This document shows, in pieces, positions 1 to 64,000 of a stretch of 64,000 nt of DNA. Source of the DNA: Lama guanicoe. Lineage: Eukaryota. The notes under the pieces were generated by a model. That model ran no database searches, was not told where the DNA came from, and saw nothing but the letters and a program-made list of their open reading frames with translations. Location of the stretch: contig MU053513.1 in NCBI GenBank assembly GCA_013239625.1, forward strand, positions 3,398,927 to 3,462,926, given 5' to 3'. Both the position numbers and the translations under genes were made by a program. Numbering within the stretch: position 1 is the first letter of the stretch; each line of letters begins with the position of its first letter.

Positions 1-2691
1 TTAAGTATAACATTATACCTTTCTTTATTAGTGATGACATCACCACCTTATCTGTGTATAGGTTACTAGGCAATTTTGCATTTATTCTGTATTAAATTTT
101 TTAGTTTTTGCCTTAGACTCTAAGGGGGCTAGAGGTAGTTTATACAATACATGTCTTTTAAAAAAATTTGGATTAAGTGAAAATAAAGATAAAATCAGAA
201 AGAAGAATAATATAATGCAACACATGCTTTGAGGTTCAAATAATTACTGGTGGTGGACTACATAACTGGCCCTACGCTTCTTACTCACCAAAACCAAAAA
301 ATACCAGTTATAAGTGTAAACTGCCCATAAACTGAAGTCTGGCATACAGCAGGGAACTCAGATACTGAGTAAATGAATGGATGAATGAGTTAAAGTTAAG
401 AGAAACAAAGTTTCCCCTGGTCACTAGGTATGAAACAAATTTCTCTACTATATTTTTACAAAAGGCACACTATGTAAAGATATTCATATAAAAACAATAG
501 CATTTTGTTTTATCTTTACTGTATCCTTTTTAGATATTATACACCCTGTGGTCAGAAGTGACTTTGAGGTTAGGTAACTATTTAAGATCACATTGCTATT
601 TTATGACTTGAAGCCAGGTCTTGTGACCCCCAAGTTCAGTGTTGTTTCAGTTACATTTCAGCGACTTCTTAGTTCCCCTGCGAATGCATGGTTTTATGAC
701 AAGAGTTTTCCATACCATTGTTAGGCTTTTTACGAACACTTCCGAGTTCTTAGACCATGGCTGGACAAATAAATTTACTGAATGTCTTGCCCAAAACAAG
801 CTTAATAGTCTAAAATTTGTTTCTAACTGTCTAAAAATTCTGCTTATTTTAGGTATATACTTTTTAAAAGATTTAACCCAGTATTTGAAAAACAAGTATG
901 TTTCTAACTTATTATTTTAACATTTTATATATATATAATATATATGCAATAATATAACTAGTTTTAATTTTTCAAAAATTTTTTCCACCAAGTGATATTG
1001 AAAAATAATTACAGTGGGGCCCTTATTTATTTCTGCATTTGCTTCCTCAAAAGTAGTATAACTGATCACATGATGTGGTAAGAGATTAAATCCTATGAAT
1101 ATGCACTAACACTATAACTGTACTAAAAGTTAAATCCAAAAACTTATCATATTTTACTGTATCAATTTTTACCATGAAATTATTTTTAAAAGCAAAAATC
1201 TAAGGAATTTAAATATTCAACAATAGGAAATAGTAAAATAATTTATAGTAGTTCAATTAGATAGCATATTATGTAGTAATAAATGTCACAGTATTTAAAA
1301 AGTAGAGCATAAAAAATACTCGTGTTAAAAATACAAAACTGTGCATATATGACCCTTATTGTGGAAAAATATTTATATGCATTAAAAAATCTAACAGAGT
1401 ATACAATAGGTCAGTAATACCAGTTAACTTCACCATCTGAGGGATTAGAGACATTTTTGTTCTTCATACTTTCTAAATCTTCTCTATTTTTACAATCAGA
1501 AAAAACTTTAAATATTAATTTTAAAAAGTTTAAATAAAACATAGTATTATATTTAGTTAATTTTATAAATATTTATTGGGAGTTAAATAACTGAATCTCA
1601 GTATAAATTAATCAATAATTACAATTAATATACCTAACTATTTTCATTTTCACACTTGGCTTCATATTTTGAGTACATCAATTACAGTAGGTACATATTT
1701 GAGTATATATTATGCACTAGGGGGAAAATGTACAGGAAGTCTTTATTAATTCAGAAGTTAGAGTAATTTAGGGACAAGAATAAATGCATTTTTATACATA
1801 CTGAAGGTATTAATCACAAACTGCCAAAGAAATGTTTAAAATATTTGAACTACGTTTAAAGATTTTTTTAAATCTTAGAAATACAGATTTGTACTAATAA
1901 GACAATTACAAATATTCATATCAATGCAGTAAGTTAGGTTCTCCTAAGCATCTCTATGCTACAATTTTTTTAAAGCCTATTTCTAATATTATATGTTATA
2001 AGAAAAGAATGTAGATATTCCACACAACTCTTGGTATTGAGAAACAGCCTACTAAGTAACTCTCATTTGTTGGAAAAAAATTGCCAATTAAGTAGGAAAT
2101 ATGTATAAATGTCTTAATTAGTTTGCCTGAAATTTAGGTACCTGATATAAATAAAAAATATTTATTTTCAAATATTATTTTCTACTCTTTCAGACCAATT
2201 CTCAAAATTAGCTCAAAACTTAATAACAATTTACTATATTTTGGTATCACAATCAAATCCTAGATTCAAATCTAATAACCAAAAGAAATAAAAATTCTTA
2301 TGTAAAATCACTTTCAGAACAGATCTGCAATATGCATGTGTGTAAAATGTACAAAAGTATCTTATCCAAGAAATTCAACTAAAAATTTGTTAAGTAATTC
2401 TCAGGAAATTAAATAAAATCTATAAATGTCCTACCCAAGTCAGTCATTCAACAAACTGTTACCTTTTCAGTCACATTATTAATTTATTAGTTCAAAAAAT
2501 TTCTAGTTCAAACACCTACTGTCATGTAGTCAATCTAAACTTCCTGACACAACCACTCAGTTCTGGTCCAGAGTGCTCCATTAAGTAGGTATTTCTCTCC
2601 TGCAAATAAGCTAGAGGATTGTTATGATACTTTCTTGGCATCCCAGAAACATCATTGTCCCTAACTATGCTGCTTTGGTCTTAATGTGTTA

Positions 2692-2865
<174 letters not shown>

Positions 2866-3451
2866 CTATCAACCAAATAAAAGTGATGTTAAAAAAAAGA
2901 TATTTTTTAAATTAGGCATGAAAATTAAAATACTATAATTCAGAACAAGAGAAGTATCTTTCCCCAGGGAGTAAGTCCAAAGAATTAGCCTTTATTCTGC
3001 CTCTAAGTTAGACAGCTAGAACCATAACAGTATAAATCTGTTAACCCAAGTATTTTCATAAAATTAAGTTACATAGGACTTGTTGGTAATACAATATGTA
3101 AATATCTACTGTGGTAAAATGTACAAGAATCAAATTCACAATAACTGACAAGGTATATATGATCAGGCCTCCTAAGAATCACTCACTAAATTTCAGCATC
3201 GCCAGTAGTGACAGCAAGCCATCCTGACCCTTCCCCAGAAATGTCCTTACCTAAGAATTGCCACTGAAGCCGTAGCCAAAGTGTACAGTTTCCCCACAAG
3301 GACAGCTAGAACTAACTCCAAGTACTGAAGACAACAGGGCCAGAATGATCAACTCATGAAAGAAGAACTCTAAGGTTCAGTGCCGAATCTTGTGTTCCTT
3401 TTTAAAGAGAGCAATATTCCACTAACCTAACCTAGCAGTACTATTTCATTA

Positions 3452-3694
<243 letters not shown>

Positions 3695-4238
3695 TTAAAT
3701 GCAAACTTGAAAATACAATGTCTATAACACAAGAAACTAAGTTTTCTTGCTAGTACAGTAACAAATTATACTTCGCTAAAGTAAGTTTTAAAATTACAAA
3801 AAATTCTCTTACTATTTGTAATCTGGACCTGTCTTCCTGTTTCAACGTGATTTTGTAAAAATCTGATTCAACTCTGCTAAAACTTTGACCCTCTGACTGT
3901 GGAAGGAGTGAAAGAAGTCTCAATAATATGTAAAACTGAAGGTAGAATTAAAATGCAACCAACTGACTAACTCTAGAGAGAGAAGTTACCACGAATTAGG
4001 ATCAAGTTAACATTGGAACCTGTTATAAAGAAGGAAAAATGCCTCTAAAGTGTTGAGTACAAGGCTTCTAAAAGCTGTCAAATACTGAAGTCTGAACAGG
4101 GGCACATAATAGAAAACCATTTAATGGCAACAAATATTTGAAAGGATGACTGAATAGAGTTTCAAAATTTTTCTTGTTCAAAACAAAAATTTTCTTGTTC
4201 ATATGCATCCTAGCATTAAAAATGTTAAGAAAGCTTAC

Positions 4239-4308
4239 CACAGCTTTCTGGAATGTGTGTATTCATTAAACCAAGTTCCCAGGCTCTTTTAATTATTGGG
4301 ACAGGGTA
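4239..4308 (-). CDS. ACADM: ACADM exon 4 (YPVPIIKRAWELGLMNTHIPESC/G)
   Basis: 70 nt, tcttttag acceptor, GTAAGC donor, MCAD translation. Confidence 0.98.
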
Positions 4309-4422
4309 CTAAAAGAAAAAAAAATATTAAATAAAAAGTCAATTATACTTAAGATCTAGTTATATTTAAAATCTTGTAAAAAATGTAAAAGACTTTTCTC
4401 TCCTTAAAATGCATATACCTAC

Positions 4423-4520
4423 CTCGCCAGTTTTATCATATTCTGCAGCAACTGGCAGTATTTCCTCCCTGGCAAATTTACGAGCAGTAGCTTGAAATTC
4501 TTTCTGCTGTTCAGTTAACT
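4423..4520 (-). CDS. ACADM: ACADM exon 3 ([33 protein letters not shown])
   Basis: 98 nt, cccttag acceptor, GTAGGT donor, MCAD translation. Confidence 0.98.
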
Positions 4521-6704
4521 CTAAGGGAAAGTTATTTAGAAAACATTAAAACAGGACAGTGAGTTGAGGAAATGAAATTAGTATGTGGAAACCTATATTT
4601 ATAATGACTTTAACCCCTGATAACCAAAAGATCAAAGCCTATAATGTGCTTTCAGACTAATCAAGATTTCACTGTACTATACGAATAAATGTATGTCAAT
4701 GCTAATGCCAAAAGAGTAGGTAAGATTTCTAGCTTTTATTAATGAGTAACAGATACAAACTTGAGTTTTTCTCTTCCAAAGGTTAAGGTTAAAAAAAAAA
4801 AAAGGTTTCTTACTTATTATCCAGACTCATCAGAGCAGACTGAAATGAAACTAGTATGTCGGACATGCCTTGATCTCAAGAATCAATCTAACAGGAAGAT
4901 AAGACACGACCAGTGACCACAAACCAATAAAACTCGTTCCAACATACCATATAAAAATATTAATACCATAATTTCAATTTTACTCCTCCTTTAAACTCAG
5001 ATAATTTAAGTTTATAAATTAGCACAAAGTATCTGGCAAAAGTGGTGGGAAGGTTTCTCAAATTAATGAAATAAACAGGACAGCTGAACTGAGAACAGGA
5101 GCCAATTATGACTGCATTTTTTTCAAATCCACACTGTCATACCATTTTATTGTGGTTGCATCCAACACTAAAGGATAGGTGAAATTTAAGAGATACAGGG
5201 TATTTCGGACAAGAAGAATGAGAGCAAAGGCAGGGAAGCAAGAATGAGCAAGAATGCATAAGACTATAGGGATGTGAGAAATAAAATGTAAAAGGTTTTA
5301 GAAATCTGCTGCTGAATTGAATAGCCTAAGAACAAATCTCTCAGTTTATAGATAAGGAAACAAAAGCCCAGAGTGAGGAAATGATAACCCCATAAGTCTT
5401 ACAATGGAGTTAGCAGTAAAAGTATACTTAGAGTTTCAGCCTAGTGTTCGCTCTCTCATTCACAACTTTACTTCTAAAATTGGGGCCGATTCATATTAAG
5501 ATTGTGGGTGGGTAAAAAGTAGGGAAGGCAGGGATCTATTATGTATTATTTGAGATCTTTCTTTAATCTAGTCACTATGTGCTAGGACTTTACATATATT
5601 ATATAATTTAATATTCAAATAAATCCTGTGTTGTAGATATTATCTTTATTTTATAGATAAAGAACCAGATGCAACTGGTCATAGGTGTTGCCTCTACTTC
5701 TTTACTTTAGCTTCACAATCACCCTCTTCTAAACATATCTCATACTCTGCCGCTTAGCAAACCACCATAGATTTCTCCTGCTAGTCTTTTACTTTGCAGT
5801 ATGAACCTGTATGTGACAAACTGAAACTAAACAGCAATCATACCAAACCTAACATCTCAATAAGGAAGTAAGATTCAGTCTCCCAAACTGCTATCCTTAC
5901 GTTGTGCTTCAAAATTTTTACTTAATTCTGTTAAAAAAAAAAAAACTTTATACTCTAACAATCTTGAAAGAATAAAACTCAAAATGATAACTCTACAGAG
6001 TTTTGAGTTTATTTCTACCTGAGTGTGAGTTAATTATCTCAGCTGCCTTTTAACTATTTTCTGAAACCAAGGGAACTGAGAAAATGGGTTTTAAACTAGA
6101 GGAAAGGTAATAATTTTGAAGCAAGAAGCACTTTAGGGGCCAAAGGATGCTGAAGAAAGGGATTATTATTTCAACTATTTTGCCCAGGATTTCGTTTCAG
6201 ATAGAAAAGGGGAGAGAAAACCTTACTCCTTTTCCCTTTGACACTACATGGCTCCCTGACCTCAAGACTGAGAACCACATCTACTAGCACCAAACTGCAG
6301 TTCAGATATATTATGGCCAAAACAGGCTTACTAGCAGGTACCTAGCATTGGATATCCAATAAGTATTTAATAAATATTTGTTGCATTTAAATTTCTAAGT
6401 TGAGAATATTCATATGTATCAGGGAATCTGTTATTTATTTGAGGCTATTTACTCTGGAAAAATGGCAGGAATATATATGTATAGTGCTAATATAGATTTA
6501 TGAATAGGGTATTATGCTCAAGAAGAAAACAAGATCAGAAAGAATGAGTGTGACTAACTATGAACAATCTATGGATACTGATTGATTCTACTCACTGACA
6601 GACATTACTAAGTTTGTTTACAAATACATTCCAAATACATACAAAAAGCTGCATATATATAACTAATATAAGTTTAAAGTCAAAAGGCAGAACAGAACAG
6701 ATAC

Positions 6705-6792
6705 CAAAACTAAATCCCGCTCCTGGTTCACGTTTTAGGACAGCTTTTGTATGCTGTGATCTCCAGTCAAAACGAGTAAGACTTCTCAGTAC
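6705..6792 (-). CDS. ACADM: ACADM exon 2 ([29 protein letters not shown])
   Basis: 88 nt, ttctttatag acceptor, GTATCT donor; matches MCAD presequence and mature start. Confidence 0.97.
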
Positions 6793-6911
6793 CTATAAAG
6801 AACAATTTTTTTACAGTAAATTTGATAAATTAAACATCAATCCAATAAGAGAATACTGACAATTGCAAATGAGTAGAGCAACCTGTTTGACCATATTCAA
6901 CAACATAGTTT

Positions 6912-7016
6912 ACGAGGCAGGGAAACAGCTCAGTGGTAGAGTGCGTGCTTACCATTCTTGAGGTCCCGGGTTCAAGCCTCAGTACCTCCATTCAAAAAAG
7001 AAAAAAAAAAAAAAAA
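6912..7016 (+). mobile_element. vic-1-like tRNA-derived SINE (camelid) with A-tail, in ACADM intron 1
   Basis: A box AGCTCAGTGG, B box GGTTCAAGCC, CAGTACCTCCA end, poly(A). Confidence 0.88.
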
Positions 7017-7712
7017 GCAGCTTCCACACCCTACACACAGATGAACCCTTCCTATTTTGTGCTGTCATTGGATCTGAGTCTCTTCCCCTCGGGTCCCCAT
7101 GTTTCCCTGCACTCCCTTCTCTCCAGTGGTCTCTCTGCAGTTATTTAATGCCTGTGTCATATCTACTGTAAAATGAGTATAAAGTGCAATAAAATGAGAA
7201 TAATTATATATACATACATATTTAAAAGAACATAGTTTGAGTAATTACTTAAATGCCTTCAACCATAATTTGATTTCTGTATTAAGCCAATTATCAGAAA
7301 TTTGAACACCTATCACAGTGGAAATTCTTTTAAAACCCAATGCAAATAAAAATGATCAGTAGTATCTGCACTACTAAAATGGAGTGTTTCCAAGGCTAGT
7401 AACAGTCAGGGTAGTAGTAAACTTCAGGCCATTATTTCAGAAATCTCACCCAGAAGCTCTAGAACACTTGTGATTGGAAAATTGGAACAAGAGGCAACAA
7501 TAGGATGGTATTATACTATGTTCAAGAGTTGCCTAGTCCATCAGCTTTGATACCCTGTCCCTGTGATCCTCCCAACTATGCCCCTGGGAATCTTCCCCTT
7601 GGAGGATCCCATTTTCTAAGATACCTCACTCTATTTAACAAAACAAATTAGTCTAAAGCCATGTTCTGTATTTTCCTCTGTTGTGTATAATTATTCTTAG
7701 AATGTTCTAAGC

Positions 7713-7869
7713 CAGGGATTAGCACACTATGGTCCCCATCAATTTTGTAAACAAAATTTATTGGAACACAGCCACACCACACTGCTTTCACAGCAGAGTT
7801 TTTAAACCATATGGTTCACAAAGCCAAAAATATCTGCTGTCCTCTTATGAAAAAGTTTGCAAACCTTGT
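7713..7869. mobile_element. MER58-like hAT-Charlie DNA transposon remnant
   Basis: CAGGG...CCTTG ends; tttgtaaacaaaatttattggaacacagccac core recalled as MER58. Confidence 0.65.
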
Positions 7870-10149
7870 TTTAAACCATTAATATACTACTTAATATCTG
7901 AAATATACTCATATTTCTTCAAAAGGATATATAAAAATATAATCAGATATTGTTCCTTTCCAACCCATTTTTATACTCATGACAGTTTAATGTACACAAA
8001 AAGTAACCACTTGGCATTTACTACAGTCATCAAACTGGAAACCATACTGGAACTCCTGGGTAAATGTTTAAGGACAGTCAAAATTAAACACTTAACACTT
8101 CGAAGGATTTAACAGAACTATCTCTGGACAATTCTAGTAAGCCAGACACTGAAAGAAAGCAGAAACTAAAAACTAAAAGATCAAGGACAGAACTTGCTTG
8201 TTTTCCAAAATCTGTGAGAAGAAACTGTCCACTCTGTAGATGACAATTTCAACTTGCAAAGAGAACTACCTACATTTAAAGTGACAATATAGACTGTCAA
8301 ATACCTTAATTTAAATAATCCTTGCAAAATAATAACATACTTTATACTACAATTTTGAAAAAATTACAGCATTAAAAATTCACATTTTCTTTGCAATTTT
8401 CATTAATCTTATTTTGGAAGTAAAACACGGTTTCTCTGATATCCATTGTCTAGTCATCATAGACTAAACCTATTCTCATTTAGTCACATTCTACATGTTA
8501 ATGCACTGAATCTTCAGGTCAAGCCTAACATTAAGACACGATTTTTATTCCTGTTTTCCATGTGAAGAAATTGAGGCTCAGAAAGGTCAAGTAAAATTGG
8601 TCAAGGTCACTCTACTATTAGGAACCAGAATTATTACTCTAACATTCACTATCAAGAGCCAATGCCATTTACCACCTTGCTCTACGGCTCTTTCAATTTA
8701 AGTATCCTAATTGGTTAACAGATTATATAAAGAAAAAAATTCCCACAAAGATCAGACCAAAATACTTGACTCTTCTAAATGTGTGTTTAGACAGCATTGG
8801 ACAAAAATTAGACCTCACAATACAGGTAAAATGGTGTGCTGAGAGGCTTTAAATAGGGACTTATTAGTGTATTTAAAATAATTTACAAAAAGCTTACATA
8901 TGATTTTTCAGGAAAACATGTTACATAAAACAAAGTACAAAGGTAGCTACTGGGAGGGAAAAAATGCCAACCCACCTGTTAATTTCTTTTTCAAAAGTGG
9001 AAAATGGGGCTAATCTTACTGGGTAATTGTTGAGATGACTAAAATAATGTAATATCTTGGAAGCAATAATGCCATATAAATATTGGTTATTACGTTGGGC
9101 TCTCTGCTCAGAACACTAGAATTCCAAATCTCCAAAAGGCAGCAACTTTACTCAAGCATCAACTCTGCAGTAACAGTACAACTACAGTTAAACATATTTG
9201 CATATTTCTTAGGAATAAGAGTCTTAGTTTTATGGGCGTGTCAAAGAAAAGACACAGTTGTATAAGTTTTCTGGATCAGGTTTCTCTATATTCTTTCTTT
9301 GAGAGATTGAGAGATCCGTGTCTTTTTTTTCCTGGTGTCAGAGTCTAAAATCATTTTAAAAATCCCCATTTCTGCCTTCAGAGCCCACTAACTTGTATAA
9401 TAATGACAAATATTGAGCAATAATCCGTTAGACATTATTCTAAACTCTAAAACTGCTCCTATTATGGTCAAGGACATAACTTTCTTACTCAATTATAAAT
9501 GACAGTTAAATGACAGTCTTGTGTGAATACATCAATAGTATTTAAGATAGCAAAATGTATCTAGTGACTGAGACAATTTAAAATCTGTGACACAACACTA
9601 GAACATAAAGACAAGCATCAAGAAAAATTCTGGGGTAGGATCTTCTTTTCACTTTTTTAAACGTTCACAACGTGTAAGCGTCCTCCACCACATTACAAAA
9701 CCAAACGCGTATTAAACATATTAAGTGTCACAAAGTTCAGCTGCTTGTTTTCCCTTTCCCCCGTGACTTGGCCCTGGTAACCTGACAGGCACCCAAGGTA
9801 AGACTATCTGAATGCTGCATTTTCTAGTATACATCAGTATACATCCGCATCAGTATACATGAAGAATGAAATTTACTAAGGACTCCCTTCTTAGGCTGGG
9901 GACTGAAAGCAGATAGTTTTCTCCAAGACGTACTAGTCCAGTTCAGCAAAAACAGGGCTGTAGTTCCGAGGCCCTGCCCAATTGAGAGATGGGTTCACTT
10001 TGGCAAAGGATGGGATCCTCGGGGAAATCTTTGGAAAGTTCTCGGGCCAAGAAAGAAAAAGGATACTCCGAGAAGTGGACGCTGCCAATATACGTGGCAA
10101 CTGCAGACTGGGGGATACAGGAAAGTGAAAACCCAGGAAGCACTCGGTC

Positions 10150-10960
10150 CCACAATGAGAGGAGGGGGTGGGCGTGCTGCGGCGAGCAGGTAGAGGGTGC
10201 TAAAGCGCCCCGAAGCAGGCTCCTTCCTCACCTCGTTTCCCACCCCTCTGGGACGCACCTATTTTCTCCAGTTTCCCCTCGCCAAACACCACAACCTCCA
10301 TTCCCCACCCTCGCCGAGCCCAGCTCTCCCTCTCACCCCGCAGCTTCGCCTAAACACCGCTGCCATGTCGACTCCGGGTCCGGCTACTCAGCCTCTAACC
10401 CACCCGGCTGTGTCAGTCAAGACGGCGGATCCAGCAGATGCAGGATCCGTCTGGCCCCGCCCATATTTTGCCCCAACCACCCGCGTGGGCGTGGGCGGGG
10501 CTTAGGAGGGGCGGGGCCTCCGAAGGCTGGGACTAGAGGATGGACGAGAATGGAAGACGGAACAGGGCTTCGTTGGCAGCTTAGGCGAATGCTCGCTGGG
10601 CCTGTAACCTCGCCTGCGCCGTCCGCGCCATCTTGGGAAGGGGTCTGACGCGCTCTCGGGGCCTGACTGGTCCTCAGGGGAGGCCCCTGAAAAGGCTTTG
10701 CTTCCCGCTGGTCCTTTGAGTTCAGAAGATGAGCGTCCTGCGGGGAAACTGAGGCTGACAGCAGTGCGGAGATGGAGCCCGGAGGGCGACAGGGCCGCGG
10801 GAGCGGGGGCTGGGCGGGCTGCCGGCGGCGACCGGGCGGGGCCGCGGTCGGTCGGGAATCTGGGTGAGAGGGCTTGGAGAGGCGCCTGGCGAACGACGTC
10901 TCCCTGGCTTTCGACCTTGACTTTAACCCAGAGGAATCTATCCAACCCAAATCGTTTCTG
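10150..10960 (-). promoter_or_regulatory. ACADM: CpG-island promoter of ACADM with GC boxes, YY1-like motif and nuclear-receptor half-sites
   Basis: CpG-rich; GGGCGG boxes at ~10455-10515; CGCCATCTTG at 10626-10635; TCAAGGTCG on minus strand at 10912-10920. Confidence 0.9.
10337..10366 (-). CDS. ACADM: ACADM coding exon 1 (MAAVFRRSCG), start of mitochondrial targeting peptide
   Basis: ATG at 10366 in GACATGG context, 30 nt, then GTGAGA donor; joins in frame to downstream exons giving a recognisable MCAD N-terminus. Confidence 0.96.
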
Positions 10961-12166
10961 CTCTACGGAGTCGAAGTTCACTTTACTATCAAACTCTGCC
11001 CCCAAAGCGAAAAGATGTTCTGTGATTTCTTAGTTAAGTTAAACAAACGGGAATCTAATTACATAAGTAAATTTGACTTTCCAAATATTCCCAAGGCTAT
11101 TTATTACTGTACAGGTGTGGGGATGTGGAGAGTAGTTTTGGAAATAGGGGTGCAAGATGACCCTATCTAAAGCTTCTGGCTCAGCGAATGAATGTTGAAA
11201 GTGGGTGTCTGCCTAAGGAATTCTGTTAGTTACCTTCTCCCGATTAGACCCAGAGTTCTGAGATAGTAACTGTAATGTTACAAAGTCCAGGGATTTGTAA
11301 AGCTGTCAAGATTTGGATAGCTCTACATGAAAGATAATGAAAAGCAAGTTTAAAATGAAACCAATGAAAACCAAGCAAGCCAGGAATATGAACATTTCTA
11401 GTAATTCCCAAGACTTCATAACTCACACCCTGAATCTTACAACTTTTTTGTCTAGTAAAGGGTAGCCATTATCTCATTCTAATTCAGCTGTTTACTTTCT
11501 ATACAGTGTTACTGTACTCCCCTACAAGAACCTTATACTTTATCTTCTGGGAAATTATAATCTATTTATTCAGACTGGGTCCAAGGCAGAAGGTTAAGAG
11601 CTAAATGAAAAAGACCTGGGAAATTCGGAAAAGGGGGAACTCAGTTTGTCTTGGAATCAGAAGAAGTCAGAGAAAGCCTTTACTCTTCTAAAATGAAAAT
11701 CTGATAGTTATCTCTAATTTTAACACCTGCCATGGCTTGTTAACATTTATCGGATAAAGTTAAAATTTCATTGTCTAATGGGAAAGAACCATTTCTTCCT
11801 AACCCCAAGTAATTTCTTTACTTCATTTCCCTCATACTTCTCTTTTATGCTATACTTTTTCACATCACCATACCTCTGGATAAACTGATACCTTACCTCT
11901 TAGATCCCCATCTCGTTTTTATTTGTCCTATGAGAGGCAGCTCAAATGTCACCTTTGGTGAGATTCTCAAAGCTATTTGTCAAATCAAGTAATTTCTCCT
12001 GTATGCTCTCTGTACAAAACCTCTTTTATAATATAATGTTAATAAAGGGTTAGGTCCTATATGGCCTAACCTCCTCACAGTTATATGTACATAATATAAG
12101 AATAAAAATATTAAATAAGGATTGTAATCTTTTACTTACATCTCTTCAAGAAAACTACAGCGATTC

Positions 12167-12799
12167 TGACGTAGGAAAACAGATGTGGAGCATGAGAAGG
12201 GCTGTGTCCCAGATCTCGGTTGAGCCCCTAGGACGTGCCCGAGCAAGTGTGGGTCCTTGGCTTCGTGCAGGAAATAATTCAAGTGCGAGCCACCGTTGAG
12301 TTAAGGTAGATTTATTTACAGAGATACATACTGCATAGAGTGTAAGGCAAGAGAAAGGCAAGGAAAGAGGTGTGGGAATTGGGTGCTCAGGTTAAGGTAA
12401 AAGTAGGTATACACTCCATAGACAGAGTGTGGGCCATCTCCAAAGCAGAGAGAGCTCAAAGGACCACTAGGCGTGGTGTTGTCACTTTTTATGGTCTCAA
12501 TAGCTTCACAGGCCTACAGGTGAGATTAATCCAACTGCCCTGGGAAAAGGTCTGGGATTCCCAGGAACTGGACCACCACCGATGCATTCTTTGGCCTTTT
12601 GCGGTTAGCTTTGGGGCTGTCATGATGCCTGCAGGCATGTTATTTGATCACTCTGTTACAATGAGCAAATAATGAAGCTCAAGTTCTGTTAGAAGTTAAA
12701 CTGCTTAATCCTCAAGGCCAACTAGGAGGTAAGTCTTTAACAATTTGTTTGCTGTCATTTGTTGAGTGGCTGTGCCCTGCCCCCTTCCCTCCTGTCTCA
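12167..12799 (-). mobile_element. Solo ERV LTR, copy A
   Basis: TG...CA termini; 4-bp TSD ATTC/GTTC; AATAAA on minus strand; homologous to copies at 13362 and 17515. Confidence 0.88.
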
Positions 12800-13049
12800 G
12801 TTCTATTTATAATCCATGGCTATGATCTGTTAAATCCTTTTCTGTTTTTTCTGTTGATTTATTATCTTCCATTCTGAAACCACAATCAAATCTCACTCTA
12901 TCCCTTCCTTTACTCTCCATTCCTTATAAAGACCCACAACTGCAGCTCTTGCTTTTCTCATTTTTTCATTATCTTTCCTGTCCTCTTTTCTATACTGCCT
13001 TCCTCTTTCCATCCCCTTTCTTCCCCTACCCTTCTCTTTCTCTCTCTCT

Positions 13050-14905
13050 TTTTTTTTTATGGCTTCAATGGGATATATTCACATACCCTAAAATTCACAC
13101 TTTAAAAACACACGATAGTTTTTAGTATACTCATGGAACTATGGGACCATCACAACTATCTAATATTAGAGCATTTCATCATCCCCCAAATAGTCCCATA
13201 CCCGTTAGCAGTCATTCCACATTCCCGCCTTCTCCCATTAATCTACTTTCTGTTCCTATAGATTCTCCTAGTCTGGACAATTCGTATAAATGGAATGATA
13301 GAATATCATTGTGACTGATTTCTTTCACTTATCATATTTTCACAGTTTATCCATGTTGCATTGATGCAAGAAAACAGGTGTGAAGGACTGTGTCCCAGGT
13401 CTCGACTAAGCCCCTGGAACGTGCCCTGCCAAGTCTGGGTCCTTGGCTTCGCCCAGGAAAGAATTCAAGTGCGAGCCACAGTTGAGTGAAAGTAAATTTA
13501 TTTAGAGAGATACACCCTGCATAGAGTGTAAGGCAAGAGAAAGGCAAGGAAAGAGGTGTGAGAATTGGGTGCTCAGGTTAAAGTAAAAGTAGGTACACAC
13601 TCCATAGCGTGCGGGCCATCTCCAAAGGGGAGAGAGTGAAAAAAGGCCACTAGGCATGGTGTTGCCTTTTTGTGGGCTTAGTAGCTTCACGTGCCTACAG
13701 GTGGGATCATTCCAACTGCCCTGGGGAAGGGGCTGGGATTCCCAGGGATTAGGCCACCACCCATTCTTTGGCCTTTTGCGATTAGCCTTGAGATTGTCAT
13801 GGACCTGAGGGCATGTTATTTATCACGCTGTTACAATGAGCATATAATGAAGCTCAAGATCTACTAGAAGTTAGACCTCTTAATCCTTAAGGCCAACTGG
13901 GAGTTGAATCTTCCACCATTTTGGTGAATCTTCCATTTTGGTGTTAAATTGCTGTCGTTCCTTGAGTGGCTGTGCCTTGCCCTCTTCCCTCCTGTCTCAG
14001 CATGTGTCAGGACTTCATTCCTCTTTATGGCTGAATAATATTCCATTGTGTGATTATATATCACATTTCATTTATGCATTCATCAACTGATGAACATTTG
14101 GGTTTTTTCCACTTACTGGCTATTAGGATAAAATGCTGCTATGAAAATTTATGTACATATTTTCATGTGAATGTCTGTGTTCCTTTCTCTTGGGTACATA
14201 CCTAGGAGGGAAGATGCTAGGTCATATGATAATCCTATGTTTAACATCTGAAGAGTTGTCAATTGATTTCCAAAGAAGCCACATCAACTTTACATTCCCA
14301 CCAGCAGTATATGAAGATTCCAATTTCTTTACATCCTTCTCAACACTTGTCTGTCCTTTTGATTACAGCCATTCTAGGAGATGATAAATGCTATTTCTTT
14401 GTGGTTTTGATTTGTATTTTCCTGATGACTAAAGATGTCTAGCTCCTGTTCATGTGCTTATTGATCATTTGTATATCTTCTTTGAAGAAATGGCCACTCA
14501 GATCCTTTGCTCATTTTAAAATTTGGTTACCTTTTTATTACTGAGTTGTAAGTGTTATTTACATATTATAGATATAAGTCCCTTATTAGGTATGTTATTT
14601 GCAAATATATTCTCCCATTTTGTGGGCTATCTTTTTCTCTTTTTTGATGGTATCTTTTGAAAAAGATTTTAGTTTATAAGTGGAGTCCAATTTATCAACT
14701 TTTCTTTTGTTGCTTGTGCTTCTATTATAACTAAGAAGGCTTTGCCTAACCCAAGATCATAAAAATTTAATGTTTTCTAAGAGTTTTATAGTTTTACTTC
14801 TTACGTTTAGGTCTATGATCCCTTTTGAGTAAATTTTGTGTGCAGTGTGAAATAAAGAGTGCAACTTCATAATTTTGCATGTGGATATTCAGTTGTGACA
14901 GTGTC
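13050..14905 (-). mobile_element. Old L1M-type 3' fragment (ORF2 end plus 3'UTR), interrupted by LTR copy B
   Basis: T-tail at ~13050; HTMEYYSAIKRNE translation; cccaccagcagtatatg L1 motif. Confidence 0.85.
13362..13999 (-). mobile_element. Solo ERV LTR, copy B, inserted in an old L1 3' end
   Basis: TG...CA termini; perfect TSD GCAT (13358-13361 and 14000-14003). Confidence 0.92.
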
Positions 14906-15759
14906 TTATATTGTATATCTAATCTAAAGCCAGGAAGAGTTTTTTCAATTAAAAGAAATTATTCGAATCCATGGTACTTGATATTGTATGTAAGGCCTCA
15001 TATTCTGGAACCAATTGTTTGGTGGCTTAATTGAAAATCTTTCACTTTTTTGTAAAATACCATTTTCATTTTTAGTCTTTTCCTGAAAACTTTCTAATCT
15101 AATTTCCATGAATAAAATATTTTATTATCTCTCCATATAAATTATTTCTATGTGGTCAAAAATCCAAGCTAATTTATGATTGGCCAAAGTTACAAGCTGC
15201 ATCCTGTTACAAATCATTAAAACAATATGTGTTGGACATTTGATTCTGATTCTAGGTGGTTGCTTTCATGGATTGTTTTGTTTTGTTTTGTTTTACTATT
15301 GAGGGGAAACTTATTTTTTCCAAATTCTTTATGCAATTGTTGAAATTATGCCCTAAAATAGTCTACTTTATTATCTATAGATTTTCTTACACAAAGAACA
15401 GCTTTTAAACTTTGCTGCAGCAAATTTCAATTGCTATTTATTGTACAATTTGCAATGTACCTTCTTCCAGGCTCTTTTTTCTTTATCATTCCAATCATAT
15501 TACTAGTTTCTTTATCTCTATTTGATTGTACATTATATTATGCCTTCATACAGAATTTAAAATGTGTGCATAATTATGTTTTTAAATTATAAAATAATTT
15601 AATTACAATATAATTTAAAATTATAAGTATTTCAATTTATTTACCACTTATAGTTTACTTAGATACCACTATAACTTGTGCTGCTTGAATAATATAATAG
15701 ATACATTACAATGTTGCATTAGCACTAGAAAAAAACCACTTGGAAACAAATCAATTCAT

Positions 15760-15870
15760 TGGTACAGACTAAATGGGTATATATGGGAGAGACAGAGAAA
15801 GATCGATTGATTCACTACAGGGAATTGTCTCATTTGATAATGGAAGCTGTTAAGTCCCAAAATCTACACT
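15760..15870. mobile_element. MLT2/ERVL-like LTR fragment
   Basis: ggaattgtctcatttgataatggaagctg..aagtcccaaaatct motif recalled from MLT2. Confidence 0.5.
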
Positions 15871-17736
15871 TGTTAGCCAATAGAGAGACCCCTAAATTAG
15901 AAGGCCCACCAAAGTGTGGGTCCTTGCCACTCTTGCCAGAAAACTGGCCTCTATACCCCAACAGCCGAATTGAGGGTCGGAGGCAGCAGCAAAGGGAGTC
16001 ACAGCAGGTCAGTGCCTTAGAGACTGTGAGCCCATAATGGGGTTGGGCTCTTGAGGATTTATAGAAAAAGTGGTAACAATTAGGGCATTTTACAAGGTGC
16101 TACATTCCTCTTAAATTCAATGAATCTTCAGGAGGAAGTCAGGAGGGTCTGTTCATTCTTCTGAGATCATCAGCCTGTGATCTCCTTCCTGGAGCATAGC
16201 CTCTGGGTTAAAGTTATTCTCAGTAAAGAATGAATCAGCAGTTTTTTAATCAGTCCGCAGAGAGTTTGTTTGCTTTAAACTCCTTAACTACTGGCTGTGA
16301 AAAATTTTGCAGCAAAGGCAGAGGGACAAAGTGAATGGCTGCTTTATTTCTCAAAATAAGAAAAGGAAAGAAAGCTCTCAAGCTAGGAAAAAGCGTTCGA
16401 GTGGGGAGCCATCGGCCAAGACGGCCAGTGGAGACAGCTCCCTCTATCACTAAGGCCACGTGAACTTTTATGTGAGGCTTCCTTCATCATGTCCTTGTTC
16501 TGGGTGCGCTGGTGCCAATTGCCTTGTCTTCTGTCCTAGTACTCGTTTTTCCTGTTGTCACAGCGATCATCAACTGTCATGGTGCTGGGGGGTGTGTCAG
16601 TTAGCATGCTAATGAGCATATAATGAGGCTCAAGGTCCACTGGAAGTCAAATCCTCTGCCATCTTGGACTCCACAGTTCTAACCAGTTCTTGTTTCTTCT
16701 CTTTGCAGCTGCCTCCTGAGACTTAGATAAGAATACTTGGTTTCTATTTGAGGAAGAGGTAGGGGTATGATCCCGGGGTGGGGGGTGGGGGGAACAGCCT
16801 TGGTAACAAAAAGGAAAGTTACTTTTAATCAGAATGCTGGCAATCTGGTGGGCCCAATGTCCTGCAGTTAAAAACCATCTAAGGCCTGAGAGGCTTCAGC
16901 TTTTCTATAAATAAGAGGCAGGGGTTGGGGTTGGAGGCAGTGGGGGTGGGGGGACCTTAGTTCCTGCAGAAGAACTTAAAAGATATTGCTATGTGTATTC
17001 CTTGAGAAGGTACCAGGACCCTGTCCCAAGGCTGCACTATTATTTCTCAGCTGCTCCTCCTTTGTTTCTGCATTCCCTCCATCTGCTGATTAGCAACTGT
17101 TTGAATCTGCCCTTTGGAATGCAGGGAAGGTGAAGGAGGCTAAATGAAGCCTATTTCCTACAAACAAGAAACGAGGGACAGGGAAAGATTCATACCAGGG
17201 AGGACCCCATGAAAGAGTCACAAGATGGCTTCCCTAACGCTAAGGCAGCTTTAAGAATTTATTGTGATCCATTAGCTTGCTTTCTTTGAGTTACTTCTAA
17301 CTGACTAACCTGTTTTTCCTCCTTGTTACTGCTATTGTTTAACTTGTCTGAGTGACAATGGGCTTAGCAATCCCAACCCTATGATTTATGCCCTACCCTA
17401 AATAACTTGTACCTAAACCCAGGATTTATTTTCCAGAAAGAAAAGAAGGTCACAGAACAATAAACCTGAAGGAACAGCCAGATCTTCCAGGAGCCCCAGG
17501 AGTCCCTTCAGGACAGATGCAGGAAAACAGATGTGGGGCATGAGGAAGGCTGTGTCCCAGGTCTCGGTTGAGCCCCTAGGATGTGCCCTGCCAAGTGTGG
17601 GTCCTTGGCTTCATGCAGGAAAGAATTCAAGAGCAAGCCACAGTTGAGTGAAGGTAGATTTAGTCAGAGATACATTGAAAGGCAAGAGAAAGGCCATGAG
17701 ATGGTTGGGTGCTCAGATTAAAAGTAGGTACACACT

Positions 17737-20572
17737 GCACTTTCCGGCGAGAGGCAAGATGGCAGAGTAGAAGGATATTTGTAGCTCACTCTCTCCCACA
17801 AGTACACCAAAACTCACTCAGCCAACCAGAGCAGCTGCCGAACTCCGACAGAGCATTGGCCTCTTCGAAAGACAAAGACACCAAAAATCTGGTAGGAGAG
17901 GGGGAAAAAAGAAAGAAGAAAAGGCAAAACAGTGTGGGACCAGTCCCGCAGGGAGGGAGTGGCAAAGGAGGACTGGCGCTCATTTGCTGGGTCTCCCCTC
18001 TCCTACGGAGAGGTCAGTGGGATGGAGGGGGAGCCTCCGAGTCTCAGATCTGCCCTGAGCACCCCTTGACCAAAAGAACTAAGTTAAACGGGCACAAAGT
18101 GTCCCCGCGACACCCAGCCCGAGACGCGAGCTGGCAGCTGGGGGCCGCGACAGGCTGCCCAAGCTGGGCAGAGGACTCAGGTGGCTACACTGAGGCAGCC
18201 CTGGGGACTGCAAGGTGCTGCGCATCGTGGCTGGGAGGGGATACGGAGCAGAACAACCTCAGTCCCCCATAAATTGTGAAGAAAACAAAATAACCTGGCT
18301 GGTGTGCCCTGGGGGAAGGGGCACCATAGCCTTTGTTTCCTCAGACCTGTGGCGCCATTACTGGTGCTTCTCATGAGAAGAGAGGCGGGGTGCAGCCACA
18401 GCCACTGTCTCCTCCTGTGTGAGCACCCAGGCGGGGGCAGGGCTAAGCCCTGAATCTGCACCGGGGGCTCTGCAACTTTCTAGACAGGACTGAGACTTGT
18501 TTACAGCCTGCGACAGATAGGATCTTTCTGCCCTGGTACCTCAGAGAACTCACACTGCCAAAACAAACAAGGAGCTGAGTTTTGGCATGGAGCAGGGGCG
18601 GGGCTGTTCCCCAGTCTTCCCCGAGCCCGCCTTTGGAGCACTGACCCCAGGCAAAGTGGGCAGCTACACAGTGCAGCAGAGCGACTGGCACTGGGAGAGG
18701 GCAGGCGGCCACCCACCTTCCTGGCAGGAACGCAGCACCTGACCATGGTGCTGGGAGGGGGCGCGATCCTCCCACCAGCCTCACCCAAGCGCAGCATCTG
18801 ACTGTGGCATCAGGAGGGGGAGTGACCCACCCACCCACCAGCCACAGTGGCAGAGAGATATGAGCAATATGAAGAAGCAGAGGAACCACTCCCAATTAAA
18901 AGAGCAAGAGAAATCCCCTGAAAGCACGATCAAGGAAATAGACATTGATGGCCTACTAGATCAAGATTTCAAAAAAGGACTGATCAAAGTACTGAAGGAA
19001 CTAAAAGAAATAGTGTTTAGAGATATAAAATATGTCAAAAATGAAATAGAAGCTATAAAGAAGAACCAAGTAGAATCAGTAAACTCATTTGCTGAGATGA
19101 GAGCTGACCTAAAGGCTATATAAAGCAGGCTAGATAATGCAGAGGAACGAATAAGTGACCTGGAATACAGGACAAGAGAAAACATCCAATTAGAACACCT
19201 GAGAGAAAAACAAATGAAAAACAATGAAAACAATATAAGGGACCTGTGGGATAACATAAAGTGTGCCAATCTACACATAAGAGGGGTTCCAGGAGAGGAA
19301 GAAAGAACAAAGGGGATTGAAAAGGTATTTGAAGAAATCATGACTGAAAACTTCCCAAACCTAAAGAAGGAATCAGATATCCAAGTACAGGAGGCTCAGA
19401 GGATCCCAAACAGGAAAAACCCAAACAGACCCACACCAAGACATATAATCAAGATGGCCAGAGGCAAGGATAAAGAAATGATCCTAAAGGTAGCAAGAGA
19501 AAAACAAAGAGTGAGTTACAAGGGAACCCCCATAAGGCTCTCAGCTGATTTCTCTGCACAAACACTACAGGCCAGAAAGGAGTGGCAAGATATATTCAAA
19601 GTCCTGAATGAAAGAAAGATGCAGCCTAGGATACTCTATCCAGCAAGGCTATCCTTTAGAATAGAAGGAGAGATAAAGAACTTCACAGACAAGCAAAACT
19701 AAAAGAGTTTAGCAACACTAAACCCATGCTAAAAGAAATATTGGCAGGTCTACTCTAAATAGAAAAGAAGCAGGATGCTACAAAAATAAGAAACTCGTAA
19801 CTGGAAAGGTAATAACTACCATGAATTACAAAAAGAATAAACACAAAAGTGTAAAAGAAGACATCTAAATCATTAAGAGTGGGAGAGGAAAGCAAAGAAA
19901 GCCACTGTGGAAAACAGTATGGGGAGTCATCAAAAGACTAGGAATGGACTTACCATATGACCGAGGAATCTTGCTCCTGGGCATATATCCAGAGGGAACC
20001 CTACTTCAAGGTGATACCTGCACCCCAGTGTTCATGGCAGCACTATTTACAGTAGGTAAGATATGGAAACAGCCTGGGGGTCCATCAGGAGATGACTGGA
20101 TGAAGACGATGTGGTATGTTTATACAATGGAATAATATTCAGCCACGAAAACTGACAGCATAACGCCATTTGCAGCAACATGGATGTTCCTGGAGAATGT
20201 CATTCTAGGTGGAGTGGGCCAGAGGGAGAAAGAAAAATACCATATGAGATCACTCATACGTGGAATCTAAAACAAAAACAAAAACAAAACATAAATACAG
20301 AATGGGGGCAGACTCATAGAAAGCAAACTAGTGGTTGTGAGGGGGTCGGGAGTGGGAAGAGACAGAATGGGATTTTAAAATGTAGAATAGATAAACAAGA
20401 TTGTACTGTATAGCAAAGGGAAATATATACAAGTTCTTGTAGCTCACAGCAAAAAAAAAAATGTAACAATGAATATATGTATGTTCATGTATGGCTGAGG
20501 GATTGTGCTCTATGCTGGAATTTGACACATTGTAGGATCACTATTACTCAATAGACAAATGTTAAAAAAAAA
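17737..20572 (+). mobile_element. Non-autonomous L1 derivative: 5'UTR, ORF1, ORF2 tail/3'UTR, poly(A); ORF2 almost entirely absent
   Basis: 17-bp TSD AAAAGTAGGTACACACT (17720-17736 and 20573-20589) at a TT/AAAA site; AAGATGGC near the 5' end; junction at ~19900. Confidence 0.93.
18860..19758 (+). pseudogene. L1 ORF1p, disrupted (in-frame TAA at 19121-19123; 1-nt frameshift near 19697)
   Basis: Coiled-coil N-terminus, then LWDNIK, ENFPNL, RPTPRHII, PIRLSADFS and YPARLSF motifs; the two listed ORFs share one frame. Confidence 0.92.
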
Positions 20573-22110
20573 AAAAGTAGGTACACACTCCATAGACAGA
20601 ATGTGAGCCGTCTCTGAAGACGGAGACAGAGGGCCGCCACGAGGCGCTGTGTTGCTGGTTTTTATGGGCTTGGTGGCTTCATATGCTAATAAGTGGAAGA
20701 ACCAGTCTAAGTAGCCTGGGGAAGAGGCTGAGGGGTTCCCAAGAAGTAGGCCACTTCCCAGTCTTTGACCTTTTGTGGCTAGCCTTGGGACGCCATTGCC
20801 ATGGGCGTATAATGAAGCTCAGGATCTACTAGAAGTTAAATCTCTCATCATCCTGAGCCTCAAGGCCTACTGGGAGTTGAGTCTTTCACCACTTTGATGT
20901 TAATTGCTGTAGTATTCCTTGAATGGCTGTGCCCTGCCCCCTTCCATCCTGTCTCAACACTAGGAGAATAAAGATAGGTCATGGGTGATGACCTTTTTAA
21001 AGAACTACCAAAGTTCCTATTAAGCTAGATAGACCTTTTGTAAAGGACTCTGGAGGACTGGGGGGGGGGCTATCTGTAAAAAAAAAAATGAAAGATAGTA
21101 CACTCCCAAGATTGGGGTGGGCCGATCCAACAGAGGAAAAATGGGGCCGATTCTTTGTTTTTCCTGTTTTTAGATCCTGGTTCGTGACTGAGTGATGATT
21201 GATTGATTGATTGATTGATAGCTCAGGTTCCCTGTGCTATGGTTGATTGACAGTTCAGGTTCCTTGTGTTCTGGATTGTTGCTTTCCCCTTCCTCTCCCC
21301 CTGCCCAGTGCTCATTTCTATCTAAACTACGTAACACAACAATGATGTCATACATCCCCTCTTAGGGAGGACAAAATTTTCCTCTACCCTTCTAGATTCT
21401 TCTGGTTGGTCTAAGAGTTAAACTGACATGAGACAGACTGACAGGAGAAAATCAAACAAAGCTTTATAACATGTATGTATTGGATAGACCCGGAAACCTG
21501 AGCCACTCCCCAGCATGGCTGACATCCGCGCTTTAAATACCGTACTCAGCTCAAGACAAAAGAAGATGCTGACTGTGGGCAGAGTTAGTTATGAGAGGGT
21601 TGTTCACTTATGGTTGAGGGACTGTCCTCCACGCTGGGATTTGACATGACATTGTAGGATGACTATTACTCAATAGACAAATGTTAAAAAAAAAAAAAAG
21701 TAGGTACACACTCCATAGACAGAATGTGAGCCGTCTCTGAAGAGGGAGAGAGAGGGCCACCACGAGGCGCTGTGTTGCTGTGCAGGAAAAGCACAGTAAA
21801 CACGGATTCTTATCTAGATTTAAAGTTCATTAGTGGAAAAATAATAAAAACAAGAACTACATTAGCAAAATAAAGCAAGCCATTTATTATATGATTACAA
21901 TGCCTCAGGCACAGTGTTAATCATTTTACCTACTCCATTTTAGTCACTCCTTACAACAGATCTAGGAAACGAGGTACTATTGGAATTCTAGTTCAGATCA
22001 CAGGGCTTAGAGGCTAAGTAGTGGGTTTAAGACCATGTTTCTAATGAATGATAGTATCAGGCATTAAACTCAGGTCTGTCCAATGCTCTTACATGTCTGC
22101 TTATGTTACT

Positions 22111-22591
22111 TAATGAACAAAACTCTTGACTTAAAAAAATGCACAACCTAAAAGTTGAGAATTATGTTTTATTCAGGGCATGATTGAGGATTATAGCCTG
22201 GAAACAGCCTCTCAGCTCTGAGGAACAGGTTTGAAGAGGTAAGGGAGGAGTCAAGATATATAGGAGCTTTGGCAAGGAAAAAAAAAAACAGGTAGTCAAA
22301 TCTCAAACGATTACTGCTAATTATAGAAACAAAACCAAAACCAAAACAAAACAAAAACAACCCCAGATATCTTAAATTAATGAATTTAACATTTTCTCTC
22401 TATGGGAAGATGCAAGAGTCTGGGTTTATTGAAATTATTCCTTTGATATGCACCTTAACTCTGTGAGACCAGTATCCTGTTTTTCTCCATCCTGAATCTC
22501 CTGGGTGCTCTGGGAGCAGGGCAGTGGCTGATGGCTTTATGACTGCAACACCCTTTGTTTACAGAAGTGGCAGGCCACATTTTTGTCCACA
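22111..22591 (-). mobile_element. Solo ERV LTR
   Basis: Inverted termini taatgaacaaaa / ttttgtccaca; flanking TTACT duplication; TTTATT near left end. Confidence 0.75.
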
Positions 22592-23027
22592 TTACTTTGG
22601 GAAGTCTTTACAAACAGTATTATGTAACATTTATGGATCATTTACTATGTGTCAGACCTTACAGGGCTTTTCATGAATACAATAATATAATTCTTGCAAC
22701 AGTCTTATGAAGGAGGAATTGGAATCACCATTGTTTTATATATGTGATGATGGTACAGAAAAGTGGTCTCACAGCTAGTAAACGGCAGAGTCAGAATTTG
22801 AACTCAAGTCATCTGACCCAAAGCCTGCACTCTTAATAGTCACATTATTTATACATTGTATTTAACAAACATTTACTCAGAAATTACTCTGTGCCAAGCA
22901 TGTGCACAGTGCAGAGATTTAAAGGTAGAGAAGAGTGTGCATGTCTTTTTTAGGACCTTAGTGTACTAGAACGAACAAATAAGAAAATTTTGTCTTTGGT
23001 ATGAAAATTATTAAAAAGAACTACCAC

Positions 23028-23494
23028 TGTTACTGAACCAAACTTGAGGCTTCTTGCCCGTGCACAGTAAAGCCAATCTACTGACTCTGGTTTGTGGTGA
23101 AAGAAAGTGCAGCATTTATTACAAGTCACCAGACAAGGGGTCTGGGGCAGCTCATGCTCTAAGAGCCCAAACTCCACCATGGGTTTCAGGAAAACATTTT
23201 TAAAGGCAAGATGAGAGAGAGGGGTTGCCGGGTATGTGATCAGCTCATGCACAGTTCTGTTTGATTGGTGATGAGGTAACAGGATATTGTCACAGGAGTC
23301 AGGCTCCAGTAGGTTGGAGACTATGTACCCATGGTTGTCAAGTAATTACCATCTTCCATTTAGTGGGAGTTGTCAAACTCAGGAAATGTGCATCAGATAC
23401 TGTTATCTATGCACTTCAGAGAAGAGCTATAGCAGACGGCATGAGGGGAGAGGTCTGCCCCAGGGAGGGCCCCATAGCATTCTGCTTGGTTACA
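23028..23494 (-). mobile_element. Solo ERV LTR
   Basis: TGTTAC...GTTACA termini; perfect TSD CCAC; AATAAA on minus strand at ~23115. Confidence 0.87.
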
Positions 23495-23604
23495 CCACCA
23501 CCACTGAACAGTAAGAATAATGAGGACTTGCTTTTTTTCAGGTACTGTTCTAAGTCATTTGCAGGCATTAATTCACTTAGTCTTACAACAATCTTGCAAG
23601 GTTG

Positions 23605-23608
<4 letters not shown>

Positions 23609-23657
<49 letters not shown>

Positions 23658-23668
23658 CATCATCATCA
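23609..23668. repeat. Compound (TTA)n(TCA)n microsatellite inside a MIR
   Basis: Read directly from the sequence. Confidence 0.95.
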
Positions 23669-25385
23669 TTTTCACAACAGGAAACCGGGACTAGAGATGT
23701 TAAGATGTTAAATCCAAGCTATGGAAGAACTGACTTATGAACAAAATCTGACTCCAGAACCCAAGTGCCTAAATGAATATTACCTATGGGTTGTAGAATT
23801 TCAATTTTTCTGGAGTGTGAGCAAGTGGTATTACATACAGCAGAATTAAAAACTGGGTTTAGATAATTTTAGGAACTTAGAGATATGATCGTCATTCTGA
23901 AATGAGACTCAAGCAGATGCAGTTACTAGAATGGTCAGCAGAGGGTGAAGGGAGGCAGCATTTGGAAGGTACTGCTACACTAAAATGGGGTAAACTGCAG
24001 AATTCATAATCTCTGAAGTCCCTCTTGCTCTGACATTCTGTGATGATACTTATCTGAATTTCATTAGTTCAGTGCAATATAAAACACAATTGAAAAGTAG
24101 TCCATTCATATATATATATTTAGAGACAGAGACAGAGAAAGAGAGATAAGATGATTTTTATCTGATTTAACATATTTTTTGAATACTTATTGAAATGCTA
24201 GTTAATACCTCCTCTAAACAAATAAGTGTAAGATGATCTATATCCCTAAAGAGCTCAGGGTCTCACTGAAGAGGCAAGATACATCAAAAATTTAAATGGT
24301 GACATAAAACAGAGTTTTGGAGGAGTTCAGAGACAAGGAGAAATTAATGGGGTTGAAATGGGACTGGACTAATTCATGGAAAAGTTAGTCTTGTTCCAGT
24401 ACTGAAAAGTGGGTAGAATGTACATAGGTAGAAAGGAAGAAGGTGGAAATTTGCATTTCCTTAAAATTAAATTCAATTCCCAAGCACTTATGTGCTCTCT
24501 TCAGTGAGCAAGTCACCATCCCAGGCACTGCAGAGAAAATGCGAATAGGGGACAGTGTCTCTGGCTGAAGGAAGTTACAGACACCTCATCAGTAATTATA
24601 TGCATCAGGGTATAGTAGACAAATCTCAGGATGCTCTACTGGAGGCCCCCAAAGGTGGCAGCAAAATGATATGTGCCTCTCCTTTTGAAGATAGGTACCA
24701 GACCATTCATGTAGACATTCTAAGTGTACTGTCTTTAAGTAGTTCTACCAGCTTTCGCTGTTCCCCTATCTCCAGTCTACATACAAAGCTGAGGTTGAAG
24801 AGAAAGGGATTTCCCTGGAGAGGAGGTGCCGGAGCACTTTGCATTTCACGCACCTTCCTATCCACTTCTGAAGGGGAAGGAGAAGAGTGCCTCCCTCTGT
24901 GGTAGGAATCCTTAAGTAGACACGGTTGGGAACTCCTCAGCACCACAACACTTACTCAGAGGAGATGGCTCCAGTGCAGGTACAGCAAGAATTTCAGAGT
25001 CTGGAGAATATGGCTCCCTGGACAGCAGAGTTATTGCCTCCTGCTGGAGGTCTAAGTTGTTTCTGGGTGTTGATATAGCTGGCATGAAGTCTGCATCCTC
25101 CTCTGACCTGGAAAACTGGCAGGCTGCCAATTCCAGCAAACTCTGGATGGGCTTCTGTGGATTGTACATGAGCATGGGGAGCTGCATCCACTGACCTCTT
25201 GCTTTATTTTTATCAGCAGCAGTATATTTACTGCTTTGGGAGTAAACAGAAGTAAAAGAAACCTTGAATTAAAAAGTATATATATATTGAGTAGACCAAG
25301 CTGTCTTTTCACTCGTCCTTGAACTTGGGCCTGACAAATTGCCTGATATTACTGTTGCTACTACTACTGGTACTGCTACCACCAC

Positions 25386-26871
25386 TGTTGCTGGAGACTA
25401 GGTTCTTCTCTCTCACAGGAAAGCGTTTAAGAGCAAGCCATAGTAAAATGGAAGCAGATTTATTCAGGGAGATATATACTCCATAGACAGAGTGAGGACT
25501 GTCTCAGAAGGCAAGAGAGGTGGCCCCCGCGTAGGGGGTTGTTTGTTTTTGTGGGCTGGGTAATTTCATATGCTAACAAACAGGAAGATTATTCCAACAA
25601 TTTTCGGGAAAGGTTGGGGATTTCCAGGAATCGGGCCCTCCCACCCACTTTTTGGACTTTTATGGTCACCCACCCACTTTTTGGACTTTTATGGTCAGTC
25701 TAGGAACTGTCATGGTGCCTGCAGGTGTGTCATTTAGCAACAAATGTATGACATTAAGCATATCATGAGGCTCAAGAATCTTCTGCCATCTTGGGCCCAG
25801 TTGGTTTTAACCAGTTTATGCCCCATCCTCAACTGCTGTGTCATTCTTTTCAGGGAGCTACTTGGAGAGCTTTATGCATGTCTCTAGGAGCATGAAGGTC
25901 TTACCAGTGACTATTCTAAGGGCGAGGTGCTGTGGCTGGAACTGCCCCATCTGGTGGCAGAATGCAAAGGTGGCTACTTTGAGACTGGCTGTCTGTCCTT
26001 CCTCCCGCGGTGGGTTAAAGGTGCATGTTTTTGAGACTTGATAAGGACCCTGTGGAAATGATCCTAACCAGGTGTGCCGCCTAAGGAAAAGGAACAGAGA
26101 ATTGATCCCAGAAATCCAGGAGCCAGACAGAAAAAGGCAGACCAGGCAATCCGAGGGGATTTGTGAAGAACTCACAAAGATACCCCATAGAGCCAGCAAT
26201 TGACTGCTGCCACCTAGAAGGCCCTGCAGGTGGATTACAACTGTACCTGCCACAAAAACTGTGCTCCATTTCCCCAGCACACACCCTTCTGAAGGAGAAT
26301 TAATAAAATGGCCGCACTTAGGCTACCAGATTTCTTATTCTTATGCTTGCCCTTAAAATGGTCAACTGATCTGACTGACTGGTTGCTACTTACAGCTCCA
26401 GGCCCATTGTTTAAATAAAGCTATTACTTTTACTATTTCTTTTTTATTCCAGTAATCAAAAATAATAATCATGCTTGGTTTCTGAGTCATTCTCCAGGGA
26501 GAAGGTCATAGAACTGTAACCTTACAAAACAGGCTAAATACCAAGAAGACCACACTTTGGGTGCTTATAAGATAAAGAGATAGAAAGACCACTAGCCTTT
26601 GTAGAATTGGTCGCCTGGAGGCATCACGACGCCACTCTAAGTCTTCTGATGAGAAAATGATTCTGTTGATTGTTTATTGTTTGAACCATGGCTATATCAT
26701 CACCCTGCCCCATGCCCAAGGTGGGTTCACAGTTTTGAAGACACTAGCCTGCTGTGAATCCCCTTTGCCCAGCTAAGTAATAAAGCTGTCTCTTTTCTTC
26801 TATGTTCCAAGACACTGTCTCTGAGTTTCAATTTGGCTCATCAGGGATGAAGAGCTGATCTTTCGGCAACA
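25386..26871. mobile_element. Composite ERV LTR region: minus-strand LTR from 25386 and plus-strand LTR 26290-26871
   Basis: TGTTG start with homology to LTR A-C; second unit TGAAGG...AATAAA(~26779)...CAACA. Confidence 0.7.
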
Positions 26872-28343
26872 CTCCTACCCTCCAGATATTAAATGCAGTG
26901 ACTAGCAAATTGGGGAGATGGAGCCAGGAAAGAAAAGAAGGTAATTTTGATCCCCTACTCCACATAGGTTAGGGGATAGAAGGGAGTTAACTTTGAATGG
27001 GTTCGGACTTTGAAATTACATTCAGTAGAGCTGTTCTGTGCTTTCTAATGTTTTAGCTCTAAAATAGTGCAGTATGGTTCTCAGTTTTTCTTAGATTTGC
27101 ACTTTCCCTTTTAACCTTTAATATTTCTTTACGCACTACTTTTAAAAATGAATTTTATGCTCTAAGTCTGTATAAGGAAGCATTTGCAAGAAATATTTTT
27201 TTGTGTGTGGCTCTGCTATCTTCTAGAATGGTTTCTTCATCTGTATTCTTTCTCATATTTATTTATTTGTGTTGATATATGTTTACAAAGTTGTCATGCC
27301 CTTTCTTTTCATCTTTTTTGCACTTTCTTTGTCTACACTTTCTATTGGCTCTGCCACAGTGTGGATGAATTCCACTTGCTTTGCTATTCTCTTAGGTTCA
27401 GGGCCAGGGGAAGAGCTCAGTTGTGACTGTGTACGTCTTTGGCTGGGGCACCTGCACGCTGCCCTCCTGGGATTTTATTAAATGTTTCCTGTGCTGAACT
27501 CTGTCTGACTGCTGGGGTTTATCTCCATCACACTAAGAACATCACTAGGCTTTGGATTATTCCTTCAAATTATCAGCGAGTCCCGAGTTCCTTGTTTCCT
27601 TTAGAGAAAGTAATCTAAAATTTTGTTTCATTTTACTTATTGGATTCTATACTTCAATACCACCAGATTTTCCTTTTCATGGTCACCCATTTCTTTCTCT
27701 CTCTCCCCACCCCTACTCTTTCCTCCTCTGAGGAAAAGATAAATAATAAAAGGAGAGTTTTGCCCTGTATCAATAATAAGTGTGTAGGTTACTTCCCTTC
27801 AGACATTAAGAATGTCTCTTCTCCACTTTCCCTCCCTCAGAGATTCTTGTCCCAATAATTCTCTTTTGTCTGCCTTTCTCCTAAATCTCCATTTATTGAT
27901 GGAGATAATTAACTCTGTGTGTTTATGATTGCTCTGTTGTATCCTCTCCATTTTTCTTCTAGCTGGAAGATACTGAAATAGAGAGTCTCAAAAATTCCCT
28001 TTTCTGGTAGGACATGAAGGTAGTTGGGATGAAACATTTCCTCTTTTGCAAAATTCTCTGTCTTCTCCAAAGGATCCCCATATCTCATCTGAATCTCTCT
28101 TTCCCATGTTGCAGGGCAGGGTGGGAGGATGGCTTAAATTTTTCAGGATTTTTTTCATTTATCTTCCCTACAGAGTTTGGAAGATGATGCTAAAAGCCTT
28201 GCCCTACTGCTCTGAGCTTTGTTCCATAAATATTTGGAAACTTCAATGTTTTCCTTTGATAGCTACCAATTTTTGAAAGTTATGATGACCCTTCCCCTTG
28301 TTTGATTGCTATTGATATATGTTTTTGCTACCTTAAAAATTGT

Positions 28344-28670
28344 GAAGTAAGCCAGAAAGAGAAAGAAAAATGCCATATGATATCGTTTATATGTGGAATC
28401 TAAAAAACGGACACAAATGAACTTATCTACAAACTGAAACAGACTCATAGACATAGAGAACAAACTTATGGTTACCAGGGAGGAAATAAGGTGGGAAGAG
28501 ATAAATCGAGAATTCAAAAATTGTGCCTCTTGGACAATGATGGAAATGTTAGCTATCTTGATTGTGTAGAGGTTCCATTGGTGTATACATCTATCAAAAT
28601 TCATCGAATTGCACATTTGAAATATGTGTAATTTACTGTACAGGAACCAAATGACAATAAAGGTGTTAAA
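28344..28670 (+). mobile_element. L1 3'-end fragments
   Basis: gaagtaagccagaaagagaaag...gtggaatctaaaaa...atggttaccaggg L1 3' motifs. Confidence 0.8.
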
Positions 28671-29424
28671 AATTCTTTTTTTCCATTTTCTACTCAAATA
28701 ATTAAGCTATGTTTAAGGGATATTTTTAGATTGGTTGAACTCTAGTATCTAAGCCTTGAACTCTTATTCCCGATCATCAGTTGTATAAATTAAAAATCAT
28801 GATGTTTAAGTGAGTTGCTTGAAACACAGTTTAATCAAAGAAAGTGGCAGGGAAGAGCCATGATTTGAATCTAGGCCTGCCTTTCATCCTGTAATCAATA
28901 TTCTATTCTGTAACCAATAAAGAGTAGTGAGGAGCTTTAAATAGGTGACTGATGAAATGAAACATTCATTTCAGGTTTGGGAGGTGGCTCCTGGTCTGGT
29001 AGAGATAGATGAGATGAATTTTCAGAGAGGAAACTATGAAAGCAATGAAACAAGCTAGGAAGAAAGGTTTCATAAAATCAGACATGAAGCAATGAGGGAG
29101 GGTCTGAGGTAAAGAGGAACTTCCTCCATGTCTTAGAGTTTTGAATTTGGTAATCAGGGTTCTTGCTCCTCATACGTTTCCAGGGTACCATCAACTTGTC
29201 TATCACATACTCAAATATGTAAAAATTTCTTATTAAAATTGGGAAGCTTTGGGTTAGGAAGCAATCTAAGGACTAGCTCCTAGTCTTTTTCCACCATATA
29301 TTTGCATGTACACCAAATCATTTCAAGTTACCAGGCCTCTGTTTTCTTATGTTTAAACTGGAGAAGTTTAATTAGATGGACGACAAGTTCCCTTCCAATT
29401 CACAGTAGATGCTCGGAAGCAGGG

Positions 29425-31390
29425 GAATGATGTCAGCACCATAAGACCCCCTTTTTGCCCCCCTCTTCCTCTTTAAACAATGAATTTGGCATCTACCTAT
29501 GAACAAAAGTACCTCTGTGGGAGTTGTGAGATTCAATACTGTATGGCAGGGGGCCCAGGGGGAGTCTTGCCCCACCTGTGCATTGGGCAACAGGCAGAGA
29601 GACCTTGCTTGGTATGGGCAGTGGAACCAGCAGGAGCTTGTGAACTGGCCATAGTCCCTCTTGATCTTGGCAGAGGAAAGACAGGAGAGACTGTAGAAGT
29701 ACAGCCTGCCCAAAGAGAGATTCCAGCACTTCATTTGAACAAAAAAGAACTCAAGTTTTGACGCGTTGGAGAGCGTGAGAAGAGCTTTGCCAGGGCCTCC
29801 CTGCCTGCAAAGCAGCACAGCTGGAAGGCTGAACTAGCCCTTGGTGACCTATCCCATGGGGGCAAAGGGAGAGAGGTGGGCGAGTGGCTGGCTACCCTGC
29901 TATTTGGAGCACTGCTGGAGAAGCCCATTTCTGTCCTGTAGCACCCAGACTATTGATGCTGGACCTCCGTGACTAGAGGGAGGGACAAGATCAGGAAAGC
30001 GTATAAGAACATCAAAGGGCATTAAAGGGATGAGGTTCCTCCTGTGGACAACTTTCGGGAGTGCAGAAGGAAGCCCACCCATTAGCCGCTAGGAAAACCT
30101 CATCCAAGGATTCCCCCACCCCGCCACGCCCACTGGCAACCCCAAGGCCCTGAGTGCTAAATCCACCTCTCCCTCCAAGTCTGCAGCTGTCTCCTTGTGT
30201 CTGCTCCCAAGTGCAGCTGAGAGAGCAAGCTCCTCTAGGGAGTCCGTTCGCCGGCAGGCCTGAGTCTGTGGGCAAGAAATCACAAACTTGAGCTTTATCG
30301 CCACCTTCTGGAAAACAAAAGGAAGGTTTCTAGCCGCCAGCCCCGTGAGTTACAAGAACCAGAAAAGACATAAAAATCTTAAGAATTCTGCCACAAGAGG
30401 GCGCAAGAAGCGTGGAGTGGGTGTAGCCTCATAGGGCTGGAGAAAGCAGCAGGTAAGTGGGACTGACAAAAAAATCTGCCACCAGAAGTCAACAGGTAAA
30501 GATTTGAGGAGGTATCTGCTGCTTCAAAGGCAAGATCAGAAATGCAAAACTCCAACGAACATGAACAATCAAGGAAACATGACATCATCCTAAGATAATT
30601 GTGATCTTCTACTATCCAAATTCGAGGGCATGGAATTTTGTAATTTAGTAGATAAAGAATTCAAAGTAGCTGTTGGAAGATACTCAGTAAGTGACAAGAA
30701 AAACAAAAAGACAATTTAATGAAATCAGGAAAACAATCCATGAACAAAATGAGAAACTTAATTAAAAAAATAGAAATAATAGAAAAGAGCCAAACAGAAA
30801 CTCCAGAGCTGAAGAATCCAATGAATGAAATGAAAAGTGCAGTGGAGGTTGTCTACAGCAGAACAGATCAAACAGAAGATAGAATCAATGATCTTAAAGG
30901 ATAGCAACTTTGAAATAATCCAGCCAAAGCAGAACAAAGAAAAAAGAATGAAAAAGAGAGAAGAAAGCCTACATAATCTATGGGACACCATTAAATGGAC
31001 ATATACTAGAATAATTGGACTTCTGGAAGGAGAAGAGAGAAGTGGGCAGAGAGTCTATTTAAAGAAAAAATAGCTGAGCATTTCCTAAGCCTGGGGAGAG
31101 ACTTAGACATACAAGTTCATGAAGCTAATAGATTACTCCATTATCTCAATGCAAAAGACCCTCTCCAAGGCACATTATAATGAAACTGCCAAAAATTAAA
31201 GACAAGAAGAATCCTAAAAGCAGCAAGAGAAAAAAAAATTGTAAAAGAAAAAAGGCCCATTAGACTGTCAGTGAATTTCTCAGCAAAAACCCTGTAGGCC
31301 AGAAGAGAGTGGAATAATATATTCAAATTTTTAAAAGAAAAAAATGCCAGCAAGAGTACTTTATTCAGCAAAGATATCCTTCAGATATGA
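29425..31390 (+). mobile_element. Older L1 5' portion (5'UTR plus decayed ORF1), 3' part missing
   Basis: Frameshifted ORF1 pieces (LKNPMNEMKS, LWDTIK, RLSVNFS). Confidence 0.82.
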
Positions 31391-32334
31391 AAGGAAGATG
31401 ATGAAGGTTCTGATCCAAAAGAAGTCCCATTGTATGAAAAGTAGCAAGTGCTGAGGAAAGACGTGAGGCGTGTGTGTGAGAGGCAAGAGGGCAAGAGAGG
31501 AGACTGTCCTTTACTCACAGTGCAGCTTCGTGGGTTGAAGGTTTTGGGGAAATTTGGGAACCTCACTGGCTAAGACAGTGAAAGCCTCTAAGAAAAATTT
31601 TGTGCCAACAAGGGATGGCCACAGTATCATAAGAATTGTGTCATGGTGGTTTTAGGCAGACCAGTAGCTGGTTTCCCATGGCTGGTGCATATAGCAGAAG
31701 AGATACAGAGGTTCCTGAGCAACTCTGAGGGGGATATAAAGGGTAATTTAGAAAGAAGCATGAACATGCTTGCCAGGAATTCATAGCAGAGGATCAGTAG
31801 AGGTCTCTGTTCAAAGGAACACAATAGTGGTAGCTGTGAGTGGGCAACTCTAAGTTGAGGTCCAGATGGAGGGTGTTGTTAAGTCTCAGAGGATTTGCAG
31901 CGTCAGTGAAAATCAACATAGATAGCCTGGTCCGCAGGAGGAGATGGCTGAGCTTCTTGAGAGCCATCATCATGGATTGCCTATGCCAAGAGATCAGACA
32001 AGCAGATCCAGTTTTAGCAGCAATCACAGTAAACACATGGACCAATGCCCAGAGCTCAGGTGAGGCAAGATATGCAGCAGCCACACATCATCTGGGTGCC
32101 AGGGGAGGACGACCAAGTGTAGACCAGGCAACACCCGTGCTGGGCTATTGCTAAGACATCGTATCAACGTCTTCTGTGCCCAGATCTCAAAAGATGAGAG
32201 GGGAAGAGAAAGAATAAGAGGGGGAAACCCTTGAAAAATGGAGCATTAATCTCCCAAGAGACTGAGTGTATCTTAAATAGCTGTTTCACCATTAATTGGG
32301 AAAACCTGAGTTTTTCATCCCACCCTACCCCCTC

Positions 32335-33890
32335 ACTTGTTCAACTTTGTATTTTGAAAATTTTCAAACCTACAAAAAAGTTGAAAATTTTTACAATGAA
32401 CATTCCTATTCCTTCATCAACGTTCATCAGCTTTTAACATTTTGTCTTATTTAATTGATCTACCTACCTATCTACCTACTTATCTATCATCTATTAATTT
32501 TTTTTCCTAAGCATTTGAAAGCAAGTTGTGGACATCGTGGCCTTTGTATCTAACTATTAGGTTTAACTTTATGAAATTTCTTATATTTAGTCATTTCCAT
32601 ATTTTTAATTTAATACTTCAGTATGCATCTTCTAAGAATAAGAAAAGGACATCCTCTTATATAACAACAGTACTACCAACACCCATCAGAAAACTCACAT
32701 TAATTTGGTCATATCTAATATACAGTCCACGTTTAACTTTTTCTGGTTGTTCAAAATATCTTTTATAGATGATTCACTTTCCCCATCCTGATCCAAGGTC
32801 CAGTTGAGGCTCATGCATTGCATTTGGTATTTCTGCCTCTTTAGTCCCCATATCTTTTCATGACACTGATTTTTATATTTCAAAAAATAAAAGACCAGTG
32901 TCTTATAAAACTGCATATTTTGATTTTGTCTGACTTGTTTCCTCTTGAGTAGATTTAGGTTAAACATTTTGACAAGAAAACCACATAGGTGAGGTTGTGC
33001 ACTTCTTATTGGGTCCTGCCAAGTGGCACATGACACACGGTTCAAATATTGGTGATGCCAAGTTTGATTATTTATTTGATTAAGGTGGTGACCACACAAT
33101 TTCTCCATTATAAAGATACATTTTTCCTTTTTCAATCATTAACTAATATATAGGATATACTATTTTGAGACTGTAAGAATATTATGTCCCCAGCAACCTT
33201 TTATTCAAAATCCTTATTGATGATCCTTAGTTATTATATTGGAGGTTTGCCAAGTGATGATTTTCTTTCTTTTTCTTTCTTTCTTTTTTTTTTTTTTGGA
33301 GGAGGAGGTAAGTAGTTTCATTAAAAAATGTTTTTTTTTCTCTCCACCCTTCTCCCTAATTTTTTTCTTTAATGGAGGTACTGGGGATTGAATCCAGGAC
33401 TTATGCATGCTAAGCATGCAGTCTACCACTAATCCATACCTACCCCTCAATGATTTTCTAATTCTGTCATTTCTTCTACACTTACTAGTGCTATTCTTCT
33501 GAAAAAAAGAAAAAAAGCTAAAGTTCTTTCTCTTTTGAATATCACTATGGATTCATAAATTTTATTTTTATTTTATTCAATGTATTATTATTCATTATCA
33601 TCATTATTTATATTTTTTGAAGCTCAAAATTTCACATATTTGATCAGTGGGCAACCACTTCAAGCTGGCTTCTTTGTCCTTTTGGCATGACCTCACTGGT
33701 CCTTGAGCACATCCACGCTTTCTGACACATCAAAATGCTCCAGGTTCACCTAGTGCTTTGTCTGCTACAGACCTGGAGTTGCTTCTTCAAGGATCCCTAT
33801 CTCTGTTCCATGGATGATGATATTTAGAAACCAAGATCTGGTTGCCAGCTGTGCTCATTGCTGTAGAGTGTACTGCTTCTAGGCCCAATA
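32335..33890 (-). mobile_element. Ancient L1M (MC/ME-like) 3' fragment
   Basis: attaaggtggtgaccac and ccaagatctggttgccag motifs recalled from L1MC 3' ends. Confidence 0.65.
33267..33449 (-). mobile_element. vic-1-like SINE with bipartite tail
   Basis: tRNA-like head (33374-33448); TSD ATGATTTTCT at 33257-33266 and 33450-33459. Confidence 0.9.
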
Positions 33891-36800
33891 AGGGACTCCA
33901 GGGCACGTCTGAGTGTTAGTATGAAAATTTACCTCTCACCCAAATAACCAATTATATGGTTATTTACCTCATAACCATCTAATTAATTTTTTAGGCTTAC
34001 TCCAATTCCCCACACAGGAGTCAGAATGCTATTTGAAAAGGTAAATTAGATCATATTTTCCCCTGCTTAAAATCATCATGCACTAAACTTCAGCTGCACT
34101 GGTCTTCCTTCAGTTCCTCTAACGTAACAGTCCCTGGAGGTGACAAGATGGTCCATTTTAAAAAACCTTACCCTTTAAAACTTTCAAAATTTTGTATATA
34201 TTTTATAATGTGTATGTTTATTAGTACAACAGCACACACAATGTAAATATAACCAAATAAATATGATTGAAGTTGGGTGATTAAAAATGATTAAAAATTG
34301 ATAAGATGCCTATCAATTTGGAATTTGGAAAGCACTGCTTTAATCCTGAATTTCCTGCTGGGATTTTTAGATGTTCTATTTCCATGAGGAATTTACAGGT
34401 TAGTTCTGTTTCCTCTGTAAAACTGTAAATATCATGAATGCATGAACCATATTGTTTTATTTCTCCATTGTATACTCAATCATCTAGAACATGACTGGCA
34501 CATAGTATTATTCAATACGTATTTGTTGAATAGATGTTAGAGAGAATAAATAGAAATAGAAGAGAAAAGAATGGAAAATACAGTTTGGTCAGTTGTCAAA
34601 AATATCTCTGAAGCATTTATTTATTTTGTATGCTATTTATTCTGCATGCAAATTTCTCACTCACATATGAAGTAATCGGTTGGTTGACTGGTAGACTGAC
34701 TAGAAGAACAAAGTTATAAACAGTCTTATAATGGAGGGGGTTACTGCTGACGGCTTGAGAAGATTTTTGGGGCAAAGTGATTACTTGGAAGCTAGCAGAG
34801 CTCAGACTGAACTCTGTCCTTGCACAGGCCAATGGGGGGAGTTAAAGAAAACAATTTTAGTTGTTTATATAGAGTCCCTAAAATCTTGAGTTTAACTATG
34901 GGTTATACATAGCAGACTACCTGTATGTAATGTCTGACTGTCCTTCTGTCCATACTCTACTTTACTCAGGCCAGGTCTGTGCCATTTCCTTCAGAGGAAC
35001 TTCTGGGTGATTTGAACAGAGATCTAGCTTTCGAATTTCTTGGCCCGCCCAAATGCTTTCTTTTGTTTCTTGTGGGTTTCTGCAGGGTTGAACTCTCCTA
35101 CACATATACTTCATCATGGGTGCAAAAAAAGCTCCCTGTTAATTGACTCTCTTTTAGAAGGACATAGTTCTAGAGGTTAGGTGACAACTGGGAAATTGAA
35201 CTTAGCAAAATTAAAATTTCTTCCACACAGACTCAGCGTGGTATTTTCAATTGCTAGTAGTGATAGCAGTATCAGGGGTAAGGCAGGTATCTCTGTAGGA
35301 GAGGTTTGCTCTGAAAGTAGTAAAGTGTTAAGGCGTCTTTTTGAGGAGGTTTTGTCAGAGAAACCTAGAACTTACCTTTGATGTCTCTGAATTTCATGTC
35401 TTTCTGTGCAATTCAAACATGCAAAAGAGAAATCACATTTCTTAAGGTCAGGATTCATCAGTGGCGGAATCAGCATGAGGCAAAGGGACAAAGATTCCAT
35501 AAGCTCTCATTCCAGGACCCTCCATCTAAATTCAGGTAAACTTTTGTTGTCATGAATATCTATGTCAGCCTGATTATCAGACAGAAAGGAGAGGAGTGTT
35601 ATTATGGGCCTCATGTATGGTGTGTGGGATGGGGTAGGCCAGCCTCAGTTTCCCCACCCCTTCATATGTTTATTTTGACTATTTAAGAGTTGCAGGAATT
35701 TTTTTTCAATGCATTAGTTGGACTATACCCCTGTTTTCCCACCATCTTTTCTCTTGTTACCTCTGTTTAGCTCTAGTCACAAAATTGCAGGCTCCCTTAA
35801 AATCTCAGCTGAGGTGAGTATTATGATATTTTTGTACATAAAATCTTAAAATACTAGGTATTTTTTTCAGTAATGGGACAAGTTTGGATTCTTTTGAAAT
35901 TCTTCGATATTAACGTGATCAAAATCAGTGGTGCTTTTGTTTTTCCTTGTCCTTTTCCCTTAACTGCAGTAGTTAATTTATGGATAGGCATTCAATAGAA
36001 AATGTTTCAGCCAAAAATACCCTTCTGAGGGTTATATTTTTCAACCTTTTTACTGCAATTACAGTAACACCCAATTAATGACAATCATGCTTTTTGTAGT
36101 ATGAATTATATTTTCACTTTGCTTTGGTATAATTTGTATGACAAGTTCATTTTCCCTGTTGAGCTCACAATACTTCCACATGAAGAACATGTACTCCTTT
36201 TCTCCATTCTGAGTATCTTTTACCCTGTAGGTAGTCATGACAGGGCTGGAATAATCTAAGAAGAATGATTACACTACATATAACTAAAGTTGCCATGTTA
36301 GCACTGTGAGTATTTTTGAAAAAATTCATTTAGAATCTTCCTACAGGGGAAATAGAGAACAGGCTAGTTTTGTCCTTGTCATCACCATCATCATCCATAC
36401 TTTGTCATCATCATCATCATCAAATGAAATGCATAAATAGCCCAGCAGAATCACATGTGACTTTAAAATTATTTGATTTACTGTGGTCATTCTCATTGAT
36501 GGCTCTAAGAATAGCCAGGAATTTAGAAACACCAATTTCTGCAAATCTATCTTTGGAAATCATGATTAAATTGACCCTAAACCTTGGTAACCTCTAATTC
36601 TAATGGTATATAGACAACATCAGAATTAGAACTAGAGCCAAGGATTCATTTCAGTCCCTATTCTTTGGTGATAAAACTCAATTGATGGGATGTAAAAACA
36701 GACACAGAAACACAGCCCATAAGTTGTATATTTCTAGCAATTATGTACTGTTAAGCCTGCCTAGTTTTGCTTTGTTTTATGTTAACCGATATCAGAAAGG

Positions 36801-38769
36801 ATATTCTACCTGGAAATCTGGATTCCTGACTCCTCTTATAAAATCAGAATCCTCACATTCTCAGGTTTCCATTCCCCTAAGGCAACATGCAGCTTTATAG
36901 TGGTGCAGGTGCTCCCAGCGCCCTGAAGTCCCTACCCCTCATTCAAGTACAGCCTACATACTTATACTGCTTGTGTCCTGTATTTTTGCTCTACTGATCG
37001 CTACAGGCATTCTATTTGCAACCCTTAAGCAAAAGTACACACTGTGGGTTACTCGGAAAGTGCCTGGTTTGGAAACCCAGGGCCTGGGTAGATGTGACTG
37101 TAATGTCTCTGGTTCTGTTTCCTCATCTGTTCCATTGGGCTCAATAAATCTCTTTCAATGGTCTTTTGTGATAGTTGTGGCCTTCAACTGAGACAACTCA
37201 TGTAAAAACACTTTGAAGTGCTACAAGGGTAAACACACGTTAATCATATCCTTGTACAACAAATAGACATAGTTCATCAACTAAAAGTTTGAGCTCCCTC
37301 TGTAGACAGGAAACTATCCTTGATCTGAAGCAGAAATGGTCTGTTTTGTAGACAGCTGGTGTCATGGAAAAAGCCTCACAAGTTAGGCTCTTAGAAGAGC
37401 CTCACAAGTAATTGCACCTACGTGAACCTCATGTCCTCATCTATAAAATGTGGAAGACAGAGCCTGCCCTCCGAACTCACAGGTTTGTGGTCAGGATCAA
37501 GTGAAATAAAGTATGCAAACTTGATGAATAAACTGTAAGACATTATCTTAATATAGGCAATAATTAGTACTTGGTGATAAAATATGAACACATACAATAA
37601 ACTAAGAATATTTACAAGCCTAATATTTACATACCTCAAGAGCATGAAGCGTAGTTTTGAATTAAGCCAGAGACAGCTTTTTGGAAGAGGAAATTTTCAT
37701 TGTGTCTCATTTCTAGCTGTACACCTGAGAATGGACCTATTTTGCTAATTGAAATAAGCTTGCTATTTGTGCTTTATTTCTAATGCACACCTTTGTTGTG
37801 AGAGGAGTTGGGTATTTCACATTTTCTTCAGATTTCTTACTCCAATGTCATACAGTATATAAAGTTAAATTCAGAAGAGTGCAAAAAATAACGTGATGGT
37901 TTTGTGACTAAGAAATCTCGGAATTAGTTGTCAGAGATGGAAGAAATCTTTGAGGTGATATTTTACAAACCAGAAAGCAGAAGAGCAGAGAGGTTAAGTG
38001 ACTTGTGCAAGTTCTCGATGCTATGAAGTTGGAAGGCTAGAGCTTAAAACCAGGGGTTTGGACTCCAGTGTTCTTACTGGAGTAAGAACTCCAGTTCTCC
38101 AGAAGTAAGTGTTTCTTACATTGATACTGGGGCAGCTTCTGGCTCCTGGTACTGAATTGAATCACGGGATGTTTAGATAATCAGGCTGGGATGAGAACGT
38201 AGGCAGAGGAAAGGAGACGTGTTAATAAAATCGCTGTGAATTAGAAAGTGGGTTTTGGGGTAAACTCCAGCTCCTGTAAAGAAAAAAATGATTTGGCATC
38301 CTTCCCCCGTGCATACTGGTAACCCCTTCCCCACCTACCCCTTCCGTCATTCTTTTAAAGCCTGGTTACTACTTTTACATTCTTAGACGTTGTCTTAAAC
38401 TTCCGCAGGACCCTGGTGTCCCGGGACACTGGTGAGATCCTTTCTCTGATCAGCACGCTAGAGGAGGACAGCTCCTCCAGGAAAATGAAAACTTTCCAAA
38501 CCCACAATCAGAGCGAGAAAAGAACGCGACCACTGGAACGAAGTGTCTACTGGAGGCCAAGAAGTCACTCCTCCCCCTGCTAATTCCTCCAACCTGTGAA
38601 AGCGTGAACTTTCTTAAACCTTTCCCCACAGCCCCAAGGGACCTGTCCTGAGTGTTCGCTGTTAAGAGCTTTAGGGCCTGAACTAGGTCATTCTTCCATG
38701 TGTCTGTCGCTGGACTGCCTCTGGAACTCAATTTCTCTCCTCTCCACTAACCTCGTTTCCTTCTTCCCT

Positions 38770-39800
38770 TCTCGGTTCCGGAGGGCAGAGGCATCCGCGC
38801 GTCCCGGGGCTCATCGCCCGCCTGGAATTCCGGCTCGGTGCCCGGGACCAGGCTTTTTGTCGAGGACCGCGGTGGGGCCCGGTCTCGAGCGCGGGTGCCT
38901 GTGCTCTTGCAGTCGGCCAGAGTCCTTGCTGGCTTACGGAGATGGGTGCCATTCGAGGGCCCACCCGACCGTTTGCATCACGCCTTGCCGCCTGGGAGGG
39001 GTCTTCGGAGGCCCGGAGGGAGACAGAAGGTGGGCCCCACCAGAGTCGGGCTGCTTGGCTTTCTCCTTTCCGGCCGCAGATGGCCTTGGGTCCCGGCTTT
39101 CCCGGCAGCCCCCCGCTGCGGCCACCGCCGCCTTCCCCAGGAGCGGCTGCTGGCTGAGGGCGCCGTGGTTGGACTGGAGCTGGCGGCTCAGACGGGACAC
39201 TCGGGGTGGGGAAGTGGGGGAGGGAGGGTGTGGGAAAGGGGGAGGCCAGGGCCTGGCGGGCACTCGGAGAGCAGTATAACAGCATCCACAGCTGCCGCCG
39301 TAGCCACAGCAGCCACAGCAGCGCGAGCGCGAGGCTCGCAGCGCTGCGCGGCGGAGCGCAGACGGGCGGCGGCGCCCGCCCCAGCCGAGCCGAGCCGAGC
39401 CGAGCGCGCAGCCAGGCAGTCGTCGCCGCCGCCTCGCAGATGCCATCACAGCAACAAAGAGCTTGCTGAGCCGAAAGCCGAGGCGAGAGCTCGTCTGGAA
39501 GCCACGGCGGGGGCTCCCGGGACTGGGCGGCAGCAGGAGGAAGCGCTCGGGGGGCGGGGGGGAGGGGAGGGGGCAGAAGATGGCCAAGAAGAGAAAGCCG
39601 CCCAGCATCAAGGGTGAGTTCCGCTCCATTTCCACCTCTCTCCATCCCACCTCCTACCCGCGCTCTGCCCCTCTGGCTGTCCTGTTTACATTCAGGCTCT
39701 GCCAAGTGGAAGGCTGCGTGCTGGGGAAGAGTTTGCCTTTTCCGGTAGGTGGGGAGACCTCAGCACCGCCGCACCTCTCTTTGCCTCGGCGGTGGAGGGG
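38770..39800 (+). promoter_or_regulatory. SLC44A5: CpG-island promoter and 5'UTR of SLC44A5; a second CpG patch lies at 40365-40640
   Basis: Dense CpG, (CCGAG)4, GC boxes, G-runs upstream of the ATG. Confidence 0.85.
39580..39613 (+). CDS. SLC44A5: SLC44A5 (choline transporter-like protein 5) first coding exon, MAKKRKPPSIK plus phase-1 G
   Basis: AAGATGG Kozak, GTGAGT donor; resembles recalled mouse Slc44a5 N-terminus MARKRKPPSSQG; known head-to-head synteny with ACADM. Confidence 0.85.
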
Positions 39801-42719
39801 GGTGGGGTGGGGAGACTACGACAGGAGTTTGTCCCCTTTTTGTGACCTGGAGAAACCTGGAGACTCTTTCTCTACCTCATCCCTTTCCTACTCCACATGC
39901 TGGGTGTCTGTTGCACCTTTCTCCCTCAGGGCAGTGGGGAGAGAAGCGACTCTCGGCTCCTAGGGTCTTAACCTTTTAAAAATCAGTCTCTCTCTCTGTC
40001 TCTCTCTCTGTGTGTATGAGTGTGAGAGAGTTAGTTTTTCACGGTCTCTGTTATTCTCTCCTCCCTCCGTCCCTTCATTCCAGGGTAACAAGTTCTGCAT
40101 CCATTTTCCCAGCCTCCATCCTTAGGAGGAGATACGAGCTGCATGTACAGCTCTCCTTTTCCCCAATGGTCAAGGGGACTTGCTACTGGCCGGCTCCCTG
40201 CAGGCTATTTCTCCCTTCCCGACTTGCCTAGGCTGGCGGTGACTGGCTGAGCAGGACCCCTGTTGCTCCTTTGGAACGAGGGCTTCTAAAGTTGGAAAGT
40301 TCAGGGGAGAGAAGCGCTGGCAGGAAGGACACGGAAGAGCTTGTTGCTGGGGTGACTTCAGGCATCGCGGCGTGGTCGGGAGCTGGACTCGGAAGAGAGC
40401 CTCCTGGGCGGAGTCGGGCAGGGGGGTGTCCCCAGGACTCGCACTACGCGGCGCGTGGGGAGCAGGTGTACCGGCCGCGGGCCTCCGCAGCGCGGACTCG
40501 CAGAGGTCGCCGCTCGCCGGCATCCTAGCGCTCCCGCGCTCTAGCTGGGGAACCAGCAGCGGCCGAGAGGTTGTCTGCAGCACTGCAGAGAGGTGGAAGC
40601 CAGCTCGACACCATGCGCGGTGAGCAGGGCTGTGCGCGGGGGCATTGGACTTGAGCTTGGTTGGGGAGGAGGAAGGAGCGGCGTTGGAAGTTGGATTTCG
40701 ATCCAAAGGATCTGATGGCCTGGGAGGCGGAGACTTACTGCGCCTTGGGATTACATACAATAGGACCATACTCTGAGATGGGAAGGGGTGTACTATTTAT
40801 TGCATGTATAGGCTAGGTTTACAACAGCGTGCCTGGCTTTGGCGTGCTTCTGGCTTTTTTCCCTAAGTCTTGCTTGTGAGAGCTTAGCTCCACTCTAGAG
40901 GTCACTAGGGGGACACAACTTTATCTTGGTGCTTCAGCTTGCTTTTTAATTGCCCCGGAGTACTCAAATCACTAATTGGAAAGGGTTTCAAACCGTGATC
41001 CTTAATCTTTTGGAAGGCGTTACTACAAAACACTCGGGATTTCCTGTTTGAAATCATCGTATGTGTATAATAATGTTATTGCAATGTATTTCCTTAAAAA
41101 TAATACAGCTCCTTAAACCTGATTTTTCTTCTCTCCTAGTGAATTAGTACGTATTTATAGTGGTAGGCGACTGAAGAAAGAATGAGTGAATATATTCATC
41201 TACGAAGTTTCCTTATTATACTATCAAAGAATTAGTCCAAACCCAGACTGACAGGGTGCATTAGCTGCACTTTTGGTTCACTCCTTTTTTATGGAACCAT
41301 ATGGCACGATGAATGAAACAGAAGGATTGGTTTTCAGCACTGCTGATGTGGCTATCCATTGGCAGGAATACATTTCATACCCACCCCAAACCTTGCAGAT
41401 TGTAAATGGTCCATGAAGAGTGGAAAAAATTTTACAGTTTTACAGTACATGCTGGCTGGAGACAATCTTACCCTGAAATTAATCTTGGTAGAAGCACAGA
41501 GATACAAAGGAGACCAAATAAATGAGAAGTGAACTAGTGTAAGAGGTTTGATTAAACAGTTACCTCCTTATTACTCCCCCTCAAAAACACCAAGAAGTTT
41601 TTGATTTGTATGCCAAGACAGAATTGTGTGTATTTTCTTAAATTTAACTTGATAGTGAAAAAATTGAAGAATAGCAATTAACAGAATTTTGTCATTTAAC
41701 AGTTCTTCTGGAAGAGTTAACAGTCAAGCTTTCCTAAGATATGTGGTCTCAAGAAATTTCATTGCAGTTCCTTAAAAATAAGGTTTTCTCATACTACATA
41801 TTTTTCTCAAAAGTTATGTTATTTAGCTCTTACTGACTTGTGTTTTTTTCCCCCTCTCTCTACTAATGTTGTTTCTTTCTTTCTTTCTTTTTTTTAAACC
41901 AGGTTACTTAATATTTCTTAGAAGGAATGATACCTTAAAAATAATCTTTGGAGTTTGCCTTTAGCAAAGCACAGTTAGCTGTGATGTCTTATAGATAACA
42001 AAAGCAATTCCAGGAAGTTGCAATCCATTGACTTGTCTCAATTTTGCCTTTTAAGAGGAGAGCTCTACAAAAACATCTGACTGCAGGCTTGCTGAACTGC
42101 TCTTGGTCATATGCTTCTAAGCTACAACCAACTAAACAGGGACTGCCTGGTAGAAAACCAAATTGCTAAATTACTAGGGGGTTTTTTGTTTGGTTGTTTC
42201 CTTTGTTTTTTGGCAGTCTGAGGTGAACTTTGCTGGATAATAAACTACAGGTTTAGCAATATTGCAGCCTGTGTTGTTCTCTTATGAGAGCTGTTTCTCT
42301 GCTTAGTTACACTGCATGCAGGGAGAGCTCATTGGTTGGAGCATGTGACAGGCAAGTTGCTCATTGGCTTCTAGCAATAGGTACTACACATCCAGAACAG
42401 CTAGAAATTGGCCAAAGGGAAGTGCAGTTTCTTAATGTTGACAGCAGAATAAGATGAGTTGGCAGCATTTCTCAAGGGATACTAACATTCACTTGCGATA
42501 CCTCATCAAAAGGACAGCTTTTCAAAAAGGCAGATAGAATATTTATCAATCTAATGTTTACACTGTTTTAATGAAAAAAATGCTGTAGTCCGTGATCAAC
42601 AAAAGTCTTATAAGCACAAGTTAGTTATATTAGTTATAGTGATATTAATACTCCCTCTTCCAGTATTAGTACAACAAGGATTTCTCACTTAATTACTTCA
42701 GTTTAAAGGTTAAGTTATG

Positions 42720-43200
42720 CTTGGATTCATCTATTTATGCATTCACTGAGTGATACTTATTGAGCACTGAATATGTAGGAGGTTCCATGCCAAACACTAG
42801 GGATGCAGTGATAAACGTGATAGACAGCGAAGAGTACAGCAGGAGGGGCCCTGAAAAGAACAGGCAGACAAATGCAAGGACAGGAGCATCTTACAGTGAT
42901 CAATGCCATGAAGAAAATAAAATAAGGGTATGCTAGAAAGCAAATGTGGGGTTACTTTAGATTGTCTGAAGAGGTGACATTTAAGCTGAGGACCAAATGG
43001 TGAAGAGTAATTTGCTTGCCAAGAACTGGAACATAGACCTTAAGGCTGGAATGAGGTTGCAGCTTGGCATGTTCAAATACAGAAGGAAGGCCAATTTGGC
43101 TGGAGAGTACTGTGTGAGGTAGAGAGCGGTAAAAGGATGCCAGATCTTTTTGACCCTAAACAGGAGTGTAGATTTTATTTTTAGTGTAGTGAGAAGCCAA
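42720..43200 (+). mobile_element. L2 3' fragment
   Basis: cattcactgagtgatacttattgagcact...gaggtgacatttaagctgag L2 motifs; further L2/MIR remnants at ~11700-12030, 22640-22850, 37040-38070, 47700-48440, 51200-51370 and 52450-52660. Confidence 0.75.
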
Positions 43201-45193
43201 CTGGAAACCCCTCAGATGTTTAGGATTACTTTCCTATCCTTGGGGATGGTTTGGGGAGCGCAGATTTCCTACATCAATCCTTAGGCCAAGTAAAGCCCAC
43301 CCAGGGGACTTCACTATTTTTTCTAAACAGTTTAGCTATATTGAAGGGTCCCCTCTTACTATTCACCAGAAGACCTGCAATTTTGGGGGCTGAGGTGTTG
43401 ATAGCCTTTCTAGGGATACCTGCTTAAAAAACAATTCTAAAGAGAACGAGGGTTAATTCAACATTTTAGTAAAGATGATCAGGTTAGCCATGCCCTCCCC
43501 ACCCCCCACCGCCCCCTTACCCCCACCAGCAAACTTCTCAAAGCAAGCAGGTTTTAGGAAAACAAATGTAACGGTAGAAGGGAGGATTCGAAAGAGTCTG
43601 GAACATCACTGTGCAGTAGGCGGAATGTGGAAGGCAGCATGAGGGGCTCCTAGGTAACGGAAAGGGGTCTGTGAAAGAAGAGTGATGCTGGGAAAGGGGA
43701 CAGGGGAAAGCCTCGAAGACAACATCAGCCAATTCATGATTTTGCCAAGAGGCAGAAGCCTGATGTGAGAGTGTTCCAAGAGAAACACTCTAATTCAAAC
43801 ACAAAGGAAGTTCAAATCAAGGTACTTTTATGCTTTTGATAGATTTTTTTCACTTGGGAAACATTTACAGCAGTAAAAGCATACAGGCTTTTAAAACAGT
43901 TCTTTGATTTTACTTAATCATTATTAGGTTGTTCTGATGGATTATAAACCTCACAGATGAAAATAGCATGAAAAAAACTAATGATAAAAGCTGCCATTTG
44001 TTGGAGGAAGCTGCTTGACATCTAGTAGGGAAATGATACTCTTGGGTCTCTAGCTCGCTGGGGCGATGTTGGCTCAGGCGGGGGGAATGGGGTCTGTTGG
44101 ATGATTTTCTGCCCCCTGAGCATTTGTGGCTAGAAGGTGCCATGATATTTTGGGGAGATACAAATAATAATTTTAAAGCTCTCCACTGCCTCTCCCACCT
44201 CAAAACTGCTTCTTTGCCAAGGATTAATAATGAAAAATATATTAAGGATTTTTGTAGCTTTGGGGCTTTGTTGAGTCCCCCCCACCCCCACTTTCTTTGT
44301 ACTCCAAGTGTCTCTTTTGAGGGTGGCAAGGCTGTTAGTACCTCAGAGATTATGTAACTAAGAATGGATCTAGCTCACTGAGGAGTGATGTTGGAACACA
44401 GTGTGTTTATGACATCACCTTTTTCTCCCACAGCATTGAAAGTCATAATATGTTAGAGTTAGAAGGCTCAGTGTTCATAGGGTTAGTGGAGGAATGCTTC
44501 AGTAAGAGGTGAGTGATGCTGCCGAATATGAATAGTCTGTGTCTCTAAGGAATTGGGCCAAGTTTATTATTTGCAAATATATTTTATATATAAGTCAAGA
44601 TATGCTTATATATGTGTGTCTTGATATACATGTTAACTAGAGCTCAATTTCCAACTTATATTCAGACTTCACTCTTTATACATGTGAGTGTGGTAATATC
44701 TGCGTTTTCTATATAAAGAAATTGAGATACCAAGGCATTAGGTACTTTCTTGAGGTCTAAGAATAAACTATGTACTGTGGGTAGAGGCATAACCAAGCCC
44801 CCTGACTCTTTCTCCTTTGTCTACGTTCAGTATTTTAATATCTGTTTACTTTCCTGAAGGTCTATCAAGTCTAACATAGAAAGGTAGATCAATTTTTGTT
44901 TCCTGCTGAATTAAGATGATGATCTTCTTTCCTCAGAAATGTCACAGCTTTATTGTTTGTGATCCACTTTTAAAGTTAGAAATACATGGCTAACCAAAAG
45001 TAGGCTAACTGCTCACAGATGCTAAAGTGATATTATACAGAGGTCATAGGGCTCTCTAGAGATGGGGAGGCAAGACAAGGTGAACGAATATTCTCACTTT
45101 CTGAAGTGGTATAAGTGGGAAAAGATGCATCTGGGTCAACTCTGAGGCGGACTGGAATTATTTTGCCACTCAAGTGGTAAGCCGTTTGACTGC

Positions 45194-45714
45194 TGCAGTA
45201 GTTAGCTTTTAAGATGGCTTCAATGTTCTTTGCCTACTGGTATTCATACCCTTACATACTGCCCTCCCTCAGTGAATTGGGGCTGACCTACGTGACCTGT
45301 GGAGTACAGTAGAAGGCTATGGTGTATATAAAGGCTTTGTGGCTTCCGCCTTGTTCTTGTGTATCTGGTACTCTCTTATATTGCTTACTTTGGGGAAAAG
45401 CTGCGGTGTTGTGAAAACACTCAAGCATTCCTGCGGAGAGGCCCATGTGGGAGGGAGCTGAGGCTTCCTGCCAACAGCCAGCTCCAACTTACCAGCCGTG
45501 TGAGTGATCTGCCTTAGAAACAGATCCTCTAGCCCAGTTAAGCCTTCAGGTGTCTGTAGCCTCAGCCAACATCTGACTGAACTTCCCGAGAAACCCTAAC
45601 CCAGAACTACCCAACTCAGCTGCTTCTGGATTGCAAAAATTGTGAGAGATCATCAATGGTTACTGTTGGGCTGAGCCACCAAATTTTATTATACAGCATT
45701 AGATAATGAATACA
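45194..45714 (+). mobile_element. MLT1 (ERVL-MaLR) LTR
   Basis: gagaggcccatgtgg...ctgagg...gccaacagccagc...cagcattagataatgaataca; TG...CA ends. Confidence 0.85.
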
Positions 45715-48700
45715 TCTGTGGTTCATTATTTTTGCACCTCTGTCTTGGGAGATAGGGACCCTCTTATTGGCATGTAAATATTAGGAAAGAAAGGTGTGTG
45801 TGAAAGAGTATTTAAAAAAAAATCTTCCACTACAATGGGATTAATTTACTTATTTATACAATTACTCCAGGGTTTCCCCTGACCTATCTGCCACTTTGAG
45901 GCTCCTGAGAATAAAAGAACACTAATTTACATTCATACCCCACAAATTCTGGTATCAACAGTATCGCTCACTCTGAATTAAGCTCTTTTTTCCTTTTTAT
46001 CCACTGTTCTTGTCCTTTCCCTCACACTTATTTTGTTTGGCTGCACAAAAATGTCATCGCATTCTTTTCCCATGGCAATGACATTGATTCTGCTGACTTA
46101 ACACCTTTACTGAAGTGAAAGAATGTCTGTGACTAAAAGGGGAACATTATATTGTTTAAAGAAATCTTTGGTCATAAGTAAACGTGTCCAGGGATACCTT
46201 AGCTGTGTGAGGTAGGACAGACTTGAAGTTATAAAGAATAACATTGGAATCCATCCCTCCCCTTCTCCTTCTCAACCATTAAGAAAGACTTACATTAAAA
46301 TGTAAACCTTGTAAAACTGTCTGGAAATTCTGCATTGAATAGTTATCACACTTCTCACACATAAACTTTATTTAGTAATCCATGGGAATGACACAAAAGC
46401 AAAAAGACATATGCTCCACGTGCATAATTCTAAGGCCAAGACTGGTTATATTTTAACCTCTGTAAATTCTCACTAGCTGACTCTGGATTCATGCCTTAAG
46501 TATGATGAAGAATAAACAAATTAATAGACCGTGTGTATGTCTAAATGGGTCAAGAGAGGCACGTAACCTATTTAACCTATTTGGGAAACAGATCATTTTC
46601 AAGTTTTTGGTAGCATTAAATGATTAAAAAGTATATTAATTGGAAATTACTTACTAAAGCAAGTCTGAGGAATTCGAATGGTGATATTTTTAGCTAATTG
46701 CTTATTTTATATTAAAGAATTGGAATATCTTTTGAACATTTAGAACTTTCATGAGTTTAGACTTCCTTTTCTTCAGTTGGCCCTATTTAGTGTGGGTTTT
46801 ATGCTGCATCTTGTATTTCTGAAAACTTGGTTTTTGCATGTACTGAGGGTGAAGAACCTTGAAAACTGCCACTGGCTGACCCATGGCTCAGTAATCATCA
46901 GTAAGACTGTTGGAGTCAGATGGTGTCCTTGAGTAACTTTATGGGAGGGCTTTTTGTGAGAGATGTCCTGAATAAACATGTCGTCTTTTCGTTTCTTTAG
47001 ATATGCTAAAATTTCTTCTTGGAATCAGCCAGACCCTGAGCTAGCTCTTTATCTAGCTTGTGTTATTTTGGTCCCCACAGACGTGTTTTTGCTGATTTGT
47101 GTTTAGCTGTTGTAACACTGACTGGCACTGAGAAACTTAATATCATATTAAGTTCAAGGAAGTTGTTTCTCGTGCTGATCACTATTTTATGAAGTATCTG
47201 CATTATGAATACCTGATGGAGAAGTTTCTCTGAAATGTCACTAGCTAACAATAGACAAAGTGCGTCATGGAGCTCACTGAGTTTCCCACTATGAGTAGAC
47301 AGCTAGGAAGCTCAGAACTGAGAAGAAGCCCATTTCTTACATAAAACTATCATAAGTCATGCATTTGTGGATTGATTAATTTTGTTTTTCATATCCGTAT
47401 TCTTCTTTCCCCTCATTGTCTCACTTCGTATACTTTGTTTTGTTGAATTGTATGTATTTTTATAAGCTACTTTAAATCTCATTTAAACAAGGTTAATTAC
47501 AATCAAATTGATATTGGCCACGTCTGAATTTACAGAAATTTAATAATCTACTTGAAGTTATAAACTAGTAAGTTGCAGAAGCTTGCATTTAAACCTAGAT
47601 GTAGCCCCAATCAGTTTTTTTTTTACATACAATAGAAAATTAAAACAAATGAGCCAACTTTTTATTTGCAGGTCAATCATCTAGTTTTTGTTCGTGTATA
47701 ATTTCTCATAGTTGAGATTTTATTTAATGTCACCTTTATCCACCTGATTGCACAAGCTGACAATCTGGAGTTGTCCCTGACTCTCTCTGAGGCCTCTTCT
47801 CAACCCGGGTTAAGTTGGCCGTTACTGTCGATCCTAACTATGCACTTGTCTTTACCTCCACTGCCGCAGACATAATTCAGTGCTCATCATTTCTGGTATC
47901 GATTAGAACCACCTATACACTAACGGGTATCTTTGCATTAGGTCTTAAATCACCTCTAATTTATTTTTCACATAATTGCAAATATGATACTCCTGACAGG
48001 CAAATCTGATCATTTCACAATCCTAAAATAATGGCCTCCATTACCTCTACCCAGGAGAAAGATCAAAATTCCGTAAGAAGTATACCAGAGTCTCTAGGAT
48101 CTGACCCATGATTACCTTTCCAGCTTCATTTCTCCCACTTCCCACATCCACCCTAAACTTAATGATCCCACCATTCTAATACTGGGGGGCCACAACACTC
48201 TTTTATGCTTCTCTGCCTTTGTGACACTGTGTGTTTGTGTAAAATGTTGAAAATTCCTTTTTATCCTTCAAGCCTCAGCACAAATGTCACTACTTTCTAT
48301 GTAAAATTTTCACCATCTTCTCTGACACTCTCCACCCTGCTCCCGTTCCTCTAAGCACAGTTAAGCACTTCCTTTTTGCTGCTCCCTTTGCATCTTGCAT
48401 ACACATCTATTACTGCTCCTATATTGATTTAAAATGTTGAGTTTAATAGTCCATTTCCTTTCTCAGTCCTCCTGTGTGTCTTTAGTCCTACGATTGCCCT
48501 GAAGCAAAAGGAACCGAAAGAAAGCCTGACAGGAAATCAGTCGTTGGTTAACATTGCAGGGTCAAAGTATTCCTGGAGCTTACCCCCACCTCTCCTAGTT
48601 CCAGTGACACCATAGGGCAGCTTTAGGCCAGCCAGTCTGTGCTTGGTGCCTGAGACAACAGTGCCCTATGCTCAAACCAGCATCCTAGAAACTCTCTGTT

Positions 48701-51685
48701 CTTTCCTAGGGCTGCTTCCAATCTTTCTGCATCTTGCATGAATTTCCCTGGGTCAGACCTGACTCTGTCTAGGTTATCAGGTACCTAGAATTGGATCTGA
48801 GTTTTATGGGATCGCAGCAAGAGGGGTTTGCCCTGTGTGTGTTTGTTGTCCACTCCTCTAGGTCTCTTCATAGATGCCCACTACTAGGCTATGAGCTCCC
48901 TGAGGGTCCTGACTGTGTGATATTTATCCTTGACTCTCAAATGTTTAGTATAATTCTGGGTTTATCACAGATACTGAATGAATATATTATTGAATGAATC
49001 AAGCATATACATTTCTCTATATTTTATTCACTCTTCATAATTTTAGTTTTAATGTTTGATAATATTTAATTGCATTGCTTTAATATTCTGAGCACAATTA
49101 CCCAAATCTTCAAGGTTTTCTCTGCAAATGTAATAGTGTAATGAGCATCTGTGTATGTATGTTTATTGTGTTGAACCATCTCTTTAGGTTAAAGAGATAC
49201 AGTAGCATCTGAGTCTAACAGTTAAGTGTGGTCCATGAAAGAGGAAGTGAATTTGTTATTAATATATCGAGGGACTTGTAGTGATTGGATATTAGAAGAT
49301 TTGATGTTAGATGTAAATCATAGTAGTATTATCTTGTAATAGCATTATAAATTCTCAGGAAGTTTTCTAGAAAGTCTAGAGTCAGATATGTAATAATTGC
49401 TTTAGTTCTAAGAAAAAGGTACAGAAGTGATTCTAAATTATTTTGTTTTGGCTGGAACTCCTAAGGTTTCTATTTCAAGTACTCATTTTTCCGTCCTATT
49501 CTTCCTTTATTGATGGTACATTTTCACATGAATATAAAATTGAGCTGTAAATATACTGAAAATAGAGACTACTAAGTCTTTATCTTGATGCCTAGCACTT
49601 AGTAAGTGTTCAATACTAATTTGTTGAACGAAAATATGAATAAATTTAAAAACGCAGTTCTTTTAAGATGATAAATGGACTAGAGTACCACCCAATGAAC
49701 TGGAACCTATAAACCCATAGGTACAGCTCAGAACAGGTGTTGCTTCTTCCTGTAGTAGGAAGAGGTCCCAGACTATACCTGAATAATTTTACAACATGTA
49801 TTTCTGAATAATCAGGGGTTGACTATTATTATTTCTATTTCTTCAAAATTTCAAATAGGGAACTGCTCAACTCATTGAAAGTTTTTTTATTATAGAAAAA
49901 AGTTAGTTCCATGATCCACAGGGAGTAAGTAACTTCTGGGTCAGGGCCTTTGAGATGTTTTTGAAATACTGAAATCTGGTAAGCTTGGATAGGAAAGTTC
50001 TGATTAAAAAATATAGGCAATGGGTTAGGGGTGGTGAATAAAGTTTGAAAGGCTGCCCTTAGGCAGTGTCTTTTTCCAGAGGATACATCACTGTCACCTA
50101 GAAATAGTCTTTAGTTACTTCCTAATAAATGACTTTTCCACATTCGGAATCTTTAAATCTCATTCCTCTAGAATTATATACCTGGGAAGATATTTTCTCT
50201 TTCCTCCCTCCCTCCCTTTCTACCTTCCTTCCTTTGTTATAATTAATTTCTTATTTTGGATTATTCTTGTTTAACACAAAGTAATTTATTGAAAATGGTT
50301 TCACTAAAAATTGCAGATATATAATATCAAGGATAGCTTTAAAGATTGACAAATGAATTTACGTATTTATGTTCACCTTGCATGTTTCACTGAAATCTGG
50401 GGCAAAATATTTTACCTTGAAAAGCCAACTTGATTTTTAGGTTATAGTTAACATTGTGAGTTTTATCATTTTACTTTTTACTAAAATGATTTAAAAGAAA
50501 AAGGGACCATGGTCCCTCTACCTGTTTCTGTCGCATTACCAGCTTTCTTCCAAGGCATAAAACCTTTAAAATTGTTAACTCATTAATCTTCAAGAGGTAG
50601 GGAAATCTTGCAGAAGTTATTTTTCCCAATTTCTAAAGACGAGGAAGCATAGAATCTTGTTGCTTACTATCATTTCCATATCACTTGATGAATTCAGTAT
50701 AATTTTGAATGTCATTTCCTAGTTGACATATGAACACTTTAAAAAGGTTGACTTATGTATGAAGTATTATTAAGATGGAAATTCAGCTTTTCTAACTTTT
50801 AGTCCTATTATTTTTCTACCCTGTAGGCAGTCAGATACCATGCTACTAGATGAGGAAATTCTATCTTTAAACAATTTCTTTTCATTTGCAGACACTAATG
50901 ACGTTGGATCTGGCTTAGAAGATTCTAAAGCTGTATTTAAACATGTTATGTTTTTCCTTTTTGGAACTTCATTTTTTCATTTCAGTTTTTCCATATTTCC
51001 ATTTATGGTATCATTTTTTCTTTCCCTCTTTAATACTGATTGTGAAATTCATGGGACTGGGGTTCAGTATATTTTAAAAATAATGTTACTTGAAATAGTC
51101 ATCAATATAAAAATTTAAAATTCTGAGATGGTTTCCAACCAATTACTGATTAGCAAGCTGTGATGTGTAGTTAGAAGTCGTTAGAGTTAAAACTCCAGTA
51201 TGTTAAAAGTGGCAGAGACTTTAGAGATGGCTTAGCTTAATTCCTTTTGCAGATAAGTAAACTTAGGCTCAGAGAGGCTAAAATTACTTTTCTGAAGTTA
51301 CACAGCCAGAACTTGGGCAAGCCTGGATTAAAATTCAGATCTGACTTTTAGTCCAGTGTTGCTTTTTACCGCATGCTCTGGAATTGGCTCTATTGTCTAT
51401 GGATGACGTGGCAGAGGGAGCAACAGAGGTCTTCCACTTATGACCTGAATTAGAGTATTGTTTTGAGTGTGTGTGTGTGTGTGTGTGCGCACGTGCACAC
51501 ACACATGTACACACGTGTGCAGTTCCTCCAAACTTAGTGTTAACAGAAGAAAGGTGCTTTAACTTTTCTTACTCATGCCTTAAATCTCAACTTGAAACTT
51601 CGTTGGATAGTCCTTCTTGTCAATACTTACATGTTTTCATACCTCTTTGTGTTTCACTTGTTATAGCATTTATCAAACTGTATTT

Positions 51686-52125
51686 TTAAAAATTGCAGTG
51701 TAGTTGATTTTACAATATTTCAGGTGTACAGCAAAGTGATTCAGTTCTATATAAACACCTATTCTTTTTCAGATTCTTTTCTATATGTAGTTCCCTGTGC
51801 TATACAGTAGGTCCTTGTTATGTACCTATTTTATATATAATAATGTATATCTTTTAATCCCAAATTTCTAATTTATCCCTTACGTTTGGTAACCGTAAGT
51901 ATGTCTGTGAGTCTATTTGTAAGTCTGTGTCTAGGAGTCTACTTCTGTTTTTCAAAGTGTATTTTTTTAAACTGAAGTATAGTCAGTTTACAATGTGTCA
52001 GTTTCCGGTGTACAGCACAATAGTTCAGTCATACATATACATACACATATTCATTTCCATGTTCTTTTTCATTATAGGTTACTACAAGATAATTGAATAT
52101 AGTTTCCTGTGCTATACAGAATAAA
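51686..52125 (-). mobile_element. Two adjacent short L1 3'UTR fragments
   Basis: tcaggtgtacagcaaagtgattcag and gtatagtcagtttacaatgtgtca motifs shared with the L1s at 54.2 and 61.7 kb. Confidence 0.8.
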
Positions 52126-53751
52126 ACTGTGTTCTAAGTGCATGTATACTTGTCTGTCTTCTCTAGTAGACAATAAAGGGCATGCCTTGCTCACAGGTGT
52201 ACCTTTATAGTAATTAGCACAGTGCCTTGTTTACGCTTAGTGCTCCACAATTATTTGTTGAGGAAATGAATAACTATTATCTTTTTTTAAAAAGGAAAAC
52301 ATTACGGAGTAGGTATAGGAATTGGATATCCTATTGTAGAAAGAGCAATCCCATGTCTTAACTCAGTTTCCTATCATGCCTGGTCACATGTTTGCAAAAT
52401 GAATTTTCTTAACATTTTTAACAGCATCTTCCCAGAGCCTACCCCTTTCCCTTTTTTCTGGACTTTGAGGCCAGAAATATGTGTTCAAATCCCAGCTATG
52501 TGATCTCGGGCAAGTTAGTCTTTTTGAACTTTACTTTCCTTATCTGAAAAAGGCAGACAATATCTTACCTTACAGGACTGTTGTGAGGATTAATAACATA
52601 ATAAATGCCAAAGTATATAGCATCATGTGTGTGGAGTAGGTATTGAATAAATGCTCATTTCATTCCCTTTTCTCTTTTCCTTTTTCACTCTCTTCCTCTC
52701 GCCTTCCTTTCTTCCTCCTTCCCTTCCTTCCTCCCTTCCTTCTTTCTCCTCCTTTCCCTTTGCTGGGAAGGAGAGCGCTACACAAGATCAGAAGCGTGGT
52801 CCCAGCTAGCTTTTTCTTATAGCCAAGGTGCTCTGCCCACTAAACTACTCTCAGCCTCAGCCTGTTACCAGGTCAGCCTCTGTTTTTTCACACTTCTTTT
52901 TCTCTGCCCCATTTGCATCTACAACGGACCAGGTTTACTTTCTGTTTCCCACATTGGTTTGCCTGAAATCCAATTATTCTGCCGTATGCCTGATGGTCGA
53001 CATGTATTTCATAGCAAGTTAGCAGCAAAGAGAGCTGGTGAGGACAGGGAAACCCGGGAGCGTCCCAGGCAGTTTTTTACTAAACACCAAGAAGTGGTGC
53101 TGCTGGCAGATTGTTCCAGGAGCAGAATCTTTGGAATGACATTCAGGGCTCCTTTGAAAAATGAGAAGGGGAAGTTCACAACTGTTTGTTTTTCTTGCTC
53201 TTGATGGTAAGGATGCTGTTTCATTATCTTTCCATCAGGCTACGTTGCAAAACGTGTCTAAGACTAGAATTAATATTTAAAACAGGCCTCGTCTGAAAAA
53301 GAAGAGCTGAGCCATGTAACTGAATGAAAGAAAATCACAAAAATAAGTTAAATTATTATCAAAACAACATCTGATGTTGGTGGATCAGGACTTTCCTGAC
53401 ACAGGCAGTCTTGCCTGGGCTCAGAAAGTGAGCTATCAGGAGCAGTCAGTGGTTGAGCAGCTGCCAGAGAGGTTCGGATTAGATAGCAAATCAGTGGGCT
53501 AAGAGTTAAGAAGGAAGTCTTTGAGTGTTCGCCTCACGGTGAGACTATATTTTATTTCTAATCTACCACTGACTAGCTGTGTGACCTTGAGCCCCAAGGT
53601 TGCAAAATGCTATCTGTGAAACAGACTGTTATATGTTTGTAAATTGTTGCTATTGATATTCTTTCTTTGGTTTAAGGCCAAACTTTGGTTTAGGAGGGTG
53701 GTGGGAGAATTTGGGACCTGCTTAACTAGCTTAATCAGATTCCTCTAATCC

Positions 53752-53968
53752 TGAGTTTCTCCAGCATAGTCACTTTTGACATTTTGGGCTGGATAATTCT
53801 TTGCTATGGAGGCTGCCCCAGGCATTGTAGGGTGTTTACCAGCATCCTGAACTCTACCCACTAAATGCTAGTAGGACTCTCTCCAGTTGTGACAGACAAA
53901 AATGTCTCTTAACATAGCCAGATATCTTCCAAAGGTACCTCCTCCCCTTTTTTCAGAATCTCTGCTCT
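53752..53968. mobile_element. MER20-like hAT DNA transposon
   Basis: gacattttgggctggataattctttg...ccagttgtgaca...aaaaatgtctc core. Confidence 0.85.
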
Positions 53969-54203
53969 GATGAAAAAGAGATGAAAGGGAGAAGGTTGTC
54001 TATATACTTTTATACTGCCCCCATGAAAGTCCATGGAATTACAATGAAAGTTAAAAAAAAAACCCACAAAATTTACTCTATCTCAAATTGAGTTTTCAAT
54101 CATTCATTAAGCATTTTGTTGATTGTCTACTGGCACTCTGCTAGGCTCTGTGGGTACATAGATAGGAATGACTTGATTTCTACCTTCAAGGAGCTTTCTT
54201 TCT

Positions 54204-56349
54204 CTTGAAAATTTTTTTATTTTAAAATTTATTTATATTTATTCATTTACATTGAAGTACAGTCAGTTACAATGTGTCAACTTCTGGTGTACAGCATAAT
54301 GTCCCAGTCATGCACGCGCACACACACACACGCACACACACACACATATATACACATATATATTTGTTTTCATATTCTTTTTCATTCAAGGTTATTACAA
54401 GATAGTGAATATAGTTCCCTGTGCTATACAGAAGGAATTTGGGGTTTTTTTAATCTATTTTTATATATAGTGGTTAACATTTGTAAATCTCAAACTCCCA
54501 AATTTATCCCTTCCCACCCTCTTTGCCCCAGTAACCATAAGATTGTTTACTATGTCTGCAAGTCTGTTTCTTTTATAGATGAGTTCATTAATGTCCTCTT
54601 TATTTCTTTTCTTTTCTTTTCTTTTCTTTCCTTTCCTTTCCTTTTCTTTCCTTTTCTTTTTTATATTCCACATATGAGTGGTATCACATGGTATTTTTCT
54701 TTCTCTCTGGCTTACTTCACTTAGAACGATTATCTCCAGGTCCATCCATATTGCTGCAAATGGCATTATTCTTTTTTATGGCTGAGTAGTATTCCATTGT
54801 ATAAATATACCACCACTTCTTTATCCAGTCATCTGTCAATGGACATTTAGGTTGTTTCCATGTCTTGGCTATTGTAAATAGTGCTTCTATGAACATTGGG
54901 GTGCATGTATCTTTTTGAATTAAGGTTCCCTCTGGATATATGCCCAGGAGTGGGATTGCTGGGTCATATGGTAAATCTAGTTTTTTTGAGAAATCTCCAT
55001 ACTGTTTTCCATAATGGCTGCACCAAACTACATTCCCACCAACAGTGTAGGAGGGTTCCCTTTTCTCCACATCCTCTCTGGCATTTATCGTTTGTGGACT
55101 TTTAAATGATGGCCATTCTGACTGGCATGAGGTGATACCTCACTGGATTTTTTATTTGGTTTCCTCTGACAATTAGTGATGCTGAGTAGTTTTTCACGTG
55201 CATATTGTCCATTTGTATTGGAGAATTGCTTAGTTAGGTCTTCTGCCCATTTTTGGGCTCTGAACTTGGGGTCTTTATTTGATTTTTTGTTATTAAGTTG
55301 TATGAGTTATTTATATATTCTGGAAATTAAGCCTTTGTCAATTGCATCATTTGCTAATATTTTCTCCCATTCCATAGGTTGTCATTTTGTTTTATGTATG
55401 GTTTCCTTTACTGTGCAAAAGCTTATGTTTAATTAGGTCTCATTTGTTTATTTTTGCTTTTATTTATTTATTTATTTATTTATTTTTTGCTTCAACATTG
55501 CTAAGATTTATGATACCACCCTCTACCCCCCCCCCGACCCCGGTAACCACAAGTCTGTATTCTCTGTCCATGAGTCTATTTTTGTCCGGTATTTATGCTT
55601 TGTTTTTGTTTGTTTTTGTTTTTTAGATTCCACATATGAGCAATCTCATATGGTATTTTTGCTTTTATTTTTATTGCCTGCATAGACTGCCCTAGAAGAA
55701 CACTGCTAAGATTTACGTCAGGGAATGTTTTGCCTATGTTTTCTTCTAGTTTTATAGTGTCTTGTCTTATATTTAAGTCTTTAAGCCATTTTGAGTTTAT
55801 TTTTGTGTATGGTGTGAGGAAGTGTTCTAACTTTATTGGTTTACATGCTGCTGTCCAGTTTTCCCAACACCACTTGCTAAAAAGACTGTCTTTTCTTGTA
55901 TATTCTTGCCTCCTTTGTTGAAGATTAGTTGACTGTAGGTCTGTGGGTTTATTTCTCAGCTCTCTATTCTGTTCCATTGATCCATATGACTGTTTTGGGG
56001 CCAATACCATGCTGTTTTGATTACTGTAGCTCTTTAGTGTTGTCTGAAGTCTTGGAGGGTTATTCCTCCAGCTTCTTTCTTTTTCTTCAGTATTACTTTG
56101 GCAATTCTGGGTCTCCTGTGATGCCATATAAATTTTAGGGTTATTTGTTCTAGTTCTGTGAAAAATGTCCTGTGTGATTTGATAGAGATCACATTAAATC
56201 TGTAGACTGCCTTGGACAGTATGGCCATTTTAACAATATTGATTCTTCCAATCCAAGAGCATGGGATGTCTTTCCTTTTCTTTAAGTCATCTTTAAGTTC
56301 CTTAATCAATGTAGTTTTGTAGTTCTCCACGTGTAAGTCTTTCACTAAC
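54204..56349 (-). mobile_element. 5'-truncated chimeric L1 (ORF2 C-terminal part plus 3'UTR) inserted in an L2
   Basis: ORF2 motifs [43 protein letters not shown](T/G)CTTTCT at 54191-54203 and 56350-56362. Confidence 0.92.
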
Positions 56350-56672
56350 GAGCTTGCTTTCTACTAAAGGGAGGAAGTAATGCCTTACCAGTTCATTTCC
56401 ATACAAAGCTGTTAAGCGCAGTGCTATGTCTCAAGTCAATATAAGGTGCAATGGGACTATACTTTGCCACTTCCCCTGCTCCCTCCAGGGTAAGGGTGTG
56501 AGTTAAGACTTTATTGAGAATGTAGTAACCATATGAGACTATATTTCAAGTCATCCAACAAAATCAATCTCACTGACATCTTAACTACTAAATTTTGGTA
56601 CTATATTTTCTGCCTATTGTTTTTTATTTTATATGCACATCATTTTTTAGATATGACTGATGTTTCTCTAAT

Positions 56673-56870
56673 GCAGTGGTTCTCCACATCTCATCCTTGG
56701 ACCAGCAGCATCAGCATCACTCGGGAATTTGTTAGAAATGCAAATTCTTGGCCTCCCTCTAGACCTCAGACGTACTGAATCAGAAACTTGTGGGGAAGGG
56801 CCCAGCAATCTGTGTTTTTACAAGTTTCCCACCCCTCATTGCAATCATGCTGAAGTTAGAGAGCTGCTGC
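56673..56870. mobile_element. MER5A-like hAT DNA transposon
   Basis: cagtggttctc...ccagcagcatcagcatcac...gttagaaatgcaaattc...actgaatcagaaact. Confidence 0.85.
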
Positions 56871-59597
56871 TTTAATAATTCATTATTTCTTAAATGTGTT
56901 CTATAAAATGATTTTTGTAAATATATAAAATAATATTTTTTTAAAGCAGGATATAATCTACATACTTATATGAATTAATCATATACTCAGTACCTTTATA
57001 CATTATCTTATTTAATTCCCTCAACAGCCCTAAGAGGGAGCTTAATGGTTCTCAGCCCTGGGTTAGCTTCCAAATACCTGTGAAGCTTAAATACATTTGT
57101 TCAGGCCTTGTCTCTGGCTTACTGAATCAGAAACTACAGGGTTTCTAATATGTACTGTGACTGAGAATCACTGAAGTAGGTATCTGTATATTCTACACAC
57201 ATGACTAGGGGTTCTGACACAGGAAGAGGCTGAACAAGTATTTCATTATTTGCTCAGCAAATACTAATAGACATTGAATGATTACTGAGACTGTCTGACT
57301 TCAAGAACTGTGCTCCTAATCATGCAGGTAAATTCTATTTATGGGATCTATCAGGAAAAAAAAGATTTTTTAAAGAGCGAGAAGGCTAATATTTGCAAGG
57401 TGATTTACACTTCTTTTACAAAGCATAACAACCTTGCCATGTTATTATCATTGCTATTTTACAAATTAGAAAACTAAGTCTGAGTAAGATTAAGTGATTT
57501 GCTGAAAATTATTCAGCCATCAAGTCCTGGGGCCATGGGTATGAATCTCGATTTTCCGACTGAATTTCAGCATTTTCCCATGACTACCTAACTACATATT
57601 TATGAATAAAATTAGACTAAGAAAGGTAGGTATGTGACATTGCAGGATTAATCACCTTCCTGATCATTAAATTTACTTAGAAATAAAAAAAAAACCCTCA
57701 AAATACCAAAATTCGCATAGTATCTATGGTTGGATTTTATTTTCCTAAGTCTTAAAGTGAGTGAATTATCCATCTTCCAAATACAAGGATTCTAGCTCTT
57801 CTAATTAGCTAACAGATATACTGATAGTGTCCTAATTCATTCCTAATTCAGAATGTATTTAGTGATTTTACTATGATAGAGGTGTCACACTCTAGTGTTA
57901 CATGGTACCTGGACTAGTTTGCTGGTGTGGCGACTGAAGCCGATGGATTTATTTACACCAGTAAGAATGCAATTAGGATAATGTGCTGATCTTGCTGTCA
58001 TGTCCCTTTTAATTACCTTTGCTTATGTCCTTTCTACCTAGCCTAGACCACAGGCGAAGCTCAATAAAAGGACACTTCATTCTAAAGGGACAGAGCCATT
58101 TAGGGTGAAAGCCTACAGACTTTTACTTGGGATTTCTCCTTTGGGGTAGTTGGATCGCAATTCAGAAAGACAAATTCTCCTTAAAAGAGCTTTATTCAAA
58201 AGTCACTTTATAACACAAGGAGTGGGAGATGTCCTGTTGTCTTAAAATTGGAGACCTCAAAGCTTAGGACACTGGGTGACAATTACTTCCACACTTCAAA
58301 AAGAGGTGCTAGACATGGCCCCACAGGGATTACTGAAAGTTGGTCAGATCATCAATTCTTGTATTGGCCTCTGGTCTATTTACGAGAAGAGAGATTCATT
58401 TAAGAATCTTAGAAAGGAATTCATAGGAGTAGAAAGCAGTGCAGCATTTCTGAGTTTTCTTTTACAGAGAGGGAAGGGGGATGACTCCCTCACCCTTAAG
58501 TCAAGTGCTGGGGACCCCAAGAGTACTGCTTATAAAAGTTAGAGTTGTCTACGATGTGGTGGATTGGCATCTCAGTCCCTGGATGGTTGCTTGCAAAATT
58601 TTAGAAACTAGCCTGCTTTTCCCATGTCTCTCCCCAAGCAGAGTGTGAACATTTTCTTGAGAGGAACTGACACGTGGACCCCCATAATTTGGAGCAAAGT
58701 GTGATAATAACCTGTCTCCACTGCTCCTCTGGGGAAGGCTGAAAAGAGCAGCTAAATAGAGCTGCCCTCGACTACAGGGCAAGGAGGAAGCGGTCAGCAG
58801 TTTGTCAAGCTGTGTTTCCTTTGTAATTCCTGGGAGCCACTTAAACCCCTTCGAAGAGGGCTGCCTCCTGGGCAAAGCTGAGAGCAGGTGACGGTGATTA
58901 AAACCGGTCGATTAAAGAGTTTCCTGTGTGTTGCAGGAAACACGTAGGTCATGGGACCTTGCAGAAGGTCTCCTCAAAATCCACAGATGTTAGATCCAAT
59001 ATTTGGAAGCCCGCCATGCTGAGTGCATTTAATAGTCAAATGAGAATTATAAACAAGACTTCCCTTTTTGATCCCTGCCACGTCCCAGGATTGAGAAATG
59101 CAAAGGGCAAAGGTGGGAGTGGGGAGGGAAGAAAGGAGTGAGAAAGAACAGAGCAGAGCCCTCCCCCATCTCTTCCTCCCCTACCTTCTCCTCCTCCCAC
59201 ACATCAGTCATCCCTGAGCCGGCAGGAGGGGAGAAACTCCAAATTGAATATGAGATTAAGGCTTTGATTTAGACGAGACTGAACTTTTTAATACCTGATG
59301 GCGAAATGGTTATGAAAAGAAATTTGAAAGAGATGCTGTCGAGGGTAGAGGAGGGGAGACCTGACAGAGAACGTTTGATGCAGTCATAGGAGAAAAATGA
59401 CTTTCTTTCCTGATTGTCACTGAATCCAGCTCATGCAATAATGAATAATGAAGGTGCTGGTTTCTTTCACAGATAAATTGTAAGAAAAAGAAAAAGATGG
59501 AAGTGGATTCTGCTTTCTGAATTATCAACAATTTAGAAAACTACTGTATAGGAATGCTTCATTTAAATGCATCTAGATTAAGTCATTTTTATAATAC

Positions 59598-60135
59598 TGT
59601 TCTTCCAAAAGATAAAGACCCCTGTTCTTGTCAAGTTTACAGTCGGGAGATGGTGCATTGTACAGTGAAAGATTTTAAAGGATTTATTAAAAAATAAAGG
59701 TAAAGTACACCTCCAAGAACAGGAGGCGGCTGATCCAAGGGAGGAAAAGCAGCAGTTTTTGTCTCCCCTTTCTCTTACATCCTCGCTTAGAGGTGGTCTC
59801 CTGATTGATTGATGGCTCTTGTCCCTGGAATGCTTAGTCGTTTGGCCCCTTTTTGCATGTCCTTACCCATGATGTACACAAAAAAACCCATGGTTGCGGG
59901 GGCCTAAACCACAGTGCTACTTATATTACAATGAGCATTGGGTTGTGTCTGATTAAGTCCTATCTGCTACCACGCACTTGTTACTGTCGGGTTCTAACCA
60001 GTTTCTTGCAGGCACTCATTTAGAGGAAGTAAAGACCCTTTTCATGGTGGAGGCGGGCATAATACCATCTTCCGGACCACCTTCCCTCTCCTCCACCTAC
60101 CTGCCCAGTGTCCCCACTTATCTACCTGCCTAACA
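59598..60135 (-). mobile_element. Solo ERV LTR in SLC44A5 intron, antisense to the gene
   Basis: TGTT...AACA termini; TSD ATAC/ATAT; shares ttacaatgagcat segment with LTR A/B. Confidence 0.75.
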
Positions 60136-61724
60136 ATATCTTTCAACTACAAAAATCTATACCTTTTTGGTGTGTGTGTGTGTGTGTGACTTTTCAACAG
60201 CTTGTGACTGAGAATAACTTGTCAGCTCTTGATATGCTTTTGTACATAACTGAGGCTCAAATATTATTTTTGGAATACTGTCTACCTTTCCATATACATC
60301 ATTTTTATGAGTTTATTGTAGGAGAGTTTTCATTATAATCCTGAGATTTCATTCTTCACTGCTGACAATGCAGCTTTTAAATCGTTGGTCCTAATAGTGG
60401 TATTAACTAGTTGGCGTTTTTATTATTTTATGCCAGTGGACCAAGCCTTTGAATATAGGCCAGTTCAGTTAGCTAGCTCTGTTATTTCTTTAAAGCCAAG
60501 ATACAGCTTGGAACATACTGACGGACTTCATGATCAATTTTTAGAGAATGAGCTTTGGTTTTTTAAAAAGCTTGGTCATATATTGTGATTTAAGTGCTAG
60601 GTCCTCCTCTCTTTTTTTAAAGCCTTTGTCTACTAATGCTAATGGTCTGGATTCTCCTTAGGTAATGAAAGAATTATATCATTGGAGTCATTGTATGTTG
60701 AATTTGGCTATTTTCATCAGCCTTCAGGGTCTGGCTGATATGAGTTTTAAATGGGCAAAATTGAATATTGCCATTTGTTTAAAAGACTTTCATTGCCTTA
60801 GGATATTTCTGACTTCCTGACAAGTACTTATAGTTAGGCATTGTGGATAGTAGGTACCTGAGAAAAATTCTTTCTCTCCATGGGCACTAATCCTATCTTG
60901 TAGGTTTTGATTAAAAAATATCTCTTCTTTGTGCAATATTCTAAGTACACTGGTCCTAACTCATTATCCTCTCTAGGTCCTACAAACGTCTTAGCAGAAC
61001 TAACATTAGGTGTCACGGCTCTTTCTGCTAACAAGCCTGGTTATCTAGTGCTTACTCTGTTTCCTCTCCATGATCAAAGGACTATGCACCATGTGGTTGA
61101 GACAACATAAGAACACACAAGTATTTGCATATGACTCTCAAATCACGAGTTTGTCGTAAGAGAATCTCACCCTCTCTGTTGTGGGAATGCATTATTCAGG
61201 ATGCTGCAAATTTTGCTTCTTACTGCCTAGGCTCATAGATTCTACAATGGTCCATAAATATTCTTTAAAGTCTAATTTTGGATTTTGCCTTTTTACTTTT
61301 TTGCTTCTAATATTATTAGTCTTATAGCTTGGACATAGATCCACATCTTTTGACTCTAGAAATATTCTCTCTTTACTTTATGCTATAGATCGGTTTTTCA
61401 ATTTTGTGTTTTAGGAGGTGTATGAATAAGAGACTCTCGGCTTTTAATGTTTTACCAATAGATGCGTTTGTAATGTGAGTACAACCATAGAGACATGCTG
61501 ACTAGATTATTTCCAATTTTCAACCAATGAAAAATAAACGCTATACTCACTCCTTGAGCCTTTTGTATAATCTCCCTGAATTCTTCCCTTTTTTTCCCTC
61601 CTGGTTGGCAGATTGAGATAGGTTGACTACATTTCTTTTTCTAGTGTAGATAATTGTACTTTGGCTTTTCAGAATTTTCTCTCTTTTTTAAAGGAAAGTT
61701 CAGAGAGTCATTTCAGATTTGTTC

Positions 61725-64000
61725 TTTTTTTTTTTTTAATTGAGGTATAGTCAGTTTACAATGTTGTGTCAATTTCTGGTGTACAGCATGATGCTTCAGT
61801 CATACATGAATATACATATATTCCTTTTCATATTCTTTTTCACCATAAGCCACTACAAGATATTGAATATATTTCCCTGTGCAATACAATATAAAACTGT
61901 TTATCTATTTTATATATACCAGTTAGCATCTGCAAATCTTGAACTCCCAGTTTATCCCTTCTCATTCCCTCCCCACTGTAACCGTAAGTTTGTATTCTGT
62001 CCGTGAGTCTGTTTCTGTCTTTTATATAAGTTCATTTATCTTTTCTTTCTTTTTTTTTTTTTTTAGATTCCACATGTGAGTGATATCATATGGTATTTTT
62101 CTTTCTCTTTCTGGCTTACTTCACTTAGAATGACATTCTCCAGGGCCATCTATTTTGCTGCAAATGGCAGTTTTTATCATTTTTTATGGCTGAGTATAAA
62201 TATGCCACATTTGCATGGAATATCTTCTTCCATCCTCTCACTCTCAGTCTATGTGTATCTTTCTCCCTGAAATGGGTCTCTTATCTGCAGCATATTGTAG
62301 GTTCTTGTTTCATTATCCAGTCTGCCACTTTATGTCTTTTGATTGGAGCATTTAGTCCATTGACATTTACAGTAATTATTGATAGATGTGTGTTTATTGC
62401 CATTTTAAACTTAATTTTGCAGTTGATTTGGTATATCCTCTTTGTTCTTTTCTTTTTCTTTTTGTGGTTTGATAATTTTTCTTCATATTATCTTGGTTTC
62501 TTTGTAGTTTTTGTGTCTCTACTGTAAACTTTTGGATTGTGGTTACCTGTTTTGTACATGTCTTAACCCATTACTATATCTGTTTGTTTTAAACTGATAG
62601 TAATATAAGCTCAAACCCATCCTACCAAGAACAAAAACAAAAACAGAAACAAAAAAATTATATTTTCTTGTTCCCCTCTCATGTCCTTAATGATTTAGAT
62701 GTCTTCTTTTACAACTTCATGTTTATTCTATTTGTAATTCAGGGTAGTTATCACCTTTCCCATTATGGTTTTCTCCTTTCTGTAAATCCTGCTTCTTTTC
62801 TATTTAGAGTAGACCTTTCAATATTTCTTTTAGCATCAGTTTAGTGTTGCTAAATTCTCTAAGTTTTTGCTTCTCTGTGAAGTTCTTTCTCTCTCTTCTT
62901 CTAAATGATAGCCTTGCTGGATTAAAGTATCCTAGATTGCAGCTTTTTCTCATTCAGGACTTTGAATATATCTTGCCACTCCCTTCTGTCCTGCAGTGTT
63001 TTGTGTACAGAAATCAGCTGAAAGCCTTATGGGGGTTCTCTTGTGACTATTTTTCTCTTGGTTCCTTTAGAATCATTTCTTTATCCTTTACCCTATGTAT
63101 TGGTGTGGGTCTGTTTGAGTTCTTCTTGTTCGGGACCCTCTGTGCTTCCTGTACTTGGATATCTGATTCCTTCTTTAGGTTTGGGAAGTTTTCAGTCATG
63201 ATTTCTTCAAATACCTTTTCAATACCCTTTGCTCTTTCTTCTCCTTCGGGACATTTCTATTATGTGTAGGTTGGCACATTTTATATTATCCCATAGATCC
63301 CTTATATTGTTTTCTCTCAGCTGTTCTGATTGGGTGACTTCTGTTGTCCCGTCTTCTAAGTCACTTATTTGTTCCTCTGCATTATCTAGCCTGCTTTTTA
63401 CAGCCTTTAGCTCAGCTCTTATCTCAGCAAATGAGTTTTCCAGTTTTAATTGGCTCCTCTTTACAGTTTCAATTTCCTTTTTGACATATTCTCTGTCTCT
63501 AAACACAATCTTTTTTAGTTCCTTCAGTACTTTGATCACTCCTTTTTTGAAATCATGATCTAGTAGACTATCAAGGTCTATTTCATTGATTGTTTTTTCA
63601 GGGGATTTCTTTTGTTCTTTTAATTAGGAGTGGTTCCTCTGCTTCTTCATTTTACTTATATCTCTCTGGCACTATGGATTATGGAGTTTCAGTTATCTAC
63701 TGTGATCCTGAAGAGGTTTGTTTGTTTGTTTATCTATCTAAAGCTGATGTGGAAATAAAACTAAAAAAAATTTAAAAGAAGAAAAAATATTTGAAAACTG
63801 TAATCAATAACAAGAATAAAATGAAGAGAAATAAAAATCAAGTTGAGACAATTTTTTAAAAATTTTAAAGAAGAAAAAGATTTGAAAACAGAATATAACC
63901 AATAACAGAAGAACAAAACAAAGAAATAAAAATCAAATTGAGACCAATTTAAAAAAATCAATAAAAATTTTAAAAGGGATAAAAAATTAAAAAATTAAAA
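61725..64000 (-). mobile_element. L1 with 5'UTR part, decayed ORF1 (~63660-62804), inter-ORF spacer, ORF2 start (62403) and internal deletion to the ORF2 end; runs off the window
   Basis: Poly(T) at 61725; MAINTHLSIITVNVNGLNAPIKRH endonuclease start; ORF1 homologous to the 18860 copy. Confidence 0.9.

What the first reader, a model, noticed from the sequence alone, without database searches (positions are those of the whole stretch)
19901..20560. A-to-G hypermutated 3' module in a retrotransposed L1 derivative (ADAR-like fossil)
Seen: aligned by eye to the other L1 3' ends in this window (54690-55010, 62070-62200, 28344), this segment differs mainly by sense-strand A-to-G. Examples: ctaagtgaagtaagccagaaagag to ctaggtggagtgggccagagggag (20205-20228; 6 changes in 24 nt), caacctaaatgt to cagcctgggggt, caaaaaga to caaggtga, ggataaag to ggatgaag, and AATAGA where a poly(A) signal would be expected. 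I count roughly a dozen A-to-G against about one G-to-A over ~180 nt (19966-20145). I did not notice this bias in ORF1. Known: ADAR edits A-to-I in dsRNA and is copied as G, while APOBEC3 and CpG decay give G-to-A or C-to-T. Inference: a hyper-edited RNA was reverse-transcribed, either for this copy or in a founder that then amplified as a family.
Basis: partly seen in the sequence, partly recalled or inferred. Interest (0 to 1): 0.75.

Follow-up and report, generated by a model that had tools for sequence, protein, structure and literature searches.

The report
One-copy A-to-G scar in L1 tail
A dead LINE-1 jumping-gene copy that lacks most of its copying-enzyme gene carries about 27 one-stranded A-to-G changes in its tail that its sister copies mostly lack, likely because the RNA-editing enzyme ADAR edited that one RNA before it was copied into the inherited genome.

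Summary
The A>G bias is real. The element (17737-20576) is an L1 with 5'UTR and ORF1 joined straight to the end of ORF2, with a poly(A) tail and a 17-nt target duplication. In 19901-20400, A>G hits 27 of 183 A sites, against T>C 3 of 90 and G>A 1 of 85. The changes come in runs (p=0.0007). ORF1 shows 1 of 80. The G alleles are not family-wide: sister reads carry A at five tested sites, and 1 read covers 20072-20110 against about 800 at the ORF1 end. Two sites are subfamily variants. In 20401-20562 the excess is not significant. ADAR context is only partly met: 3' G is enriched (p=0.045), 5' G is not depleted (p=0.64), and no duplex partner was found. Neighbouring LTRs show a 2.4-fold A>G over T>C skew. 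Best reading (0.6): one ADAR-edited RNA was retrotransposed once. The founder-family version is disfavoured. The scan noted similar L1 tails before, on other DNA of this genome and in other genomes (unchecked). ADAR-type edits in L1-made insertions are reported in cultured cells (PMC11702581).

The parts
17720..17736 (+). 5' copy of the 17-nt target-site duplication, at a TT/AAAA L1 endonuclease site inside an LTR
   Evidence: exact match to 20573-20589; uninterrupted LTR copies at 12168-12800 and 13354-14000
17737..18859 (+). L1 5'UTR, GC-rich, 34 CpG; the element appears to keep its 5' end
   Evidence: no second copy in the window; the 5'UTR label is inferred from its position before ORF1
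18860..19760 (+). L1 ORF1, broken by one stop (codon 88) and a frameshift near 19700; no A>G excess
   Evidence: Pfam PF02994 E=1.8e-22 and PF17490 E=1.7e-18; translation; spectra
19761..19900 (+). start of the inter-ORF region, ending at the deletion junction; here the copy has A where sisters have G at five sites and G where they have A at one
   Evidence: table 3 (19783, 19788, 19811, 19889, 19896 against 19797; 21 further rows were not shown); junction alignments
19901..20270 (+). last about 123 codons of L1 ORF2; core of the A>G burst (19 of 126 A; T>C 2 of 72; G>A 0 of 60)
20271..20400 (+). first part of the 3'UTR, with a G run at 20304-20308 where the nearest-subfamily fragment has five A (A>G 8 of 57)
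20401..20563 (+). distal 3'UTR; A>G present (8 of 60) but not in significant excess; two CA>TG doublets
20564..20576 (+). poly(A) tail, 13 A, the last four shared with the target duplication
20573..20589 (+). 3' copy of the target-site duplication
21601..21780 (+). local duplicate of 20482-20657 (L1 end, tail and flanking LTR); shares the G alleles and still has CG where the main copy has TG at 20513-20514

Best explanation
This is a single dead, ORF2-deleted L1 insertion whose 3' part carries a sense-strand run of A-to-G changes, likely A-to-I edits that ADAR made on the RNA and that L1 reverse transcriptase then copied as G. Shown: the insertion anatomy (target duplication, TT/AAAA site, poly(A)), the strand-specific A>G excess in 19901-20400, its clustering, its absence from ORF1, and its absence from most sister copies. 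Inferred: the 3' end of the RNA paired with an antisense L1 stretch at or from the source locus; ADAR deaminated roughly one A in seven; ORF2 protein from an intact L1 inserted the cDNA; new CG sites later decayed to TG; a DNA-level event later duplicated the 3' end 1.1 kb away. No present function is proposed.
For: A>G 27 of 183, T>C 3 of 90 (p=0.004), G>A 1 of 85 (p=0.0004) in 19901-20400. 7 adjacent A>G pairs against 1.7 expected (p=0.0007). ORF1 of the same insertion: A>G 1 of 80. Sister reads carry A at 19923 (57 of 65), 19946 (166 of 172), 19994 (254 of 314), 20011 (121 of 131) and 20036 (110 of 125); 1 read covers 20072-20110. 3' G enriched, 10 of 35 against 24 of 172 (p=0.045); 5' A/T 24 of 126 against 5' C/G 8 of 88 (p=0.052). 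All 3 A>G that follow a C now read TG and none reads CG, among 46 CA sites, and the duplicate keeps one CG, so the changes are old. 27 of 183 exceeds every local background rate tried (p=0.006 against the highest). Precedent: 3 of 235 L1-made pseudogene insertions carried ADAR-type clusters in cultured cells (PMC11702581, passage).
Against: 5' G is not depleted: 5 of 42 against 27 of 172 (p=0.64), though PMC4365171 (passages) gives this as the ADAR hallmark. The element has no long inverted repeat (longest arm 34 nt at 71%) and the module folds no better than shuffles (z=0.37). Three LTR copies on the same strand show A>G 19 of 322 against T>C 9 of 358 (p=0.03); a 2-fold regional skew would make 27:3 non-significant (p=0.13). 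The A>G rate in the flanking LTR (10 of 113) is not significantly below the module's (p=0.17). Beyond 20047 the reference is older window copies from other subfamilies, so some Gs may be subfamily alleles, as 20010 and 20028 proved to be. ADAR1 over-expression gave no editing in 2.5 kb of L1 RNA (PMC5224506, passages).
Confidence: 0.6

Rival explanations
1. Error-prone DNA synthesis during this one insertion: G placed opposite template T while the second strand was made, by L1 reverse transcriptase under skewed dNTP pools or by a translesion polymerase such as pol eta. This also gives a private, sense-strand A>G burst.
For: The 5' A/T preference (19% against 9%, p=0.052) fits the WA target of pol eta (recalled) as well as ADAR. 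5' G is not depleted. No duplex partner was found.
Against: Other changes at A are rare (A>C 4 and A>T 3 against A>G 35). 3' G enrichment and A-run to G-run conversion are ADAR-like. ORF1, copied in the same event, is clean.
Confidence: 0.15
2. The Gs were inherited from a small, G-drifted subfamily or an ORF1-only (HAL1-type) lineage, which covers the first reader's edited-founder version.
For: Some Gs are subfamily alleles (20010, 20028, 19966; 20331). Scan notes list other ORF1-only L1s in this genome (unchecked). 39-70 reads lie just 3' of the junction and their origin was not resolved.
Against: Reads near the junction carry A. No match in metagenome scans or among scan windows, both weak tests.
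Confidence: 0.12
3. Ordinary decay of A-rich DNA plus a regional A>G over T>C mutational skew from transcription, with chance clustering.
For: Regional skew of 2.4-fold in three LTR copies. Such skews occur in all mammals (PMC2927911, passages). Flank A>G rate 10 of 113.
Against: ORF1 has the same age, strand and A content but shows 1 of 80 (p=0.0004). A>G to G>A is 35:3 in the module and 10:10 in the flank (p=0.0005). The runs (p=0.0007) are not explained.
Confidence: 0.09
4. GC-biased gene conversion tract.
For: Net gain of G+C in the module. A scan note reports a gBGC-like L1 elsewhere in this genome (unchecked).
Against: gBGC is strand-symmetric, but T>C is 3 of 90 against A>G 27 of 183 (p=0.004), and A>C and T>G are not raised.
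Confidence: 0.03

Closest known systems
ADAR-edited mRNAs copied into DNA by L1 in cultured human cells (PMC11702581, preprint; abstract and two passages seen; supplement not seen)
   Same: Clustered ADAR-type changes inside an L1-made insertion
   Different: There somatic, in inverted Alus of host mRNAs with the duplex visible. Here inherited, in the L1's own 3' end, with no duplex partner inside the insert.
APOBEC3 DNA-edited retroelements fixed in vertebrate genomes (PMC4866542 and PMC2873906; passages seen)
   Same: A deaminase burst frozen in one retroelement copy, strand-biased and clustered
   Different: G>A in LTR elements, made on cDNA. The PMC4866542 filter kept only G-to-A and excluded A-to-G.
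ADAR hyper-edited RNA clusters (PMC4365171; passages seen)
   Same: A>G clusters with 3' G enrichment
   Different: Seen in RNA reads, not in the genome. Strong 5' G depletion there, not shown here.
HAL1 (half-L1) elements (passage in PMC5753468; Bao and Jurka 2010 not held)
   Same: 5'UTR plus ORF1 plus L1 3' end, without endonuclease or reverse transcriptase
   Different: HAL1s are multi-copy families; a shared junction was not shown here.

Membership tests
L1 insertion by target-primed reverse transcription | target duplication, TT/AAAA site and poly(A) tail | tested here: met
   17-nt exact duplication preceded by TT; 13-A tail
ADAR hyper-editing fossil | A>G excess on the RNA strand only | tested here: met
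   27 of 183 against T>C 3 of 90 and G>A 1 of 85; weaker if a 2-fold regional skew is allowed (p=0.13)
ADAR hyper-editing fossil | clustered edits | tested here: met
   7 adjacent pairs against 1.7 expected, p=0.0007
ADAR hyper-editing fossil | G depleted 5' of the edited A | tested here: inconclusive
   5 of 42 against 27 of 172, p=0.64; low power, and two of the five sites have a doubtful reference letter
ADAR hyper-editing fossil | G enriched 3' of the edited A | tested here: met
   10 of 35 against 24 of 172, p=0.045, not corrected for the four context tests run
ADAR hyper-editing fossil | double-stranded RNA partner | tested here: inconclusive
   none inside the element; the source locus is unknown
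ADAR hyper-editing fossil | the same sites are edited in germline L1 RNA | not tested
   no RNA run was laid
HAL1 family | encodes ORF1 only | tested here: met
   ORF1 domains; inter-ORF joined to the ORF2 end at 19900
HAL1 family | many independent insertions share the junction | tested here: inconclusive
   none of the 24 contig pieces listed (8173 more not shown) bridges 19900; reads just 3' of it number 39-70 and may be ordinary ORF2
APOBEC3-edited retroelement | sense-strand G>A clusters | tested here: not met
   G>A 3 of 108
gBGC tract | strand-symmetric AT to GC change | tested here: not met
   A>G far exceeds T>C, p=0.004

The most novel reading that the evidence does not exclude
The ORF2 deletion and the editing are one event: reverse transcription began on an inosine-rich L1 3' RNA and switched at 19900 to a second, unedited L1 RNA, so the insertion is a two-RNA chimera whose seam is marked by the edits. 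In the rows shown, differences from the read majority run 1 A>G to 5 G>A before the junction and 5 to 0 after it (p=0.015), and the first A>G lies 23 nt past the seam. If general, ADAR scars would be a heritable record of RNA editing in the germline and a tracer for how half-L1s are born.
Probability: 0.2. Interest if true: 0.72.

Novelty: new variant of a known kind. Interest (0 to 1): 0.48.

Why it matters
If ADAR made these changes, RNA edits are sometimes written into inherited DNA by L1, and genomes hold a datable record of past germline editing. That would also show that catalytic ADAR does reach L1 RNAs that go on to insert, which one cell-culture study did not detect (PMC5224506). This copy alone is a moderate example (about 15% of A, weak context). 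Its particular value is the clean internal control of an unedited ORF1 in the same insertion, and the edge of the burst at a deletion junction.

Tried and rejected
No whole genome is held, so no genome-wide copy search or subfamily reference was possible. Two metagenome motif scans found 0 matches. Protein searches with the ORF2 remnant returned 26 of 28 and 13 of 30 candidates, none above 66% identity and none named as camelid; the hits are biased towards words shared with the query, and 4 of the 15 aligned show G at one of the lysine positions. Look-ups of scan notes by sequence and by place found nothing. My first reading, a G-drifted family at 55%, was dropped mainly because. An early impression that all bases drift to G was dropped because some C>G and T>G differences are subfamily alleles (19966; 20248). 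An assembly artefact is unlikely: the local duplicate shares the distal Gs, and 20 runs from 8 studies hold 0.44-0.52 of the 4.8-kb stretch's words, though that share does not test the G sites themselves. A host-gene scan of 122 of 260 open frames gave 1 Pfam hit, outside the element. Seven literature searches for inherited A>G-edited L1 or retrocopies listed no paper on it by title or abstract start; the library lacks most subscription journals, Carmi 2011 and Bao and Jurka 2010 were not held, and I recall that the Levanon group has discussed the idea, so absence from print is not established.

Full report
Anatomy. The finding is the 3' part of one insertion, 17737-20576 on the + strand. It has a GC-rich 5' region, ORF1 at 18860-19760 (Pfam PF02994 and PF17490; one stop and one frameshift) and 140 nt of inter-ORF sequence. 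At 19900 it jumps to the last codons of ORF2, then the 3'UTR and a 13-A tail. An exact 17-nt target duplication (17720-17736 and 20573-20589) preceded by TT marks a normal L1 endonuclease insertion into an LTR, of which two uninterrupted copies lie at 12-14 kb.

The bias. Against single window copies, the 3' module shows A>G 23 and G>A 6 (54-kb copy) and 29 and 6 (62-kb copy). The comparators against each other give 16 and 15, and ORF1 against the 63-kb copy gives 32 and 28. At sites where at least two comparators agree, A>G is 35 of 232, T>C 7 of 133 and G>A 3 of 97. I refined this with family reads for 19901-20047, dropping 4 sites where reads split about evenly and 3 where the nearest-subfamily fragment agrees with the copy: A>G 35 of 243, T>C 7 of 139, G>A 3 of 108, over 589 of 662 positions. 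In 19901-20047 I treated positions without a listed row as matching the family, although 21 rows were not shown. The excess lies in 19901-20400 (27 of 183, T>C 3 of 90, G>A 1 of 85); 20401-20562 is not significant. Adjacent A>G pairs number 7 against 1.7 expected (p=0.0007). ORF1, where two copies agree, shows 1 of 80.

One copy, not a family. 1938 Mb of raw reads from one public run and contigs from three more were laid on 19760-20110 at 88% likeness. Raw depth is about 800 at the ORF1 end, 69-331 over 19904-20047, about 30 at 20048-20059, and 1 over 20072-20110. Sister reads carry A at 19923 (57 of 65), 19946 (166 of 172), 19994 (254 of 314), 20011 (121 of 131) and 20036 (110 of 125). They split at 20010 (63 of 131 A) and 20028 (72 of 155 A), which are therefore subfamily variants. 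Caveats: the library is Hi-C, a filter removes some records, and the single read's letters were not shown. The only sibling seen is a local duplicate at 21601-21780 that includes 80 nt of the target-site flank, so it is a copy of this locus and not a second insertion. Whether the ORF1-only junction recurs elsewhere is open: none of the 24 listed contig pieces bridges it, but 8173 were not shown.

Timing and context. Of 46 reference CA sites, the 3 with A>G all read TG and none reads CG, and the duplicate keeps CG at one of them. This is what A>G followed by methyl-CpG decay gives, so the changes are old. The 3' neighbour G is enriched (10 of 35 against 24 of 172, p=0.045) and a 5' A/T is favoured (p=0.052). 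The 5' G depletion that PMC4365171 (passages) and PMC2873906 (passages) give as the ADAR mark is not seen (5 of 42 against 27 of 172). The element holds no long inverted repeat and does not fold beyond chance, so any duplex partner lay outside the copied RNA.

Local controls that cut against a simple reading. The three LTR copies on the same strand show A>G 19 of 322 against T>C 9 of 358, and the LTR that hosts the insertion shows A>G 10 of 113, balanced by G>A 10 of 118. A 2-fold regional skew would remove the significance of the strand test alone (p=0.13). It would not explain the clean ORF1 (p=0.0004), the 35:3 against 10:10 contrast (p=0.0005) or the runs. Such skews are general in mammals (PMC2927911, passages). 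No gene was shown to span the insertion; 1 of 122 scanned frames had a Pfam hit, an acyl-CoA dehydrogenase exon on the minus strand at 3452-3694.

Mechanism. Most likely (0.6) the 3' end of one L1 RNA paired with antisense L1 RNA, ADAR converted about one A in seven to inosine, and ORF2 protein from an intact element copied it into the germline, reading inosine as G. The insertion, spectrum, clustering and privacy are shown; the enzyme, the duplex and the order of deletion and editing are inferred. Rivals are polymerase error during this insertion (0.15), a small G-drifted or edited-founder lineage (0.12), regional skew plus chance (0.09) and gBGC (0.03). The burst starts within 23 nt of the deletion junction, and the shown majority differences flip from 1:5 to 5:0 across it (p=0.015). 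A switch between two RNAs fits this, but so does a duplex that covered only the 3' end.

What is known. L1-made insertions with ADAR-type clusters are reported in cultured cells, 3 of 235 pseudogene insertions (PMC11702581, passage; its supplementary figure was not seen). Inherited deaminase scars are well described for APOBEC3 as G>A (PMC4866542, passages). ADAR1 binds L1 RNA, but no editing was found in 2.5 kb of reporter RNA, with rare editing not excluded (PMC5224506, passages). HAL1 is defined as an ORF1-only L1 derivative (PMC5753468, passage). Seven searches listed no paper on inherited A>G-edited L1 copies, within a library that lacks most subscription journals. The scan's own unchecked notes report similar tails elsewhere in this genome and in others; they gave me three paper leads and raised my prior for ADAR, and they are not independent evidence.

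Verdict. A real, private, strand-specific A>G burst in a dead ORF1-only L1; probably an ADAR fossil; not an amplified edited family. New variant of a known kind, interest 0.48.

Noticed in passing
window 21601-21780: Local duplicate of 20482-20657 set inside another repeat. Its first 58 nt differ from the source at 9 sites plus a 3-nt indel, the remaining 106 nt at only 3 (p=0.005), which suggests error-prone copying at the start or later gene conversion.
   Followed up: partly
window 61725-63690, minus strand: A second L1 that joins ORF1 and the start of ORF2 directly to the 3' end at about 62205, so it also lacks most of ORF2, with a different junction. No A>G excess on its branch (6 of 158).
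   Followed up: partly
window 54240-56360, minus strand: Rearranged L1 ORF2 3' region with a second L1 3'-end fragment (55540-55665) embedded in it; that fragment is the closest subfamily match to the studied copy.
   Followed up: partly
window 12168-12800, 13354-14000, 17516-20957 and about 25416-25714: At least four same-strand copies of one LTR family within 14 kb; the three compared show a pooled A>G over T>C skew of 2.4-fold.
   Followed up: partly
window 3452-3694 (minus), about 10200-11000 and about 38700-40800: Acyl-CoA dehydrogenase N-terminal exon (PF02771) and two CpG-island-like stretches; the studied L1 lies between the two islands.
   Followed up: no
window 19760-19900: The inter-ORF part of the copy has A at five sites where most sister reads have G, the reverse of the 3' module. 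Chance, CpG decay or a different source subfamily were not told apart.
   Followed up: partly
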